DNA from: Monocercomonoides exilis PA203
Lineage: Eukaryota; Protista; Preaxostyla
Reading direction: 5' to 3'
Assembly: GCA_001643675.2 (NCBI GenBank)
Contig: LSRY02000006.1
Coordinates: forward strand, 1,426,001 to 1,490,000
DNA length: 64,000 nt
In this document: positions 1 to 64,000 of the stretch, in pieces
How positions within the stretch are numbered: position 1 is the stretch's first letter
How the letters are laid out: every line of letters begins with the position of its first letter
The notes under the pieces: model-generated
The model's database searches: none
Told to the model about the DNA's origin: nothing
What the model saw: the letters and a program-made list of their open reading frames with translations, nothing else
Translations under genes and position numbers: made by a program

Positions 1-499
1 TTCTTTTCTTCAATCATTTTGTCTATTTTGTCGAATAGTTCTTCTGTAAAAATTGATTGAAATCCTTCTTTGTCCATTTCGTCCAAAAAGTAGTTTATTT
101 CTTCAACTTTCTGTTTCTGCTCGTACTCATCGCAATCCTCAAGCTCAGATAACAATTCTTCAAAAAAGAAGAAATGTGAAAGTCAACAATTCAAATTCAC
201 AATATCCGCAAACGTTTGAATATTTTTGTGTTTTCTTTCTCCTACATTTTTGAAAACACAATGCATTCAGAAAGCAGAGTGATTTTTATCATTTACATTG
301 AATTTGCGCATATTTCATATGAAGAAATAGATGAAAAATTAAAATGAAAAATAGAAATAAAAATATGTGCATTCCCACCATCCTTTTGATGCGAGTAATT
401 TTGACAAGTAATTTTGAAGAAAAAGATAGCTTTATCTAATTTCGTTTGTTGTTATGGAGGCAGTGATCGTATTTTTTTTTTTTTTTTTTTGAATGAAAA

Positions 500-1286
500 T
501 ATCCATCAACGGAATGCGAGATCGTCAATTCGATATTCACTGTTGAATTAGAGGTATTCTATTCTGTGGTGGCACGAGGCAATAACAGTGAATCATTTGT
601 TTGTAATTCTGTGAGAAAATTTTGATATTTGTACGAACACGGAATTCCAACAGTTTTCGTTGTGAATGGGAATGAGGAGGTGTTTGTATTTTTTATTGTT
701 CTATCTGTCTGTTAAATATTTCGGTTATTGTCTTCCCAAGGTCCAAGAATCAGACAAATTACATATATATTGAAAATCTTTTGCCTTGAAGAACAGAAAA
801 ACAGAGAAGCAGGGATGATTATTAAGTTTCCTTACAATGATAGAAGAAAGCAGGGTCATTTATGATTTTTATGAGATTTCTTGGAACAAGAGAAGAAAAA
901 AAAATTCTGAAATAAATTAATACATAGAGTGAAGCGGAAAAAATGAAATGTTCACCAAGAGGAATATCGTTCCATATGGAGTGGCATGTTTGGAAAAAAG
1001 GAGGTGGAACAGTTTGTGATGTTTTTGGGCAAAAGAAAAAGAGGTTGTCTTTGAGGAAAGCTGGGTTTCTTGTTGTCAAAACTGTTGCTTGTTTCTTGCC
1101 ATTCATCTGCAAGTCCGGGAAATCATCATCATTTTTCTTCTTCAAATTCAAGAGATGCATCCAATTTCAAATTCCTTCAAAATGTGAGTCTGCATACGTG
1201 AAAGGCGCTATGTCCGATTTTTCTTCGCTCTTCTCCTTCTCCTTCTCCTTCGTTCTCAGCACCGTTTTCATCGTTGCAAAAGAAAT

Positions 1287-1330
<44 letters not shown>

Positions 1331-2270
1331 AATAAGAATTTCTTCTTCTTCTGAATTTTGATGGAGCATTCGCATGCTTTTGAAACGTTTCAAATGGGAG
1401 TATTGAAGTACTATGGAAAATTGAAAAGGAAGATTATTCCATTTGCTATTTATACCAGTTCCATCAATACAATGGATTTATTTCCTTCTAAATTTCGTTC
1501 GTACTCATCAATCAAAAAAAAAGTTTTGGTGTGGCTGAATGTTTTGCCTTTCTATTGGACTTTGAAGAAAAAAGTTGTTTTGGAAGAATGAATTTTGAAG
1601 GAAGGAATTGCTTGCCACGTAAAATGAAGCACAAGCAATGAATACTGGAGAAAAAAAGAGGAGATGGAAGGAAATTGGTATCTTGTACGTGTGCAAAAAG
1701 AGAAGGATGAGCAGATCAACGACGAACAGTTCCTTGATGAATGAATCAACTTGAATTCGCGTTGAAGCCAAACAAAGCGGGAAAAGACATATCGATAAAG
1801 AAATGAACAGAAGGAATATGAAGAAGAAAGAAAAGAAGAAAAAAAGAAAAGGAACACTTCAAATCATTTCAAAAAAAAGATAGAAGCAAATATTGTTGGA
1901 GAAAATATTTTTGCGTTTAATATATCTGCTCTGCCTTTGATAACGTTTGAAAGAATGAAAATAACTTGTTCCTCGTTTTCGTTTTCTTCTTTATCTTCTT
2001 CTTCTTCTCTTCTCCTTCTCCTGATCCATATCGTTCACCATCCGTTTCATCTGCTCCTTCTTCCGATATTAAGAATTCTTCTTCTTCCATTTTGTCTCCA
2101 TCGAGCTATTTTTTTCCAACTTCTTCTTCAACTTCCATCATTTGGAACTGATCTGAGAATCAAAATTTTGATGTATTTTAGTTGTTCGATCAGCAGAGAT
2201 TCCAGATAACCCAAAATTTGTTCCATTCTCTTTTCTTCTTCTCATCAGATCAATTGTTGAATGCGTCTAT
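500..2270 (-). pseudogene. Possible decayed gene remnant (unidentified)
   Basis: Minus-strand frames give short protein-like pieces (e.g. MMEVEEEVGKK*LDGDKMEEEEFLISEEGADETDGERYGSGEGEEKKKKIKKK, and ORFs 822-1160 and 1508-1771) broken by stops and an A41 run. No recognisable family. Confidence 0.25.
1288..1328. repeat. Poly(A)41 homopolymer
   Basis: Read directly from sequence. Confidence 0.95.
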
Positions 2271-3009
2271 GCATTTTTCGTTTATTTCATTTCATTTTGT
2301 TTTGTTTTAATAAAAAATATTTAATTTTAATTTCATTTTTTTAAACAAAAATTTCGAAAACGAATTTAATAAAAAAGAGCTTTCTGAAGGGTTGATGCTT
2401 CAAATGTTTTGGAAAACATTTATGAAAAAAATAAAAAATCTTTTCCAGCCTTTATCAAATAATCATAGCTTCCAAATATCTCAATATTACCAAATATAAA
2501 AAAATAAACATAATAAAATGATACATACACATAATATTACTATTTACAATTTTAACAATATTTTCAAAAATCTTGCGTTGATCTACAATTGTTACAAATA
2601 AACAATCAACTTCAGACTAAATATCAATCAATAAACAATGATGTAAAATTCAAAAATTTAGGGAACAAAATTGAAAACGATTTTAATTCAATTGAAAAAT
2701 AAAATAAAAAAAAAAAACATAAACAAATTAAAGACGTTCAAAAATGTTGCATATACAAATATATATAGAAATAATCGAATTATTAAGCAGTAAATCTACT
2801 CAAACATTCATAAATAATGAATTATTTAAAACCATTGAGCTTTTTCAAGAAACGCACAATTAAAGTCAATCTAAACTTCCACTACGTAACATTCGGACAA
2901 ATCACTAAACATATCAAATGAACAAGAAAATTATCAAAAATTTTAAATTCTTTTTTTGTAAGAATTAAATATTTACATACATAAAATGCATATAAATAAC
3001 AAATGAAAA

Positions 3010-4410
3010 GCATTTTCTTCTTTTGTGTGACTTTCAAAAACGCAAACACGATCCAAAAGAAGCACATAAAAAAACTTTCAGAACAAAGCAATCAAGCTGA
3101 TTTAAAAAAAGAAATAACGAAAAACCCCTGCCTCTTCTCTCCTCCTCCTCCTCCTCCTCCTCCTCCTCCTCTTGCTATATTCACCACCCACAAATCTCTC
3201 CCATTTGCACTCTCAGAAGGATTATCCCTCCAATTGACAAATCAAAAACCCACATTGCAAACAAGGCACACAGTCACAATAAACAGCGCTTCTAACAGCT
3301 TTCCTTGCACCCACACTGCAGACCTTCATTCATGCATTTCTCCCTGCCTCATCATCACAGCCTCATTTCCTCTCTTTCCTCCCTCGCCCTTTTCCTCTCT
3401 CGCTCTTTTCATCCTCCATTTCTCCAGCCATCGCAATATTCACGATTCGCTCTCCTCCCAATTCCCTCAACTCACCCAGCTCCACCCATCATCTCGGCTT
3501 CCCCTTTCTCCTGACTCTTCCTGCTCCTCATTCTCAACATCGATCGCATCCGACACAGTCATCACCACAGCCCCGCTCGGGAAACGCTGGATGAACTCTC
3601 GCTTCACAACAACAAGGCTCGGCCGGCTCTCCACTGCGCTGCTCCAGCACGCCACAACCACCCTCCCCAGCCCACACTCCTGCTCCTCCCCAGCCTCCGG
3701 CCGCTCCTGCCCCCGCATCTTCTCAAACGCCGCCTCTCCACAATACTCAAAAAACGGAATCTCCAGCCGCAGGCACTCCCACAGCATCACCCCGATCGTG
3801 AACACAACCGACGCCTTCGTTGCGCCCACATTCCTCCCTGCCCCCAGCTCTGGCGCCCTCCACCGCAGACACTCCTTCCCCATGTCCAGCTCCTCCTCAA
3901 AAGCCGATGACGGTGGCGGCAATTTGGTGAACCGCTCACTCTTCACAGAAGCGTCAGAGGAAGATGTGACAATCGTGGAGGTCGAAGAGATGGATGACGA
4001 ATCAGAAGACGAATCATCAGAAGACGAGCAGTCTGAGTGGAGCGCAATGCAGATCACCATGTGTTCTGAGAACAGCACAATGTGCGGGCTCAGGCTGCCC
4101 AGCGATTGCAGTGGATTCTCCATCTCGTCAAACGAGTGCAGCGCCACATTTGCCACCCAGAACAGGATCTGGGCTGCTGTTTGCTCCCTCTCTTCAAGAC
4201 TCCCAATCGCCATTTCTTTCTTCTCATTCCTTCCATGCAACAGCATAAACAGCGAGTCTCGCAGGTCCACAATCAGCTTCTCATGAGGAGACGAGCATGC
4301 CATTGCATCCACCAAGTTCGACATTGAAGAGGTTGTGGGGCACAGATCCTCTCCTCGAACAAATGTTGTGTCTGTATCTGAAGTATCTGTTGATGAAGTG
4401 GAAGAGATAG
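3010..4410. repeat. Direct repeat copy A (pseudokinase-coding tail plus about 460 bp of 3' flank), near-identical to about 48049-49458
   Basis: Both copies start gcattttcttcttttgtgtgactttc, both carry (CCT)10, and they differ only by scattered SNPs and one 9-nt indel (offset 45039 rising to 45048). Confidence 0.95.
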
Positions 4411-7400
4411 ATGGCGATGGTATTCTCTTTCTCACCTCTTCCTCTTCCTCCTTCTCCTTCTCATCAACCGCTTCAAGTGCCCATTCTGGAATCTTGTCTG
4501 AATCTCTCCCCAGAATGTATTCTGTTGATCCACTCTCGGATAGAAGATGCTCTGAAGACTCTGAGTGTCCCAAGCTTTTCTCATACACCCTCTTCTTTAT
4601 CTTTTCTTCATTCTTCTTTTCGTCATCTCTTTCAGCTCTCCTCCACTGAGCCTCAGGTGACATCTCCATCGTCACCATCTCAAACGCCTTCGGGTCCTTT
4701 CTCATTGTATCTGCCACAATCTCCTCTAGCTCTTTTGCCCGCTCCTTCGCCTTCTTCCACCGAACAACAAACACCACAAGCCCCATCAAAACAATCACAA
4801 ACAGCGCACCCACCACAATCACCACCCACGACACCCTCCCTCTGCTCCCGCCTTCTGCCTCGTTCCCTCTGCCCTCTCTTTCTGATTCTGTTCTGTTCTT
4901 CAGCACAGCCCTTCCTCTTCTGCACTTTCCCCCTTTGCACCCAAACTCAACACCAACTGCAACCTCTTCCTCTGCTTTCGCTCCTTTCACGACCTCTCCA
5001 CCAATCACCCCAATCGCTACCTCTTCCGACAGAAGCCCCTCTTCCTCAAATTCGTACGTCACCACTTTTTCCTCTTCTCCTACAACCACACTCACTCTGA
5101 ACCACATCTCACACGGAATCAGCAGCCACCCATGAAACACCAGCCTTATTCTCCTCCATTCTTCCTCTTCCTCCATCTCCACCCTCTCAACCCCCGGGAT
5201 GAAGAACTCTGATTCTCTCTCCTCCGCTATTCCCTTCATCACACATCCTTCACTCACCATCCACAGAGACGAGTCATCTTTTGCCCCATCCCCTCCCTTC
5301 AAGCTCACAATATCCACTACCCCCGAATCCTTGCACAGCACGTTCCTCCGAAACGATGGATACTTTTCAAACCCAGGATCGTTCCCCACAAACTCTCCCT
5401 TTTCAATCTCAACTTTCCCTCCAGATACCCCCACCCCTCCTTCACTCGAGTTCGCAACCGTTGTCTCTCTCATCGTTGCATTGCTGTTTTCTATGCTAAT
5501 CAATGATCCATTCCACACGCAAATTTCTTGAGCATCGTTTGCTGGCAAATTTTCATTTTTCAGCTTCCCTTCAAAATTGCATGAATCTATCGTAGCTTCA
5601 TGAATGAATCTTAAATCAAATATGCTCCCAAACTTTGAAATCGAGAAACATTCAGAAATGGAACAATTTATTGAATCAAACACATTATAATTTTTCCCAT
5701 CCAAAATCAAAATGCTTGCACCCGCTGTTGATTTGCTTATATTCTGAAATGAACACAAAGTGAGTTTTAGCGTTTTCTCGTATTTGGAATTCTCGAAGTT
5801 TAGACCTGATGGCCCAGCTAAACTGATTAATGATCCATGTTCAAGTGTGATGCATTCAATTGTAATTTCCTTTAGTACGATATTTGAAGAGATCGCATCA
5901 GATTGGATAAGCGAAAATGAAAGTGAGATATAACTTATTGAAACATCAACAATATAAATTGATGATTCACCATCAATGAAGAAAAAATCTGATCCAACTT
6001 GAACATTTTTTGCTGAAAAGTTTTCAATATTTAGTTCTCCTCCATGAACAGAAAATATATGAAATGGAACATTTCCTTTCTCTTTCTCTTCTTCACCTTC
6101 CACCTGGACTTTTGATATCAGAATCACCCCGGAATTTATATCCATAAATGTTTTATGCAAGGATTCAAAAAGGCGAGAAAATTTGAAAGTTAGATAGCTA
6201 AGCTCAACATTTGCGTTTGCATTTATTACACATTCACAAGCGCACTGCATCTGCAATCCAATTCGAACAATTGCTTGCTCTTTCAACTTTGAACGGATCG
6301 TTATTTCATCAAGTATTATCTCCCTTTCAATCTTGCTTTCTCCTTCAATCAGAATCTGACTTTCAAAAATCCTCGTCACATGATCAAGTCCATATGCAAT
6401 CGTTGAACAAGGAAGCATTCTTGTTCCACATTTCCTTGAATTATCATTTTCAATGTCAATAGCAGATGATACAAAAATTGTGTCTGATTGATATATCATG
6501 ATAAAATCAAGAAGATTCACAGGTATATCAGAATAATTCGAATGGTCAATGCCGTACATTGCATTTATCTGATTGTACACTTCGCTGCTGAACACCTGCC
6601 TGAACTGCGTCTCGTTAATTTGCGATGAGATGTTCTGGCATTCAATAAATAGATCTCTTCCTGAATATGCTGTATTCGATTCAAAGCCGATCGAAGCAAA
6701 CATCATCGGCAGATCACCTTCAAACGTTGTACCAATGAAAATCCCTCCACCTCTTCCTTTTGAAGTCGAACATCCACACTGGCGAATAGCTGTACTCCAC
6801 ACTTTAACACTTCCGCCTTTATCCAGATGCATCATCATCATTCCTCCTTTTTCGGATAGAGACGAGGAGCACATCTGAACGCTGCTTTTGTTTACAACAA
6901 CATCCAGCAAATGAGATGAATTGCAATTCAATACTCCTGGCCCATTCCCATTCTTCACAATTGCTTCAAATGATGAATTATCAATCTTAAACATTGAAAT
7001 GCTTTCAGGCTCCTCATCCTCCATCTTTGATTCTTTTGCTCTCTGAACATCCAATACTGATCCTTTCCACATATTTACAGACGATACAATTATATTTTTG
7101 ACTTCACATTTTCTTGCCCCGCAAACAACAAATATGCTTCTGTCTGCATTCACATTCACAACATCCACTTCTTCGACAATCAGTTCTCCTCCATCGCACA
7201 ACAAAAACGAAAATAATCCTGGTGTAATAGATGTATGAAGAGATCTCATTGAACACTTCCGTAACAAAATTTCTCCATTTTCATTCAAAATCAATGCTTC
7301 TCTATCGTTTTTGAATGTTTCACTTGCAACAAACTCAATTCCAACAACTCTCAGACTCTTTTTGTTCAAAATAGCAATGTCTCCTCCTTTGCTTTCTCCA

Positions 7401-10400
7401 AATGAAATCGTTCCCATTCTTTTTTCTTCACTCATCATGACTAACGATCCAATCTCAAATCCAGATAGATTACAAGTTTCATAAATTCCAATTTCATCCT
7501 TCACAACAACTTTTTTCACTTCTCCTTCATCGATATGATTTAGTCCCATCATTAACGATCCACATGGCTCGCTTTCACTTCCACACCGCAATGCATCATA
7601 TCCATCTCTCGATACATGCACCTCACTTCCTCTGTACTCCACAATAAACATTAGCAAATCCACATAATCAAATGAATTGTCACTTCCAGCGAACAGATTT
7701 CCATCTGTTTCACTCGAAAGTCCGTCTATTTTAAAGCTTTCTGTTGTGATGCTCTCATTCAAATTAACATCCCAAATAAAAATGTTTACACCTAACGATG
7801 CACAATTCTCTTCAAATTCAACTTTTTCAAATGCAAATTTGTTTGCACTCAATGCTTCCATGCTATTAACAAGAGCGCCGCCTCCTTTTCCACTATCTGT
7901 ATTGCACTTGCATCTCTTTATCATTGTCTCCTTTAAAAGCACACGCCCTTGCCCTTTGATTTCCGCATGTATCGCACCTCCATTTTCTGATCTCATCGAA
8001 TTAATATCTTTCATTTCGCACCCACATAATATCACATCCCCGTATGCAGCTCCTCTCAGCACGATACCTTCCTTCGCTAAGTCTGACTCCAATTTCGAAA
8101 AAATGCTTCTATTCAATAAAATACCAGACATTTCATTTTTTGATGCTTCCTTTGCAGTTGTTGAAGGAGACAAAGCAAACACAGAACAGTCTCCAAGTTC
8201 AACATCCTCAATCATAATTCTTTCAATTGACATCGTCGCAGCTGCCGACAATTCAAATAACGAAACCGACGAAGAATAATTCTGCACTTTGCACTCATTC
8301 ATTATCACACTTCCAGATCCTACAACAACAATACTAAACTCGATAGCTATATCACTGATAATTTTGAATATGCAATGGTCAAGAAGAATGCCCTCAGAAT
8401 ACGCATTTGAAAAAATGAGACACGTTACAGCTCCACAAGATGGTTGAAGGAGCAAAAAGTCTATCCAAAGAATATCTAAAGAATCACCATTCATCAACAC
8501 ACCTTTGACTTTGTCACGAATATTGTTTGTGGAAATTTCTAGAGTTGCATATAACGATTGCTCCATTGTGGAAGAAAAAATTGAAAATCTGGAAACGTCA
8601 TAACAATCGCTTACATATGTTGATCCATCAACAACCATTTCGTGTACATCCATGCTCTTTTCAGTGTTGCTGTATCCTCTCCAAAACGTCTGACAAGGAT
8701 ATCCAATCATTCCACACCCGTTCATATCATATCCTTTTTCAGAAACAAAAACACGCGAAGAGTGGTACTGCTCCAGGAAATGAACCAAATTAACTGGTTT
8801 TTCGATGAAATATTCAGCATCTTCTCCTTTCAAATCAATGCTCACTTCTTCGATGGATGACAGATTCACAAAACAAGTGGACCTGATAGTTTCATTCAGA
8901 GAAATGCTGAAAACAAATACGTCTCTTCCATAAGTTGCTGAGTTGTTTCCAAATGATACGTCTTTTAGCAAATAATTAGATTGGAAACTTTCACCAAACG
9001 AAAGATATATTCCTCCTCCTTTTTCATTCACTGCAACGGTTTTGCAATTCTTTAGGCTGCAGTTCTCAAATTTCATCATTTCACTTCCGCTCATCTCATT
9101 TTTTGTCCCTCCTCCATTTCCTTTCTCAGCTCTGCAACCATCAAAGCAGCTTCCGTTCTTCACAGAAAGATCCTGAACATTCCTTGTCTGAAATAAAGTC
9201 AACTCAGATGAGCAATTAACAACACAAACACCATTCACTTCAACAATCTTGCAATCTTCGCAAGTTATAAGTGTGCAACCAGCAGAATGAACATTCATTA
9301 TTTCTGTATTCTCAATTACAAATGTGCAATTATTTCCCGAGAAAACTCCCCCAATCCCCTTAAATGGGCCACATTCAATTGCAATACCACTCATCATAAT
9401 AAGTCCGCCACTTCCTCTAACAATCCATATATCTTCTATCATTTCGGTGCCCTCGCCAGTTCCAAACGAACAGTTCACAATAGAACATTCACCAGAGGAA
9501 ACTATCAAAACTTCTGTGAATGACGAAATGCAAGGAAGAATAATTCGCAGTCTATTCAGAGTTAATCCAGCATTTGCTCCTCCATTTTTCAGCTCTAAAT
9601 GCCCTCCTTCCTCTATAATTATTAAAGAATTTTCGTTTTTTTTCCCTCTGATTGTCAGAGACTTTTCATTTCGTTCCACAATTCCACCAATTGCTCCACT
9701 CTCAATAATTTGAATTATCGACTGATTATTGTTCATTCTTTCAATCCCAAATACCACATCAAGGCACGGTTTCACCTCAATCCCGCAGTCATTTGAGTTT
9801 TCTCCATCATTTCCTTTAACAAATACAATCGCATCATCTGCGGGAAACAGATAAGGCAGCATCGATATACTCCTCCCTGTTGAAGTTTCAAAAACCCACA
9901 ATTGCTTTTTTTCAAGATCATCCTCATCTGCAGATCCTGCCCACCACATTGCATTTACCGATACTCGTGCAGTTGGGCAAACAACAAACACATCTTTTCC
10001 CTCAAACGCTTCGTTTCCGCCAAACTCGATATTTTTCATTGAATAAGTCAACTCTGTTGAACTTAGCGTTAAATGAATTCCTCCTCCATGTCCGCTTTCT
10101 GTGTCCACTTTACTCTCCTTCACTTCGTTAGAATCACACTCAAAAACGCCTCCTTTCTTCACCTCAACAAATACACTTCCTCCTTTTCCACTTTCATCCA
10201 AACATGTAATGTTCCAAAAGAAGCACTCTTTCACAATTGCTTTCTTTTCAAAACCAACAATTCCAACAATAGCCCCTCCATCCCCATCATTCCTTACCAA
10301 CTCTTCAAATGTGTTGTTCTTCAGTTGTATTGTGGTAAGTTCAGCGAAAGCAATGGCTGGATGGCTGGAGAATGCTGACGAATTAAACGTCGAGTTTTCA

Positions 10401-13400
10401 CATCTGACAGAAGCAACTTCATTTACGCACACCAATCCAATGCCTCCTTCACTTTTCACGTTTTCGAACACAACAGAATCAATCACTCCATGAGCTTCCA
10501 TCCCTTCAATAATTATAGCTTCTGTTGATAAAAACTCAATATCCTTCATCAACACACTCTCAATCACCATTGCTCCTGAGCAACACTTCGCAAACTGATA
10601 TTCCAACGAACCAGATTCAGCTTCGATGCTGCACTTCGTTACATTTAAAGTTCCTCCTAAACAAATAAACAGGCTGTTGTGTACGCCAGATATTCTTGGT
10701 GGAGCACAAAATAGAATGTGAGAAAGCGAAGCCACTGACTCTTTCACAACGAATATACCTTCTTCACTCCCTCCGATGCTCTCATTAATTTTCACCAATT
10801 CCATTTCACTACTTGTATCAATATTCATTTCCTGTGTATCAATTATCACTTCGCATATGATCTTGAATCCAGAAAGTATTCGGATATTCGCATTATTCCC
10901 TTCAAAGCGAGTTCTGCCAGCATATCCAATTGTCAAACATGGATACCATTCAAATCCACACAACGCATAATCAACACCACCTATTCCAACATATCCAGGC
11001 TCGCTCCACTCATTCACAAATAATGAAAGTGGCACAATCACGTTATCTTTCCAATCCAGTCCCACAAATTCGTTGCTCAACGTATTTGTTCCAAAAGCTC
11101 CTATCTTTAACGAAGATTTTGAAAAGCTCTTACTCAGCTCATGTCCTTCACCAAACAAATTTATTCCAATCCTTGCCTCGTTGTTCTCAAACGAAAGGCT
11201 TTCGAGAACAAAGTTTTTTGAGCCCTTCCCACAACACTCGATCGAAACGCCTCCTCCATATCCTTCTCCATTTCTGTCTTTCATGCTTTTACATCTTCTA
11301 AATAATGTACTTACTCCTTCATTCCCAATTCGAATCATTCCATTTTCCTTAATCTTTACTTTCATACCTCCACCGCTTCCGGCTTCTGCAGTGCAATCTG
11401 AAACAACAACACCTCTCCACTCAAAACTCGTCCCTTCTCCCACAATTGCTGATGCAACAGTTCCATTTCCTTCCTTTCTTTTCCAACTGCTGAAGTTCGA
11501 GTTTGATACTGACATGCTCCTTCCTTCACTCATCCATACAGCCGTACAACTTGTTAACTCTGAATTCCCCGTTATCACACAGCCATGAATCGAAAGTGCT
11601 CCTTTTTCTGAAACTTCAATTAGTCCCGTTGAAATTGTTGAGCTGCAGCCTGAAATGTCACTTGAAGATAAAGTAATTAACCCTTCGCCTGATGCTTCAC
11701 AGAACTGACAATCCAAAAAACATATTCCATGCACAATTACTGAAGAAAGAATCGCTGATCCCTTAATAACTTCCAACATCTTATAGTCCACAGATGTACC
11801 ACTTTTCAACTCGATTTTTGTCGAGATAATTGATAAAACTCCTTCCACATTGCGAAACAACCCTTTCCGTCCATTCAATTGTGTTGGTACTTTTATTTTC
11901 ACATTTTCCACAACTGTAGACGCACCATTTTGCACCAACACTTCAAGTATCTTTTCTCCTTCCGCAGTAATGTTTATTTCATTTTCCAACGCTTTTCCTT
12001 TTATCTCCACTTTCCCCTCCATCACAATGTGTTCGTGGCTCATCTCCACGCTGCCTTCAATTTCACTGCAAATACCAAGGATGCCTTTCCTCTTTTCAAG
12101 AGCAAAATCCAATGTTAAGCATGGATACCCGTCATAACCACATTTATCAAAATCATTTCCGTTTTCGCCACCAACAGTAATTGACACAGGTTCTGAGCGA
12201 AGATATAGCACTAATGGAATTGCATACTGCTTCTCATTCTCAAATCCCATTAGTGTGGACATATCTGTTATGTTTGTGCTGAATCCAATGCTCCTGTTAT
12301 TGATAACTTCTGTAAAGCTTCTAGCTTCCACAAACATATCTCTTCCATATTTAGATGCATTGCACATCACGAACTTGACCATCGTAAGCAAGAAATCTCT
12401 ACCGCCTTTCACCTTCAAGATCATCCCTCCACCAAGTCCTCCACTCAAATCCTCGCCATTTGCATAACATTTCTCAAAAGTCACACTCATCTCGTTTCCT
12501 ATTCGGATAATTCCTTCATCTTCAATCACAACTCTTATGCCTCCGCCATTTCCCATTTTGCACTTCCCATTTAGCAGTCCTCCATCAATGCTCATTCTTT
12601 GACTCGTCCCAACCATTCCATTCACAAGGCTCCCATCACCATGTTCCAATACAACAGAAGAAAAGTTGCACATGGAAATATTAACATTTTTTGCTCTCTC
12701 ATTCTTTAAGAAAGAACATTCATTCATATGAATGTCTGAGACACTCAAATCGCTCATATCAATTTCGCTCATCAATCCGCAAACATATACAAAAGGCGTG
12801 GAAATCAATGAAAGCGATGATATAGATAGCTTCTTCATTGAAGCCTTTCCGGCTCTCATAACGAGAAAATGGTGTTCTATCGTATCAACGGTTTCATCCT
12901 CGCACACATCGCACTCATTCATAGAGATTCTCGCTCTCTCTTCAAGCAATGCTACAACACTCATTTCGGAATACAAAAGCGACGATTGAAGCATGAATCT
13001 CAGAAGCTCAATCGTTACATTGCTCTCAACAATAAGCACACCATTTGTAGATCCTGTGCTTCCAACCGCCATCACAGAGGATTTTTCATCAACACCTCCA
13101 AGAACATATCCTCGTTCATCTTCAAATATCATGTTTTCCATAATTCGATATTGCTGATGAAATATTATTTCTCGATTCGTTTCTTCCAATTGCAAAATCG
13201 AATATTTCAGTGTTTTGCACGGGTAATTGAAAAAACCGCATGCTGACACATCACGCCCCTCATTTCCAACTGCCACTTTTTCTTCTCGACTCAGAACATA
13301 GTATTCCAAAGGAATGAATACACCATCCCATTTTTCATCAATTCCAATAACATCTTCCAGAACTTCTGAAAAACGACACATAAACTCCATTGAGCTGTTT

Positions 13401-15940
13401 GTAATGCTGGTCTTCAGATCGGTTGACTCAACGAACACATCATTTCCACATTTAGCCTCATTTCTCTCAAATCCCACATTTTTAAAGCAATAGTCAAACG
13501 AAGCATTACACAGCCTTAGATATATTCCTCCTCCTCTTCCTCTACTCCCTTCTCTCGAAGATGCTCGACAACCTGAAAACTGTGTTGAATTTGCAATAGA
13601 CGAACAATTCCCAACAGACAATCTTCCGCTCCCTCCAGCACTAAAGTGCACACATCCACCGTTTCCATTTTCGCATGCACACTCGGAAAATGTGCAGTTG
13701 TCAAGATCAAACTTCTCGTCATTGTCAATAGAAATCCTTAATACACTTCCATCTCCTTCCACTTTTCTTATCTTTCTGATTATCACTTGGCTCATTTCTA
13801 GATGTGCCAAAGAGCCAACGGTTAACAAACTGGCTTGTTGAGCTAGCACAAAGTTCTCGATTATTGATGAAATAATAGAGGCTTTTCCTTTTTCAATCTT
13901 AACAATTGGTGATTCAATAGTATGTACACTCAATTCATTCGCACAACCAACAATACAGTTATTCACTGTTAGCTCGCCATTTCCTATTAGCTCAAATAAC
14001 GAAATCAAGTTTGAATCATCAGCTATTGTTGAAGAAATATTCATGAACTCAATTTTCAGAGATCCTGTAGTTATAAAAAAAAGGGATCCATCTTTATGTG
14101 TTGTGATTAGTGTTCTTTTTAACTTATTGCTGTTTTCACTCGGGCAAATACGAATTATTTTTTCTCCAATCACCGTTTTTCCTTCGTGCACATCTTCACT
14201 CACAATCTCCAGAACCCAGCTATGTTGCTCAATTGAATGAATAATGGCACCATTTATCGTTTGGCATGTTTCGTTTATTCTCAATCCGCAAGTCCATTTT
14301 GCGTCATTTCCGTTTGAAGAATCAATGAGACGCTTCTCAAATAGCGGAGCCCAATCATCGCAAAATCCAAAAACACTATGATAAACTCTGTGTTGTTGAC
14401 ATGTCGAAAAAGTTGATAAAATTTTTTCTTTAAAAAATTTTCGTAGTGGATCAGTTATGTATATGACATTTCCTTTTGAAGATACAGAACAACTGTTGTT
14501 GTGAAAAAAACAATAATTAATATTTGAATTATTGTTATTTAAATCTCTCAAGACTGAAAAAAATAAAGCACCTCCATTGTCCGAACTTGAGGAGTTAACA
14601 ATGATACATTCCGTAATGAAAAAATCTGATTTTGTTTGTTCAAATGACACAGCTCCTCCATTACTGATGTTTGTAAAACTATTTGTAACAGAGCAATTTA
14701 AAGCAGAATCTATCGATGAAGTGTAATTCACATAATCTCTTGCTCGAAAAAAAATTGTTCCTCCAGCAGAATAAGAACTCGAATTCTCAAAAGATAAATG
14801 CTGAATAGCAGCTCCATCCACAATTTCAAGGAAATGAATGCTTCCTCCATAACCTGATAATCCTGAATCAGAACATGAACAGTTCAAAAAATCTGACATA
14901 TTGACGCAAACAGAGTGAAGACTTTCGCCATGAATAGCGCCACCACAATAAACTGATTTACAATTTTTAAAACTACAGCGATAAACTGTTAAATCTGTAT
15001 CTTTTACAATGGCGTATATTCCACCTCCCTTGCTTGCATAACAATTCATGAATATATCATTTTCAAAATGTGAAGACTGTTGAATTGAAATATGACCTTC
15101 TTCCCCAGAATATATTGCATTTAAATTCGAATATTTTTGCATCCTGCAAAAAGTATTATTGAATGAATTCAAAAATGAATTGGGCGAATTTATTGAACGA
15201 ACAATTCCTCCATCAAACACATCATTTACCATATCAAAAATGCTACATTGTATTTTGGCGAAAAAATTGCATCGAGAAATATCCCTAAAACCTTCTTCAA
15301 AATCTGCTGTTAAAGAAGAAATGTTTGTAAAGGATGAGGTTGTTATGCCCATAGAATTCAATTCTGATGAAAATATAAAAGGGATTTGAAGAAGACTAAA
15401 TGAACGAAAGTATGTGTTGATTACAGAAAATGATCCTGAATGAGTTTCCATTGTTTGAATTGTTCCCTTTGCTATCAATGGAAGGTGTTTTTGCAATTGA
15501 TGCAAATTATATACAGAAATATTGTTGAGAACAATATTTCCGCAACAATTAGAAAAAATGAAATTTTGTGCATATCCGAATGAATAAAATTTGGAATCTT
15601 TGACCAGGAGGTTTGAGGAAATATCAACAAGGGGAAATGCGATTTTTTCGCTGTGTTGAATTGATGAATCAGAAATTTCCACAGTAGAATTTTTGAGTGA
15701 AGTAATGAGATCTATTTCACTTGTTTCAAAAGAGCTGTGTAACTCTATGGATTTGTATTCGTCTATATTTTTTGTTGGTATGTTAATTCCGTTTTCTGAT
15801 TTACCGTTCAAATTTGTTTGGGTCTCGTAAAACAAGTTATTTTCATTTTCTTGAAAATCACTAATTATCACTGTTTCACAAATTAATATCTGCCTCCAAA
15901 AAATAGCTGTAATGTTTATCAAAAAAAACGCCAACGACAT
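3467..15940 (-). CDS. Giant intronless type-I membrane protein (about 4157 aa): beta-helix/Pmp-like repetitive ectodomain, one TM helix, degenerate tyrosine-kinase-like C-lobe
   Basis: Uninterrupted ORF. First ATG at 15940 gives a hydrophobic N-terminus (MSLAFFLINITAIFW). Eight G-x-D-xxx-CG-xxxx-PC-x-T modules with GGG(I/A)/NxAxxGxD motifs. TM segment VSWVVIVVGALFVIVLMGLVVFVV followed by RWKK. Tail contains LRWRAPEL...SVVFTIGVMLWECL...IPF...CWSSAVESRPS. Confidence 0.9.
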   Translation of the reverse strand: MSLAFFLINITAIFWRQILICETVIISDFQENENNLFYETQTNLNGKSENGINIPTKNIDEYKSIELHSSFETSEIDLITSLKNSTVEISDSSIQHSEKIAFPLVDISSNLLVKDSKFYSFGYAQNFIFSNCCGNIVLNNISVYNLHQLQKHLPLIAKGTIQTMETHSGSFSVINTYFRSFSLLQIPFIFSSELNSMGITTSSFTNISSLTADFEEGFRDISRCNFFAKIQCSIFDMVNDVFDGGIVRSINSPNSFLNSFNNTFCRMQKYSNLNAIYSGEEGHISIQQSSHFENDIFMNCYASKGGGIYAIVKDTDLTVYRCSFKNCKSVYCGGAIHGESLHSVCVNMSDFLNCSCSDSGLSGYGGSIHFLEIVDGAAIQHLSFENSSSYSAGGTIFFRARDYVNYTSSIDSALNCSVTNSFTNISNGGAVSFEQTKSDFFITECIIVNSSSSDNGGALFFSVLRDLNNNNSNINYCFFHNNSCSVSSKGNVIYITDPLRKFFKEKILSTFSTCQQHRVYHSVFGFCDDWAPLFEKRLIDSSNGNDAKWTCGLRINETCQTINGAIIHSIEQHSWVLEIVSEDVHEGKTVIGEKIIRICPSENSNKLKRTLITTHKDGSLFFITTGSLKIEFMNISSTIADDSNLISLFELIGNGELTVNNCIVGCANELSVHTIESPIVKIEKGKASIISSIIENFVLAQQASLLTVGSLAHLEMSQVIIRKIRKVEGDGSVLRISIDNDEKFDLDNCTFSECACENGNGGCVHFSAGGSGRLSVGNCSSIANSTQFSGCRASSREGSRGRGGGIYLRLCNASFDYCFKNVGFERNEAKCGNDVFVESTDLKTSITNSSMEFMCRFSEVLEDVIGIDEKWDGVFIPLEYYVLSREEKVAVGNEGRDVSACGFFNYPCKTLKYSILQLEETNREIIFHQQYRIMENMIFEDERGYVLGGVDEKSSVMAVGSTGSTNGVLIVESNVTIELLRFMLQSSLLYSEMSVVALLEERARISMNECDVCEDETVDTIEHHFLVMRAGKASMKKLSISSLSLISTPFVYVCGLMSEIDMSDLSVSDIHMNECSFLKNERAKNVNISMCNFSSVVLEHGDGSLVNGMVGTSQRMSIDGGLLNGKCKMGNGGGIRVVIEDEGIIRIGNEMSVTFEKCYANGEDLSGGLGGGMILKVKGGRDFLLTMVKFVMCNASKYGRDMFVEARSFTEVINNRSIGFSTNITDMSTLMGFENEKQYAIPLVLYLRSEPVSITVGGENGNDFDKCGYDGYPCLTLDFALEKRKGILGICSEIEGSVEMSHEHIVMEGKVEIKGKALENEINITAEGEKILEVLVQNGASTVVENVKIKVPTQLNGRKGLFRNVEGVLSIISTKIELKSGTSVDYKMLEVIKGSAILSSVIVHGICFLDCQFCEASGEGLITLSSSDISGCSSTISTGLIEVSEKGALSIHGCVITGNSELTSCTAVWMSEGRSMSVSNSNFSSWKRKEGNGTVASAIVGEGTSFEWRGVVVSDCTAEAGSGGGMKVKIKENGMIRIGNEGVSTLFRRCKSMKDRNGEGYGGGVSIECCGKGSKNFVLESLSFENNEARIGINLFGEGHELSKSFSKSSLKIGAFGTNTLSNEFVGLDWKDNVIVPLSLFVNEWSEPGYVGIGGVDYALCGFEWYPCLTIGYAGRTRFEGNNANIRILSGFKIICEVIIDTQEMNIDTSSEMELVKINESIGGSEEGIFVVKESVASLSHILFCAPPRISGVHNSLFICLGGTLNVTKCSIEAESGSLEYQFAKCCSGAMVIESVLMKDIEFLSTEAIIIEGMEAHGVIDSVVFENVKSEGGIGLVCVNEVASVRCENSTFNSSAFSSHPAIAFAELTTIQLKNNTFEELVRNDGDGGAIVGIVGFEKKAIVKECFFWNITCLDESGKGGSVFVEVKKGGVFECDSNEVKESKVDTESGHGGGIHLTLSSTELTYSMKNIEFGGNEAFEGKDVFVVCPTARVSVNAMWWAGSADEDDLEKKQLWVFETSTGRSISMLPYLFPADDAIVFVKGNDGENSNDCGIEVKPCLDVVFGIERMNNNQSIIQIIESGAIGGIVERNEKSLTIRGKKNENSLIIIEEGGHLELKNGGANAGLTLNRLRIILPCISSFTEVLIVSSGECSIVNCSFGTGEGTEMIEDIWIVRGSGGLIMMSGIAIECGPFKGIGGVFSGNNCTFVIENTEIMNVHSAGCTLITCEDCKIVEVNGVCVVNCSSELTLFQTRNVQDLSVKNGSCFDGCRAEKGNGGGTKNEMSGSEMMKFENCSLKNCKTVAVNEKGGGIYLSFGESFQSNYLLKDVSFGNNSATYGRDVFVFSISLNETIRSTCFVNLSSIEEVSIDLKGEDAEYFIEKPVNLVHFLEQYHSSRVFVSEKGYDMNGCGMIGYPCQTFWRGYSNTEKSMDVHEMVVDGSTYVSDCYDVSRFSIFSSTMEQSLYATLEISTNNIRDKVKGVLMNGDSLDILWIDFLLLQPSCGAVTCLIFSNAYSEGILLDHCIFKIISDIAIEFSIVVVGSGSVIMNECKVQNYSSSVSLFELSAAATMSIERIMIEDVELGDCSVFALSPSTTAKEASKNEMSGILLNRSIFSKLESDLAKEGIVLRGAAYGDVILCGCEMKDINSMRSENGGAIHAEIKGQGRVLLKETMIKRCKCNTDSGKGGGALVNSMEALSANKFAFEKVEFEENCASLGVNIFIWDVNLNESITTESFKIDGLSSETDGNLFAGSDNSFDYVDLLMFIVEYRGSEVHVSRDGYDALRCGSESEPCGSLMMGLNHIDEGEVKKVVVKDEIGIYETCNLSGFEIGSLVMMSEEKRMGTISFGESKGGDIAILNKKSLRVVGIEFVASETFKNDREALILNENGEILLRKCSMRSLHTSITPGLFSFLLCDGGELIVEEVDVVNVNADRSIFVVCGARKCEVKNIIVSSVNMWKGSVLDVQRAKESKMEDEEPESISMFKIDNSSFEAIVKNGNGPGVLNCNSSHLLDVVVNKSSVQMCSSSLSEKGGMMMMHLDKGGSVKVWSTAIRQCGCSTSKGRGGGIFIGTTFEGDLPMMFASIGFESNTAYSGRDLFIECQNISSQINETQFRQVFSSEVYNQINAMYGIDHSNYSDIPVNLLDFIMIYQSDTIFVSSAIDIENDNSRKCGTRMLPCSTIAYGLDHVTRIFESQILIEGESKIEREIILDEITIRSKLKEQAIVRIGLQMQCACECVINANANVELSYLTFKFSRLFESLHKTFMDINSGVILISKVQVEGEEEKEKGNVPFHIFSVHGGELNIENFSAKNVQVGSDFFFIDGESSIYIVDVSISYISLSFSLIQSDAISSNIVLKEITIECITLEHGSLISLAGPSGLNFENSKYEKTLKLTLCSFQNISKSTAGASILILDGKNYNVFDSINCSISECFSISKFGSIFDLRFIHEATIDSCNFEGKLKNENLPANDAQEICVWNGSLISIENSNATMRETTVANSSEGGVGVSGGKVEIEKGEFVGNDPGFEKYPSFRRNVLCKDSGVVDIVSLKGGDGAKDDSSLWMVSEGCVMKGIAEERESEFFIPGVERVEMEEEEEWRRIRLVFHGWLLIPCEMWFRVSVVVGEEEKVVTYEFEEEGLLSEEVAIGVIGGEVVKGAKAEEEVAVGVEFGCKGGKCRRGRAVLKNRTESEREGRGNEAEGGSRGRVSWVVIVVGALFVIVLMGLVVFVVRWKKAKERAKELEEIVADTMRKDPKAFEMVTMEMSPEAQWRRAERDDEKKNEEKIKKRVYEKSLGHSESSEHLLSESGSTEYILGRDSDKIPEWALEAVDEKEKEEEEEVRKRIPSPSISSTSSTDTSDTDTTFVRGEDLCPTTSSMSNLVDAMACSSPHEKLIVDLRDSLFMLLHGRNEKKEMAIGSLEEREQTAAQILFWVANVALHSFDEMENPLQSLGSLSPHIVLFSEHMVICIALHSDCSSSDDSSSDSSSISSTSTIVTSSSDASVKSERFTKLPPPSSAFEEELDMGKECLRWRAPELGAGRNVGATKASVVFTIGVMLWECLRLEIPFFEYCGEAAFEKMRGQERPEAGEEQECGLGRVVVACWSSAVESRPSLVVVKREFIQRFPSGAVVMTVSDAIDVENEEQEESGERGSRDDGWSWVS
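5285..5585. repeat. Second near-identical patch shared with about 50310-50610
   Basis: Encodes SCNFEGKL(K/R)NENL(P/Q)ANDAQEICVWNGSLISIENSNATMRETTVANSSEGGVGVSGGKVEIEKGEFVGNDPGFEKYPSFRRNVLCKDSGVVD in both genes, with near-identical DNA. Confidence 0.9.
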
Positions 15941-16134
15941 CGAGTTTTGATTTCTGCAATCAACAATATTCGCAATTTTCAAATGTGAGTTGATCTAACC
16001 TTTATCTTGTTAATTTTTTGAAAACGTGAATTATTGCTGTGTCAAATATTTTTCGCATGATTTTTATAAACATGTGGGTGAAAATGTCGAAAAAGTTGGA
16101 TCAAGAGTATAATTTATATTTTAAATACTTTTCA

Positions 16135-17156
16135 ATGCCAAAATCACAAAGAAAAAAGGCTGTTATAATTTCAAAAACTGGCCAAGTTGGGAAAGAATTT
16201 AAGAAGCGTAAGAGTCTTTTGGTAGAGAAGATTCAAACAGCTGTTGACGATTACGAACGAATTATAATAATTGAACTAATTAATCAGCGAAATCATGAAA
16301 TTAAACAAATTAGGACGGACTTATCTGATGGAAAGTTTTTGAATAATTTTAATTTATGAAGTGATTTTGTTCATTTGCTTGTTTTCATTGCTATAGATTT
16401 ATTTTTGGAAAAAATAAAGTTATTGCAGTTGCTCTTGGGAGAACTAGGGACGAGGAAATAAAAGAAAATTTACATAAAATCGGGGAGGTTTGAAGATTCG
16501 CAGTTTTGAATGTGATCTCTAAAATAGTTGATTTTACTTACCGGTAGCATCTCCATGGCGAATGTGGTCTAATTTTTACAAATAGACCAAGAGACGAAGT
16601 GCTTTTATACTTCAGATCTTTTAAGCACAATGGTTTCGCACGTGCTGGTAGTAAAGCTTCGCAAACTGTGGTTATTCCAGCAGGAACAATCAAACAAAAT
16701 GAAGAAGGATGCCTTGTCACAGTGACAAAAAGCGAGGATGATGGATTACTTGCTGCAGTCCCATTGTCAATGGAACCGTTGCTACGTTCCTTTGGATTGC
16801 CAACATTCATAAAGGATGGTATACATTTTTTTTTTTTTTTTTGAAAAAAATTTTTTTCGTTTAATTTCATCAATTCAGCGAGCATCAAAATCACTTCACC
16901 ATATACAGTATGTCATGAAGATGAAATCCTTTCAGAAAAGCAATGCCAAATTTTGGTTTGTAAATTTTAAAAAAATTTTTTTTTAATTTTAAAGTCTTAA
17001 TTATCATATTTATTTCTGTATATTCATTATTATTGAATTTGCGTGTTTTATGACAAACTTAAGAAACGCTTTGGGTACAAACTCAGTACTTTTGAGATTA
17101 TTCCTCGAGGAATTTGGGAAAAAGAAACAGAAATTTTTGAAGAATTAAAAGGCTAA
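16135..17156 (+). CDS. MRT4: mRNA turnover protein 4 / ribosome assembly factor (uL10 paralogue), 5 exons
   Basis: Spliced product MPKSQRKK...FIFGKNKVIAVALGRTRDEE...HLHGECGLIFTN...FARAG...LSMEPLLRSFGLPT...YTVCHEDEILSEKQCQILKRFG. Four GT-AG introns keep the frame. Confidence 0.92.
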
Positions 17157-17513
17157 ATGGTTATGAGAAATTTCATTTCACAAAAAGTTTTCATTTCAAA
17201 TTTGGTGATTCAATTTCAATTTTAAACAGCAACAAAAAAAGCCAATCAGAATGATTTATTTTCAAACGGAAATTTTTTTTATCATAATTATTTTTTGAAG
17301 CAATTGATAATACTAATTGCCTCAGATTTGAAGGATGTTCTCCATGCTTCACAAAATTTTAAATCGCTCAAATGACATCTTTCTTTCAATGAACGGTTGT
17401 GCAAAAAGTGAAATGCAGTGTTTTGGGGAAAAAAAAAAAACAAAACTTAGAAAAGGTAGAATAAAGAAGTCTAAAGAATTGACATGTTTGTGTATGAGAA
17501 TTAAAAATGATTT

Positions 17514-20500
17514 TTACCAAATGTCTGTATTTCTGTCATCTCCAAAAAGATCCTCTTCTTCTGTTTGATTCTCCTGAGAATCATTCACGCTTTTCATTCC
17601 AAAGGAAGAAGAAATATTCCCTTTGTTATTTCCTCCGCTGCTTCCAGATTGCGCAGGCTGCTCGTCCTCATCTTGGAAATCATCTTTCATCTTTTCGTCG
17701 TCATCATCGTTGTATTCATCATCGTCTTCAACTTGAAACTCCTCATCTGCAACACCGTTCGATAGTGGCTGTGGCTTTGATCCTTCATTTTTCATGAACG
17801 ATGAAAAAGTGGAAGACGATGGCTGAGATGTGCTTGAAGAAGAACCAAAAGACGAAAAAGGCCGAGATGAAAATGAAGATGATGATGAAGAAGAAGTCTT
17901 TGACGGTTCCTGCTTTTGCGAAAAGGTCGATGATGAAGTAGGTTGAGAATGAGAACTTGAGTTTTCCCCTTTCAGAAAATCATTCGAGAAGTCGTCATCG
18001 TCATCATTTCCTTCATCACCATCCATGCTGTAACTGTAGATGTTATCATTCTTTTTGCTGAATGGTGTTTCAATGGCTGCTCTTGAACCAATTCTACCCC
18101 GATTGAGCCGACTTGAAGAAGGCGATGCTCTTCTTTTGGCACCCCCAGATGATGCAGTAAATGCGCTTTCTATGTTGTCTGTTCCTCTCGAAGAAATAGA
18201 TGAAACAGACTTCGATTTTGGTTGTGGATTTGATGAGAATCCAGAACTGGCAGTTGCTGTTTTTGGCTTAGCCGATGATGGCTTTGAGAAGAAATTGTCG
18301 AAATCATCGTCATCGTCTTCGTCATCGTCATCTTTGTCAAGCGATGTGGTGACAAAAGTGCTTGTTGGCTTGCGTTCAGGCTCTTTTTCTAACTCATCCA
18401 AAATGTCATTTCCATCGTCGCTGTTGAAGAACTCATCATCATCGGTGAAATCTCCTTTCTGTTTATCATTTTCCTTCGCCTTGTCTGGCTTCGCTTCAAC
18501 ACTTGTGGCGGTATTCTTTTCTTTGCTTTCTCTTCTGCTGCTGCTATCATCAGTGCGATCGCTTTGTGCGCCTTCAGACATCAAGGATTTTGAAAACCCA
18601 GTCATTCCAGACGAAGCTGAAGAAAATTGTGGCTGTGTTGCATCAGAGGCATCGAACGAGAAAGATGGCAGTGTTGAGATGTGAATTTGAGATTCTGTCG
18701 AGGACTGTTCTCGCTTTTTGCGCTCTCTTTCATCCTGCAATTCGTCTTCGTCCACAAACTTGTCGCCTTCTTCTGACCCATCCTCATTCTCATCTTCGTC
18801 TTCTTCGTCGTCGTCTGTGCTGAGCATAGACGATCCATCCAGTCTGCTAATCATCGAGCCAGGAGACTTCTCAATAGAAAATCCATGCCCCATTCCCAAT
18901 GTTGAATCCTCCTCAAATGATCCACCTTGTGCTCTTCCAGCTCCTCTCTCCATTCGAGCAGCTTCGGCCTTGTTCAGTCCCCGCTTTGCTTTTGCCGGCG
19001 TCGAGTGATCAGGAAAATCAGAAAGTTGTGCATCATCAAGTTCAGAAGTCAAGTCCTGTTCTTCAATTTGCATTTTTTCATTTGCTTTTGAATTATCTTT
19101 TGGCTTCTCATCGGTTTTGGCTTTCTCGGAATTATCTTCTTTGTTCTCTTCTTCTCCTTCTTCTTCGTCCTCTGGTCCGAAATCTACATCTCCAAACGGA
19201 TTTCCATTCTCTTCATCGTCTGTGTATTCGTAGTTGTCTTCTTCTTCTCCAAAATCGGTTGTATCCTTCTCTTTTTCAGTTTTAGTTTTTTCAGTTACTT
19301 TTTTGTTTTCATCATCTTCCTTTGTTTTCTGTTCCTGTTTTTCGTTTGCCTTGTTTTCCTGGTTGCCAAAATCAGATTCATACATCGGTGCTGATTGCCG
19401 CGAAGATTGAAGGACGTCCTCAGAATAGTCAAACCTGTTGTGCTCATTTCCTGAAGTGATGTCAATCTCTTCTACTTCTTCTTCATTATTCTTAAGCCCT
19501 TTCAAAAACTTCTGTCCTTCTTTAGTTAAAGCATTCGGTGCTTCATCTTTTGCATTTCCCTAAATTTGGAGCGATTTGAAAGCAAACAAAAAAATAGTGA
19601 AATTAGAATATCACAGTGATCAAAGATATCCAAAATCAACATTGATGAAATATACATATTTAAAAGTACATTTTTCAATTAAATTGCAAGTTTTTTGCAA
19701 AGATAACAATAATTAGCATACTATTGTTTCTTCCATAATCTCCTTTACTCCATCATCACTTTGTGACGATCGAGGAAGAGGTTGAGTGACTGGTTCTTTC
19801 TCTCTTTGAGATTTTGTATTATCTGTTTGATAGGAAATTGGTAATCCTGGTTCTGTAGTAATGCATGATGCAATTGGACGCCCAGACGATGGCTGGGGCA
19901 CTGTTTCTTCATCCTCAACAGTTTTTGATAATTTTGATTTTTGCATAGAAAAATTTTGCTCGCTTTCATCATCATCGTGAAAATCACCATCATACTCGGA
20001 CGAATCCTTTTCTGTTTTTTGATTGTTAAATGAAGATGTGGAATTTACAGGCTGTAAAAATGATGATGTTGAAGTTGAAGATGGATTGATCACTGAAGAC
20101 TGTCCTCTCTTTGCATCAAAATAATCATCAAGTAATAAAGACATAAGAGGACGAAAGCATCCATTTTGTGATGCATGTGATGCTTCCTCAAGTTTTTGAA
20201 AGTATTTTTTAATTAATTCGTCTCGGGGCAATAAATTGTTTTCCTGGAAAAGAAAAGCAGTTAAAAATAGCTTTCAAAAAAAGAAAAAGAAAAATACTTG
20301 AGTATCCCCGAGAAATACAGATGCTGTGCTCTTGAGGCCAAGAGAAGTTAATGCTTCGTAGATTAGAGAAAGAGTAATAATATCTTTATAAAAAATTTAG
20401 ATGCAAAATATTTTTTTGAGTAAAAATCAATCAAACATTGAGAATCCTTCTGAAAATTTTCCATTGCTTCGTTTTCTCCTGGTATTTCTTGTTCTTTGTC

Positions 20501-20675
20501 TTTTAATGCAAGAAGAACAGCCGCTTTCAATTCATTCTTAAAAATTGCAAAACAAAAACAATTTCAATAATTTCACTAGTAAATTTGAAAAGTCAAAAAT
20601 TTTAAAGCATGCTCTCATTCTAGTTAAAACGCCATGTTGTCTTAGCTTCTCTGTTACATCATCTCTCCAGCTCAT
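17514..20675 (-). CDS. FOP/CEP43 (FGFR1OP)-like LisH basal-body protein with long acidic low-complexity tail, 5 exons
   Basis: N-terminus MSWRDDVTEKLRQHGVLTRMR|NELKAAVLLAL and LisH-like SLIYEALTSLGLKSTASVF, then PLMSLL. Splicing joins ORFs 19713-20231 and 17514-19505. Confidence 0.75.
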
Positions 20676-21485
20676 TTGAACAAAAAGTCAACTTTATGGT
20701 AAAGGATCTGGAGTTGGATGTTGAAATATTTGATTCTTATTCATATCTTTCTCTATCTTTCGCTTCATGAAATGTTAAATTAAAATTGTGAAAATGCTAT
20801 GCATATTATTTGAAGGAATAAACGAAGATTCACAAAGTTCATTTTTTGATGAATAAAAAATTGCTGAATAATGAATAATTAAAATTTATCATCTGACAAA
20901 AAAAAAAAAAAATGAAAGACTCAACTGTTTGTGAAATTAAACATTTTGCTTGAAGATTTCGATAAAATGAAATTATCGTTCCTTTTCATTTATGATTTTT
21001 GCAATATTTTTATAAATATCCCATTCGGTAAATTGTACGGAGAAGAATCATTTTTTTTGTTTTGCATCTACAAATTTAAATTTTGCATTCTCAATTTTCC
21101 GAATTAGCGTTATTCTCGAAAGGATTCAACAATTTTCAAAAAAAAAAAAAGCACAATTTTCAAATGATAAAACAAATAAAAGGTAAATACAGCAGACAAA
21201 GACGTAAATATATATTCATATAAATAATGTTTTTTCAATTGGTAATTCGAGTTTCTTTAAAATTACTTTCTTGTTTGAAAAATGAATGATCACTTCTCAG
21301 ATTAGATACTGAGCTTATTATAAAATAACCCATCCATTATTTACCAAAAACATATATATATTGAACTCTAAAAATGCATAAATAACTTCTCCATCTTTAA
21401 GAATACCCCAAACGAGTAAAATATTAAATTGTCCAAAAAAAATTATCGCAGGTTTGATCAAGACAACTCATTTTTAAAAATAAAT

Positions 21486-24400
21486 ATGTCAGAAGAAATA
21501 ATCGAAGGGAAAGCACACGGCCCTGCTTCAAATGGAATAGAAGAACAACATTCATTGACTTTGAAAGGAGAAAGAAAAGGAGATATTGAAGATAATATAA
21601 AATTGGTAGATTCTTCTTCAAGAAGCGCAATTAGAATTATGACGCGTTCGGACAGTAGTTCAATATCAAAGTCTGAATATAGCTTGAGACATAGATCTGC
21701 TCTGTCTCAATTTGAAAATGGGGAAAACTATCCTTGTCATATTTCTGGATGCGACAGATCATTTACAACGAGGCAGAATCTAATGAGGCATCTTAGAATG
21801 AAACATAATATTAAACCTAATGTGGAATCTATACGAAAGCGTTCAGTTTTAAGAAAAGCATCTCAAAATGTTGTGAAACATTCCAAAACAAACTTTTTGT
21901 CTCATTCAAGGAGACGAATAATAAATGAAAAACAAATTGAGCATGATAACGAAATGAAAAAAGTTAAAATATCCAGAACCCGACAACGTAAAAAGGTGTT
22001 TGATGCACAATCGTCCGAGGTATCAAATGATAGTAAGACTGATCATTCTCAAACAAGAATGTATTTCACACGAACTTTACATCATCCATCCAGAAGTCTT
22101 GAATCTTATCTGTCAAGGAGATTAGAAGGCATTATTAACAAACATAAAGATACCCGAGAGCATAGCGAGACACGTCGCCTTTTTAGTTTAGCTTATCGAA
22201 AAGAAGAAAAAAAAGATCGAAAAGATCTATATAGCAAAGTGTATTTTGAAAAAAAACGGCAAGATTCTTCACCGAGAAATAGTGGCAAAAAACCGTCTCC
22301 AAATAATAGATTGCGCACTAGAATTCGCTCCAATGCAATTTCATCTAGAAGAAAACACGATACAGAAAAAGACAACGAAAAAGCAACACACTATGAAATC
22401 AATAATGAGAAAGATAGTTTAAAGCATTTTCGAATAAGAGGTTCAAAGCGTGTCGGGAGTGATAGTTCTCAAATAGGAGATGAAGATTCAAAGAATGAAA
22501 AGGATGAAGTCATTGTCAAAGCCAAAAATGATGAATTAACACTAAAGCCAATTGAATCAAGTGGAGATCTTAGGAATAGGAAGCTTAGGAATATGGATGA
22601 TCGTAATGTTATTGCTCGCTATCAACGAGCGCTTCGAGCTTATTCAGCATCTACAGCAAATCCACTTTCAAAAATTTTGGATGAAAATCGTGGAAAGAAC
22701 GACTCCAACAGTACAAATGAAGATTCGTCTTCTGAAGAGGACTTCGAAAAAAATGGTGAGGATCCGACTCAAAAAGGCGAAAAAACAAGAAAAACGAATC
22801 TTCCTCAAATAGAGCAAATATTTAAGAGAGATATTGGACTTGAACAACACTATAGGATGAGCGACAAGTTTCTGGCAGGAATTTTAAAAAGGAAAAAAGA
22901 AGAAGCAAAGGAATCTATTCGAGCGAAAGAATCCGAACATCATAAATATCACACAAGAGGAAGCTTTAACGACAATGATGAAAGAAAAAATGTTGCACGA
23001 ACTTCAGGAACACCGGAACGTGGAAAGAAAATATCTCGAAGAGATAGAAGAAAAGATAAAGAAAAACAAAGAGAAACAAAAAAAGCTAAATATTCATCAT
23101 CAGATGAAAGCAACGAAGAGGAGACTTCAGATTCAAGCAATAGTTCAGAAAGAGAACAGATCCATAAAAGACTTTCTTCCACAAATGTATTTCGACGAGC
23201 AACAAGACAAAAGCCTTCTTCTCCAAAATCACGTGAACGAAAAGGATTTTCATTTAGAGGGGATCTTCAATCAGATGCGGACACAGCAAACAGCACCGAA
23301 CTTGGCAAATTATCGTCCATTCACTCCCCAGTTCATTTTCATCATTATGGAACAAGACAGTCAACGCAGCTGGAAAAGCATACAAAGCGCAGACGTTTTT
23401 GGAGAGGCTCCACTTCTTCAGATTCGAGCACGGATGATCAAAGTTTTTCTTCGCCTTATAAACGACGTCATTATAATTTTCGAAAAGCTCACAAATCAGA
23501 ATCTTCAGACACCCAGAGCACATCTTCATCAGATTCGCACTCAAATACGGACAGTAGCAGCGATACTGATTCTGACGATGTTGATAGTGGAGGTGATACA
23601 GACGTTGCACGGGGATTTCCAAATCTTGTTCCAGTTTCGTTTCAACCTTTGTTTTACCTGCAATCCACAGGAAAATCAGGAGTTCCACCAAATATCATCA
23701 AAATGCAACATCCGTTAAGAGCTATTAAAAACACATATAGAATTACCCATCCTTATCCAACGTATACAAATCCAAATAATGTCAATACGCGAGAAAATCC
23801 TCGCCATTTTCCTGTTTCTGTTCGACTTCCCCAGCCATTGATTTCACAAATTGATACTGTTTCTTCTTCAATTTCACCTTTTCAAACGCAAAAAAATCAA
23901 CCTTCACTTTCCGCATCTTTTAATTCATCTGCAGTAACATCTTTGGCTCCAATTTCTTTGCTTCCTCATGTTTTTTCAATGACAAACACTGTAAAAAATA
24001 TTGCATTGTCACAGTCTAAAAATTCATCTTTACCTCAACCTGATGGTGCTTACGAAACCGTATCAGGGCAAATTAGTCAAGAAGAAAGCACAGCAATTCC
24101 ATCCACAACAAAAGCTTTATCATTTCCTTTTCAATCGAACCCATTAGCTTCATTTCAAAGTCTTAATCCGGTGAGATTAAAATTACTTAGAAAATCTGAG
24201 AGAGCACTTGGTATTTCTCGTTCGGAAAGTATCTTAAAGTACTTAAACAATTGTGATCCAAATCAAAATCAAATGCCGAATGATCAGAAATCGGCTTCTG
24301 CCTCCAATAATTATGAGCATGCTAAAATCACTGAAGGGGTTTTGAAGCATTCTGATTCAAAGGAAAATGAGCATTTGCTTGAAAATGAACAATGCACCAT

Positions 24401-26513
24401 TTTGAGTGGAAAGAATGTTTTTGTCAGAGATGGGAAAACAATTGGAAAAGACGCCACATCCATAAATCCAAAAGAAACACAAAGAATTTTTGTTGGCGTT
24501 CCTGCTGGAATTCCAGTTGAAGTTCCTTTTCAACAAGCACAACCAGTTGGAGTTGTGATGAGTAGTCCAACTTCAATGCAGCAGTTGCCGAAGCAGCCTG
24601 AACAGTTGATTCAGCATCATCAGCATGAAGAACCACAAATTCAATCAAATTTGACAGAACCAAAGAACGATTCGCTTTCGCCACAAAAAATGAAAGATTC
24701 GCAGATTGCATCTCTTCAAGAATTAGACAGAAGAGAACAAAGTAGTTCAACAAGCAGTTCAGAAAACTGCTGCATTCGAAAAAGCAAAAGAAATCGTGCC
24801 ACGTTTCATAGGTCATGTCTAAGTACACTCAAGCAAGCTCTTTCTGCACTCTCAACAAATGCTGCTGCACTTACAGAGGTTTTTGATACTGCAATTCGGA
24901 TGCAACATCCAATGACAGATACCATGAACGAATCAATTGTTAATCATCAAATTCAATCAGAAGGAAGTGTTCTGCATTCTTCCATGGAAGATCAGTCAAC
25001 GTCTCCGTTTTCATCTTTATCTTTTTCATCATTGCCATTACTTCCAGAACAGCACATGCAAACTTCGCCTCTTTCTTGTCAAATTCAAAAAATGGATTCT
25101 TCATTTGGAATGGTTAAAAATGATTCAGTGCAAAGCTCAAACGATTCCTTTATTGTTAATGAAACAACACAAAATAGTTTAAATAGTGGCTTGGTATTGC
25201 CTACGCACATTTTTCAATCAACGTTGCAATTATTGGCACAGCCTCTCCTTTCTGCAACTGCATCAATCAATCAATTTCAGAGACAGCTGATGGGCAACAA
25301 GCAACAAAGAAATGCTATGCCTCGTTTACAAAGGTATAAGAAAAGCAAGGATATGAATGAGATTGTTGATGAAAATACTCAGCATGGTTTGATCTCTTCA
25401 GACGGAAAGATCCAGCAAAACGAAAAAATGAGGAATGAGATTCCCAAGAAAATGGAAGAAAATGTTGTTCAAGAATGTTCAAATGTTAGTTATTTGACTG
25501 TATCCAAGGATTTAGAACCAAAGTGTTTTGATGAATCAGCATTTCAACAGGAGGGCAATTCAACTCCATCGGTCTCTTTGTTGTTATCTCCTCAAGAACA
25601 CTCTGCATCTGCACTATCAACAGCACCTATTCAATTGCCATCGTCTGACAGCATGAACGAAAATTCAGATTCACAAATCTCAAACGAAAAAAATCAAAAA
25701 CAGGATTCAAATACTATAAGCACCTTAATTGTGAAATCGGACGGAAAAAAAATCGATATTTCTTCTGAAAGCCTTGTTGAGCATTCAGACAACAAATTAC
25801 CAGCACAGCCTCAAAACAAGCAAGCAACCTCGCAATCTCCAAAAGATTCAAATCGTTCGAGTTCTAATTCTTCTTTGATAGTTACAATACATCGCAGTAT
25901 GTTGGCATTTTCAAAGCATCGGCGTGGGCAGCTGTCACAACCATTTAGTTCTACGACTCCTCAAAGTGATGCCTCTTCGGAAAATGGAGATATGAAAGGA
26001 AAAGAGAAGAATAAAGAAAATGATAAGCAACCATCTGTGGAAGTCAATTCTGCTTTATCTCTTCAATCCACCAGTGGATCGGCTGTCCACTCTCCTGCTC
26101 ATTCTCTTTCTTCATCTGTGTCGTCTTCTCCTTCCCCAGCTCACGCGCATGTCAAGAAGCCTATTTCTGTTCAATCTACTCATTCAACTCATTCACTATC
26201 TGATGCATCCACGTTTTCAACAACCAGTTCAACTGAAAAGCGTACTTCTTCCAATTCTGATAATTCTGATAATTCATCCACTAATTTGTCATCTTCCTCA
26301 TTTATGCGCACATCTTCAGCAAATTCAACAAATTCTCATTTATCAACACAAAACAATTTGATTTATCCTGGGAAGGCTGACTTATGTGCAACATCCTTAT
26401 CATCTCCATCTTCATCAATAGAAGTTAGTTTGCTGACAGATGCATCACCTCCTTCGAGAAATCGAACCAGTTCTCGAAGCCATTCTCGTTCTCAAACAAG
26501 CTCTATCAAATGA
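21486..26513 (+). CDS. Large intronless low-complexity protein with a single N-terminal C2H2 zinc finger
   Basis: YPCHISGCDRSFTTRQNLMRHLRMKH; the rest is S/K/R/Q-rich and likely disordered. First ATG at 21486. Confidence 0.85.
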   Translation: MSEEIIEGKAHGPASNGIEEQHSLTLKGERKGDIEDNIKLVDSSSRSAIRIMTRSDSSSISKSEYSLRHRSALSQFENGENYPCHISGCDRSFTTRQNLMRHLRMKHNIKPNVESIRKRSVLRKASQNVVKHSKTNFLSHSRRRIINEKQIEHDNEMKKVKISRTRQRKKVFDAQSSEVSNDSKTDHSQTRMYFTRTLHHPSRSLESYLSRRLEGIINKHKDTREHSETRRLFSLAYRKEEKKDRKDLYSKVYFEKKRQDSSPRNSGKKPSPNNRLRTRIRSNAISSRRKHDTEKDNEKATHYEINNEKDSLKHFRIRGSKRVGSDSSQIGDEDSKNEKDEVIVKAKNDELTLKPIESSGDLRNRKLRNMDDRNVIARYQRALRAYSASTANPLSKILDENRGKNDSNSTNEDSSSEEDFEKNGEDPTQKGEKTRKTNLPQIEQIFKRDIGLEQHYRMSDKFLAGILKRKKEEAKESIRAKESEHHKYHTRGSFNDNDERKNVARTSGTPERGKKISRRDRRKDKEKQRETKKAKYSSSDESNEEETSDSSNSSEREQIHKRLSSTNVFRRATRQKPSSPKSRERKGFSFRGDLQSDADTANSTELGKLSSIHSPVHFHHYGTRQSTQLEKHTKRRRFWRGSTSSDSSTDDQSFSSPYKRRHYNFRKAHKSESSDTQSTSSSDSHSNTDSSSDTDSDDVDSGGDTDVARGFPNLVPVSFQPLFYLQSTGKSGVPPNIIKMQHPLRAIKNTYRITHPYPTYTNPNNVNTRENPRHFPVSVRLPQPLISQIDTVSSSISPFQTQKNQPSLSASFNSSAVTSLAPISLLPHVFSMTNTVKNIALSQSKNSSLPQPDGAYETVSGQISQEESTAIPSTTKALSFPFQSNPLASFQSLNPVRLKLLRKSERALGISRSESILKYLNNCDPNQNQMPNDQKSASASNNYEHAKITEGVLKHSDSKENEHLLENEQCTILSGKNVFVRDGKTIGKDATSINPKETQRIFVGVPAGIPVEVPFQQAQPVGVVMSSPTSMQQLPKQPEQLIQHHQHEEPQIQSNLTEPKNDSLSPQKMKDSQIASLQELDRREQSSSTSSSENCCIRKSKRNRATFHRSCLSTLKQALSALSTNAAALTEVFDTAIRMQHPMTDTMNESIVNHQIQSEGSVLHSSMEDQSTSPFSSLSFSSLPLLPEQHMQTSPLSCQIQKMDSSFGMVKNDSVQSSNDSFIVNETTQNSLNSGLVLPTHIFQSTLQLLAQPLLSATASINQFQRQLMGNKQQRNAMPRLQRYKKSKDMNEIVDENTQHGLISSDGKIQQNEKMRNEIPKKMEENVVQECSNVSYLTVSKDLEPKCFDESAFQQEGNSTPSVSLLLSPQEHSASALSTAPIQLPSSDSMNENSDSQISNEKNQKQDSNTISTLIVKSDGKKIDISSESLVEHSDNKLPAQPQNKQATSQSPKDSNRSSSNSSLIVTIHRSMLAFSKHRRGQLSQPFSSTTPQSDASSENGDMKGKEKNKENDKQPSVEVNSALSLQSTSGSAVHSPAHSLSSSVSSSPSPAHAHVKKPISVQSTHSTHSLSDASTFSTTSSTEKRTSSNSDNSDNSSTNLSSSSFMRTSSANSTNSHLSTQNNLIYPGKADLCATSLSSPSSSIEVSLLTDASPPSRNRTSSRSHSRSQTSSIK

Positions 26514-27090
26514 TCAACTTCATTGCCTTTTAGTATAGAGGCATCACAACATTTCACTTCTCATCTAGAAAAATCGGAACTGACTTTTAGAAACTTTCGT
26601 TTTCGATCCTTTGAGCATCAAAGATTTCTTTATAATTATTGAATGAGTATTGGTTCAAATGAGGCAGATTTCTTCGGCTAAAGATAATAAGCTTTTTGTT
26701 CTATGTATTGATTTTCAACAAAAATATCAAAATTGTTACGTATTCATCGAACTTGAACTTTACAACTTCAAGCACCTTCGAACATTTCTGATATATCTGC
26801 AAATTTTTTGTAAAGATCCTCTTCATTGGGTTATATTGTGCTTTCAGCGAATGAAAAAATAGTTAATTTTTGAATATATCGTTTGGATTATTATTACTTG
26901 CCTCGAGCTGCTTTCGAAATTTTTAAATTTTTTTTAAATATGTAAACTGAGGATCTGGTTCATGATTTATTTCTGGTAAGGCAACTTTTGGTTGATGTTT
27001 TACATTCGGATTGTAGGGTGTGATGATTATTCAATTATTTGGATTAAGGTGATTAAGGCGTAATTTCAACAATTATAAATTTTAAATGTT

Positions 27091-27430
27091 ATTGGTGAAA
27101 GTATCGTTTTTTATTGTTGAATATTATGTTATATTGATGAATGGTTAATAATATTGTTGAATGCGCATTAATGCTATTGAAAGAGAAATAAAATTGTTAT
27201 GTGCACATTTTTATTGTTGGATAATTTTAATCTTCTGGAATGAAATATTACATCGTGGGATGCAAATTTTTTCTGCTGAATGCAAATTATTCTGTTTGAC
27301 GCAACGTTTCATGATGAATGAGAATTAAATTATTGATACAAATAAGTATTGTGGAATGCAAATATTCATAATGGAATTCAAACTTATACTGTGGAATACA
27401 AATTTTCGCTGTGGAAGGATAATTTTGAAC
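27091..27430. repeat. Degenerate 20-bp tandem array (about 17 units)
   Basis: Units in register, e.g. gtggaatgcaaatattcata / atggaattcaaacttatact / gtggaatacaaattttcgct / gtggaaggataattttgaac, and atattgatgaatggttaata / atattgttgaatgcgcatta. Confidence 0.75.
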
Positions 27431-27977
27431 GTTAAATTATTTTCGGTACCTTCAATCCTTTAAACAACTATATGACTCGGAAATTATCATTTCAGTTAAA
27501 GCAAGATCTCGAGTTATAAAATATTTCGATTTTTTAAATATTTTATACATTATTATTTTCATTAAACTACTTTATATATTTTGTAAATACTCATTTAGTT
27601 TGTCTTTGTTTTTCTTTTCTTCCTTTTTCTTTCTTCCTTTTCTTTTTCTTTTTTTTTCATCATACCATTTTGTATTATCACTTCTTATTTTGATTTTTTA
27701 TATATTTTCTTCAAATATATTGTAATTCCAAAAATTATTATTTTTTAATTTTTAACATGTAATGAATTACATATGGGAAACAATATTTTGCTTTAAGAAT
27801 TTTGTTCCATTCTGTATTTTTTAATATTTCTCTCAAATTCAAATTTTTTCTTTAATTTTTTGCATTGAAACTGTTGATTTAAAATGTTTTGATTGAAAAA
27901 AAGGTTTGGAACAAATCTCAAGTTTTTTCATAAATGAAGAATTTTGCCCCATATTCTTATAGAAATAAAATAATTAT

Positions 27978-27978
<1 letters not shown>

Positions 27979-28025
<47 letters not shown>
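27979..28025. repeat. Poly(T)47 homopolymer
   Basis: Read directly from sequence; abuts the large inverted repeat. Confidence 0.95.
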
Positions 28026-28027
<2 letters not shown>

Positions 28028-28033
28028 GCCGAT

Positions 28034-29026
28034 GCTTTCAAGCTTTTAATGCACAAAGCATGAAATAATTGTTTCACTCATTTCTTTATTTCGCTTTCTC
28101 AGATTTCAAAATAAATTGGATTATCAAATTCGTATTCAAACGAAAATGTTATAATAACATTATGTTTTGAGACCTCAAACGTATTAAAAAAAATAAATCC
28201 ATTTTTATTGTGTATTTTGGACTCAAAAAGTCAAGAAAAAGTGCATAATTTTTCTATGAAAATGCCTGAAGCTAAATATTTTGCCCCATTTATTTATTTA
28301 TTTATTTATTTTTAAATTAAAGGAAACAAATATTTTCATTTTCCATACATAAAAATTTTTTGTCAATTTTGATTCTTTTTTTAACAACAGTTTTATTAAT
28401 TTTTTTTCATTTCGATTTTGCTTCGTTTTTTGTCAATGCGGAAATAATGAAAGCAAATTTTATATTGAGGTTTATTTGATTAATGTGAAAAAAATTGAGA
28501 AAATGACTAATCTTCATTGATATTATTCTTTTGTTCGAGTTTTGATCAAATTTTTTATCTCAAAGGAATACGGAAAAAAATGAAATTCAACGGAAAAAAC
28601 ATTCATACTTGTGCGTTTCAAAGGAAAAAAAATTTTTTTTCTGAATTTCATTGAGATTAAGCAATTGATCAATACTCGAACAAAAAAAGAATTTCAAAAA
28701 GGATCAGCTGAAAAATTATTTCCTTGGAAAAATGATAATTTTTGCATTTTTAGAAAAAATTATAGAAAAATGGAGCAAAACATTTGACTTCAGGCATTTT
28801 CAAAGAAAAATTATGCATCTCAGATGAACTTTTTGTGATCAAAAAATATTAGATAAAATGGTTTATTTTTTAAAATACATGTGAGGTCACAATTCATTTT
28901 GTTATTTCATCAATGATGTTTGTTTTCAGTTGTGAAAATCTAATTTAATTTTGAAATTTGTTGAAGGTTAATAATGTTAAAAGTGAATCAATTTTTCCAC
29001 ACTTAGTGCAAAAAAAGCTTGAAAGT
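28034..29026. repeat. About 1-kb imperfect nested inverted repeat (foldback/MITE-like)
   Basis: 28241-28290 matches the reverse complement of 28769-28818 at 44/50. Outer arms run to 28034 and 29026; inner arms are 28527-28580 and 28633-28690. Confidence 0.88.
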
Positions 29027-29042
29027 CTATATTTTCCCCAAT

Positions 29043-29284
29043 TTGTCATAATTATTATGAAATGTTCTAAATGTTTTAATTTCTGGTGAAAATGAAAATT
29101 GAATATTTTAATCAAATTTCATTCTCACTCTTCTTTTTCACCAGAATGGAAACAAGTGCTTCACGATGTTTTCATTTCAAAGCTAGTGAAATTTTGTGAA
29201 TTGGAATGAAATTTGATGAAAATATTCTTTTTTTATTTCAAATGGAAATAAAACAAAAGGAACTTTTCACATTAATTTGGACAA
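29043..29284. repeat. About 240-bp imperfect palindrome
   Basis: 29101-29124 matches the reverse complement of 29204-29227 at 23/24; pairing extends outward to ttgtc...gacaa. Confidence 0.85.
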
Positions 29285-29986
29285 CTATTTTTCTTTTCCA
29301 ATTTATTAGAAAACTATCTTGTCAGAAATATTTTGTGCAAAAATAAGTGATTTTCAACAAAAAAATATTTATTGGGGTATTTTTATTCGAAAAGATGCAA
29401 ATGTTCAGTTCTATAAATTATATAAATTTTTATTTCATGATCAAATTTCTGTTCCCACTCACGAATCCACACATGAATAAATGAAACAGCATTACTAATA
29501 AATAGATTTCATGTTGGTGAAATTTGCGGTGTATGAATAAAAATTTGAACAAAAATGAAAAAAAATTTTTTTAACTTTGAAATTAATCATTCGCGATTTT
29601 CCATGAAGAATAACACATTTGGATGAAATAAATCTTCAAAAAGAATGAAAATTAATTAAAAGCGCAGTTGAAATTATCAGAAATCATTTAAATATTTTTC
29701 TTTCCTTTTCTTTTATCCTTTTCTTTCCTTTTCTTTTTTTCTTTTTCTCTTCTTTTCTCTTTTTCTTTCTTTCTTTTTTGTTTTTTTTTTTTTCATACTG
29801 AAATATTCAAAAGAAAAAATAAATCAATTTGAAAAAAATAATTATCTTCTTGATTCTATATTTCACTCTCTCATTATTTGAATCCTTCCCCAATCAATTT
29901 TGAATTTTAACATATATTGAATAAATCATTTCTCAATTTTTTGACCACCATTATTTAAATTAATTTAACTATCTTCATTTTTTTCT

Positions 29987-32075
29987 ATGCTATCTTACAC
30001 AGAAACAGTTCAATATGATGATTACGTTCTTCTTCGGAGTAATATGGACAAGGATTTATTCACTATTATAAAGAATGGAGGGTATTTACTATTATATGCA
30101 ATTTTAATGAACTCGTTAATTATTGGAAACACTTTTTAATATAGATCTGTGTATATCTCTAAGAGGACTATAAAACATTCAAAATTTGTTGGCAAGCTTT
30201 ACGGGGCAACATATTCGATTGATGATAAGGGAAATTTGGAAAAAATTGAGAAAGATCAAAAAATTGATATTCAAGGAATAGCAAATTCTTATAAAGGTAT
30301 CACTTTGATTTGAACATAAAATTTAAGGATATAAGTGTGAATTCAAAATTTTTTTCGATTATTTTTTTTCATTTTTAGAATTTCTTTCAACTTCTGGATT
30401 TGAAAATGATCATGATTCTGAAGGGACAGTTTCCACACCGATTGATAAACAACCAGAAAAAAAAGAATCACTTGCATCATTTATCCCGCCTGTTGGTGTT
30501 CGAGATAATAGAAATCTTGTTGACACAAGCACGGCACAAAAGCTAGACGAAAAAGCAATCGCAAAAATGAAACAGAAAGGAGCTCATGCCTCAATCATTG
30601 TAGGGGCCCTAATCACAGAATCAAAGACTTTTGAAGGAAAAACTGAATTTTCTCAAGAAAAATACATCAAAAAAAAGTTAAACAAGTTTGAACACTAAAA
30701 AAATCACTTATTTTTGGTTTATAAGAAATTTGCATTATCTGTTTTGAAACACTTCAAAAGGCATCTTCATCTTGTTACAATTCTTCGTCCAACTATTTCT
30801 TTAATGTCTACTTCATTTTTTGAACATAAACCAGAGAAAATTGGATACATATCACCAGCCTGCTTGTCATTAATGCTTTCTTTGGGAAATGTGGGAATTG
30901 ATCTATTTTGCAAAGGAAGTTATTTACAGGCTGACGAATCAATTGTTATTAAAGATAAAGACTCAACAAAGACTCGCTCCTTATTTACGGAAGAACCAAA
31001 TTTCATTACAGAGGATTATCAAAGAGATTCTGAACTTATGGAATTGAAAGATGGAGGGAAAGTATGCGTTGTGGATGAATGCGGAGGGCTGTTACTTGCT
31101 GCGGTTGTACAGCGTATGAGGGGCTGGCTGAGCCAAGCGTCTTTGAAGGCAGACAAGAAAAAGAAAAAGGGAATGAGTGAAAGCGAAGATGAAAATGACA
31201 CAGAGATGCTCTTGCGATCAAAGGGCGTTGTTGTTCATGCACATCGCAACAAATCTTCTAACGAAGGCGACAGATCCACACACATCGTGTGCAGCAAAGA
31301 AGAAATGTCAATTGTTGTTCCCATTCCATTTTACATGTTTGATTTGGCGCTTTCTCAGGATCCTCAACCTTGCTCATGCTCACATCATTCTCAAACACTT
31401 CTTTATGCACCTCTTCTTATTCACTCGAAAAGGGTTAAAAATTCCGATAAAGAAAATCAAACAAGCGACATTCCAACTTCATTACAAACAAAAGCTGACA
31501 TTCAATCAGATACATCTCTTCTCCAATCTTCTTCATTTCAACCTTCTTCATCCATTTCGACCTCATCGCTGACTGGAGATGTAACCGTTCTGTTGCTCCT
31601 GAAAAATTCTCTTCAATTTTTTGATTCCTTACTGATAGCAACGTCAAATAATCCTTTTCCAATCTTTTCTTTGCTATTTCCTTTCTTAGCATTTTCTGGA
31701 TCATTCGCAATATACTCTCCATTTCTTGACCCATTATCGGAAATTGCAGCGTATCTGGGAAGAACAAAGCATGCAGTTCAAGTAGAATTAAATTCTTCTT
31801 TTGTCCGTAAATGGGATATTGACGAAAAGAAATCTCACCCAATGATGGAAGGGGAAATAAGAATGGGGTATGTGCTAAGTGGAGTAAAAGTTTTGGGCGG
31901 AATTAGTGAGCAAATAGAAGGTATCAAAAACGCAAAGACAATTGAGCTTGGACCTCAAATTGATGAACAAATCGAGATTCCAACAAAAAGAAAGCATTCT
32001 GAAATAGAAGAATCAACACCCTCAACAGATTGCACTGAAATAAAAACAAAATCGAAAATAGTAAAGAAAGAATGA
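29987..32075 (+). CDS. TRM6: tRNA (adenine-58-N1)-methyltransferase non-catalytic subunit (Gcd10 family), 4 exons
   Basis: RDNRNLVDTSTAQKL...ITESKTFEGKTEFSQEKYIKKK; DECGGLLLAAVVQRM; FDSLLIA; HPMM...GYVLSG. Confidence 0.92.
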
Positions 32076-32238
32076 AAATTCTTATATTTTATAATTTTTC
32101 ATACTGATTTTAATATTGTTCTTTATTTTTTTTCCCACTTCAATTGTTACAATACGATCGTTTCCCCATATTTATTTTGTTTTTATTCATTTTTTTCTTA
32201 GAATCTGATAACTCCACGAAAGTGAATTTTTGTGGAAG

Positions 32239-33471
32239 ATGGCACAAGCTGCGCCAGCTACAAGTGTTTTGCTTGCATTAATAAAAAAGGATGGAGTCAT
32301 TGAACAATCAGATATTCTGAAATTAGCAACCGAACAAGGACTTCAACAAGCAGATATAGCTGTTGGATTACAACAACTTCTACGTGAGAAGCAAATCATC
32401 GCATCTAAGGACAAGGGTAAAGTACACTTTTATTTAAACGAGTCAAATGTTGTTGCAAGCGGAAACAGAGCTCAAAAAGAACAAGCAATTTTACTTTTTA
32501 TGAAGGAAGTTGGGGATAAAGGTAAATTTGGATGTTTCATATTATTCATTGACATATTATTGATGAAATTTGTGCGTTTCTTATTATTTTAGGAGCAACG
32601 GTGAGAGACATTGCAACAAGATTTTCATTGAAACAGACTGAAGCTACTTCTTTGTTAAATTCAATGGTCGATTCTGGATCGTTACACAAAGCAAGCGACA
32701 AGAGGGTTTGAACTATTTGATACATTTTTATGTTGGAAGTTTTCATATGATTTATAGAGGACAAATTTGTATATGCTTCCTGAATTTGCAAAAGAGGAAG
32801 ATATATTTCACAAAGGAGGAAAAGTTGATTTAGAATTTATATCGGAACTCACACGCATTATACTTCGGATCATTCAGCAGCACGTTTGTCATCTATTAAT
32901 AATTTTTTTGTTTGTTTATGCAATTTTTTAAAATTCTTTTTTCATTTCAGGGTCCAAGAACAGTTTCAGAGTTAACAACAACGCTTAATGCAACTGGAGC
33001 AATGCGTATTCCACTTACTCCAGATGACACTCAACGCTGCTTGGACAAATTAATCTTATCTCGCAGGTTGAATTACTTTCGAGACAAAGAGGTAAAAATT
33101 CATTTTTCAAAATTTTGAAAAGTTATCATATCAAAAATTGCATTTATCTCAAAATTGTTTTTATTTTAATGTTATATACTTATTTCAATAGGGAGCATAT
33201 CGTTATTGCTTACTATCAGATCTGGAGGAAACTATTACATCTCCTTATTCTTCCACTCTTTGCATGCAGTGTCCAGTTTGAAAACATAACAATTTTTTAA
33301 ACTAAAATTTTAATAATATACTTTTAATGAACTGTTGATTAATTAACTGTAATTAACTGAATGAATACTTAGGTTGCATCTGAGTGCTGTATTGAAGAAT
33401 CTTCTGATGTTTGCCCACAGAAATGCGAATATTTGACTCTGTGGACGCAACATGCGGAATTGGAGGAATGA
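32239..33471 (+). CDS. RPC34: RNA polymerase III subunit RPC34/RPC6 (divergent), 6 exons
   Basis: Tandem winged-helix-like segments, LYMLPEF...GKVDLEFISEL, and C-terminal CMQCPVASECC...VCPQKCEYLTLW matching the RPC34 CxxCP..C...P..C.Y...W motif. Confidence 0.82.
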
Positions 33472-33815
33472 GCTTATTTATTGTTTAACTCCTAAAGCAC
33501 CTTGCTTGCATTTCATTTCACACTTGTTTCATCTCCAAACATTTCACTTTATCAATTCACAAATTGCACCATGTCAATGATAAATGATTCACTCATTTTT
33601 TTAATATCATGCAATGTTGAAAGAAACATAAAAATATCACAAGAACGAAAAGCTAACAAAATATCAAAGAAAAATTAAGAGAATACAATTTCACAACATA
33701 TAACAATGCAAACAACAATGCAAACAAATGAAAAACAAACATTATAATATCGTTGATGTGGAAGAAATAACCAAAACATACAAATAATTGTCTAAAATTA
33801 AACAAAGATACATAT

Positions 33816-36309
33816 TTATGCACGTCTTTTACCAAATGTTCCCCATTGAACAGGAACTTCGCTCTTTCGGGTGTCTATCCAAGGCTTTGCGTTGCTTTCC
33901 GATACTCTGGCAACTCTTACCACTTCCACCTTAGCTTTTGGCTCGCACAATTCGAACTGAGAAAAAAAGAAAAGAAAAATCACAAATGAGCAAGTTAAGA
34001 TTCAAAATACTTGATATCGATATCATACCACAACTTTAAGTGGAGCAGGAATATGTGTGAATGTTGTCTTTTGCTGGTTGCCATTAACAAAAAAGTGAGC
34101 TTGTGTTGGATTTGATTCGAAGTCCATCTCCACAGCAACGATATCTCCATCACCAAATCTTTCATTCATCAAATGCCACTGTTTTCCATGCCGCATAGGA
34201 GCAGAACTGAAAAACAGAACAAAGAAAAGGGAAAAAAAAAAAAAAATTGGAATGAAAACAATAAGTATTTATTTTAAAAAAAAACAGATAGTGATAACTT
34301 GAATTACTAAATATATGAGTGTTCATACTCAGTTCCATAATAGCCAGCACTGTGAAAGTCTCTTCCAGGCCGATAATCACCAGGGATAACATATGAGAAG
34401 TCGCATATTCCAAATGCTAAAATGAAAATAAATCGAAATGAATATGTCAAATGGATTCGAATAATTAATTGGAATAAAGATGAATAAATGAAATCAAAAT
34501 TGGCTATTGAAAGAAAAAAAGAAGTTTTTCATTCTTCAAATAAATCTTTTCTTTCTGTCATTATACTTAACTTCTCTCTTTCTTCTTTCTTTTTCTCTTT
34601 TCCCTCTTTCAAATTCAACTTCTCACACATTTCTCTTCTCATTTTTACATACATTGCTGTGCGTGCGGCTGTATAAACTTCAGCTCAACATGCCAAATAC
34701 CCGTCCCAAATTCTTCATTGATAGCGACACACGACGTGGCAGCGCCAAGACATTCAACAACATTTCTGCTGGAGGTACATTTGCCTGGATTAGGAAACTG
34801 GAACGTGAGCGTTGTAGGATCAATTTCTTCCTCTGTTCAAATGAAAAAGGCGAAATTCAAGAAAACAATAGCAATTAAGTTCAATTCGAAAAAATCAACC
34901 ATAAAATTAAAATTTCTATTTAAAGAAATAAAAAAAAAAATCCACCAAACCAACATTCGTAACCACAACAATCGGCTGCCGAATAACTTCTCTTCTCTTT
35001 GTAGTCGAAACGGAAGGCGTTCTTGACATCGTAGCAGAAGGCGAACCCGAAGCAGATGCTGATCTTTTCAGCTTCATGCTGTAGATGGATGACACGTCTG
35101 ACAGCTCTGACTCAATCTTCGACAGCGACATCAGATCAAAGTCCTTTTCTTTCTCTTTCTCTTTCTCTTTATCTTTCTTCTTCTTATCTTTTTTGTCCTT
35201 TTTGTCTTTTTTCTTCTCTTTCTTATCCTTTTTGGCTTCTTCGCTCTCAGAAAGTGACATGCTCAGTCTATCACTCTCTATTTCTCTTCCTCTCCTTCCT
35301 CCATATGGCTCCAGTGAATCTTCTTTTCTTCTCTCCAGCTCTTCTGCCCATTTCTTCTCTTTTTCCCACCGCTCTTCCTCTGTCTCCATCAGCGTACCCA
35401 TCATAAGCGCCTTGTCAATTCTCCGCTTTAACAAAGTTGCTACTGAATTAACAACTTTTGCTGTTGGTGCATCTTCTGCCACAACTACAGACAATCTCTG
35501 AAGTGAAGCCAGCATTTTTCGTGGCATCGTCCCATTTTCAACTGCATCTGTTCCGCTTATCAGTGCTTGCAAAACTTCTGCATAACATTTTTTTGATTGA
35601 TTTGGCCTTGATGATTCAAAAGCATCGTAGCATCTTTCAATAAATCCGCTTTTTGCAACGCACAAGCATGCAGATCCACTTCCAGATAGAAGCGCCAGAA
35701 GTGCAGTTTTAGCAGAGTTAAACATAGATGGATTTTTTGACTGAATAAAATAATTTTTTTTGTTTGTGATGAAAAAAGTTATGAAACACACCTCCAGCAT
35801 ATCCAGAAGTGGGATTACAACCATGTTTATCTGAGCCTCGCTGCTTATAGATTCTACATGATTAGTCAATAATGATAGAAGGTCAACACTCAAAAGCTGT
35901 TAAAATAACAATAAACACTTATCAAAAAAGTGACTGCACACATAAACAGGATCTTGAGCTTCTGCAGTCCTCAAAATTTCTGTTAACGTAGGAATAATAC
36001 CCAAATAAAACATTTTTAAAATGAGTTGTTTCTCTGAAATTTTATTAAGTCGTGAAAATAAGATAAAACAAAAATATAATCTCCAAACGAAACAATGCCA
36101 GAAACGTCAATTTACGAAGTGTTTGCTCTCTAGTTTCTATGGAAAAGCGAAGTGAAATGATCAACTCATCGACTTGAGTTGGCTGTATTTAATAAGAGTT
36201 GGAAAACAGAAAATCGATGAAATAAATTGGATAGAAGAAATATGGAACAAACATTGATGGTTTCGTTAATAAAAGTAACTTGGGATATGGGAGCTGCCTT
36301 ATCTTCCAT
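33816..36309 (-). CDS. ARM-like helical N-terminus, KE-rich linker and C-terminal SPRY/B30.2-like domain, 9 exons
   Basis: Eight GT-AG introns keep the frame from ATG 36309 to TAA 33816. C-terminus GIWHVELKF...FGICD...FGDGDIVAVEMDFESNPTQAHFFVNGNQQ is SPRY-like. Confidence 0.7.
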
Positions 36310-36378
36310 CGGAGAAATTTATAAAGCAGCTTTATCCTGTTCTTTTATAAAAAGGATCAGAGTGCCCATATAAAAATA
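36310..36378. promoter_or_regulatory. 69-bp divergent intergenic region (putative bidirectional promoter)
   Basis: Lies between the minus-strand ATG at 36309 and the plus-strand ATG at 36379; contains aaaggatcag. Confidence 0.65.
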
Positions 36379-39300
36379 ATGTCAACAAACGTTTTAGTAT
36401 GATTTTCGTCTTTTTTCTGCACATGCAATTAAAAACAATAATTTTTACAAACTTTCTTGTTTTTAATTTTTATTAGACTCTTGATTTTGCAGTTGGGTAC
36501 AACAAAGACATTAAGAACGGAGTTTTATCGCTAATAACAGATTCAAGAAAAGTATTTTATATCTTCTATTTCTAACAATATATCACAATCTTTTTTGTGT
36601 TGTAGGCACTTGTATACGTTGCTGCCCATACGGCTGTGATATATGATATCGATACAGGCTCTCAGCAACTTCTTCAAGGACACGTTTGCATGTTATAATC
36701 GTTACAAAAGCTTAAATCCTTTATTTTTTGAATTTTCACAACAAATTTGGAAACAGTGCAATCCCATTTCATGTGTATGCGTAAGTAGAGATAGGAAATG
36801 GATTTTCACTGCAGATTCTGGTCCAGATTCGATGATAATTGTTTGGAATTCTGAATCTGGAGTTCCAGTCAAAAATATCTTTTCTCCACATCCCGAAGTT
36901 TGAAACACTTTTATGAATTGTGCTTTTATTTTATGAATTTTTATTTTGTTATTTAAAGGGTGTAATTGCCATGGACTTATCTCCTGATAGCACTACAATT
37001 GCAACGTTATCTGCCCCATATCCAATAGAGCAAACTTCAACAACTCCACTTCCTACTGCATCAACCCATTTTCCTCGAGACGCCTTCGATGCACAGGAGC
37101 TCAGCGGAATTGATGATGATATGGCCACTCTTCTTGCCCCCCAATCATCTTCATCATCTGCTCCTTTCAGGCAAGAAATTGCTTTATGGGATTGGATTGC
37201 AGATGATAGTGAACCTCGACCATCAGGACTGTCACAATGCCTTCTATGTTTGTCTCCTATATGCACAGGAGATGTTCAACATCACATAGTTTTTAACCCA
37301 ACAAACCCTGATGAGCTGTGCACAACTGGAAAGCGAAGAACAGTTTTCTGGAAAAAAGGAAAAAGAAGGCTTGTGAAGAAAGGCGGAAAAGAAGGAGATG
37401 AAGAACATGGAGATGACGAAGGAGCTGAAGACGAAGAGGAAGAAAATGGAAACAGAGGAAGAGATGAAGATGTTGATCCATTTCATAAACTACCTTGCAT
37501 CTTGCACTATCACTCACCAGCACTAAACACACGAGATCTCCATCAAGATGTGTCTTCATTCACAGCTTCTGCGTTCTTCCCATTCAGCGACCAGGCAGTG
37601 ACAGCAACAGACAACGGTGATTTTATTCTGTGGAGTTCGATGGATGGCAAGCGCGAAACAGACACATTTCTCGATGATTTGGACGATTCTCAAGATGAAA
37701 GCGACAACGAAGACGACGGCGATAGAACACAACGAGAGAAGAAAGGCGGAGAGTCAAAGCAACGCTTCCACATCGCAGCTCGCAAAGTGATGAAGATTTT
37801 GCGGTTGAATCCATCGTCTACATCATCACCGTGCCTTGTCACTCATCCACAGTTCTTTATAACTGGAGACGAAGACGGTAATGTGCGCTTCTTCGACTTC
37901 CAGTTCCGACTTTGTGGTTGGTTTGAGGATCTGAACTTAGGCCCGCTCTCTTCTCTATCACTGTCCGTTCCAGCTTCATTCGATTCCATTCACGATTTTG
38001 TTGCGTCAACTGTCAAGGATAGTGCAAGTTCCACTTCCACTTCGACATCTGCCTTAATTGCATCATCTTCTACATCTGTCGCGGGTGTAACTTCTGCTGG
38101 CATCGATCTGAATCCCCGCACTTCTGTTCTTCCAGATCTGATTGTTGGAACCACGCTTGGAAAAGTGTTACTCGTGAAAGGATCATCCTTTGCAGACGAC
38201 ACACATCTGCACAAAAAGTTTAATCTTCCTCTTGTTCCGTCGTTGGGTGATGGTGGTTCTGGAAAGGGAATGAGAGGTATGTCTGGAGGGAAAGGATCCA
38301 TGAAAGATGGAAGTGGTGCTGGAATGACTCAAAGAAAAGGGAAAGGAACAGGAAAGGAGAAAGACAATTCAAAGGAACCAGAAGGGGGGAAAGACAAAGA
38401 CAAAGAAAGAGATCGTCTCGTGCGCAGGCCAGTTGATCAGCATGGAAGAGGAGAGAAGCTGCTGGATGGGCAGTCAGGAAGCATTCTATGCGTAGCAATG
38501 CATCCGTTTTTGCCTTTGATAGCAATCGGGAACTCAGCTGGCGTTCTAACTTTGGTGATGTTCCAAAGCAAAGAAGAGTCGGACGAAAATGAAGAATCCG
38601 AACGATCACAGAGCAACTCTCACGATGTTCCTTTGCCACTTTTCCAGAATGGAAATCTTAAGAGAGAAATAATCGGAGAGAAGCAGTTTGAGAAGGCAGT
38701 TACCGCTGTTCAGTTTGATCCAACAGGGAAATATCTGGCAGTTGGATTCAAATCTGGGATGCTAAAGATGCTGATTGCTGATTACGGCAGCGGGAGCAAT
38801 GCAACATCAACGACTACTCCATCTGGAGCAGCTCTTTCTCAAATGGGAATTGCTTCTGCTCGTTCTGCAAGCTCGGCAAAACTCGACTCTGCCAATGGAT
38901 TTCCATCTGGTGTGAATGCGCCTGTGTATTCAGAACATTGGACATTTAAGAGCTGCAGCGATTCTGTTATGGAGATGAAGTTCAGTCCAGATGGTATGTT
39001 TATGGCGATGTATGATGCAGATCGATATGTTGTACTGTACAGGAAGAAGAAAGAAGGAGAAGAAGTGTCACCAGATGAGCTGCTTCTATCTGAAGATGGT
39101 GATTGGGTGACTGTTGGCAGAAACAGAGCACATCGCAAGGAGATAAGGGGAATCGAGTTTGGCATCTCCTCACAGCAACAGTATGTTCTGTTCACTATCG
39201 GATCTGACCGCAGACTTGTGCTGTTTGATGTGTATCATTCGTCTGTCTTAAATGGATTCAAGACTCTTTCTTCATTTACTATCGAGCAAACAGCTATTCC

Positions 39301-41002
39301 AACAGCCTGTCTTTTCTTGCAGTGTGGAAGACCTCTTCCTGAAGTACTTCTTCGTGTGTCTGCTCCAGCGGTCGGCAAAGGAGCAGCATTCACATCCACT
39401 GCAGCGATGATGATGAATCAAACCACTGGCGGTGGAATGGACACATATGCTCTGGGAGGCCCAATGCGCAGCTCAACATCAGATATTGGAAGGATGTCGA
39501 AAGGAGTGATGGGAGACACTCTTTCAGGAGGAGCACTGATGGGCACAACAACACAGTTTGGGCAGACGCTGAGCAGAACAGGAGGGACGGGTGGTGCTAA
39601 TGCAACTGGAGGAGGACCTGTTGCTCCACTCAATCCAGACTTCTTCAGATCGTCTGGAATTGCACGTGCATTTGGTTCCATTGGCCCAGGCGATGTTATT
39701 TTGATTGCAAATTCTGAGTTCAAATTCAAATTCCTTGATTTCCAGACGATGCAAGTTCGAAGGGTTGTGCAGGCTCCAATCTTTGGTCAAAATCCAGTCA
39801 ATCGTTTTATCACATTTCCGTCTGTTTTGCGAGAGTTCAACGAAGACGAGCTGAGTGCTTCACCTTTGGATGATGCTCCGAAAGAAGATGATAAGGATGC
39901 AGATCTCGAAGAAGATGACGAAGGCAAGTTGGACAGTCAAAGAGACGATGATTCTGCACGTGCCTCGTCTTCTCGTCGCGTGAAAATCGGAGGCATTGAA
40001 AATCGTGGAGAAAAGAAGCGACTTATTGATCTTTCTCGCCGGTATGTTGGATACACCACGAGTTCTCAGATGGTTGGTCTCATCAGACTTCCGTTGGATG
40101 GCAATCAATTGAATGGGATGGGTCTGATAGCACATCCTGGTGCAGTTATGGGAGCAGTGATAACACACAATGGCTCGCATCTACTGACAATTGGAGGTGA
40201 AGACTGCACTTTGTTTGGATGGAGCATTGATGTGAATGCAATGGAGACTTTATGCGCACTTCAGAACTCTTCTGTCACAGATCCTATTCTTGCACAGCTT
40301 GAAGGCGGACCTGGTGGCCCACTGCACAACGAGATCATCAACATGTTCTATTATGCACAGCTAAGATCTCAAGGTGAGGATGCCACAGTTGATCGTGCTA
40401 TTGAAGGAGCAGTACCTCTTTCGCAAGTACCAAACCTGCTTAGAGGCGTTGGTTTTTACCCCACCGAAAAGGAGATCAATGACGTCATTGCTGACTTAGA
40501 GTGGTCTGGCAGAGAGAAAGATGAAGCTGGGCAGGTTCCTACCTCTGTTGGACTTAGCGAATTTATTCGAGTGTTTGTTAATCACCGTCCGATAATGCCA
40601 CCCTCACAGGAGGATGTAGATGATGCATTCAAGAAGTTAGGTGCTGAGCCTCTGACTGGAGTTATTTCTAGAGACTCTTTGCTGAATCTCTTGATGACTA
40701 CAGGTTAGCTATTATTTTTTAACTTCTGTTTTGATTCATTTTTTCATTTTCCTCATTGTTTATTTCTTTCTCTCTTTTTATTTAATTTTCTTTCTTTCTC
40801 CTTTTTTTAATAATACAATTTTGAACAACCAGGAGAGCCAATACCTCCTGAGATGCTTGCTGAGTGCCTGAACATCCTCACCAAGAAGCCGATGACAGAG
40901 CTCAAAGAGAATCTCACATCACTCGATTTCTCCAGAGACATCCTTGGATTCAACGATGCTGACGAGCAGATGGAAGACGAAGAGCAGCCAAATGAAGGAT
41001 GA
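36379..41002 (+). CDS. CFAP251: Cilia- and flagella-associated protein 251 (WDR66): WD40 repeats plus C-terminal EF-hand-like region, 6 exons
   Basis: HTAVIYD...[86 protein letters not shown]. Confidence 0.93.
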
Positions 41003-41294
41003 GGCTGATGGTTCTCTGAAAGCCGGCAGGCTCATTTCACTGTTCTCTCTTCTTGTCTTCAATTATGAAATTAAGTGGAGACTTCAGAAGGAGTAATTAT
41101 CTTCACTTTCAACTTGTTTTAGCAATCTATTTTTCTCTTTAATTTTCTTTTTATACACTACAAAGCATCAAACAGTTCAATTTGAATAACTAAAAAGTAC
41201 AAAAATTAGTTTATGCTGTTATGCTTGTTTAAGTTTTGCAAATCAAACAAAAACACTCTGAATAACAAAATTATTACTAAGTTAATCTTTTGAG

Positions 41295-42985
41295 CTACTT
41301 TCCTTCTTCAGCTTTTGCTTCCACTTTTGGCTGAGGCTTCGGTGGACGCTCTCCTTTCTTCTTTTCTTTCTTGACAGACACAGGCTTAGGTGGATGGAGG
41401 ATTAACATGACTTCCTGATGAAGTTTCTAAAGATATTCAAAAATGAAAAGAAGAAATTATTATTTAACAGCTACAATCTTTGATAAAGTGAATATTGAAT
41501 ACTTGTAATTCTTCCGAGGCATCTGGGCTGAAATGACGGCGAACTGGCTCAAGAAGGAAGTTTATTGCATCTGAGAAGAAAATCATTTGGTTATTAGAGT
41601 ATTGATTGCTTTAGTAAACTTTAAACATTAAGCACACCTGCAACTGATTCTTTCACAGCTCCCAAAGAAACACTTCCATCAGCCACAACTTCTTTTAATT
41701 CGCTCATTGTTTTCACATTTCTATGCAAATTTGATTGGAATACAAATTTTTTGAAGGAAAAATGAAAATATCGAAACGAATATTTCTATTAAAAACTTTT
41801 TTCAGAAGTAATGCTTCAAACTTTTCACCAATCTTGAATTCACCAATAATCGGAATAATGAGATTGAATATCAAATCAATAACACCGCTTGGTTCTTCCA
41901 AATCAGGTGCCAAAAACGCTTTCTTCATCTTCTTCTTTATCTCATCCTATAAAAAAGACAAATGAAAAAAAGTCTGATACCATCTCAATCTAATTAAATG
42001 CAGACTGTCGTTTCTTCTACAAAAATTGTTGATGCTGGAGTTTTCTTTGTCATAACTTCTTTCGGGTTTGACAATGAGAGAAGCATATCTGTGAAAGAAA
42101 AAACAATTTAATTTAAAAACATTGAAAATTTTAATGTTAATAACAGTTCGAAATAATATAATCAAACGTTGGTCGATGATGATAGGTTGCTTTATTCCTT
42201 TTTTCGTACAGTAAGTTTTTAATAGATCCGTTATTTGTTCTTGATCATGGCCAATTTGAATTACGTCAGCTAGGCGCTGAGATGGTGCAGATTCTGGTGA
42301 TGAAGCTGAAGCACTTGACGAACATGCGCAGTGAGTTTCTGTGAAGAACATGTTTGCACAGGATAAACAGGGAGACATAATATGAGAAGCCAAAAGCGAA
42401 TTCTCTTTTAAATTCTCCATTTGTTGAGAAACACTAACGTTGATGAAGAAAACAAAAAGATTGTCTTTTTTAAAAAATTAAAAAAAAGTTCAAACGTTTT
42501 CAATTTCACAGCTGTAAACACTTGGCTAAAGTCGATCATTTGCTCCCAGTAAATTGGATTTTTACCAACAGCTTCTTTCATCCAAACAATTTGAATATTT
42601 TCTCCAAAAGGAACTCCAAGTGCTTTCCAAACTTCAATGTAGTATTTTCCAATTGTTTGAATGGATTGAAGATTTCCAGTGTGTTTCTCTGATAAAAATG
42701 TCAAAAAATAAATTATTCGAAAATAAATAAGAACAGACTGTGCAAAAATGCAAGCCAATCTCCAATATAAAGGACTATTTTAAAGCCACATTGAACCAAA
42801 ATTTTCATGATATGAGCCTTTAAAATCGCCTGAGGAAGGCTCATGCTTCCATTTGGTTCAACAATATCATAAACAATTTTGCTATCCGAAGATGCTGCAA
42901 GTTCATCTAATTTAGATAATTCTGAAGATTCTTTAAATAACTCATGAAGATGTTCTGTTGCTGTCAGTGATGTGATAGCAGACAT
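41295..42985 (-). CDS. Tyrosyl-tRNA synthetase-like protein with degenerate catalytic motifs, 8 exons
   Basis: Collinear with plant/protist-type TyrRS: YDIVEPNG, DWLAFLHKKHTGNLQSIQTIGKYYIEVWKALG, YWEQMID, ADVIQIGHDQ, KKKMKKAF, LLEPVRRHF. Seven GT-AG introns keep the frame. Confidence 0.85.
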
Positions 42986-43160
42986 TTGATATTTCAATTT
43001 GTTTATGCAGGGTTAGATCGATCAAAAGCCTGACGCTGTTTTTTATCTTTTAATTTTTTGAAACATTGAATATATTGTCTTTTAAAAAGAATTTTCTGAA
43101 AAAATTGATTGATCAATTGACATAATATAAAGTTTTAAATAACACTTTTTTCTTTTGTTA

Positions 43161-45772
43161 ATGTCTATTGAAAAAGATGAACCAAAAGAAAAAGTTGTTT
43201 CATTTAAAATAAATGGCGGAGAAGTGGGTGCTGCTTCTTTTTTGGCACCAAAGATCGGTTTACTGGGATTGGTATGGATTATTTATTAATTATTGGTTTT
43301 ATTTTTTGCTCGCAAATTTTTAGAATTTTAAAAAGATAGGTGAAGATATTGCAAAAGCAACGCTTCCCTGGAAGGGTACACGAGTTACAGTTAATTTGAC
43401 GATTAGAGATAGAATAGTTGAGGTTTCTGTTGTTCCACCGGTTCAAGCTGTTTCTCCTCAAGATTTTGTTCGTAAATCGACTGCTGATATTTCAGTGAAG
43501 CAAGAAGCATCAAGTGATGATTTAGATTTCGACATGTTTAATTTAGACGCACCGGTTAGAACTTTTTTTTGGTTTCTTTTCAAAATTTTATAAATGATCT
43601 TTTTTTCATTTTAGGTTGACTTCAAGCCACAACTTCCTCAAAATTCGTCGCACGCACTTTCACTTCATAATCCATCTCCGTATCAATCAACCACGATTGA
43701 TGTTTGCGATGATGCTGACGGATATTATCTTTATAGAATTGGAGAAATTATAAATCATTATCAAGTTACAAAAATCCATGGGAAAGGGTCTTTTGGCATT
43801 GTGCTGCAAGCTCGAGATCTAAGGTCAAACGTTGATAACGAATATGTTGCAATAAAAATGGCAAAGAACAATGACATGATGTTTGTATTTATTTTTCACT
43901 AATGTATTTAATATTCAAAAAAACAATAATGAAAATTTTATAAATTATTTTTAATGATTATATAATTAATTATGTTTATAAACGATACTCAGGATACAAG
44001 TTGGCCTTCAAGAGGTGGCTGTTCTCCAAAAAGTTGGCGTTGGTGGCGGCTCAGACAGAAAAACAAGAATAGTACGTTTTATTGAGCATTTCTATCATAG
44101 AAATCATTTGTGTATCGTACTAGAAGACCTGTCGCTGACGCTTCGAGAGGTTTTGAGGCGTATGGGAGGCGACCGCGGGCTGTCGATAGCATCAGTGAGG
44201 GAGTACATACGTTGCTTGGCATTGGCCCTTTCACACACACATAGCAAGGGCTTTATACACGGCGATGTGAAGCCTGATAACATATTGACACGGCCAGCGA
44301 AAAGAAGTCAGACTCCGTTTCATTCAGTTCAAAGTGCTCAATCTTCTTCTTCTGTTTATTCAGCCACAAACCCAGGATTGACACAAGTGGAGTCAGGAAC
44401 TGAGATCTCGCTGTCTGCGTGTCTGTGTGATTTTGGCTCAGCTGTCTCTATCACAAAGGGGGCAGAGATCCGAGCGCCGTACCAGGCGTCTCGCTACTAT
44501 CGGTGTGTGGAAGCGATGCTGGGCTGTGTGATGACACAAAAGGCAGACATCTGGGCGATGGGGTGTGTGGCGTTTGAGCTGGCGACTGGGCGGGTTTTGT
44601 TTCCCGGGAAGACAAACAACGAGATGCTGAAGCTGATTCAGGAGGCGAAAGGGGTGCTGCCGAACAAGCTGAGGAGCGAAGGCGATGAGCAGCAGGTGAA
44701 CAGGCACTTTGACGAAACAGGGAAGTTCCTTGAGCATATCTTCGATCCCGTCACGCAGGCCAAGACCACAAAGACGATTGTCTATTCGCACCCGACGCTG
44801 CCAATCCGCAAGATGCTGTTTGATACCGTGTATCCTTCTCTTCTCTCTGCATCGTCTGGCGCGAGCGCCTCCGGCACAGCCAGCGCACCTACAAGAGAAG
44901 ACGAGCTGCTGCTGAGCGACCTGGCGTCGTTCATCGACGGCTGCCTGACGCTCAACCCGCACAAACGCATGACTGCAGAAGAGGCAGTGCACCACCCGTT
45001 TTTGAGCCAAAGCACAGCACAGCAGACGACTCAGCAGAAGACAGCGAAAAAGACGGCTTCTGGAACAGCATCTGCCTCTGCCTCTGCCTCTCGTCGTTCG
45101 TCCACTTCTTCATCTTCGACTTCAACTTCAACTTCAAATTCAAAAATGTCACCTTCACCGTCTCCTTCTCCTGCACCTACTCCTTCGTTTGTTCTCCCGC
45201 CTTATTCTTCGCCTTCTTCTTCATCTTCTGCTCCGCTTGCATCTTCCTCATTCTCTTCATCTTCAGCTCCTCAGAAAGGCAAAGGCAAAAGTGCATCGGG
45301 TTCTTCACAGAAGAAGGAAAGGGTGGTTGGGGCAGGGCTGCTGGACTACCTGGCCAAGCATCAGTCTGCGCTTGGCCCTTCGATATTTCCTTCTCCTTCG
45401 TCTTCTCCTTCTCCGTCTCCTTCTTCTTCATATTCGCCAGTTCCTTCTCAATCGCCTCAGTCTGTACTGTCGTCGCTTAGCCAACCTTCCGCTTCATTGA
45501 GCTCTTCGTCATACATTTTCGCTCCGCATTCATCTGCCTCTTCTTCTGTCATTTCGTCACTTCCGTTCACATTTCAGCATCCTTTCACTTCTTCCTCATC
45601 TTTTCCACCTTCTTCATACACCTCTTCAACTTCGTCTTTTACGGCTCAATCTTCTGCTTCTACTAACTCTTCCAGCCCTTCAGCATCTGTTTCACAGAAA
45701 GATGTCAAATCCGCAATCGCGGCGGCTATTGCTCGCGCACAGGCATTGAAGGCAGCTCAACAAAAAAAGTAA
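43161..45772 (+). CDS. PRP4 (PRPF4B)-family CMGC kinase with an N-terminal uL11/RPL12 N-terminal domain, 4 exons (43161-43271, 43324-43554, 43615-43880, 43993-45772)
   Basis: Exons 1-2 encode GGEVGAASFLAPKIGLLGL|NFKKIGEDIAKATLPWKGTRVTVNLTIRDRIVEVSVVP. Kinase part: DDADGYY..IGE, GKGSFG, VAIKMAKNNDMM, HFYHRNHLC, LREVL, HGDVKPDN, DFG, LFPGKTNNEML. Confidence 0.88.
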
Positions 45773-45998
45773 TCTTATAATTTGTTGAAATATTAAAAAG
45801 AAAAAAAAATGTTTTTTTTTTTTTTAACAATAATACAAAATAGAAAGTTTTATTTAATATGAAGTATGCTGTCTATATTTGCTTGTATTGTTGCAACCCT
45901 GATAAGAAGAGTATTAAATTTTTTAATCTTCACATCGAAAATTTTGTTCATTTATCATTATTACATCTTATGGTACAGGGAAATAAAGAATTGTGAGA

Positions 45999-47784
45999 AT
46001 GTCCCTTCCTCACAATCATGATCATAACCACACAAATGATTCACATGCACACAGTAAGGGTGAATCTGGGCACGAAGTAGACGAACATGAAAAAAAGCGA
46101 GTGCCTTGGTAATATTTATTTATCCTTTTTTCGTCCTTATTCTGCTTTTTTCCTGATAATACGCTAAATTCAGGTATAAGGATGGGACATCCCTTCGCGT
46201 TTTAGCAGTTATTTTTTTAACAGGAATTTTCTTTTTGGTTGAATTGGTTGTTGGCATTATTACTCATTCAGTTGCCCTGTTATCGGATGCAGTTCATATG
46301 CTTTCTGATTTACTTTCGCAAATAATTGGATTTGCATTTGTTCAAGTTTGTTATCTTTGAAATTTCTTTTAAAGATTTCCACATCTTAGATATCATATAA
46401 AGATAAATCAAATAAAATGAGCTATGGATGGGCAAGATCAGAGGTTCTTGGGGGCTTAATTAACTCATCGCTGCTTATCATGATGGCAGGTCTAATATTG
46501 ATGGAAGCACTTCATAGATTTTTTGGAGATCCCGAAGTTAAGAATGTTGTGCTTTTGATGATTGTTGCAGCTTTGGGTCTTGTTGTGAACATCCTTGGCA
46601 TAGCAATAATGTCTTGTGGTGGAGAAGATGCTCATGCTCACCACCACCATCATCATGGACATAGTCATGGACATAGTCATACACACAGTCACGAAGAAGA
46701 AGAAGAGCATTCTCATTCACATGAGCACGATCATAATCATGATCATAATGCAGACAGTTCACCTGAAAATAGCGCTCAAGAACCATCTGCATCGTCCGCT
46801 GAAATGCCAATATCTGAACCACATTTTGAATCAGAAGCTCGTGCTGCACCAAAGAAAAAGAAAAAAATGGTTTGAAAGTCTAAAGCAATTAAGATAATTA
46901 ATTTACTTTTGCTACAGAACATGAACATCCAAGGAATGTTCTTGCATTTAATTGGAGATGCACTTGGATCAGTTGGAGTTTTGATAAGTGCGGCCATCAT
47001 TCAATGGGGAACATTTAGTTGGAGGTTTTATTTTGATCCTATCTGTTCGCTGCTTGTTTGTTTCCTCATCCTTCGTGGAGCAATTCCACTTGTCATTGAG
47101 ACTACTCGCATCCTTCTGTTGGCTACACCTTCTCATATTGATCAGTCGAAATTATTGAAGTCCATTAAATCTGTCTGCAATTTACCATTGTTTTTTTTCA
47201 ATTTTTTATTTTTATTTTTATTTTATTTTTATTTTATTTTTTCGATATAATGTTTACGTATATAGTGTCCTGGTGTTGCAGCTGTTCATAACTTGCACAT
47301 TTGGGAAATTATAAGCGGTAAAAATGTTGCATCTCTTCACCTTGTTGTGAAGTCTGGCTATGACTTTGTTACACTTGTTGGTTTGCTTTAATGCTTATTG
47401 AATTTAACTTTTAATTCTTTTTTTGTTTTGCATGTACTTTTTGTTAAATTTTTATCTTCTTTTTTTTTTAACGTGGGCTTAGTTAAAGTGAAGGAAATTC
47501 TACATAGATACGAAATACATTACAGCACTATACAACCCGAGTTTGAGCAGGAGGATGTGTGCTTTAATCAATTATCGATCGTTAAATATAAATGAGATTT
47601 TTTTTTTAAACATGAAAAATGAAATACAAAATTTTAGATCAACTGTGTTGTTTCATGCTCATCGAGAAATTGCAGCGAAGCAGATGACAGTTACTCTAAA
47701 GAAAAAGAAGAAAGTGTCATCCGCAAAAGAAATAGAAAGGCTCAAGAGAGAGAAATTGAAATGACATCAAAAGAGAGAGAATAG
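45999..47784 (+). CDS. Cation diffusion facilitator zinc transporter (ZnT1/COT1-like), 7 exons
   Basis: SVALLSDAVHMLSD; MSYGWARSEVLGGLIN; His-rich loop; NMNIQGMFLHLIGDALGSVGV; VHNLHIW; IHYSTIQPE. Confidence 0.93.
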
Positions 47785-48048
47785 ATAACATCATTCCACT
47801 TTTTATTTATCTGTTGACTATTTCCAATTTATCCCCCCTTTGTTTTTTACTCTTTTTCCTTTTCTTTCTTTTTGAGAAATTAATTCTTTAGTTAGATTAC
47901 AACACTTTCATAAACTTCTTCATTTCAATCAGAATAAAAATTATGAGTAATTATTCACTTTTCTTTAACAAATGATGAGCACTTATGATGAGAGATAACC
48001 ATCTTTTTAATTTCAAATTAAAAAATGTTTTTTGCAACAAAACAAATT

Positions 48049-49458
48049 GCATTTTCTTCTTTTGTGTGACTTTCAAAAACGCAAACACGATCCAAAAGAA
48101 GCACATAAAAAAACTTTCAGAACAAAGCAATCAAGCTGATTTAAAAAAAGAAATAACGAAAAACCCCTGCCTCTTCTCTCCTCCTCCTCCTCCTCCTCCT
48201 CCTCCTCCTCTTGCTCCAATCACCACCCACAAATCTCTCCCATTTGCACTCTCAGAAGGATTATCCCTCCAATTGACAAATCAAAAACCCACATTGCAGA
48301 CAAGACACACAGTCACAATAAACAGCGCTTCTAACAGCTTTCCTTGCACCCACACTGCAGACCTTCATTCATGCATTTCTCCCTGCCTCATCATCACAGC
48401 CTCAATTCCTCTCTTTCCTCTCTTTCCTCTCTCGCCCTTTTCCTCTCTCGCTCTTTTCATCCTCCATTTCTCCAGCCATCGCAATATTCACGATTCGCTC
48501 TCCTCCCAATTCCCTCAACTCACCCAGCTCCACCCATCATCTCGGCTTCCCCTTTCTCCTGACTCTTCCTGCTCCTCATCCTCAACATCGATCGCATCCG
48601 ACACAGTCATCACCACAGCCCCGCTCGGGAAACGCTGGATGAACTCTCGCTTCACAACAACAAGGCTCGGCCGGCTCTCCACTGCGCTGCTCCAGCACGC
48701 CACAACCACCCTCCCCAGCCCACACTCCTGCACCTCCCCAGCCTCTGGCCGTTCCTGCCCCCGCATCTTCTCAAACGCCGCCTCCCCACAATACTCAAAA
48801 AACGGAATCTCCAGCCGCAGGCACTCCCACAGCATCACCCCGATCGTGAACACAACCGACGCCTTCGTTGCGCCCACATTCCTCCCTGCCCCCAGCTCTG
48901 GCGCCCTCCACCGCAGACACTCCTTCCCCATGTCCAGCTCCTCCTCAAAAGCCGATGACGGTGGCGGCAATTTGGTGAACCGCTCACTCTTCACAGAAGC
49001 CTCAGAGGAAGATGTGACAATCGTGGAGGTCGAAGAGATGGATGACGAATCAGAAGACGAGTCATCAGAAGACGAGCAGTCTGAGTGGAGCGCAATGCAG
49101 ATCACCATGTGCTCTGAGAACAGCACAATGTGCGGGCTCAGACTGTCAAGCGATTGCAGTGGATTCTCCATCTCGTCAAACGAGTGCAGCGCCACATTTG
49201 CCACCCAGAACAGGATCTGGGCTGCTGTTTGCTCCCTCTCCTCCAAAGAGCCAATCGCCATCTCTTTCTTCTCGTTCCTTCCATGAAGCATCATGAACAG
49301 CGAGTCTCGCAGGTCAACAATCAGCTTCTCATGAGGAGACGAGCATGCCATTGCATCCACCAAGTTCGACATTGAAGAGGTTGTGGGGCACAAATCCTCC
49401 CCTCGAATAAATGTTGTGTCTGTATCTGAAGTATCTGTTGTTGAAGTGGAAGAGATAG
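48049..49458. repeat. Direct repeat copy B (see 3010-4410)
   Basis: Near-identical to copy A, including the non-coding 3' flank and (CCT)10. Confidence 0.95.
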
Positions 49459-52400
49459 ATGGTGATGGTGTTCTCTTTCTCGAAATATCGTCTTCTTCTT
49501 TCTCCAATGCCCATTCTGGAATCTTGTCTGAGTCTCTTCCAAGAATGTATTCAGTCGATCCACATTCACTCAACAAATGCTCTGAAGACTCAGAATGTTC
49601 CATATTCGTGTCATATATTCTCTTCTTCATCCTCTCATCGTTCTTCTTCTCTGCCTCTCTCTCTGCTCTCCTCCACTGCTTTTCAGGCGACATCTCCATC
49701 GTCACCATCTCAACTGCCTTCGGATCTTTTCTGATGTTATCATTCACAATCTCTCTCAATTCTTTGTTTTCATTCTTTGCCTTCCTCCATCGAACAATAA
49801 ATATGATCAATGTTATTAGAAGAATTGCCACAATCACAACGCAAACAATCAATAACCAATAAGATTTTCCTTCTTTCCTTCCTTCAACAATCCTTTCATC
49901 TCCTTTTCCAACACTTTCACTCCTGTTCTTCAGAATGAAAGAAACAGTCGATGAAGGAGAATCAATCTTTCCAAACAATATACAAGCACTCACTTCCACC
50001 TCATCTCCTGCGTTCTCTGTTGTTTCTTTTGGAATCATTCCATTCACTTCATTTATTGACAAATACCCTTCTTCGTGGAATCCATATCTTTCCACTGCCT
50101 CCTCTTCTCCCATCCGTTTCACAATCTTCAATGATATGTTGCAAGGAAGAAGCAGCTTCCCTTTGAACATCAGAAGCAGTTCTGCTCCAATATCTTCCAT
50201 CTCTATCCTTTCCAACTCTGGAATGAAGAATGATGATGCTCTCTCAGAAACAATCCCACCCAATTCGCATCCACCATTCAGAATCCACATTGATGAATTA
50301 TCCTTCAGTCCATCCCCTCCCTTCAAGCTCACAACATCCACCACCCCCGAATCCTTGCACAGCACGTTCCTCCGAAATGATGGATACTTTTCAAACCCAG
50401 GATCGTTCCCCACAAACTCTCCCTTTTCAATCTCAACTTTCCCTCCAGATACCCCCACCCCTCCTTCACTCGAGTTCGCAACCGTTGTCTCTCTCATCGT
50501 TGCATTGCTGTTTTCTATGCTGATCAATGATCCGTTCCACACGCAAATTTCTTGAGCATCGTTTGCTTGCAAATTCTCATTCCTCAGCTTCCCTTCAAAA
50601 TTGCATGAATCTGAAATAACATCTTTGCAATTTTTCATTATGAAAATGCTTCCTTTTTCACTACATAAAAAGCTACCACTAATTGAACAATTCAATAAAG
50701 ACACTTTATTTGAAAAGTCAATAGCTACTATTCCAGAAACTGTATTGGGAAAGGCGCTGACGTTTGAAAAGGTTGATGCAAATATCGTCAAATCTGTTTT
50801 CTCAAAATTCTCAGCAATTTCAAAAGAAGGAGAAAAAGCATTTATCACAAAGCAACTTTTCAAATTCACATTTTTCAAATCAAATTTTCGAATTTGAAAA
50901 CCAGTATTACAAGATGAAATCATGTCGTTTTGGATTGACACATTATCAATTGTCATTTCTTTGATGTCCACTGAACCTCCAGCAAAATCCATCAAATGCG
51001 AAGAAGAAATATTGCAGATTAATAAAATATCCATTTTGCATTTGCAATTTTGTTGTTGAATTAGTGTTGGAGTTTGTGCATAGACATCAGTTTCTATTGA
51101 CTGAAAAGAGCATTCGGTCAATAATAGAATTCCTTCTTTTATCATTATTGTATTTTTATGTAACGTTGGAAAGATCTCTTGGAACAAAAATTGTATGAAC
51201 TCAATAGATACAGTTCCTTCGCATGTGATGATTGAAGTTTTTTGTTCTTCAATTGTTGATAAAAACTTAAGAGATGCTTTTTCTCTTTTTCTTGATTTAA
51301 GTTCCATATCTCTTAACTCGACTTCTTTTCCAAGAACAGTTTTCTCATCAACAAGTAATCTACATTCAAAATCCGGAAAAATATGACGCAATCCATATTC
51401 AACACTAAAGCAAGGCTCCTCATAAGATCCGCATTGTCTGAAATCATTGCCTGGACGTGCAGTAGATCCTCTAACAATAATCGTTGATGACTGAAAAATA
51501 GTGATAAATTTCATTAAATCTGTATCTGATCGATGTTCTGTTGCATCAATCCCACTAAAAAGATGTTCTTGATTCATTCCTTCAAATTGAAATTGGAACT
51601 GAGTTTCGCTTATTTGAGTTTCTATGGAATAACACTGAACGTATACATTTCTACCAAACATTGCCAAGTTTCCATCAAAGATTTCTTTTGCAAACAAAAA
51701 GTTCAATTCACTTTTCAACTCCGAGTACAAATACAGACCTCCTCCTCTTCCAGTTGTGATATCGCAGCTGCATTGAATTATTGAACAATTGTGGAAATGC
51801 ATGAATCCATCTTCAATCAATTTCACTTTTGTCATTCCACCTTTTAATGAAGAAGTTGACTGACACAATGAAAAACTTGTTTTGTTAACAATCAACTCAG
51901 TCGCAAAAAAATCTGATACATCTTGCTCAATAATTGATCCTCCTTCGCTCTCTCGGCTTACTGATTGAAAATTGCTTTCTGTCATTTCAAACAGAAATAT
52001 CGAATTCTTTTCTAGTTCTTTTGAATATCTTTTCCATTGAATTATACATCCTTCTATTATCTTTATTGACTGAAGGACAAAAGTTTATATTTTCGCTTCA
52101 GCTTCACCAATGAAAAGCATAGAGCGTTTTAATTTTACATCTTTCACAGATATTCGTTTCATTTCTATTTGCCCCTTCTCAACTTCCACTAATGAGTAAT
52201 CATTCTCTTCAGCTTCTGTTCCCTTAGTTTCAAATGATAGATCAGAAATTACAAGTTTTCCATCCTTGTTGATAATGATTGAACGTATTTCATTTGTGAA
52301 TTTTTCTGAAACAATAATATTCAACCATTCCAAATGCAACAATTGACTGTTCCATATATATGGATTTCTAGCATTTCCACCTTCGTTAAAAAATGTTAAA

Positions 52401-55400
52401 ATAGCCCTACCTTGTTCTTCAAAATCAACTGACGTTGAGGCAATCACAAAATTGTTAAGGTTATATTCATCCTGCACAGTCACTGCATCTCTTATCAAAA
52501 TCTTTGGAGAGTTGAACGAAGCATTTATATGTTTCCTTCCTTCCCAAAATGTTTTGCAGGGGTAAACATCTGTTCCACATCCAGATATATCAAATCCCTC
52601 ATTAGATATAAATATTTTCTCCCCTTTATATGATACCAAAAACAAAAACAAATTTACGTTTGACTGTTCATTATCAGATCCTACGCACGCATTGTTATCT
52701 CCTAATAGTTCATCGTACTCAAACGAAAATGAATCATTTGTTACGCTTTTGTTTAAATCAGCACAAATAATATACAGTTGCTTTCCAATTGACGCATAAT
52801 TTGATTGAGTCAATTCTATGTCATGAAAGAAAAAATAATTATCGTAACACGATAATCCCGCATCCATATATAGAAATCCACCCATCCCCATTTCACCAAC
52901 ACATTTTCCTTCCGAACACTTTCCATTGGTTATTATCAATTCATTTAAATTATTCAAATAAACTTTTAATACACCGCCATCACTTCCATCTGAACTGATA
53001 TCATCGAAAGAACAATTTTCAAGTGTTATGGATGATTGATCGAACTGAAATGGGCAATTATTAAAATGCATGTGTGAAATTTCGCATAATTCAAGTGAGA
53101 CCCTCCCTTCAAGTGAAGAAATTATATCATAATCAAAGTTCTCATTCAATGGATTGTCACACAAGAACGTGCAACACTTTATTTGCAAGTCTGAATTCTC
53201 ACTTGACATTTGTATTAAATGGTCAATTTGTGGCATGAATGAAGGAGGGGTTAATAATTCTAAAGAAATTATTAGAAATGATGACTTGCTCATCAAAATA
53301 GCATTAAATTTTCTTTCATTTATATCTTTCATAAATATCAATCAACGTGACTGATTTATATCTGTTGATTCGATTGAACAATTTGAAGCATCAAATGTAT
53401 CACTAATTGCAGAAAAATCACAAATTTTTATTATTTTCTTTCCTTCTTCGTTAATGCAGTTTTGATAACCAGTCCAAAAAGATTTGCATTCCAAGGATAA
53501 CTCTCCACATCCATTAATATCCATTCCATTTGAGCTTAGATAAATGGTATTGCCTTTGTATTTCACTAAAAACAATAATAGATTGATGTCTTTGTCTTTT
53601 GTCAAAACATCGTCTCTGCCTTTCATATCCACAATTTCATATCCAAAAGAGTCTGTGAGTGCAAGAGTAAATCTTGAATTTTTAATGCTTTCATTCAACT
53701 CTTTACATTCCACATAAACATCTTTTCCTATAGCAGCAAAATTTCTGAAAAACTCCGTACCATATGAAAATTTGAACTGATTTGTGCAATCATTCAATAA
53801 TTTCATCCAAACACCCCCTCCTCTTCCTTCTGTTGCAAATGATGAACATTCCTCTATTTTGCAATTGCCAATTGAGAATTTTTCATCTTCTCCAATTACA
53901 CAATTCAAAAAACCTCCATTTGAAGACATAGATTCACACTTACAAAACTTGCAACCATTGTTGAATTCAATATTTTTGCAATTCTTCCATTCAAGTACAC
54001 TTCCTTCACTAACTTCACATTCTGTAATTGTGCTTTTGTTAACCATCAAACTACCTCCATCAATTCCCCCAAGAATTCCATTAATAGAGCTGCATCCATC
54101 AATCTCACACGAAACAATTACAAGTTCGCCTCCACTAGCTTTTACAAGACCAGATGTTGCTCCAAATACTTGATTATAAATCTTTAAGGAATCAAAATGA
54201 CAGATGCCATTCTGAATATAAACAATTCTGGATTTTAACTCTAGGTTCGAATTTTTATTATTTTCCATGGAGCATTCATCAATAGTCAACATTCCTTCGC
54301 TTAATAATATGAATTCTTCGTAAGAATAAGTTGTTGGGAAAATAATATTAAGGCTCGCCAAAATCAAGGTGTTCATAGGAGCAGAAGATAACAGTAGTAA
54401 ATGCCCTTTCTCTGTTATGCTCATATCAGACTTGTCATTTTTCCCTCTAATTGTGAGTGGTTTTGTTGATTGGACAATTTCCCCATCAAGATCCGCAATG
54501 TTTGCAATATGAAGAATATACTGTGTTTCAATCATTTTTTTAAAACTAAATGAAAGCTCTTTGCAAAATTTTGTATCATTATATGCCCCGCATTCAAAGC
54601 TGAAATCCCCACTTGTATCAACAAATAAAACAACTTTGTCTCCTGGAAATAAGAACTTTTTCATAGTTTCACCTTCTCCACCATTATCCGAATCTAATAC
54701 CCAAAATTCATCTTCGACAATTGTTTCCTCTGTTGTTGTTTCCTTCCAAAAATTCAACTGAATCATTTTCAGAGGATCAGGGCACACAACATATGCATTT
54801 GCTCCTTTGAATGCTCTGTTTTCTTTAAATACAACAGATCTTATTGAATATGCTGCTTCTTCACTTTGAAAAATCAAATACATACCTCCTCCTAATCCGT
54901 AAATATCTGAAACCATGCAGTTCTTAACAAAACCTGAATCAAATTTGAAGCAGCCATTTTCTTTTATTTTGCAATAAACGCTTCCTCCAAGTGCTCCTTC
55001 TTCAAGGCTGTTATCTTCCATGCTGCAGTTATTAAACTCAACAGCATGAGAACTTCCAACATTACCAATAAATACACTTCCGTTTCGACTTTCACGTGAA
55101 CAATTTTTGAAAGTGCAATTTCTTGCATAAATCGATGATGAACTATCAACCATAATAATTGAAGAATTCTTCTCAATTGAATTTATAATTGATGAATTAT
55201 CAACTCTCATAGAAGAGCATTGCCTGAGTACTATAAAACCGTTAGAGGATCCAGAATTTACACTTATCATTGAAAGGTTAGCAACTTCTCCACTAACTTC
55301 GTATTTGTCACCGTTCATTTCAATAACTCCACAAGAAAAAAATGTAATTCCTTTGATATTAATGTTTTTACAGATTAACACACCTGAAATCATGGTGAGA

Positions 55401-58400
55401 AAACAAAATGTTACAATTTGTTCATTATCACGGATTTCAAGTGATATATCGCTCATAACCAGTGATTCTCCTCGACTTAATATAAGACTTCTTCTGAGTT
55501 CTTTCACTGAAGATGCAATTACTATTGCAAATTTTAATAATTCGCATGATGTGCCGCAAATGATGTAGCTTGTTTGTTCACTATTTGATACATCCTTAAC
55601 TGCCACATCTGTTTCGTTGCCTCCTCCTTCGATTTTAAAATTTGATGTATAATTCAACGAAAAAGGCTCGATCAAGTCTGATTTTGACATTATGCTAATC
55701 GAACAGGAAATGAATGAATTTGAAGATAAATATCGCAACTTCATAATTTTATCGATCGTTTTGCAAGGAGCTTCTGAAAATCCACATCCTGAAAAATCAG
55801 ATCCGTCCATTCCGTGAACAAAGCCATTTCCGCTGAAGTTCCTCCAAAGATAAACAACAAGAGGTACAATATAAGTCTCGTTTGAAGTTCTTTCGTATCC
55901 ATTAAGCTCATTTGTTTGACTCAGGTCTTTTTCATTCATTGACCAATTCAAATGAAGCATATCAACCACTTCCAAAAGAATATCACCTGAAATAAAAACT
56001 TTCTTTCCTTTCCAGCCATAACATTCCTCAAATACAATATCTCTCAATATGAATGTTCTAACTTCATCTTCAACATATAAAAACATTCCACCACCTAGTC
56101 CTTTTCCGGATTCTTCTTCTGGAACACCGCATGAAGCAAATTTTGTTGATTCAATGCTCATTTCTGTGTTGAATGGTAAACTTATCATAATTCCTCCACC
56201 AGTCAATGAGCCAATTCCCTCACAACTGGATGAAAACGAACTATTTGTTATTTCGACTCTGTTCGAGCTATTTTCATTCATCCTGACATTCAGACATCCA
56301 CCATCACTATTCAAATTTTTTATTCCCCAAAACGAACAATTTTTGATTTTCAATTGTGTTCCATTCTCGATTTCGAACGGTGAAACGTTAAATGAAATTC
56401 TTTCTTCACTGATTGAAACATTATTTAACTGTAGAACACCTCCGTTTACATGAATCAAATTGAAGTTATGTGGACTTACTTTTAAAGAATCGATAGAAAA
56501 GCAACTTTCAGATAAAAAAAACGAAAATGATGAATCAATTATTGCTTTTCGACCTGATTGAATTGGATATACTATGCTGAATGAAATGTTCATAATTTTT
56601 GTGCTATTGTGACAATTCAATATTGCATTTTGATTTTGTGTCATATTATCATAAATCTCAATTTCATTCGTAGTCCCTAATCCTGAAAGAATAACGTCAA
56701 AACTATCAATACTCATTTCTCCACAAATTGCTGAATATGACGAAATTGCAATTGAATTCACATGTTCTGACATTCGATTAATAACAGTGAAATCAATTGT
56801 CATGCATGGAAAAGATTGGAAACCACAAAAGTTGTGGTTCAAACCATCATTTCCATTCACATTCAATGGAGGCTCTAGATTGCATAAAAATATATGAAGA
56901 GGGATAACAACTTGACAGGAATTGTTTTCGCATCCACTCATTTTCAATGTGTCATCCGGTTTTGAATTTTCATCAAAAAATGAAAATGATTCAGTATTAA
57001 TTTTCTGCTCCAGAAAAATTTTATTATCACAATATATGAAAATGTCTTTACCAATTGCAGCATTATTGTCTGCCTGGTATGAGAATTTCACAAACTCATT
57101 TATTCTAAAGTTACAAGCATTTTCACATATTTCTAAATATAAGCCTCCACATTTTCCGTTTGCAATCAAATCGCCTGAAATGCATCCATCAATAACTGTA
57201 GTTCCATTGACTACGAGATTAGATTCACTTTTCAAACGAACATATATTCCACCTCCACAAGCATGTCCATGTTTAGTGCAACAATCTCTAAAAGAGCAAT
57301 TGTCCAAAATAATTTCTTTTTTTGAATTGCAAATATTCTCGTTGCTCAACAAATAAGTTGAATCACTTTCAGCAAGTATACATCCACCATTTCCTGAATT
57401 TTTTCCTATTCCGATAAATCTGCATTTTTTGAAATGGACATTTTCCCAATTATCGCAGTTAATCAGAGAGCACGCTTCAGTATTTATGTTCATTTTATTC
57501 TCAAAAGATTCAAGAATGATGCTTCCTCCTTTAACATCCAGCAAGTTATACTTTAAACAAGAAATTGATGAATTATTGAGAATCATAGAGCAATCCTTCA
57601 TTGTCAATTCTGATGAACCAAAGCAATATATAAAAGAATGTGCATCAATTATATCAAATGGAAGTTCAAAACAGATATTAACTAAAATTGATTTCACAGA
57701 AACAGAAATAACAGATGAAGAAAGTCTGTTTGTCAATGGATTCACCCTAACAACTTCTCCTTTCTCTTTACAAGATATGTTCCAAATTAAGTTGCTAAGA
57801 TTCAAGTCTTCTTGCAGAACATATCCTTTGCTCAACACAACAGCACGTTCTGAGTCTGGTAATCTATTTGCGATTGCATATGAAATGCTCAGACAAGGGA
57901 AAAACGAAAAGCCACAGTATGAAACATCCTCGCTTTGCGATGATGTACCAACATAGACAGGAGGAGAAAATGTCTTAAAAAACACGACTAATGGAAAGCA
58001 TTCAATAAGAGGAATGAATCTGTCAAATCCCATTGCATCAATTAATTCTTCTTCTTCAGGAATGAAGTATAATGAAGCCATATTTATTTGATCTTTTGAC
58101 ATTTTCTCTCCATTAATAAAAATTTTATGACCTCCTTTATCCGCTACGCAGTTTGAAAAAGAAACGTTTTGAAGCTTAAACAAGCTTGTTATATCTGCAA
58201 GATAAATATAAACTCCTCCTCCAAATTGATTGCAACTGCAGTTATTAAAAAAAGTTCTCAGAGCTGATGAACTCAACTCGAAAACACTTTGTGCTTCTAA
58301 CTTAAGGAATATTCCACCTCCATTTCCATTCAAGCATCTACAACCAGTAATCGTATTATTGCTCAACTTTATCGTTATAGCTTTTGAAGCTAATATATCA

Positions 58401-60437
58401 AGGATTGAGCCATTTCCATATTGTTTCAAAACATTAAAAAAAGTACAGTTCACAACAGAGAAAATTAAAGGCTCGTTCAAAAGAATAGAATTTTTCGAAA
58501 ACAAAAAGTTCTTCATTATTGTTGATTTGAATGTCAGAATTCCAGTTGATGAAACTTTAAACAACTCCTTATTGAATCCATTTTTCATTTCATACCCTGT
58601 TTCAGTTTGAATTTCACATAAATTAATCTGTACAAGTCCATCTGATATTATTTCAATGAAAAATGAATTGCTAGAAGTTGCAAAGGAATGAATAAAATTA
58701 GTTGATTCCCAAGTTAGTTGCAGATGCAACCATAACAAAAGGATTTTGCGAATAATGAGATTTGAGTACTGTCGTTGAGGATGCTGATTCTCCATAAATC
58801 AGAAAACTTCGATCTGGAATAACAATCATCACATCCTGTATTTGTCCCTTTTCCAATTGAATTTTGCAAATATCTCCCAAGTCAATTTTTTCCATTTGTT
58901 TGATTGCTATTTCTATGCTCTGACATTTTCGAACTATAAATCCACAAATCCCATCCGATACTCCTTGCTCATTGTTAACAAGGAATTCATGAAAAATTGG
59001 AAACAAGTTATCACAGTTATCCGTACCAAATGTACATCGATTCGCTTTATTTGTTACAGACCAGCAATTCCTAATTTTTTCTGAAAGCGTTTGATGCTCA
59101 TCAGATCCATGCAAATCATGTCCAAATCCTGAAGCAGCTGTGTTATTTATAAACAAGCAAAAAGTTAATTCACAAATTAGGCTTTTATTTGTGAGTACAG
59201 CAAACAGGATGCCTCCACCATGAAAAGTACTAATTGAATTAAGTATTCGACACTCTGTGATAAGAGTAATGCATTCACCTCCAATACTTATTGATCCGCC
59301 TCCAATCGGTGAATTTGTTTTACATATCTCAAAATAACATCCTTGAATTTTATCTCCATTCTGACTTGTTCTATGATGAATTCCTCCACCATTCGACTGA
59401 TCGCTACAGTTAACAAATATGCAGTTTGTTGTCACATAACACAAATCATTTAACGCAATAAGTCCACCTGCATATGCACCTGCAGAGCAATTTGAGAAAT
59501 TATTGTTTGAAAATATTTGTTTTTGTCGAACGTCTGTGAAAATTGCACCTCCACTTTTAAAACTTCTGCATGAAATGAATGAGCAATTGGTAACATTCAA
59601 TCCTGCAGAAGAAATATGGTAAATAGCTCCTCCATTATCATTTACTGCTGTGGATATTCGAAAATCCACAAAAGAAAAAGTCTTATCGACTGTTCCCAAA
59701 ACAACTTGTCTTTCTGAAATAAATTGCCTTGTTTGTGTACAACTTTCAAATGTTGAGTTCAAAGCGAAAAATTCATTTCCATCATTCATTCCAGAAACTA
59801 TAACTCCATAGAATCCATCGTTAACATTATTTATACAGCAAGAAAGAATACTAGTTGAATGTATTTTTCCAAATTCTGAAAGCCACAAAACTTCACTTGC
59901 CTCACCACGATTAGTAATATTCCTGAATGATGAAGACAATAACGTTGTATCATGGAAAAAGTTTGGTATAAATGGATTTGACAAAAGCGTGAAAGAAGAA
60001 AAATCACAAAAGAAGATGTTGATTACTGGATAATAATTATTTAACGTTTCACTGTAATATGTTGTACAAATAGGAGAAAGATGATGCGCTGGATTACTTG
60101 AAATAAATGAGATATTGATTAAATCCAGGCAGCTCTCACTATTATTAAAAGGAGAACAAGAAGCAAATGAAGTAATAATCTCAGATGAAGATAAGACGAA
60201 ACTTGAATGTGATAAAGTTGTTATTAAGCATTGTTCAAATAATTGAACAATTTCCAATGATTTGTGACTAAGTGTGGAATTTGTTAAAAAAAATAGTGAA
60301 CTGTTTTCGTATTGAAAAACTCTTGTCGATTTACAGAAATTCCGAGGATTCAAGCAAACGCAATGAATATTAACAGTTAGCAAAACAATAAATAACATTG
60401 CTATCAGTGGTTCCAAAAAAGAAAGTTAAATACCCAT
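48515..60437 (-). pseudogene. Disrupted paralogue of the giant receptor/pseudokinase gene (about 3970 codons)
   Basis: Four ORF pieces are collinear with the 3467-15940 protein (8 CG..C modules, TM, tail). Lesions: frameshift near 58718, in-frame TGA at 53342-53344, in-frame TAA at 52085-52087, and an in-frame TAA at codon 4 after ATG 60437 (alternative start at ATG 60398). Confidence 0.8.
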
Positions 60438-61477
60438 AATCCTTGAAAAAAGATCAATTTGAATAACAGTTGAAATAAATAACGAATAAATCAAGCTGTT
60501 GCTTACTCAATCTGTAACAAAAATAAACAAAGGTTTATCTATTATATTCTCGGGATATTTGTTTAAATCTTGAATATTGACTTTTTTTAAAAAAGAACAT
60601 GAATTTGACGATTCAACAGAAGATAATCGCTCGGAAAAAAGGATTTACATTTCTGACAAATAACAATCATGAGATTATTCGATATCTTGAATTCCGAAAA
60701 AAATTCGTTTTTAAAAATGAGTTGAATCCTCTTTTTCAGAATGTTAACAAAGATCCCAGACAACCTAGAAGTACAATTGAAAAGAGTTTTATAACAATCA
60801 AACTTAAAAAAAATATATGCATTCGCATTTTGAGATTGATGCACTTCAAAAGTGAAAGGAATTCTTTGTTCAATATTTGAAAAATCCAAAAAATGGAAAA
60901 CATTTGATTATTGTGAATTCGAAAACACACGAATATCGTTTTATATCCGATAATATCAAATTTTTATAAAAAGAAAAGGTTCTTTTTTTGAGGTTAATAA
61001 TTTATTTGAATATTTTTTCTTTTCTTTTCTTTTCCTTTTTTTTTTTTTTTTTTTTTTTGTAAACATTTGCAAATTGTTGAAAAATCAAAAAACATAAAAA
61101 AGAAAAATTAAAATATTAGCTTAGTCAAGAAAAGTTTGGTTAAAACAAAAAAAAGAGAAAATGAAAATGTTTAGATTCGTAAATTGCGAAGTGTGTGTTT
61201 GTGAAAATAGAATGAATAGATGATTGTTTTCAATGTATTTGGGTTTGTCAAATAACAAGATTTGGTTGAGCCAAGTGCACAATCAAGTGGAGATTGACGA
61301 TGAAGAGGAGCAAAGTATCAGCAATTTAAATATCAAAACAATAACGAAAGAATTAATGTTTAAATGGAAGAAAGGAATTGTAACTTTGGGTGTAACAATA
61401 GAAAAGAAGTGTCTTTTTTAATGCTGTTGCTCACCGAAGATGCTTCACTCCAAACAAACAACACAGCCTACACTTTA

Positions 61478-63297
61478 TCAGTTCTTAAAATCTCCTTTCC
61501 TTTTCATGTCCTCACTTTCTCGTTTGCTTTCATCCTCCCCTCCTGGACGCTCACTGTCTCTTTCCACATCTCTATCTCCTCCTTTCCCTTCCTTTTTCCT
61601 CTTCATGTCTTCGATAAGATTGCGATATGCCACTCGATCAAGATAGTCAAACGCAAACGGATTGGCTGATTGAAGCGATGATTGATCTGCAGAAGAAGAA
61701 GAAGATGATGATGATGATGATGAGTGCGCCATCGATGGCAGTTGAGAAGGAGGGGTCATCAAGTCTCGAATCAGTGCGTCTTCCAACCTCGTTTCCACTG
61801 CACTTGCAGCAGAGCCTGGCATTATCCCCATTTCCCTCTCGCGTTCCTTCTCTCTTTCTCGCTCGTCCATCAGAAGCATCATCAGCTTCTCTGGAAACAC
61901 TGCAATTTCTCTTCCGCAGGACAGATTCACATCGTCAAATTGCCGCACCTCATCGAAAAACGTATGATTCATTGCTTCTTTTGCAGAGAGACGCTCTTGA
62001 TGATCAAAGCTACATTAGAGGGAAATGAGTGAAAGATATGAATTATGAAGAAGCAGGAAGAAAATAAATTTGTCGAATAAGTTGTCGAAAAAAAGAATAA
62101 ATCATAAAATAACATCTTTGTTTTTATTTTTAAAGAATTCTCATTCAAATCACTTCTTATATAAACAAAAAAGAACAGTACTTTAACAAACCGAAGAAGA
62201 TGATCAACAAGGTCGATTCCATCAGCCGAGCAAAGATGTGCACATTCCGGAGTAATGAATGAAGTCCACTCTTTCTTCTCACATCCTTTCAATTCGGGTG
62301 TCAGTTCAAATGGAAGCTCATATTTCCGAATATAATTTTCCAGTTCTTCAGTTCCCAGAACTTGAGTAATCTTCACAAGCTGATCAGGATCGTCACGCCC
62401 TCTGAAGAATGGCATTTTTTGGAAAAGTAATGAGGCAACAATACATCCGAGTGACCACATGTCCAGTGAATAGTCGTAATTCTTCATGTTTGTCAGCAGT
62501 TCCGGTCCTTTGTAATGGCGCGATGCAACTCTCACATTGTACTCAGTTAAAGGACGATAGTATTCGGCCAATCCCCAATCAATCACGCGAAGTTGCTTCA
62601 AATTTTAGAAATCATGTAATTTAATTAACGTACAAAACAATGTAAAAAATATTGAAGCATACGTGTTTTGAATGATCAATCATGATGTTATGTGGTTTGA
62701 TATCTCGGTGCATAATTCCGCGAGAATGAGAAAAGTCAAGTGCTTTCAGAATTTGATAAAGATAAAAACGAATTTCTGGTGGTTGAAGTTTTGGATAAAG
62801 ATCTTTGAAGTCGTCGTTATCAACTTCTTCGTAAATAAAGCTGTACATTCGTGAATCTGGATCTCTAACAATATCATAAAGCTGAACAATATTTGGCCCC
62901 CCATCAATGCTCGCAAGTACTTTCAATTCCCTTTGAAGCTTCTTCTTCTTAACCGGTCTTAAAACTTTCACAGCGCACATTCTGCCTGTGTGAATGTCGA
63001 TTCCTTCAAACACCTCTCCAAACTTTCCATGCCCTATTTTTTTCATAAGCTCATATGGTTCGCATGAGCTGTTATCCGTATCCAAGTGGATGTTGTAAAA
63101 TAAAAATGATCATCATTATTCAACAAGTAAAAGCCAAAATACATCGAAAATTATTTAGATCAAAAATTTGCACACTGAGGCACTATCGCAACGGTATCAG
63201 GATCAGAAAATGAGGAGGGGAAGGCATCTAACGCATTCGCATAATATCTTGCTTGGGACTGCCTCCACTTCGGTATTTTATCCCCAGCTTTCGACAT
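61478..63297 (-). CDS. Casein kinase II alpha-like catalytic subunit (divergent), 4 exons
   Basis: SQARYYA; [13 protein letters not shown]; VKKKKLQRE; [16 protein letters not shown]; [12 protein letters not shown]...[17 protein letters not shown]...[12 protein letters not shown]; [18 protein letters not shown]. Confidence 0.92.
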
Positions 63298-63472
63298 GTG
63301 AACCGAAATAAAGGTAATGGCTTGATCAAGTTAGTTATTATTTTTTACAATTTTTTTTGAAAGGAAGTGAATAAAAAGATAATGTGATGACGTGCTAAAA
63401 TTCGCAGGATGTGATGAGAATTTATTTTGTAACAAAGAAGATTTACAAAAAAGTTTAAATGATTTTCATTTT

Positions 63473-64000
63473 TCACTTTTTCGACATTACTTCAATCCAA
63501 TCAGAAATGGATGCAACGCAACGCACTTCAGGATCAAAATATGCAGTGAGTCCAAGGAAAGTCTGAAAAAAAAATATTTTTTTAACAGAAATGAATAAAA
63601 AAAAATAAAATTGTTAAATATGCAAACATTTTCATCTGGTTCAATTCCCCATTCAATCAAGCAGCGTCTCAGCGCCTGAAGAGACATCGAGTCAGGGTCT
63701 TCCTTCGACTCGCACATTCTGGCGACTTCTCTCGAGTCGACTCCAGCTGCATCGAGTGTCTCCTTCACTTTCGCCAGAGCTGCATCCACATCCACACGAA
63801 CAGGATATCCCTCCAACATTGGCAGTGGCACAAGTGTGTCGCTCACTTTGTTGCCCAGCTTGTAATGCAGTGTGAAGTCATCTGCATCATAAAGATAAAT
63901 GTGCTTTCCTAACAAATTGTAGATGCTGCCTATGTGCAGATCTTGCGTGTGGAGGACGGTTGTGCCGTCGCCGTCATCCAGTTTGTATTTCCCTCTTTCA
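63473..64000 (-). CDS. 3' end of a DM10/EF-hand (EFHC/Rib72-like) flagellar protein, truncated by the window edge
   Basis: DLHIGSIYNLLGKHIYLYDADDFT is DM10-like, followed by an EF-hand-like region. A GTTTG intron leads to the last exon ending VMSKK-TGA at 63473. Confidence 0.65.

What the first reader, a model, noticed from the sequence alone, without database searches (positions are those of the whole stretch)
43161..45772. Ribosomal protein uL11/RPL12 N-terminal domain fused in-frame to a PRP4 splicing kinase
The ORF track hides this because the domain is split by a 52-nt intron (43272-43323). After splicing, residues 1 to about 75 read MSIEKDEPKEKVVSFKINGGEVGAASFLAPKIGLLGL|NFKKIGEDIAKATLPWKGTRVTVNLTIRDRIVEVSVVP. 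This aligns without gaps and with the same residue numbering to eukaryotic RPL12 (…[57 protein letters not shown], recalled). The uL11 rRNA-binding C-terminal domain is absent. The frame instead continues through a linker (DDLDFDMF) into a PRP4K catalytic domain with intact K, HGD and DFG motifs. Canonical PRP4K has an RS/KR-rich N-terminus, so here it seems replaced by the uL11 domain that contacts translational GTPases at the stalk base. The RPL12 S38-P39 phosphosite is changed to N-F. Inference: a chimeric kinase that may be targeted to GTPases (eEF2, or its spliceosomal paralogue Snu114) or to pre-60S particles. I know of no described RPL12-PRP4K fusion, but could not search.
Basis: partly seen in the sequence, partly recalled or inferred. 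Interest (0 to 1): 0.88.

Follow-up and report, generated by a model that had tools for sequence, protein, structure and literature searches.

The report
Splicing kinase carrying ribosomal uL11 domain
In the gut flagellate Monocercomonoides exilis, the only intact copy of the splicing kinase PRP4K starts with a folded domain copied from ribosomal protein uL11 (RPL12) that selection has kept in shape, a pairing I found in no other protein or paper, but what the domain binds is untested.

Summary
Confirmed at DNA level. Window 43161-45772 is M. exilis MONOS_5110 (795 aa, XP_067733937.1). Four exons match the public model. Pfam L11_N scores 53.6 bits (cut-off 32.9). The kinase groups with PRP4K and is the genome's only intact one; three normal RPL12 genes lie elsewhere. 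The join lies inside exon 2, in frame with a conserved PRP4K motif, so it is not two genes merged across an intron. A shared phase-0 intron shows DNA-level duplication. The domain is under purifying selection (dN 0.29, dS 1.8-2.4; changes avoid invariant columns, p=0.0003). Best reading: a spliceosomal PRP4K with a tethered docking module, partner unknown (Snu114 a candidate). The scan's notes on other DNA of this genome show no such fusion.

The parts
43161..43271 (+). Exon 1, residues 1-37: altered N-terminal tail (MPPK motif lost), strand 1 and helix 1 of the uL11 N-terminal domain
   Evidence: Pfam L11_N 2-25; matches P0001
43272..43323 (+). Intron 1, 52 nt, phase 0 after codon 37; same position as intron 1 of the three RPL12 genes
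43324..43437 (+). 5' part of exon 2, residues 38-75: helix 2 and strands 2-3 of the uL11 N-terminal domain
   Evidence: Pfam L11_N 26-56; PDB RPL12 E 8e-11; folded in model
43438..43554 (+). 3' part of exon 2: fusion point (about 43438-43445), then linker with the PRP4K acidic D-M-F motif; M108 at 43534 is the only other in-frame ATG before the kinase domain
   Evidence: DNA identity to RPL12 ends here; motif aligns with PRP4K family; Met list
43555..43614 (+). Intron 2, 60 nt, phase 0, holds an in-frame stop; Blattamonas PRP4K has a phase-0 intron just after the same motif
43615..43880 (+). Exon 3: rest of the disordered linker, DDADGYY box, kinase N-lobe with Gly loop and K195
   Evidence: best PDB hit PRP4K
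43881..43992 (+). Intron 3, 112 nt, phase 2 inside a Met codon; same position and phase as in Blattamonas PRP4K
43993..45019 (+). Exon 4, kinase part: helix C, catalytic loop, about 36-residue insert, DFG, activation loop with Y366, APE read as CVE, C-lobe
45020..45772 (+). Exon 4, Ser-rich tail (250 aa, 36% Ser) with a short basic-then-hydrophobic motif also seen in the Blattamonas tail; stop at 45770-45772
   Evidence: weak, low complexity

Best explanation
A DNA-level partial duplication copied exon 1, intron 1 and the first half of exon 2 of an RPL12 gene onto the first exon of the single PRP4K gene, after the split from Blattamonas (or it was lost there). The product is one 795-aa protein: an independently folding uL11 N-terminal domain, about 65 disordered residues, an intact PRP4K catalytic domain and a Ser-rich tail. 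The kinase most likely still does the PRP4K job on the tri-snRNP/pre-B spliceosome (phosphorylating PRP6 and PRP31). The uL11 domain works as a tethered docking module through its helix-1/helix-2 face, not as a ribosome subunit. Shown: architecture, origin, orthology, selection. Inferred: expression as one protein, splicing role, docking role. Guess: the partner is spliceosomal, with the eEF2 paralogue Snu114 first and snRNA second.
For: Junction is inside one exon, in frame, no stop. Sister to Blattamonas PRP4K 100/99 inside the PRP4K clade 98/99; other intact hits are DYRK-type or more distant; model matches human PRP4K, TM 0.95 by target. Other copies examined are decayed fragments. PRP6, PRP31 and Snu114 families are in the genome. 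Selection: identity by codon position 0.72/0.78/0.43; dN 0.29 vs dS 1.8-2.4; 6 of 23 changes at invariant columns, Fisher p 2.7e-4; none of 4000 neutral simulations at equal DNA identity kept 45 residues. All 7 charged residues in 19-50 are kept and the charge count (11 basic, 6 acidic) equals RPL12. The copied piece matches the NMR-defined domain 10-73, and helix 1 is the factor-contacting part (PMC9122527).
Against: One species only. Blattamonas PRP4K exists without the domain, so it is not needed for the basic job. In human pre-B structures PRP4K sits on PRP6-HAT, U4/U6 stem II and SF3B3 (PMC11208138); the passages I read name no Snu114 contact. GPLG reads GLLG. Helix conservation could reflect folding alone or an earlier life as a full RPL12 paralogue. 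APE reads CVE, unique among 268 PRP4K sequences, so activity or specificity may have shifted.
Confidence: 0.5

Rival explanations
1. Constrained passenger: the insertion supplied the start codon and 5' end of an essential gene; the domain is kept only because a misfolded N-terminus would get the kinase degraded. It binds nothing.
For: Blattamonas needs no such domain. 23 of 68 residues changed, including six otherwise invariant ones. Both ribosome-anchoring parts are lost.
Against: Surface charges are kept and no indel arose over a synonymous distance near saturation; M108 offers an easy way to drop the domain, and the neighbouring linker shows no such constraint.
Confidence: 0.2
2. Retargeting to translation: the domain binds eEF2, EFL1 or another translational GTPase, or pre-60S particles, and the kinase phosphorylates them.
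For: Helix 1 contacts eEF2 on the ribosome and G33/G36 matter for translation (PMC9122527); both glycines are kept. The kinase branch is long (1.04) and APE is altered.
Against: The rRNA-binding CTD and uL10-binding motif are lost; the factor contact is described in ribosome context. This is the only intact PRP4K in an intron-rich genome (31,693 introns, PMC6759080) that keeps PRP6 and PRP31.
Confidence: 0.12
3. The domain is an import or localisation tag: RPL12 enters nuclei through importin 11, and the oxymonad kinase, lacking the basic RS region, borrowed that route.
For: Importin-11 route for RPL12 is the title of ref. 89 in PMC8623629 (paper itself not held). The basic surface is kept; the RS region is absent.
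Against: I could not check which part of RPL12 binds importin 11, nor whether this genome has it. Blattamonas manages without; basic clusters exist in the tail.
Confidence: 0.08
4. Not one protein: the kinase is made from M108 on a shorter transcript, and the uL11 part is a separate short product or a remnant of a diverged RPL12 paralogue that joined recently.
For: No reads inspected. M108 is in frame. Retention of intron 2 would give a short uL11-only product ending at 43593. Selection could predate the join.
Against: Only about 170 nt separate this ATG from the head-to-head neighbour; one exon holds both parts; the tag MONOS_5110 carries no fused/split mark in EukProt and the same sequence stands in the Nanopore-era record (PMC8767320); no poly(A)-like motif lies between domain and kinase start.
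Confidence: 0.1

Closest known systems
PRP4K / PRPF4B (CMGC, DYRK group; human 4IFC, 6QX9 chain K)
   Same: Orthologous kinase domain, DDADGYY box, non-RD catalytic loop, activation-loop Tyr, GKTNNEML motif; fold TM 0.95 by target.
   Different: No RS/KR-rich N-terminus; uL11 domain instead at the front; 36-residue insert before DFG; APE reads CVE; 250-aa Ser-rich tail.
Blattamonas nauphoetae PRP4K (KAK2964216.1)
   Same: Closest relative (291 bits); two shared intron positions; short RS-free N-terminus; Ser/Pro tail.
   Different: No uL11 domain, and only 188 nt to the upstream gene, so none can be hidden; normal APE; no insert.
Eukaryotic uL11/RPL12 (Pfam PF03946 + PF00298), three intact genes in this genome
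   Same: Residues 9-76 gap-free, 45/68 identical, shared intron, shared lineage residues E10, N38, E70, V77.
   Different: No C-terminal rRNA-binding domain, no MPPKFDP motif, P34L and P39F.
Database records of RPL12 merged with a neighbour (SEC23, homeobox-START, Nudix)
   Same: Long proteins with L11_N.
   Different: They nearly all hold full RPL12 with both domains and look like annotation merges; none has a kinase.

Membership tests
PRP4K | Kinase domain groups with PRP4K, not DYRK/CLK | tested here: met
   Tree 98/99; best PDB and Foldseek hits are PRP4K
PRP4K | Catalytic residues K, helix-C E, HxD-K-xx-N, DFG, activation Tyr | tested here: met
   K195, E210, 292-299, 349-351, Y366
PRP4K | APE motif | tested here: inconclusive
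   Reads CVE; Glu kept, Pro lost; 1 of 268
PRP4K | RS/KR-rich N-terminal region (typical of animal, plant, oomycete forms) | tested here: not met
   0 RS/SR dipeptides in 146 residues; also 0 in Blattamonas
PRP4K | Phosphorylates PRP6/PRP31 on the tri-snRNP | not testable with these tools
   Substrate families present; activity untested
uL11 N-terminal domain (PF03946) | Pfam score over cut-off and two-helix, three-strand fold | tested here: met
   53.6 bits vs 32.9; E11-19 H29-33 H39-49 E57-65 E68-74 in the model, which was guided by an RPL12 alignment
Ribosomal protein uL11/RPL12 | C-terminal rRNA-binding domain PF00298 | tested here: not met
   No match at this locus
Ribosomal protein uL11/RPL12 | N-terminal MPPKFDP motif and GPLG motif | tested here: not met
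   Motif lost; GPLG reads GLLG with both Gly kept
Expressed fusion gene | Transcript joining exons 1-2 to exons 3-4 | not tested

The most novel reading that the evidence does not exclude
The uL11 domain still recognises an eEF2-fold GTPase and now docks the splicing kinase on Snu114 (or lets it sample both Snu114 and eEF2/EFL1), re-using a ribosome-factor interface inside the spliceosome.
Probability: 0.15. Interest if true: 0.85.

Novelty: new variant of a known kind. Interest (0 to 1): 0.57.

Why it matters
The uL11 N-terminal domain is practically confined to the ribosome; here it has been lifted out at its natural boundaries and kept under selection on an essential splicing kinase. That is a natural test of what the domain can bind without rRNA, and of what the poorly understood PRP4K N-terminus must supply, with Blattamonas as a ready control that lacks both the RS region and the domain. 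If the partner is Snu114 it would be a direct structural link between ribosome and spliceosome GTPase interfaces. The limits: one species so far, and no function shown.

Tried and rejected
Single-sequence folding failed (pLDDT 33); the block alignment worked. Two length-windowed searches for long proteins with L11_N gave no second kinase fusion; the exhaustive 50%-cluster search gave only Blattamonas as a close relative; no Streblomastix or Paratrimastix sequence surfaced, so their state is unknown. The metagenome scan gave one unrelated PRP4K and one unrelated kinase locus. The second 'PRP4K' on C30 is a decayed fragment. I tested whether the scattered copies are retrocopies that keep exons 1-3, which would prove a joined transcript: they do not, homology starts near 44053. 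ESM Atlas listed no cluster with both families. Paper searches for Monocercomonoides+PRP4 and PRP4 kinase+RPL12 gave 0 papers; a supplement lists MONOS_5110 as a PRP4 homologue with only a kinase domain noted. The sigma-70 scan is irrelevant for a eukaryote.

Full report
Identity of the locus. The window is G000:C58:1426001-1490000 of an 82.3-Mb, 101-contig assembly, which fits Monocercomonoides exilis PA203 (PMC8767320). A search with exon 4 returned a 100% identical record, P0001, 795 aa, with Pfam kinase and L11_N marks: KAH7830080.1, XP_067733937.1, MONOS_5110. Its name mentions only the kinase. Inside scripts only, I placed exon 1 and the start of exon 2 side by side for codon counts.

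Observation. Each of the four exons translates to its part of P0001, and the three introns are GT-AG and AT-rich. Exon 1 matches Pfam L11_N positions 2-25 and exon 2 positions 26-56; the whole protein scores 53.6 bits against a cut-off of 32.9. The C-terminal uL11 domain is found at three other places, not here. Those are three intact RPL12 genes on C50, C57 and C42, identical in protein over the part compared. So the ribosome does not depend on this gene.

The join is not a gene-calling merge. DNA identity to RPL12 stops near codon 75-77, in the middle of exon 2. The same exon and frame run on to the acidic D-M-F motif that is in the PRP4K consensus upstream of the kinase domain. Blattamonas PRP4K has a phase-0 intron just after that motif and a phase-2 intron in the same Met codon as intron 3. 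Exon 2 is thus a hybrid: RPL12 in front, ancestral PRP4K exon 1 behind. Intron 1 sits at codon 37, phase 0, as in all three RPL12 genes, so the piece was copied as DNA, not through mRNA. Four residues are shared only with the organism's own RPL12 among 12 compared (E10, N38, E70, V77), and at I42, T63 and S72 the fusion keeps the general state while the RPL12s changed: an old duplication within the lineage. The same sequence is in EukProt under a plain MONOS tag and in the record of the Nanopore assembly; the authors marked fused and split models in their tags and polished models with Nanopore cDNA (PMC8767320). That two assemblies agree is my inference from the record formats.

The kinase. 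It is sister to Blattamonas KAK2964216.1 (100/99) inside a PRP4K clade (98/99); the other intact M. exilis hits tested carry DYRK-type motifs or lie further out. The many stronger-looking hits in the genome are fragments of exon 4; those I examined carry stops and frameshifts. It is therefore the only intact PRP4K found. Catalytic residues are in place, and the model matches human PRP4K with TM 0.95 by target. Two oddities: an insert of about 36 residues before DFG, and APE read as CVE, alone among 268 sequences. PRP6, PRP31 and Snu114 families are present.

Selection on the domain. Against the RPL12 genes, residues 9-76 are 45/68 identical at 130-132/204 nt, with dN about 0.29 and dS 1.8-2.4 (NG86, near saturation, so rough). 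Identity by codon position is 0.72/0.78/0.43. The decayed kinase copies, an internal control, give about 0.77/0.75/0.66 and 1-3 stops or frameshifts per 204 nt although they are closer in DNA. Only 6 of 23 changes fall on columns invariant in 12 RPL12s (Fisher p 2.7e-4); neutral simulation to the same DNA identity gives 26 residues on average, never 45 in 4000 runs. Caveat: some of this constraint could date from before the join.

Which surface is kept. The copied piece matches the independently folding domain 10-73 defined by NMR (PMC9122527), and the model shows that fold, a disordered stretch 83-139 and the kinase (guided by the alignment, so not proof). Residues 19-50 have 4 changes in 32, the strands 19 in 36 (p 7e-4), all seven charged residues of 19-50 are kept, and the charge count is unchanged. 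RPL12s show a similar split, so this fits a kept binding face but does not prove one. Helix 1 is the face that touches eEF2; G33 and G36 are kept, P34 is L. The MPPKFDP motif that binds uL10 is lost, as is the rRNA-binding domain (PMC9122527 for both roles).

N38 is the normal state in this organism. Blattamonas PRP4K has neither the RS region nor the uL11 domain, with 188 nt to its upstream gene, so the simplest order is loss of the RS region first and gain of the domain later.

Mechanism. Most likely (0.5) the protein acts as the cell's PRP4K at tri-snRNP integration, as described for the human enzyme (PMC11208138, PMC4615201), with the uL11 domain as an added docking module on a long tether. 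Snu114 is the most attractive partner because it is an eEF2 paralogue in the U5 particle with which PRP4K purifies (paralogy from my own knowledge), but the passages I read place PRP4K on PRP6, U4/U6 stem II and SF3B3. Rivals: folded passenger (0.2), retargeting to translation factors or pre-60S (0.12), separate products (0.1), import tag (0.08).

Novelty. No second L11_N-plus-kinase protein appeared among long proteins of 220-1390 aa (word-based, so distant kin can be missed), in the 50%-cluster library or in the Atlas. No paper in the searchable library links the two. It is a new variant of a known kinase, seen in one species.

Limits. No transcript was inspected. Streblomastix and free-living relatives were not reached. 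I took no contig for human.

Noticed in passing
window 44052-45100; copies on over 20 contigs of G000, e.g. L018, L037-L044: About 35 decayed copies (64-75% identity) of a fragment of PRP4K exon 4, most starting at 44052-44062. Three share a unit of about 5.4 kb at 82-88% identity, with inverted repeats near one end: looks like a gene fragment captured and spread by a non-autonomous mobile element.
   Followed up: partly
window 44504-44512: The kinase APE motif reads CVE, the only such case among 268 PRP4K sequences; a 36-residue Ser-rich insert precedes DFG.
   Followed up: partly
L019, L020, L021: All three ordinary RPL12 genes have Asn at position 38, where the other eukaryotes compared have Ser: this organism lacks the RPL12 S38-P39 phosphosite altogether.
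   Followed up: partly
L022:8001-9676: Blattamonas PRP4K has a very short N-terminus with no RS region and a Ser/Pro tail with a short motif shared with M. exilis: oxymonad PRP4K seems rebuilt at both ends.
   Followed up: partly
window 41295-42988, minus strand: Head-to-head neighbour about 170 nt upstream; resembles tyrosyl-tRNA synthetase by eye and was noted as a dead paralogue by the scan; single ORF pieces gave no Pfam hit.
   Followed up: no
G000:C7:806511 and C5:1234412: Two Snu114/EFTUD2-type matches of near-equal score: possibly a duplicated gene.
   Followed up: no
window 46000-47600; 36920-40708; 48515-51985: Neighbours: a His-rich cation-efflux (zinc) transporter, a WD40/EML-type protein, and a membrane protein with a degenerate kinase tail.
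   Followed up: no
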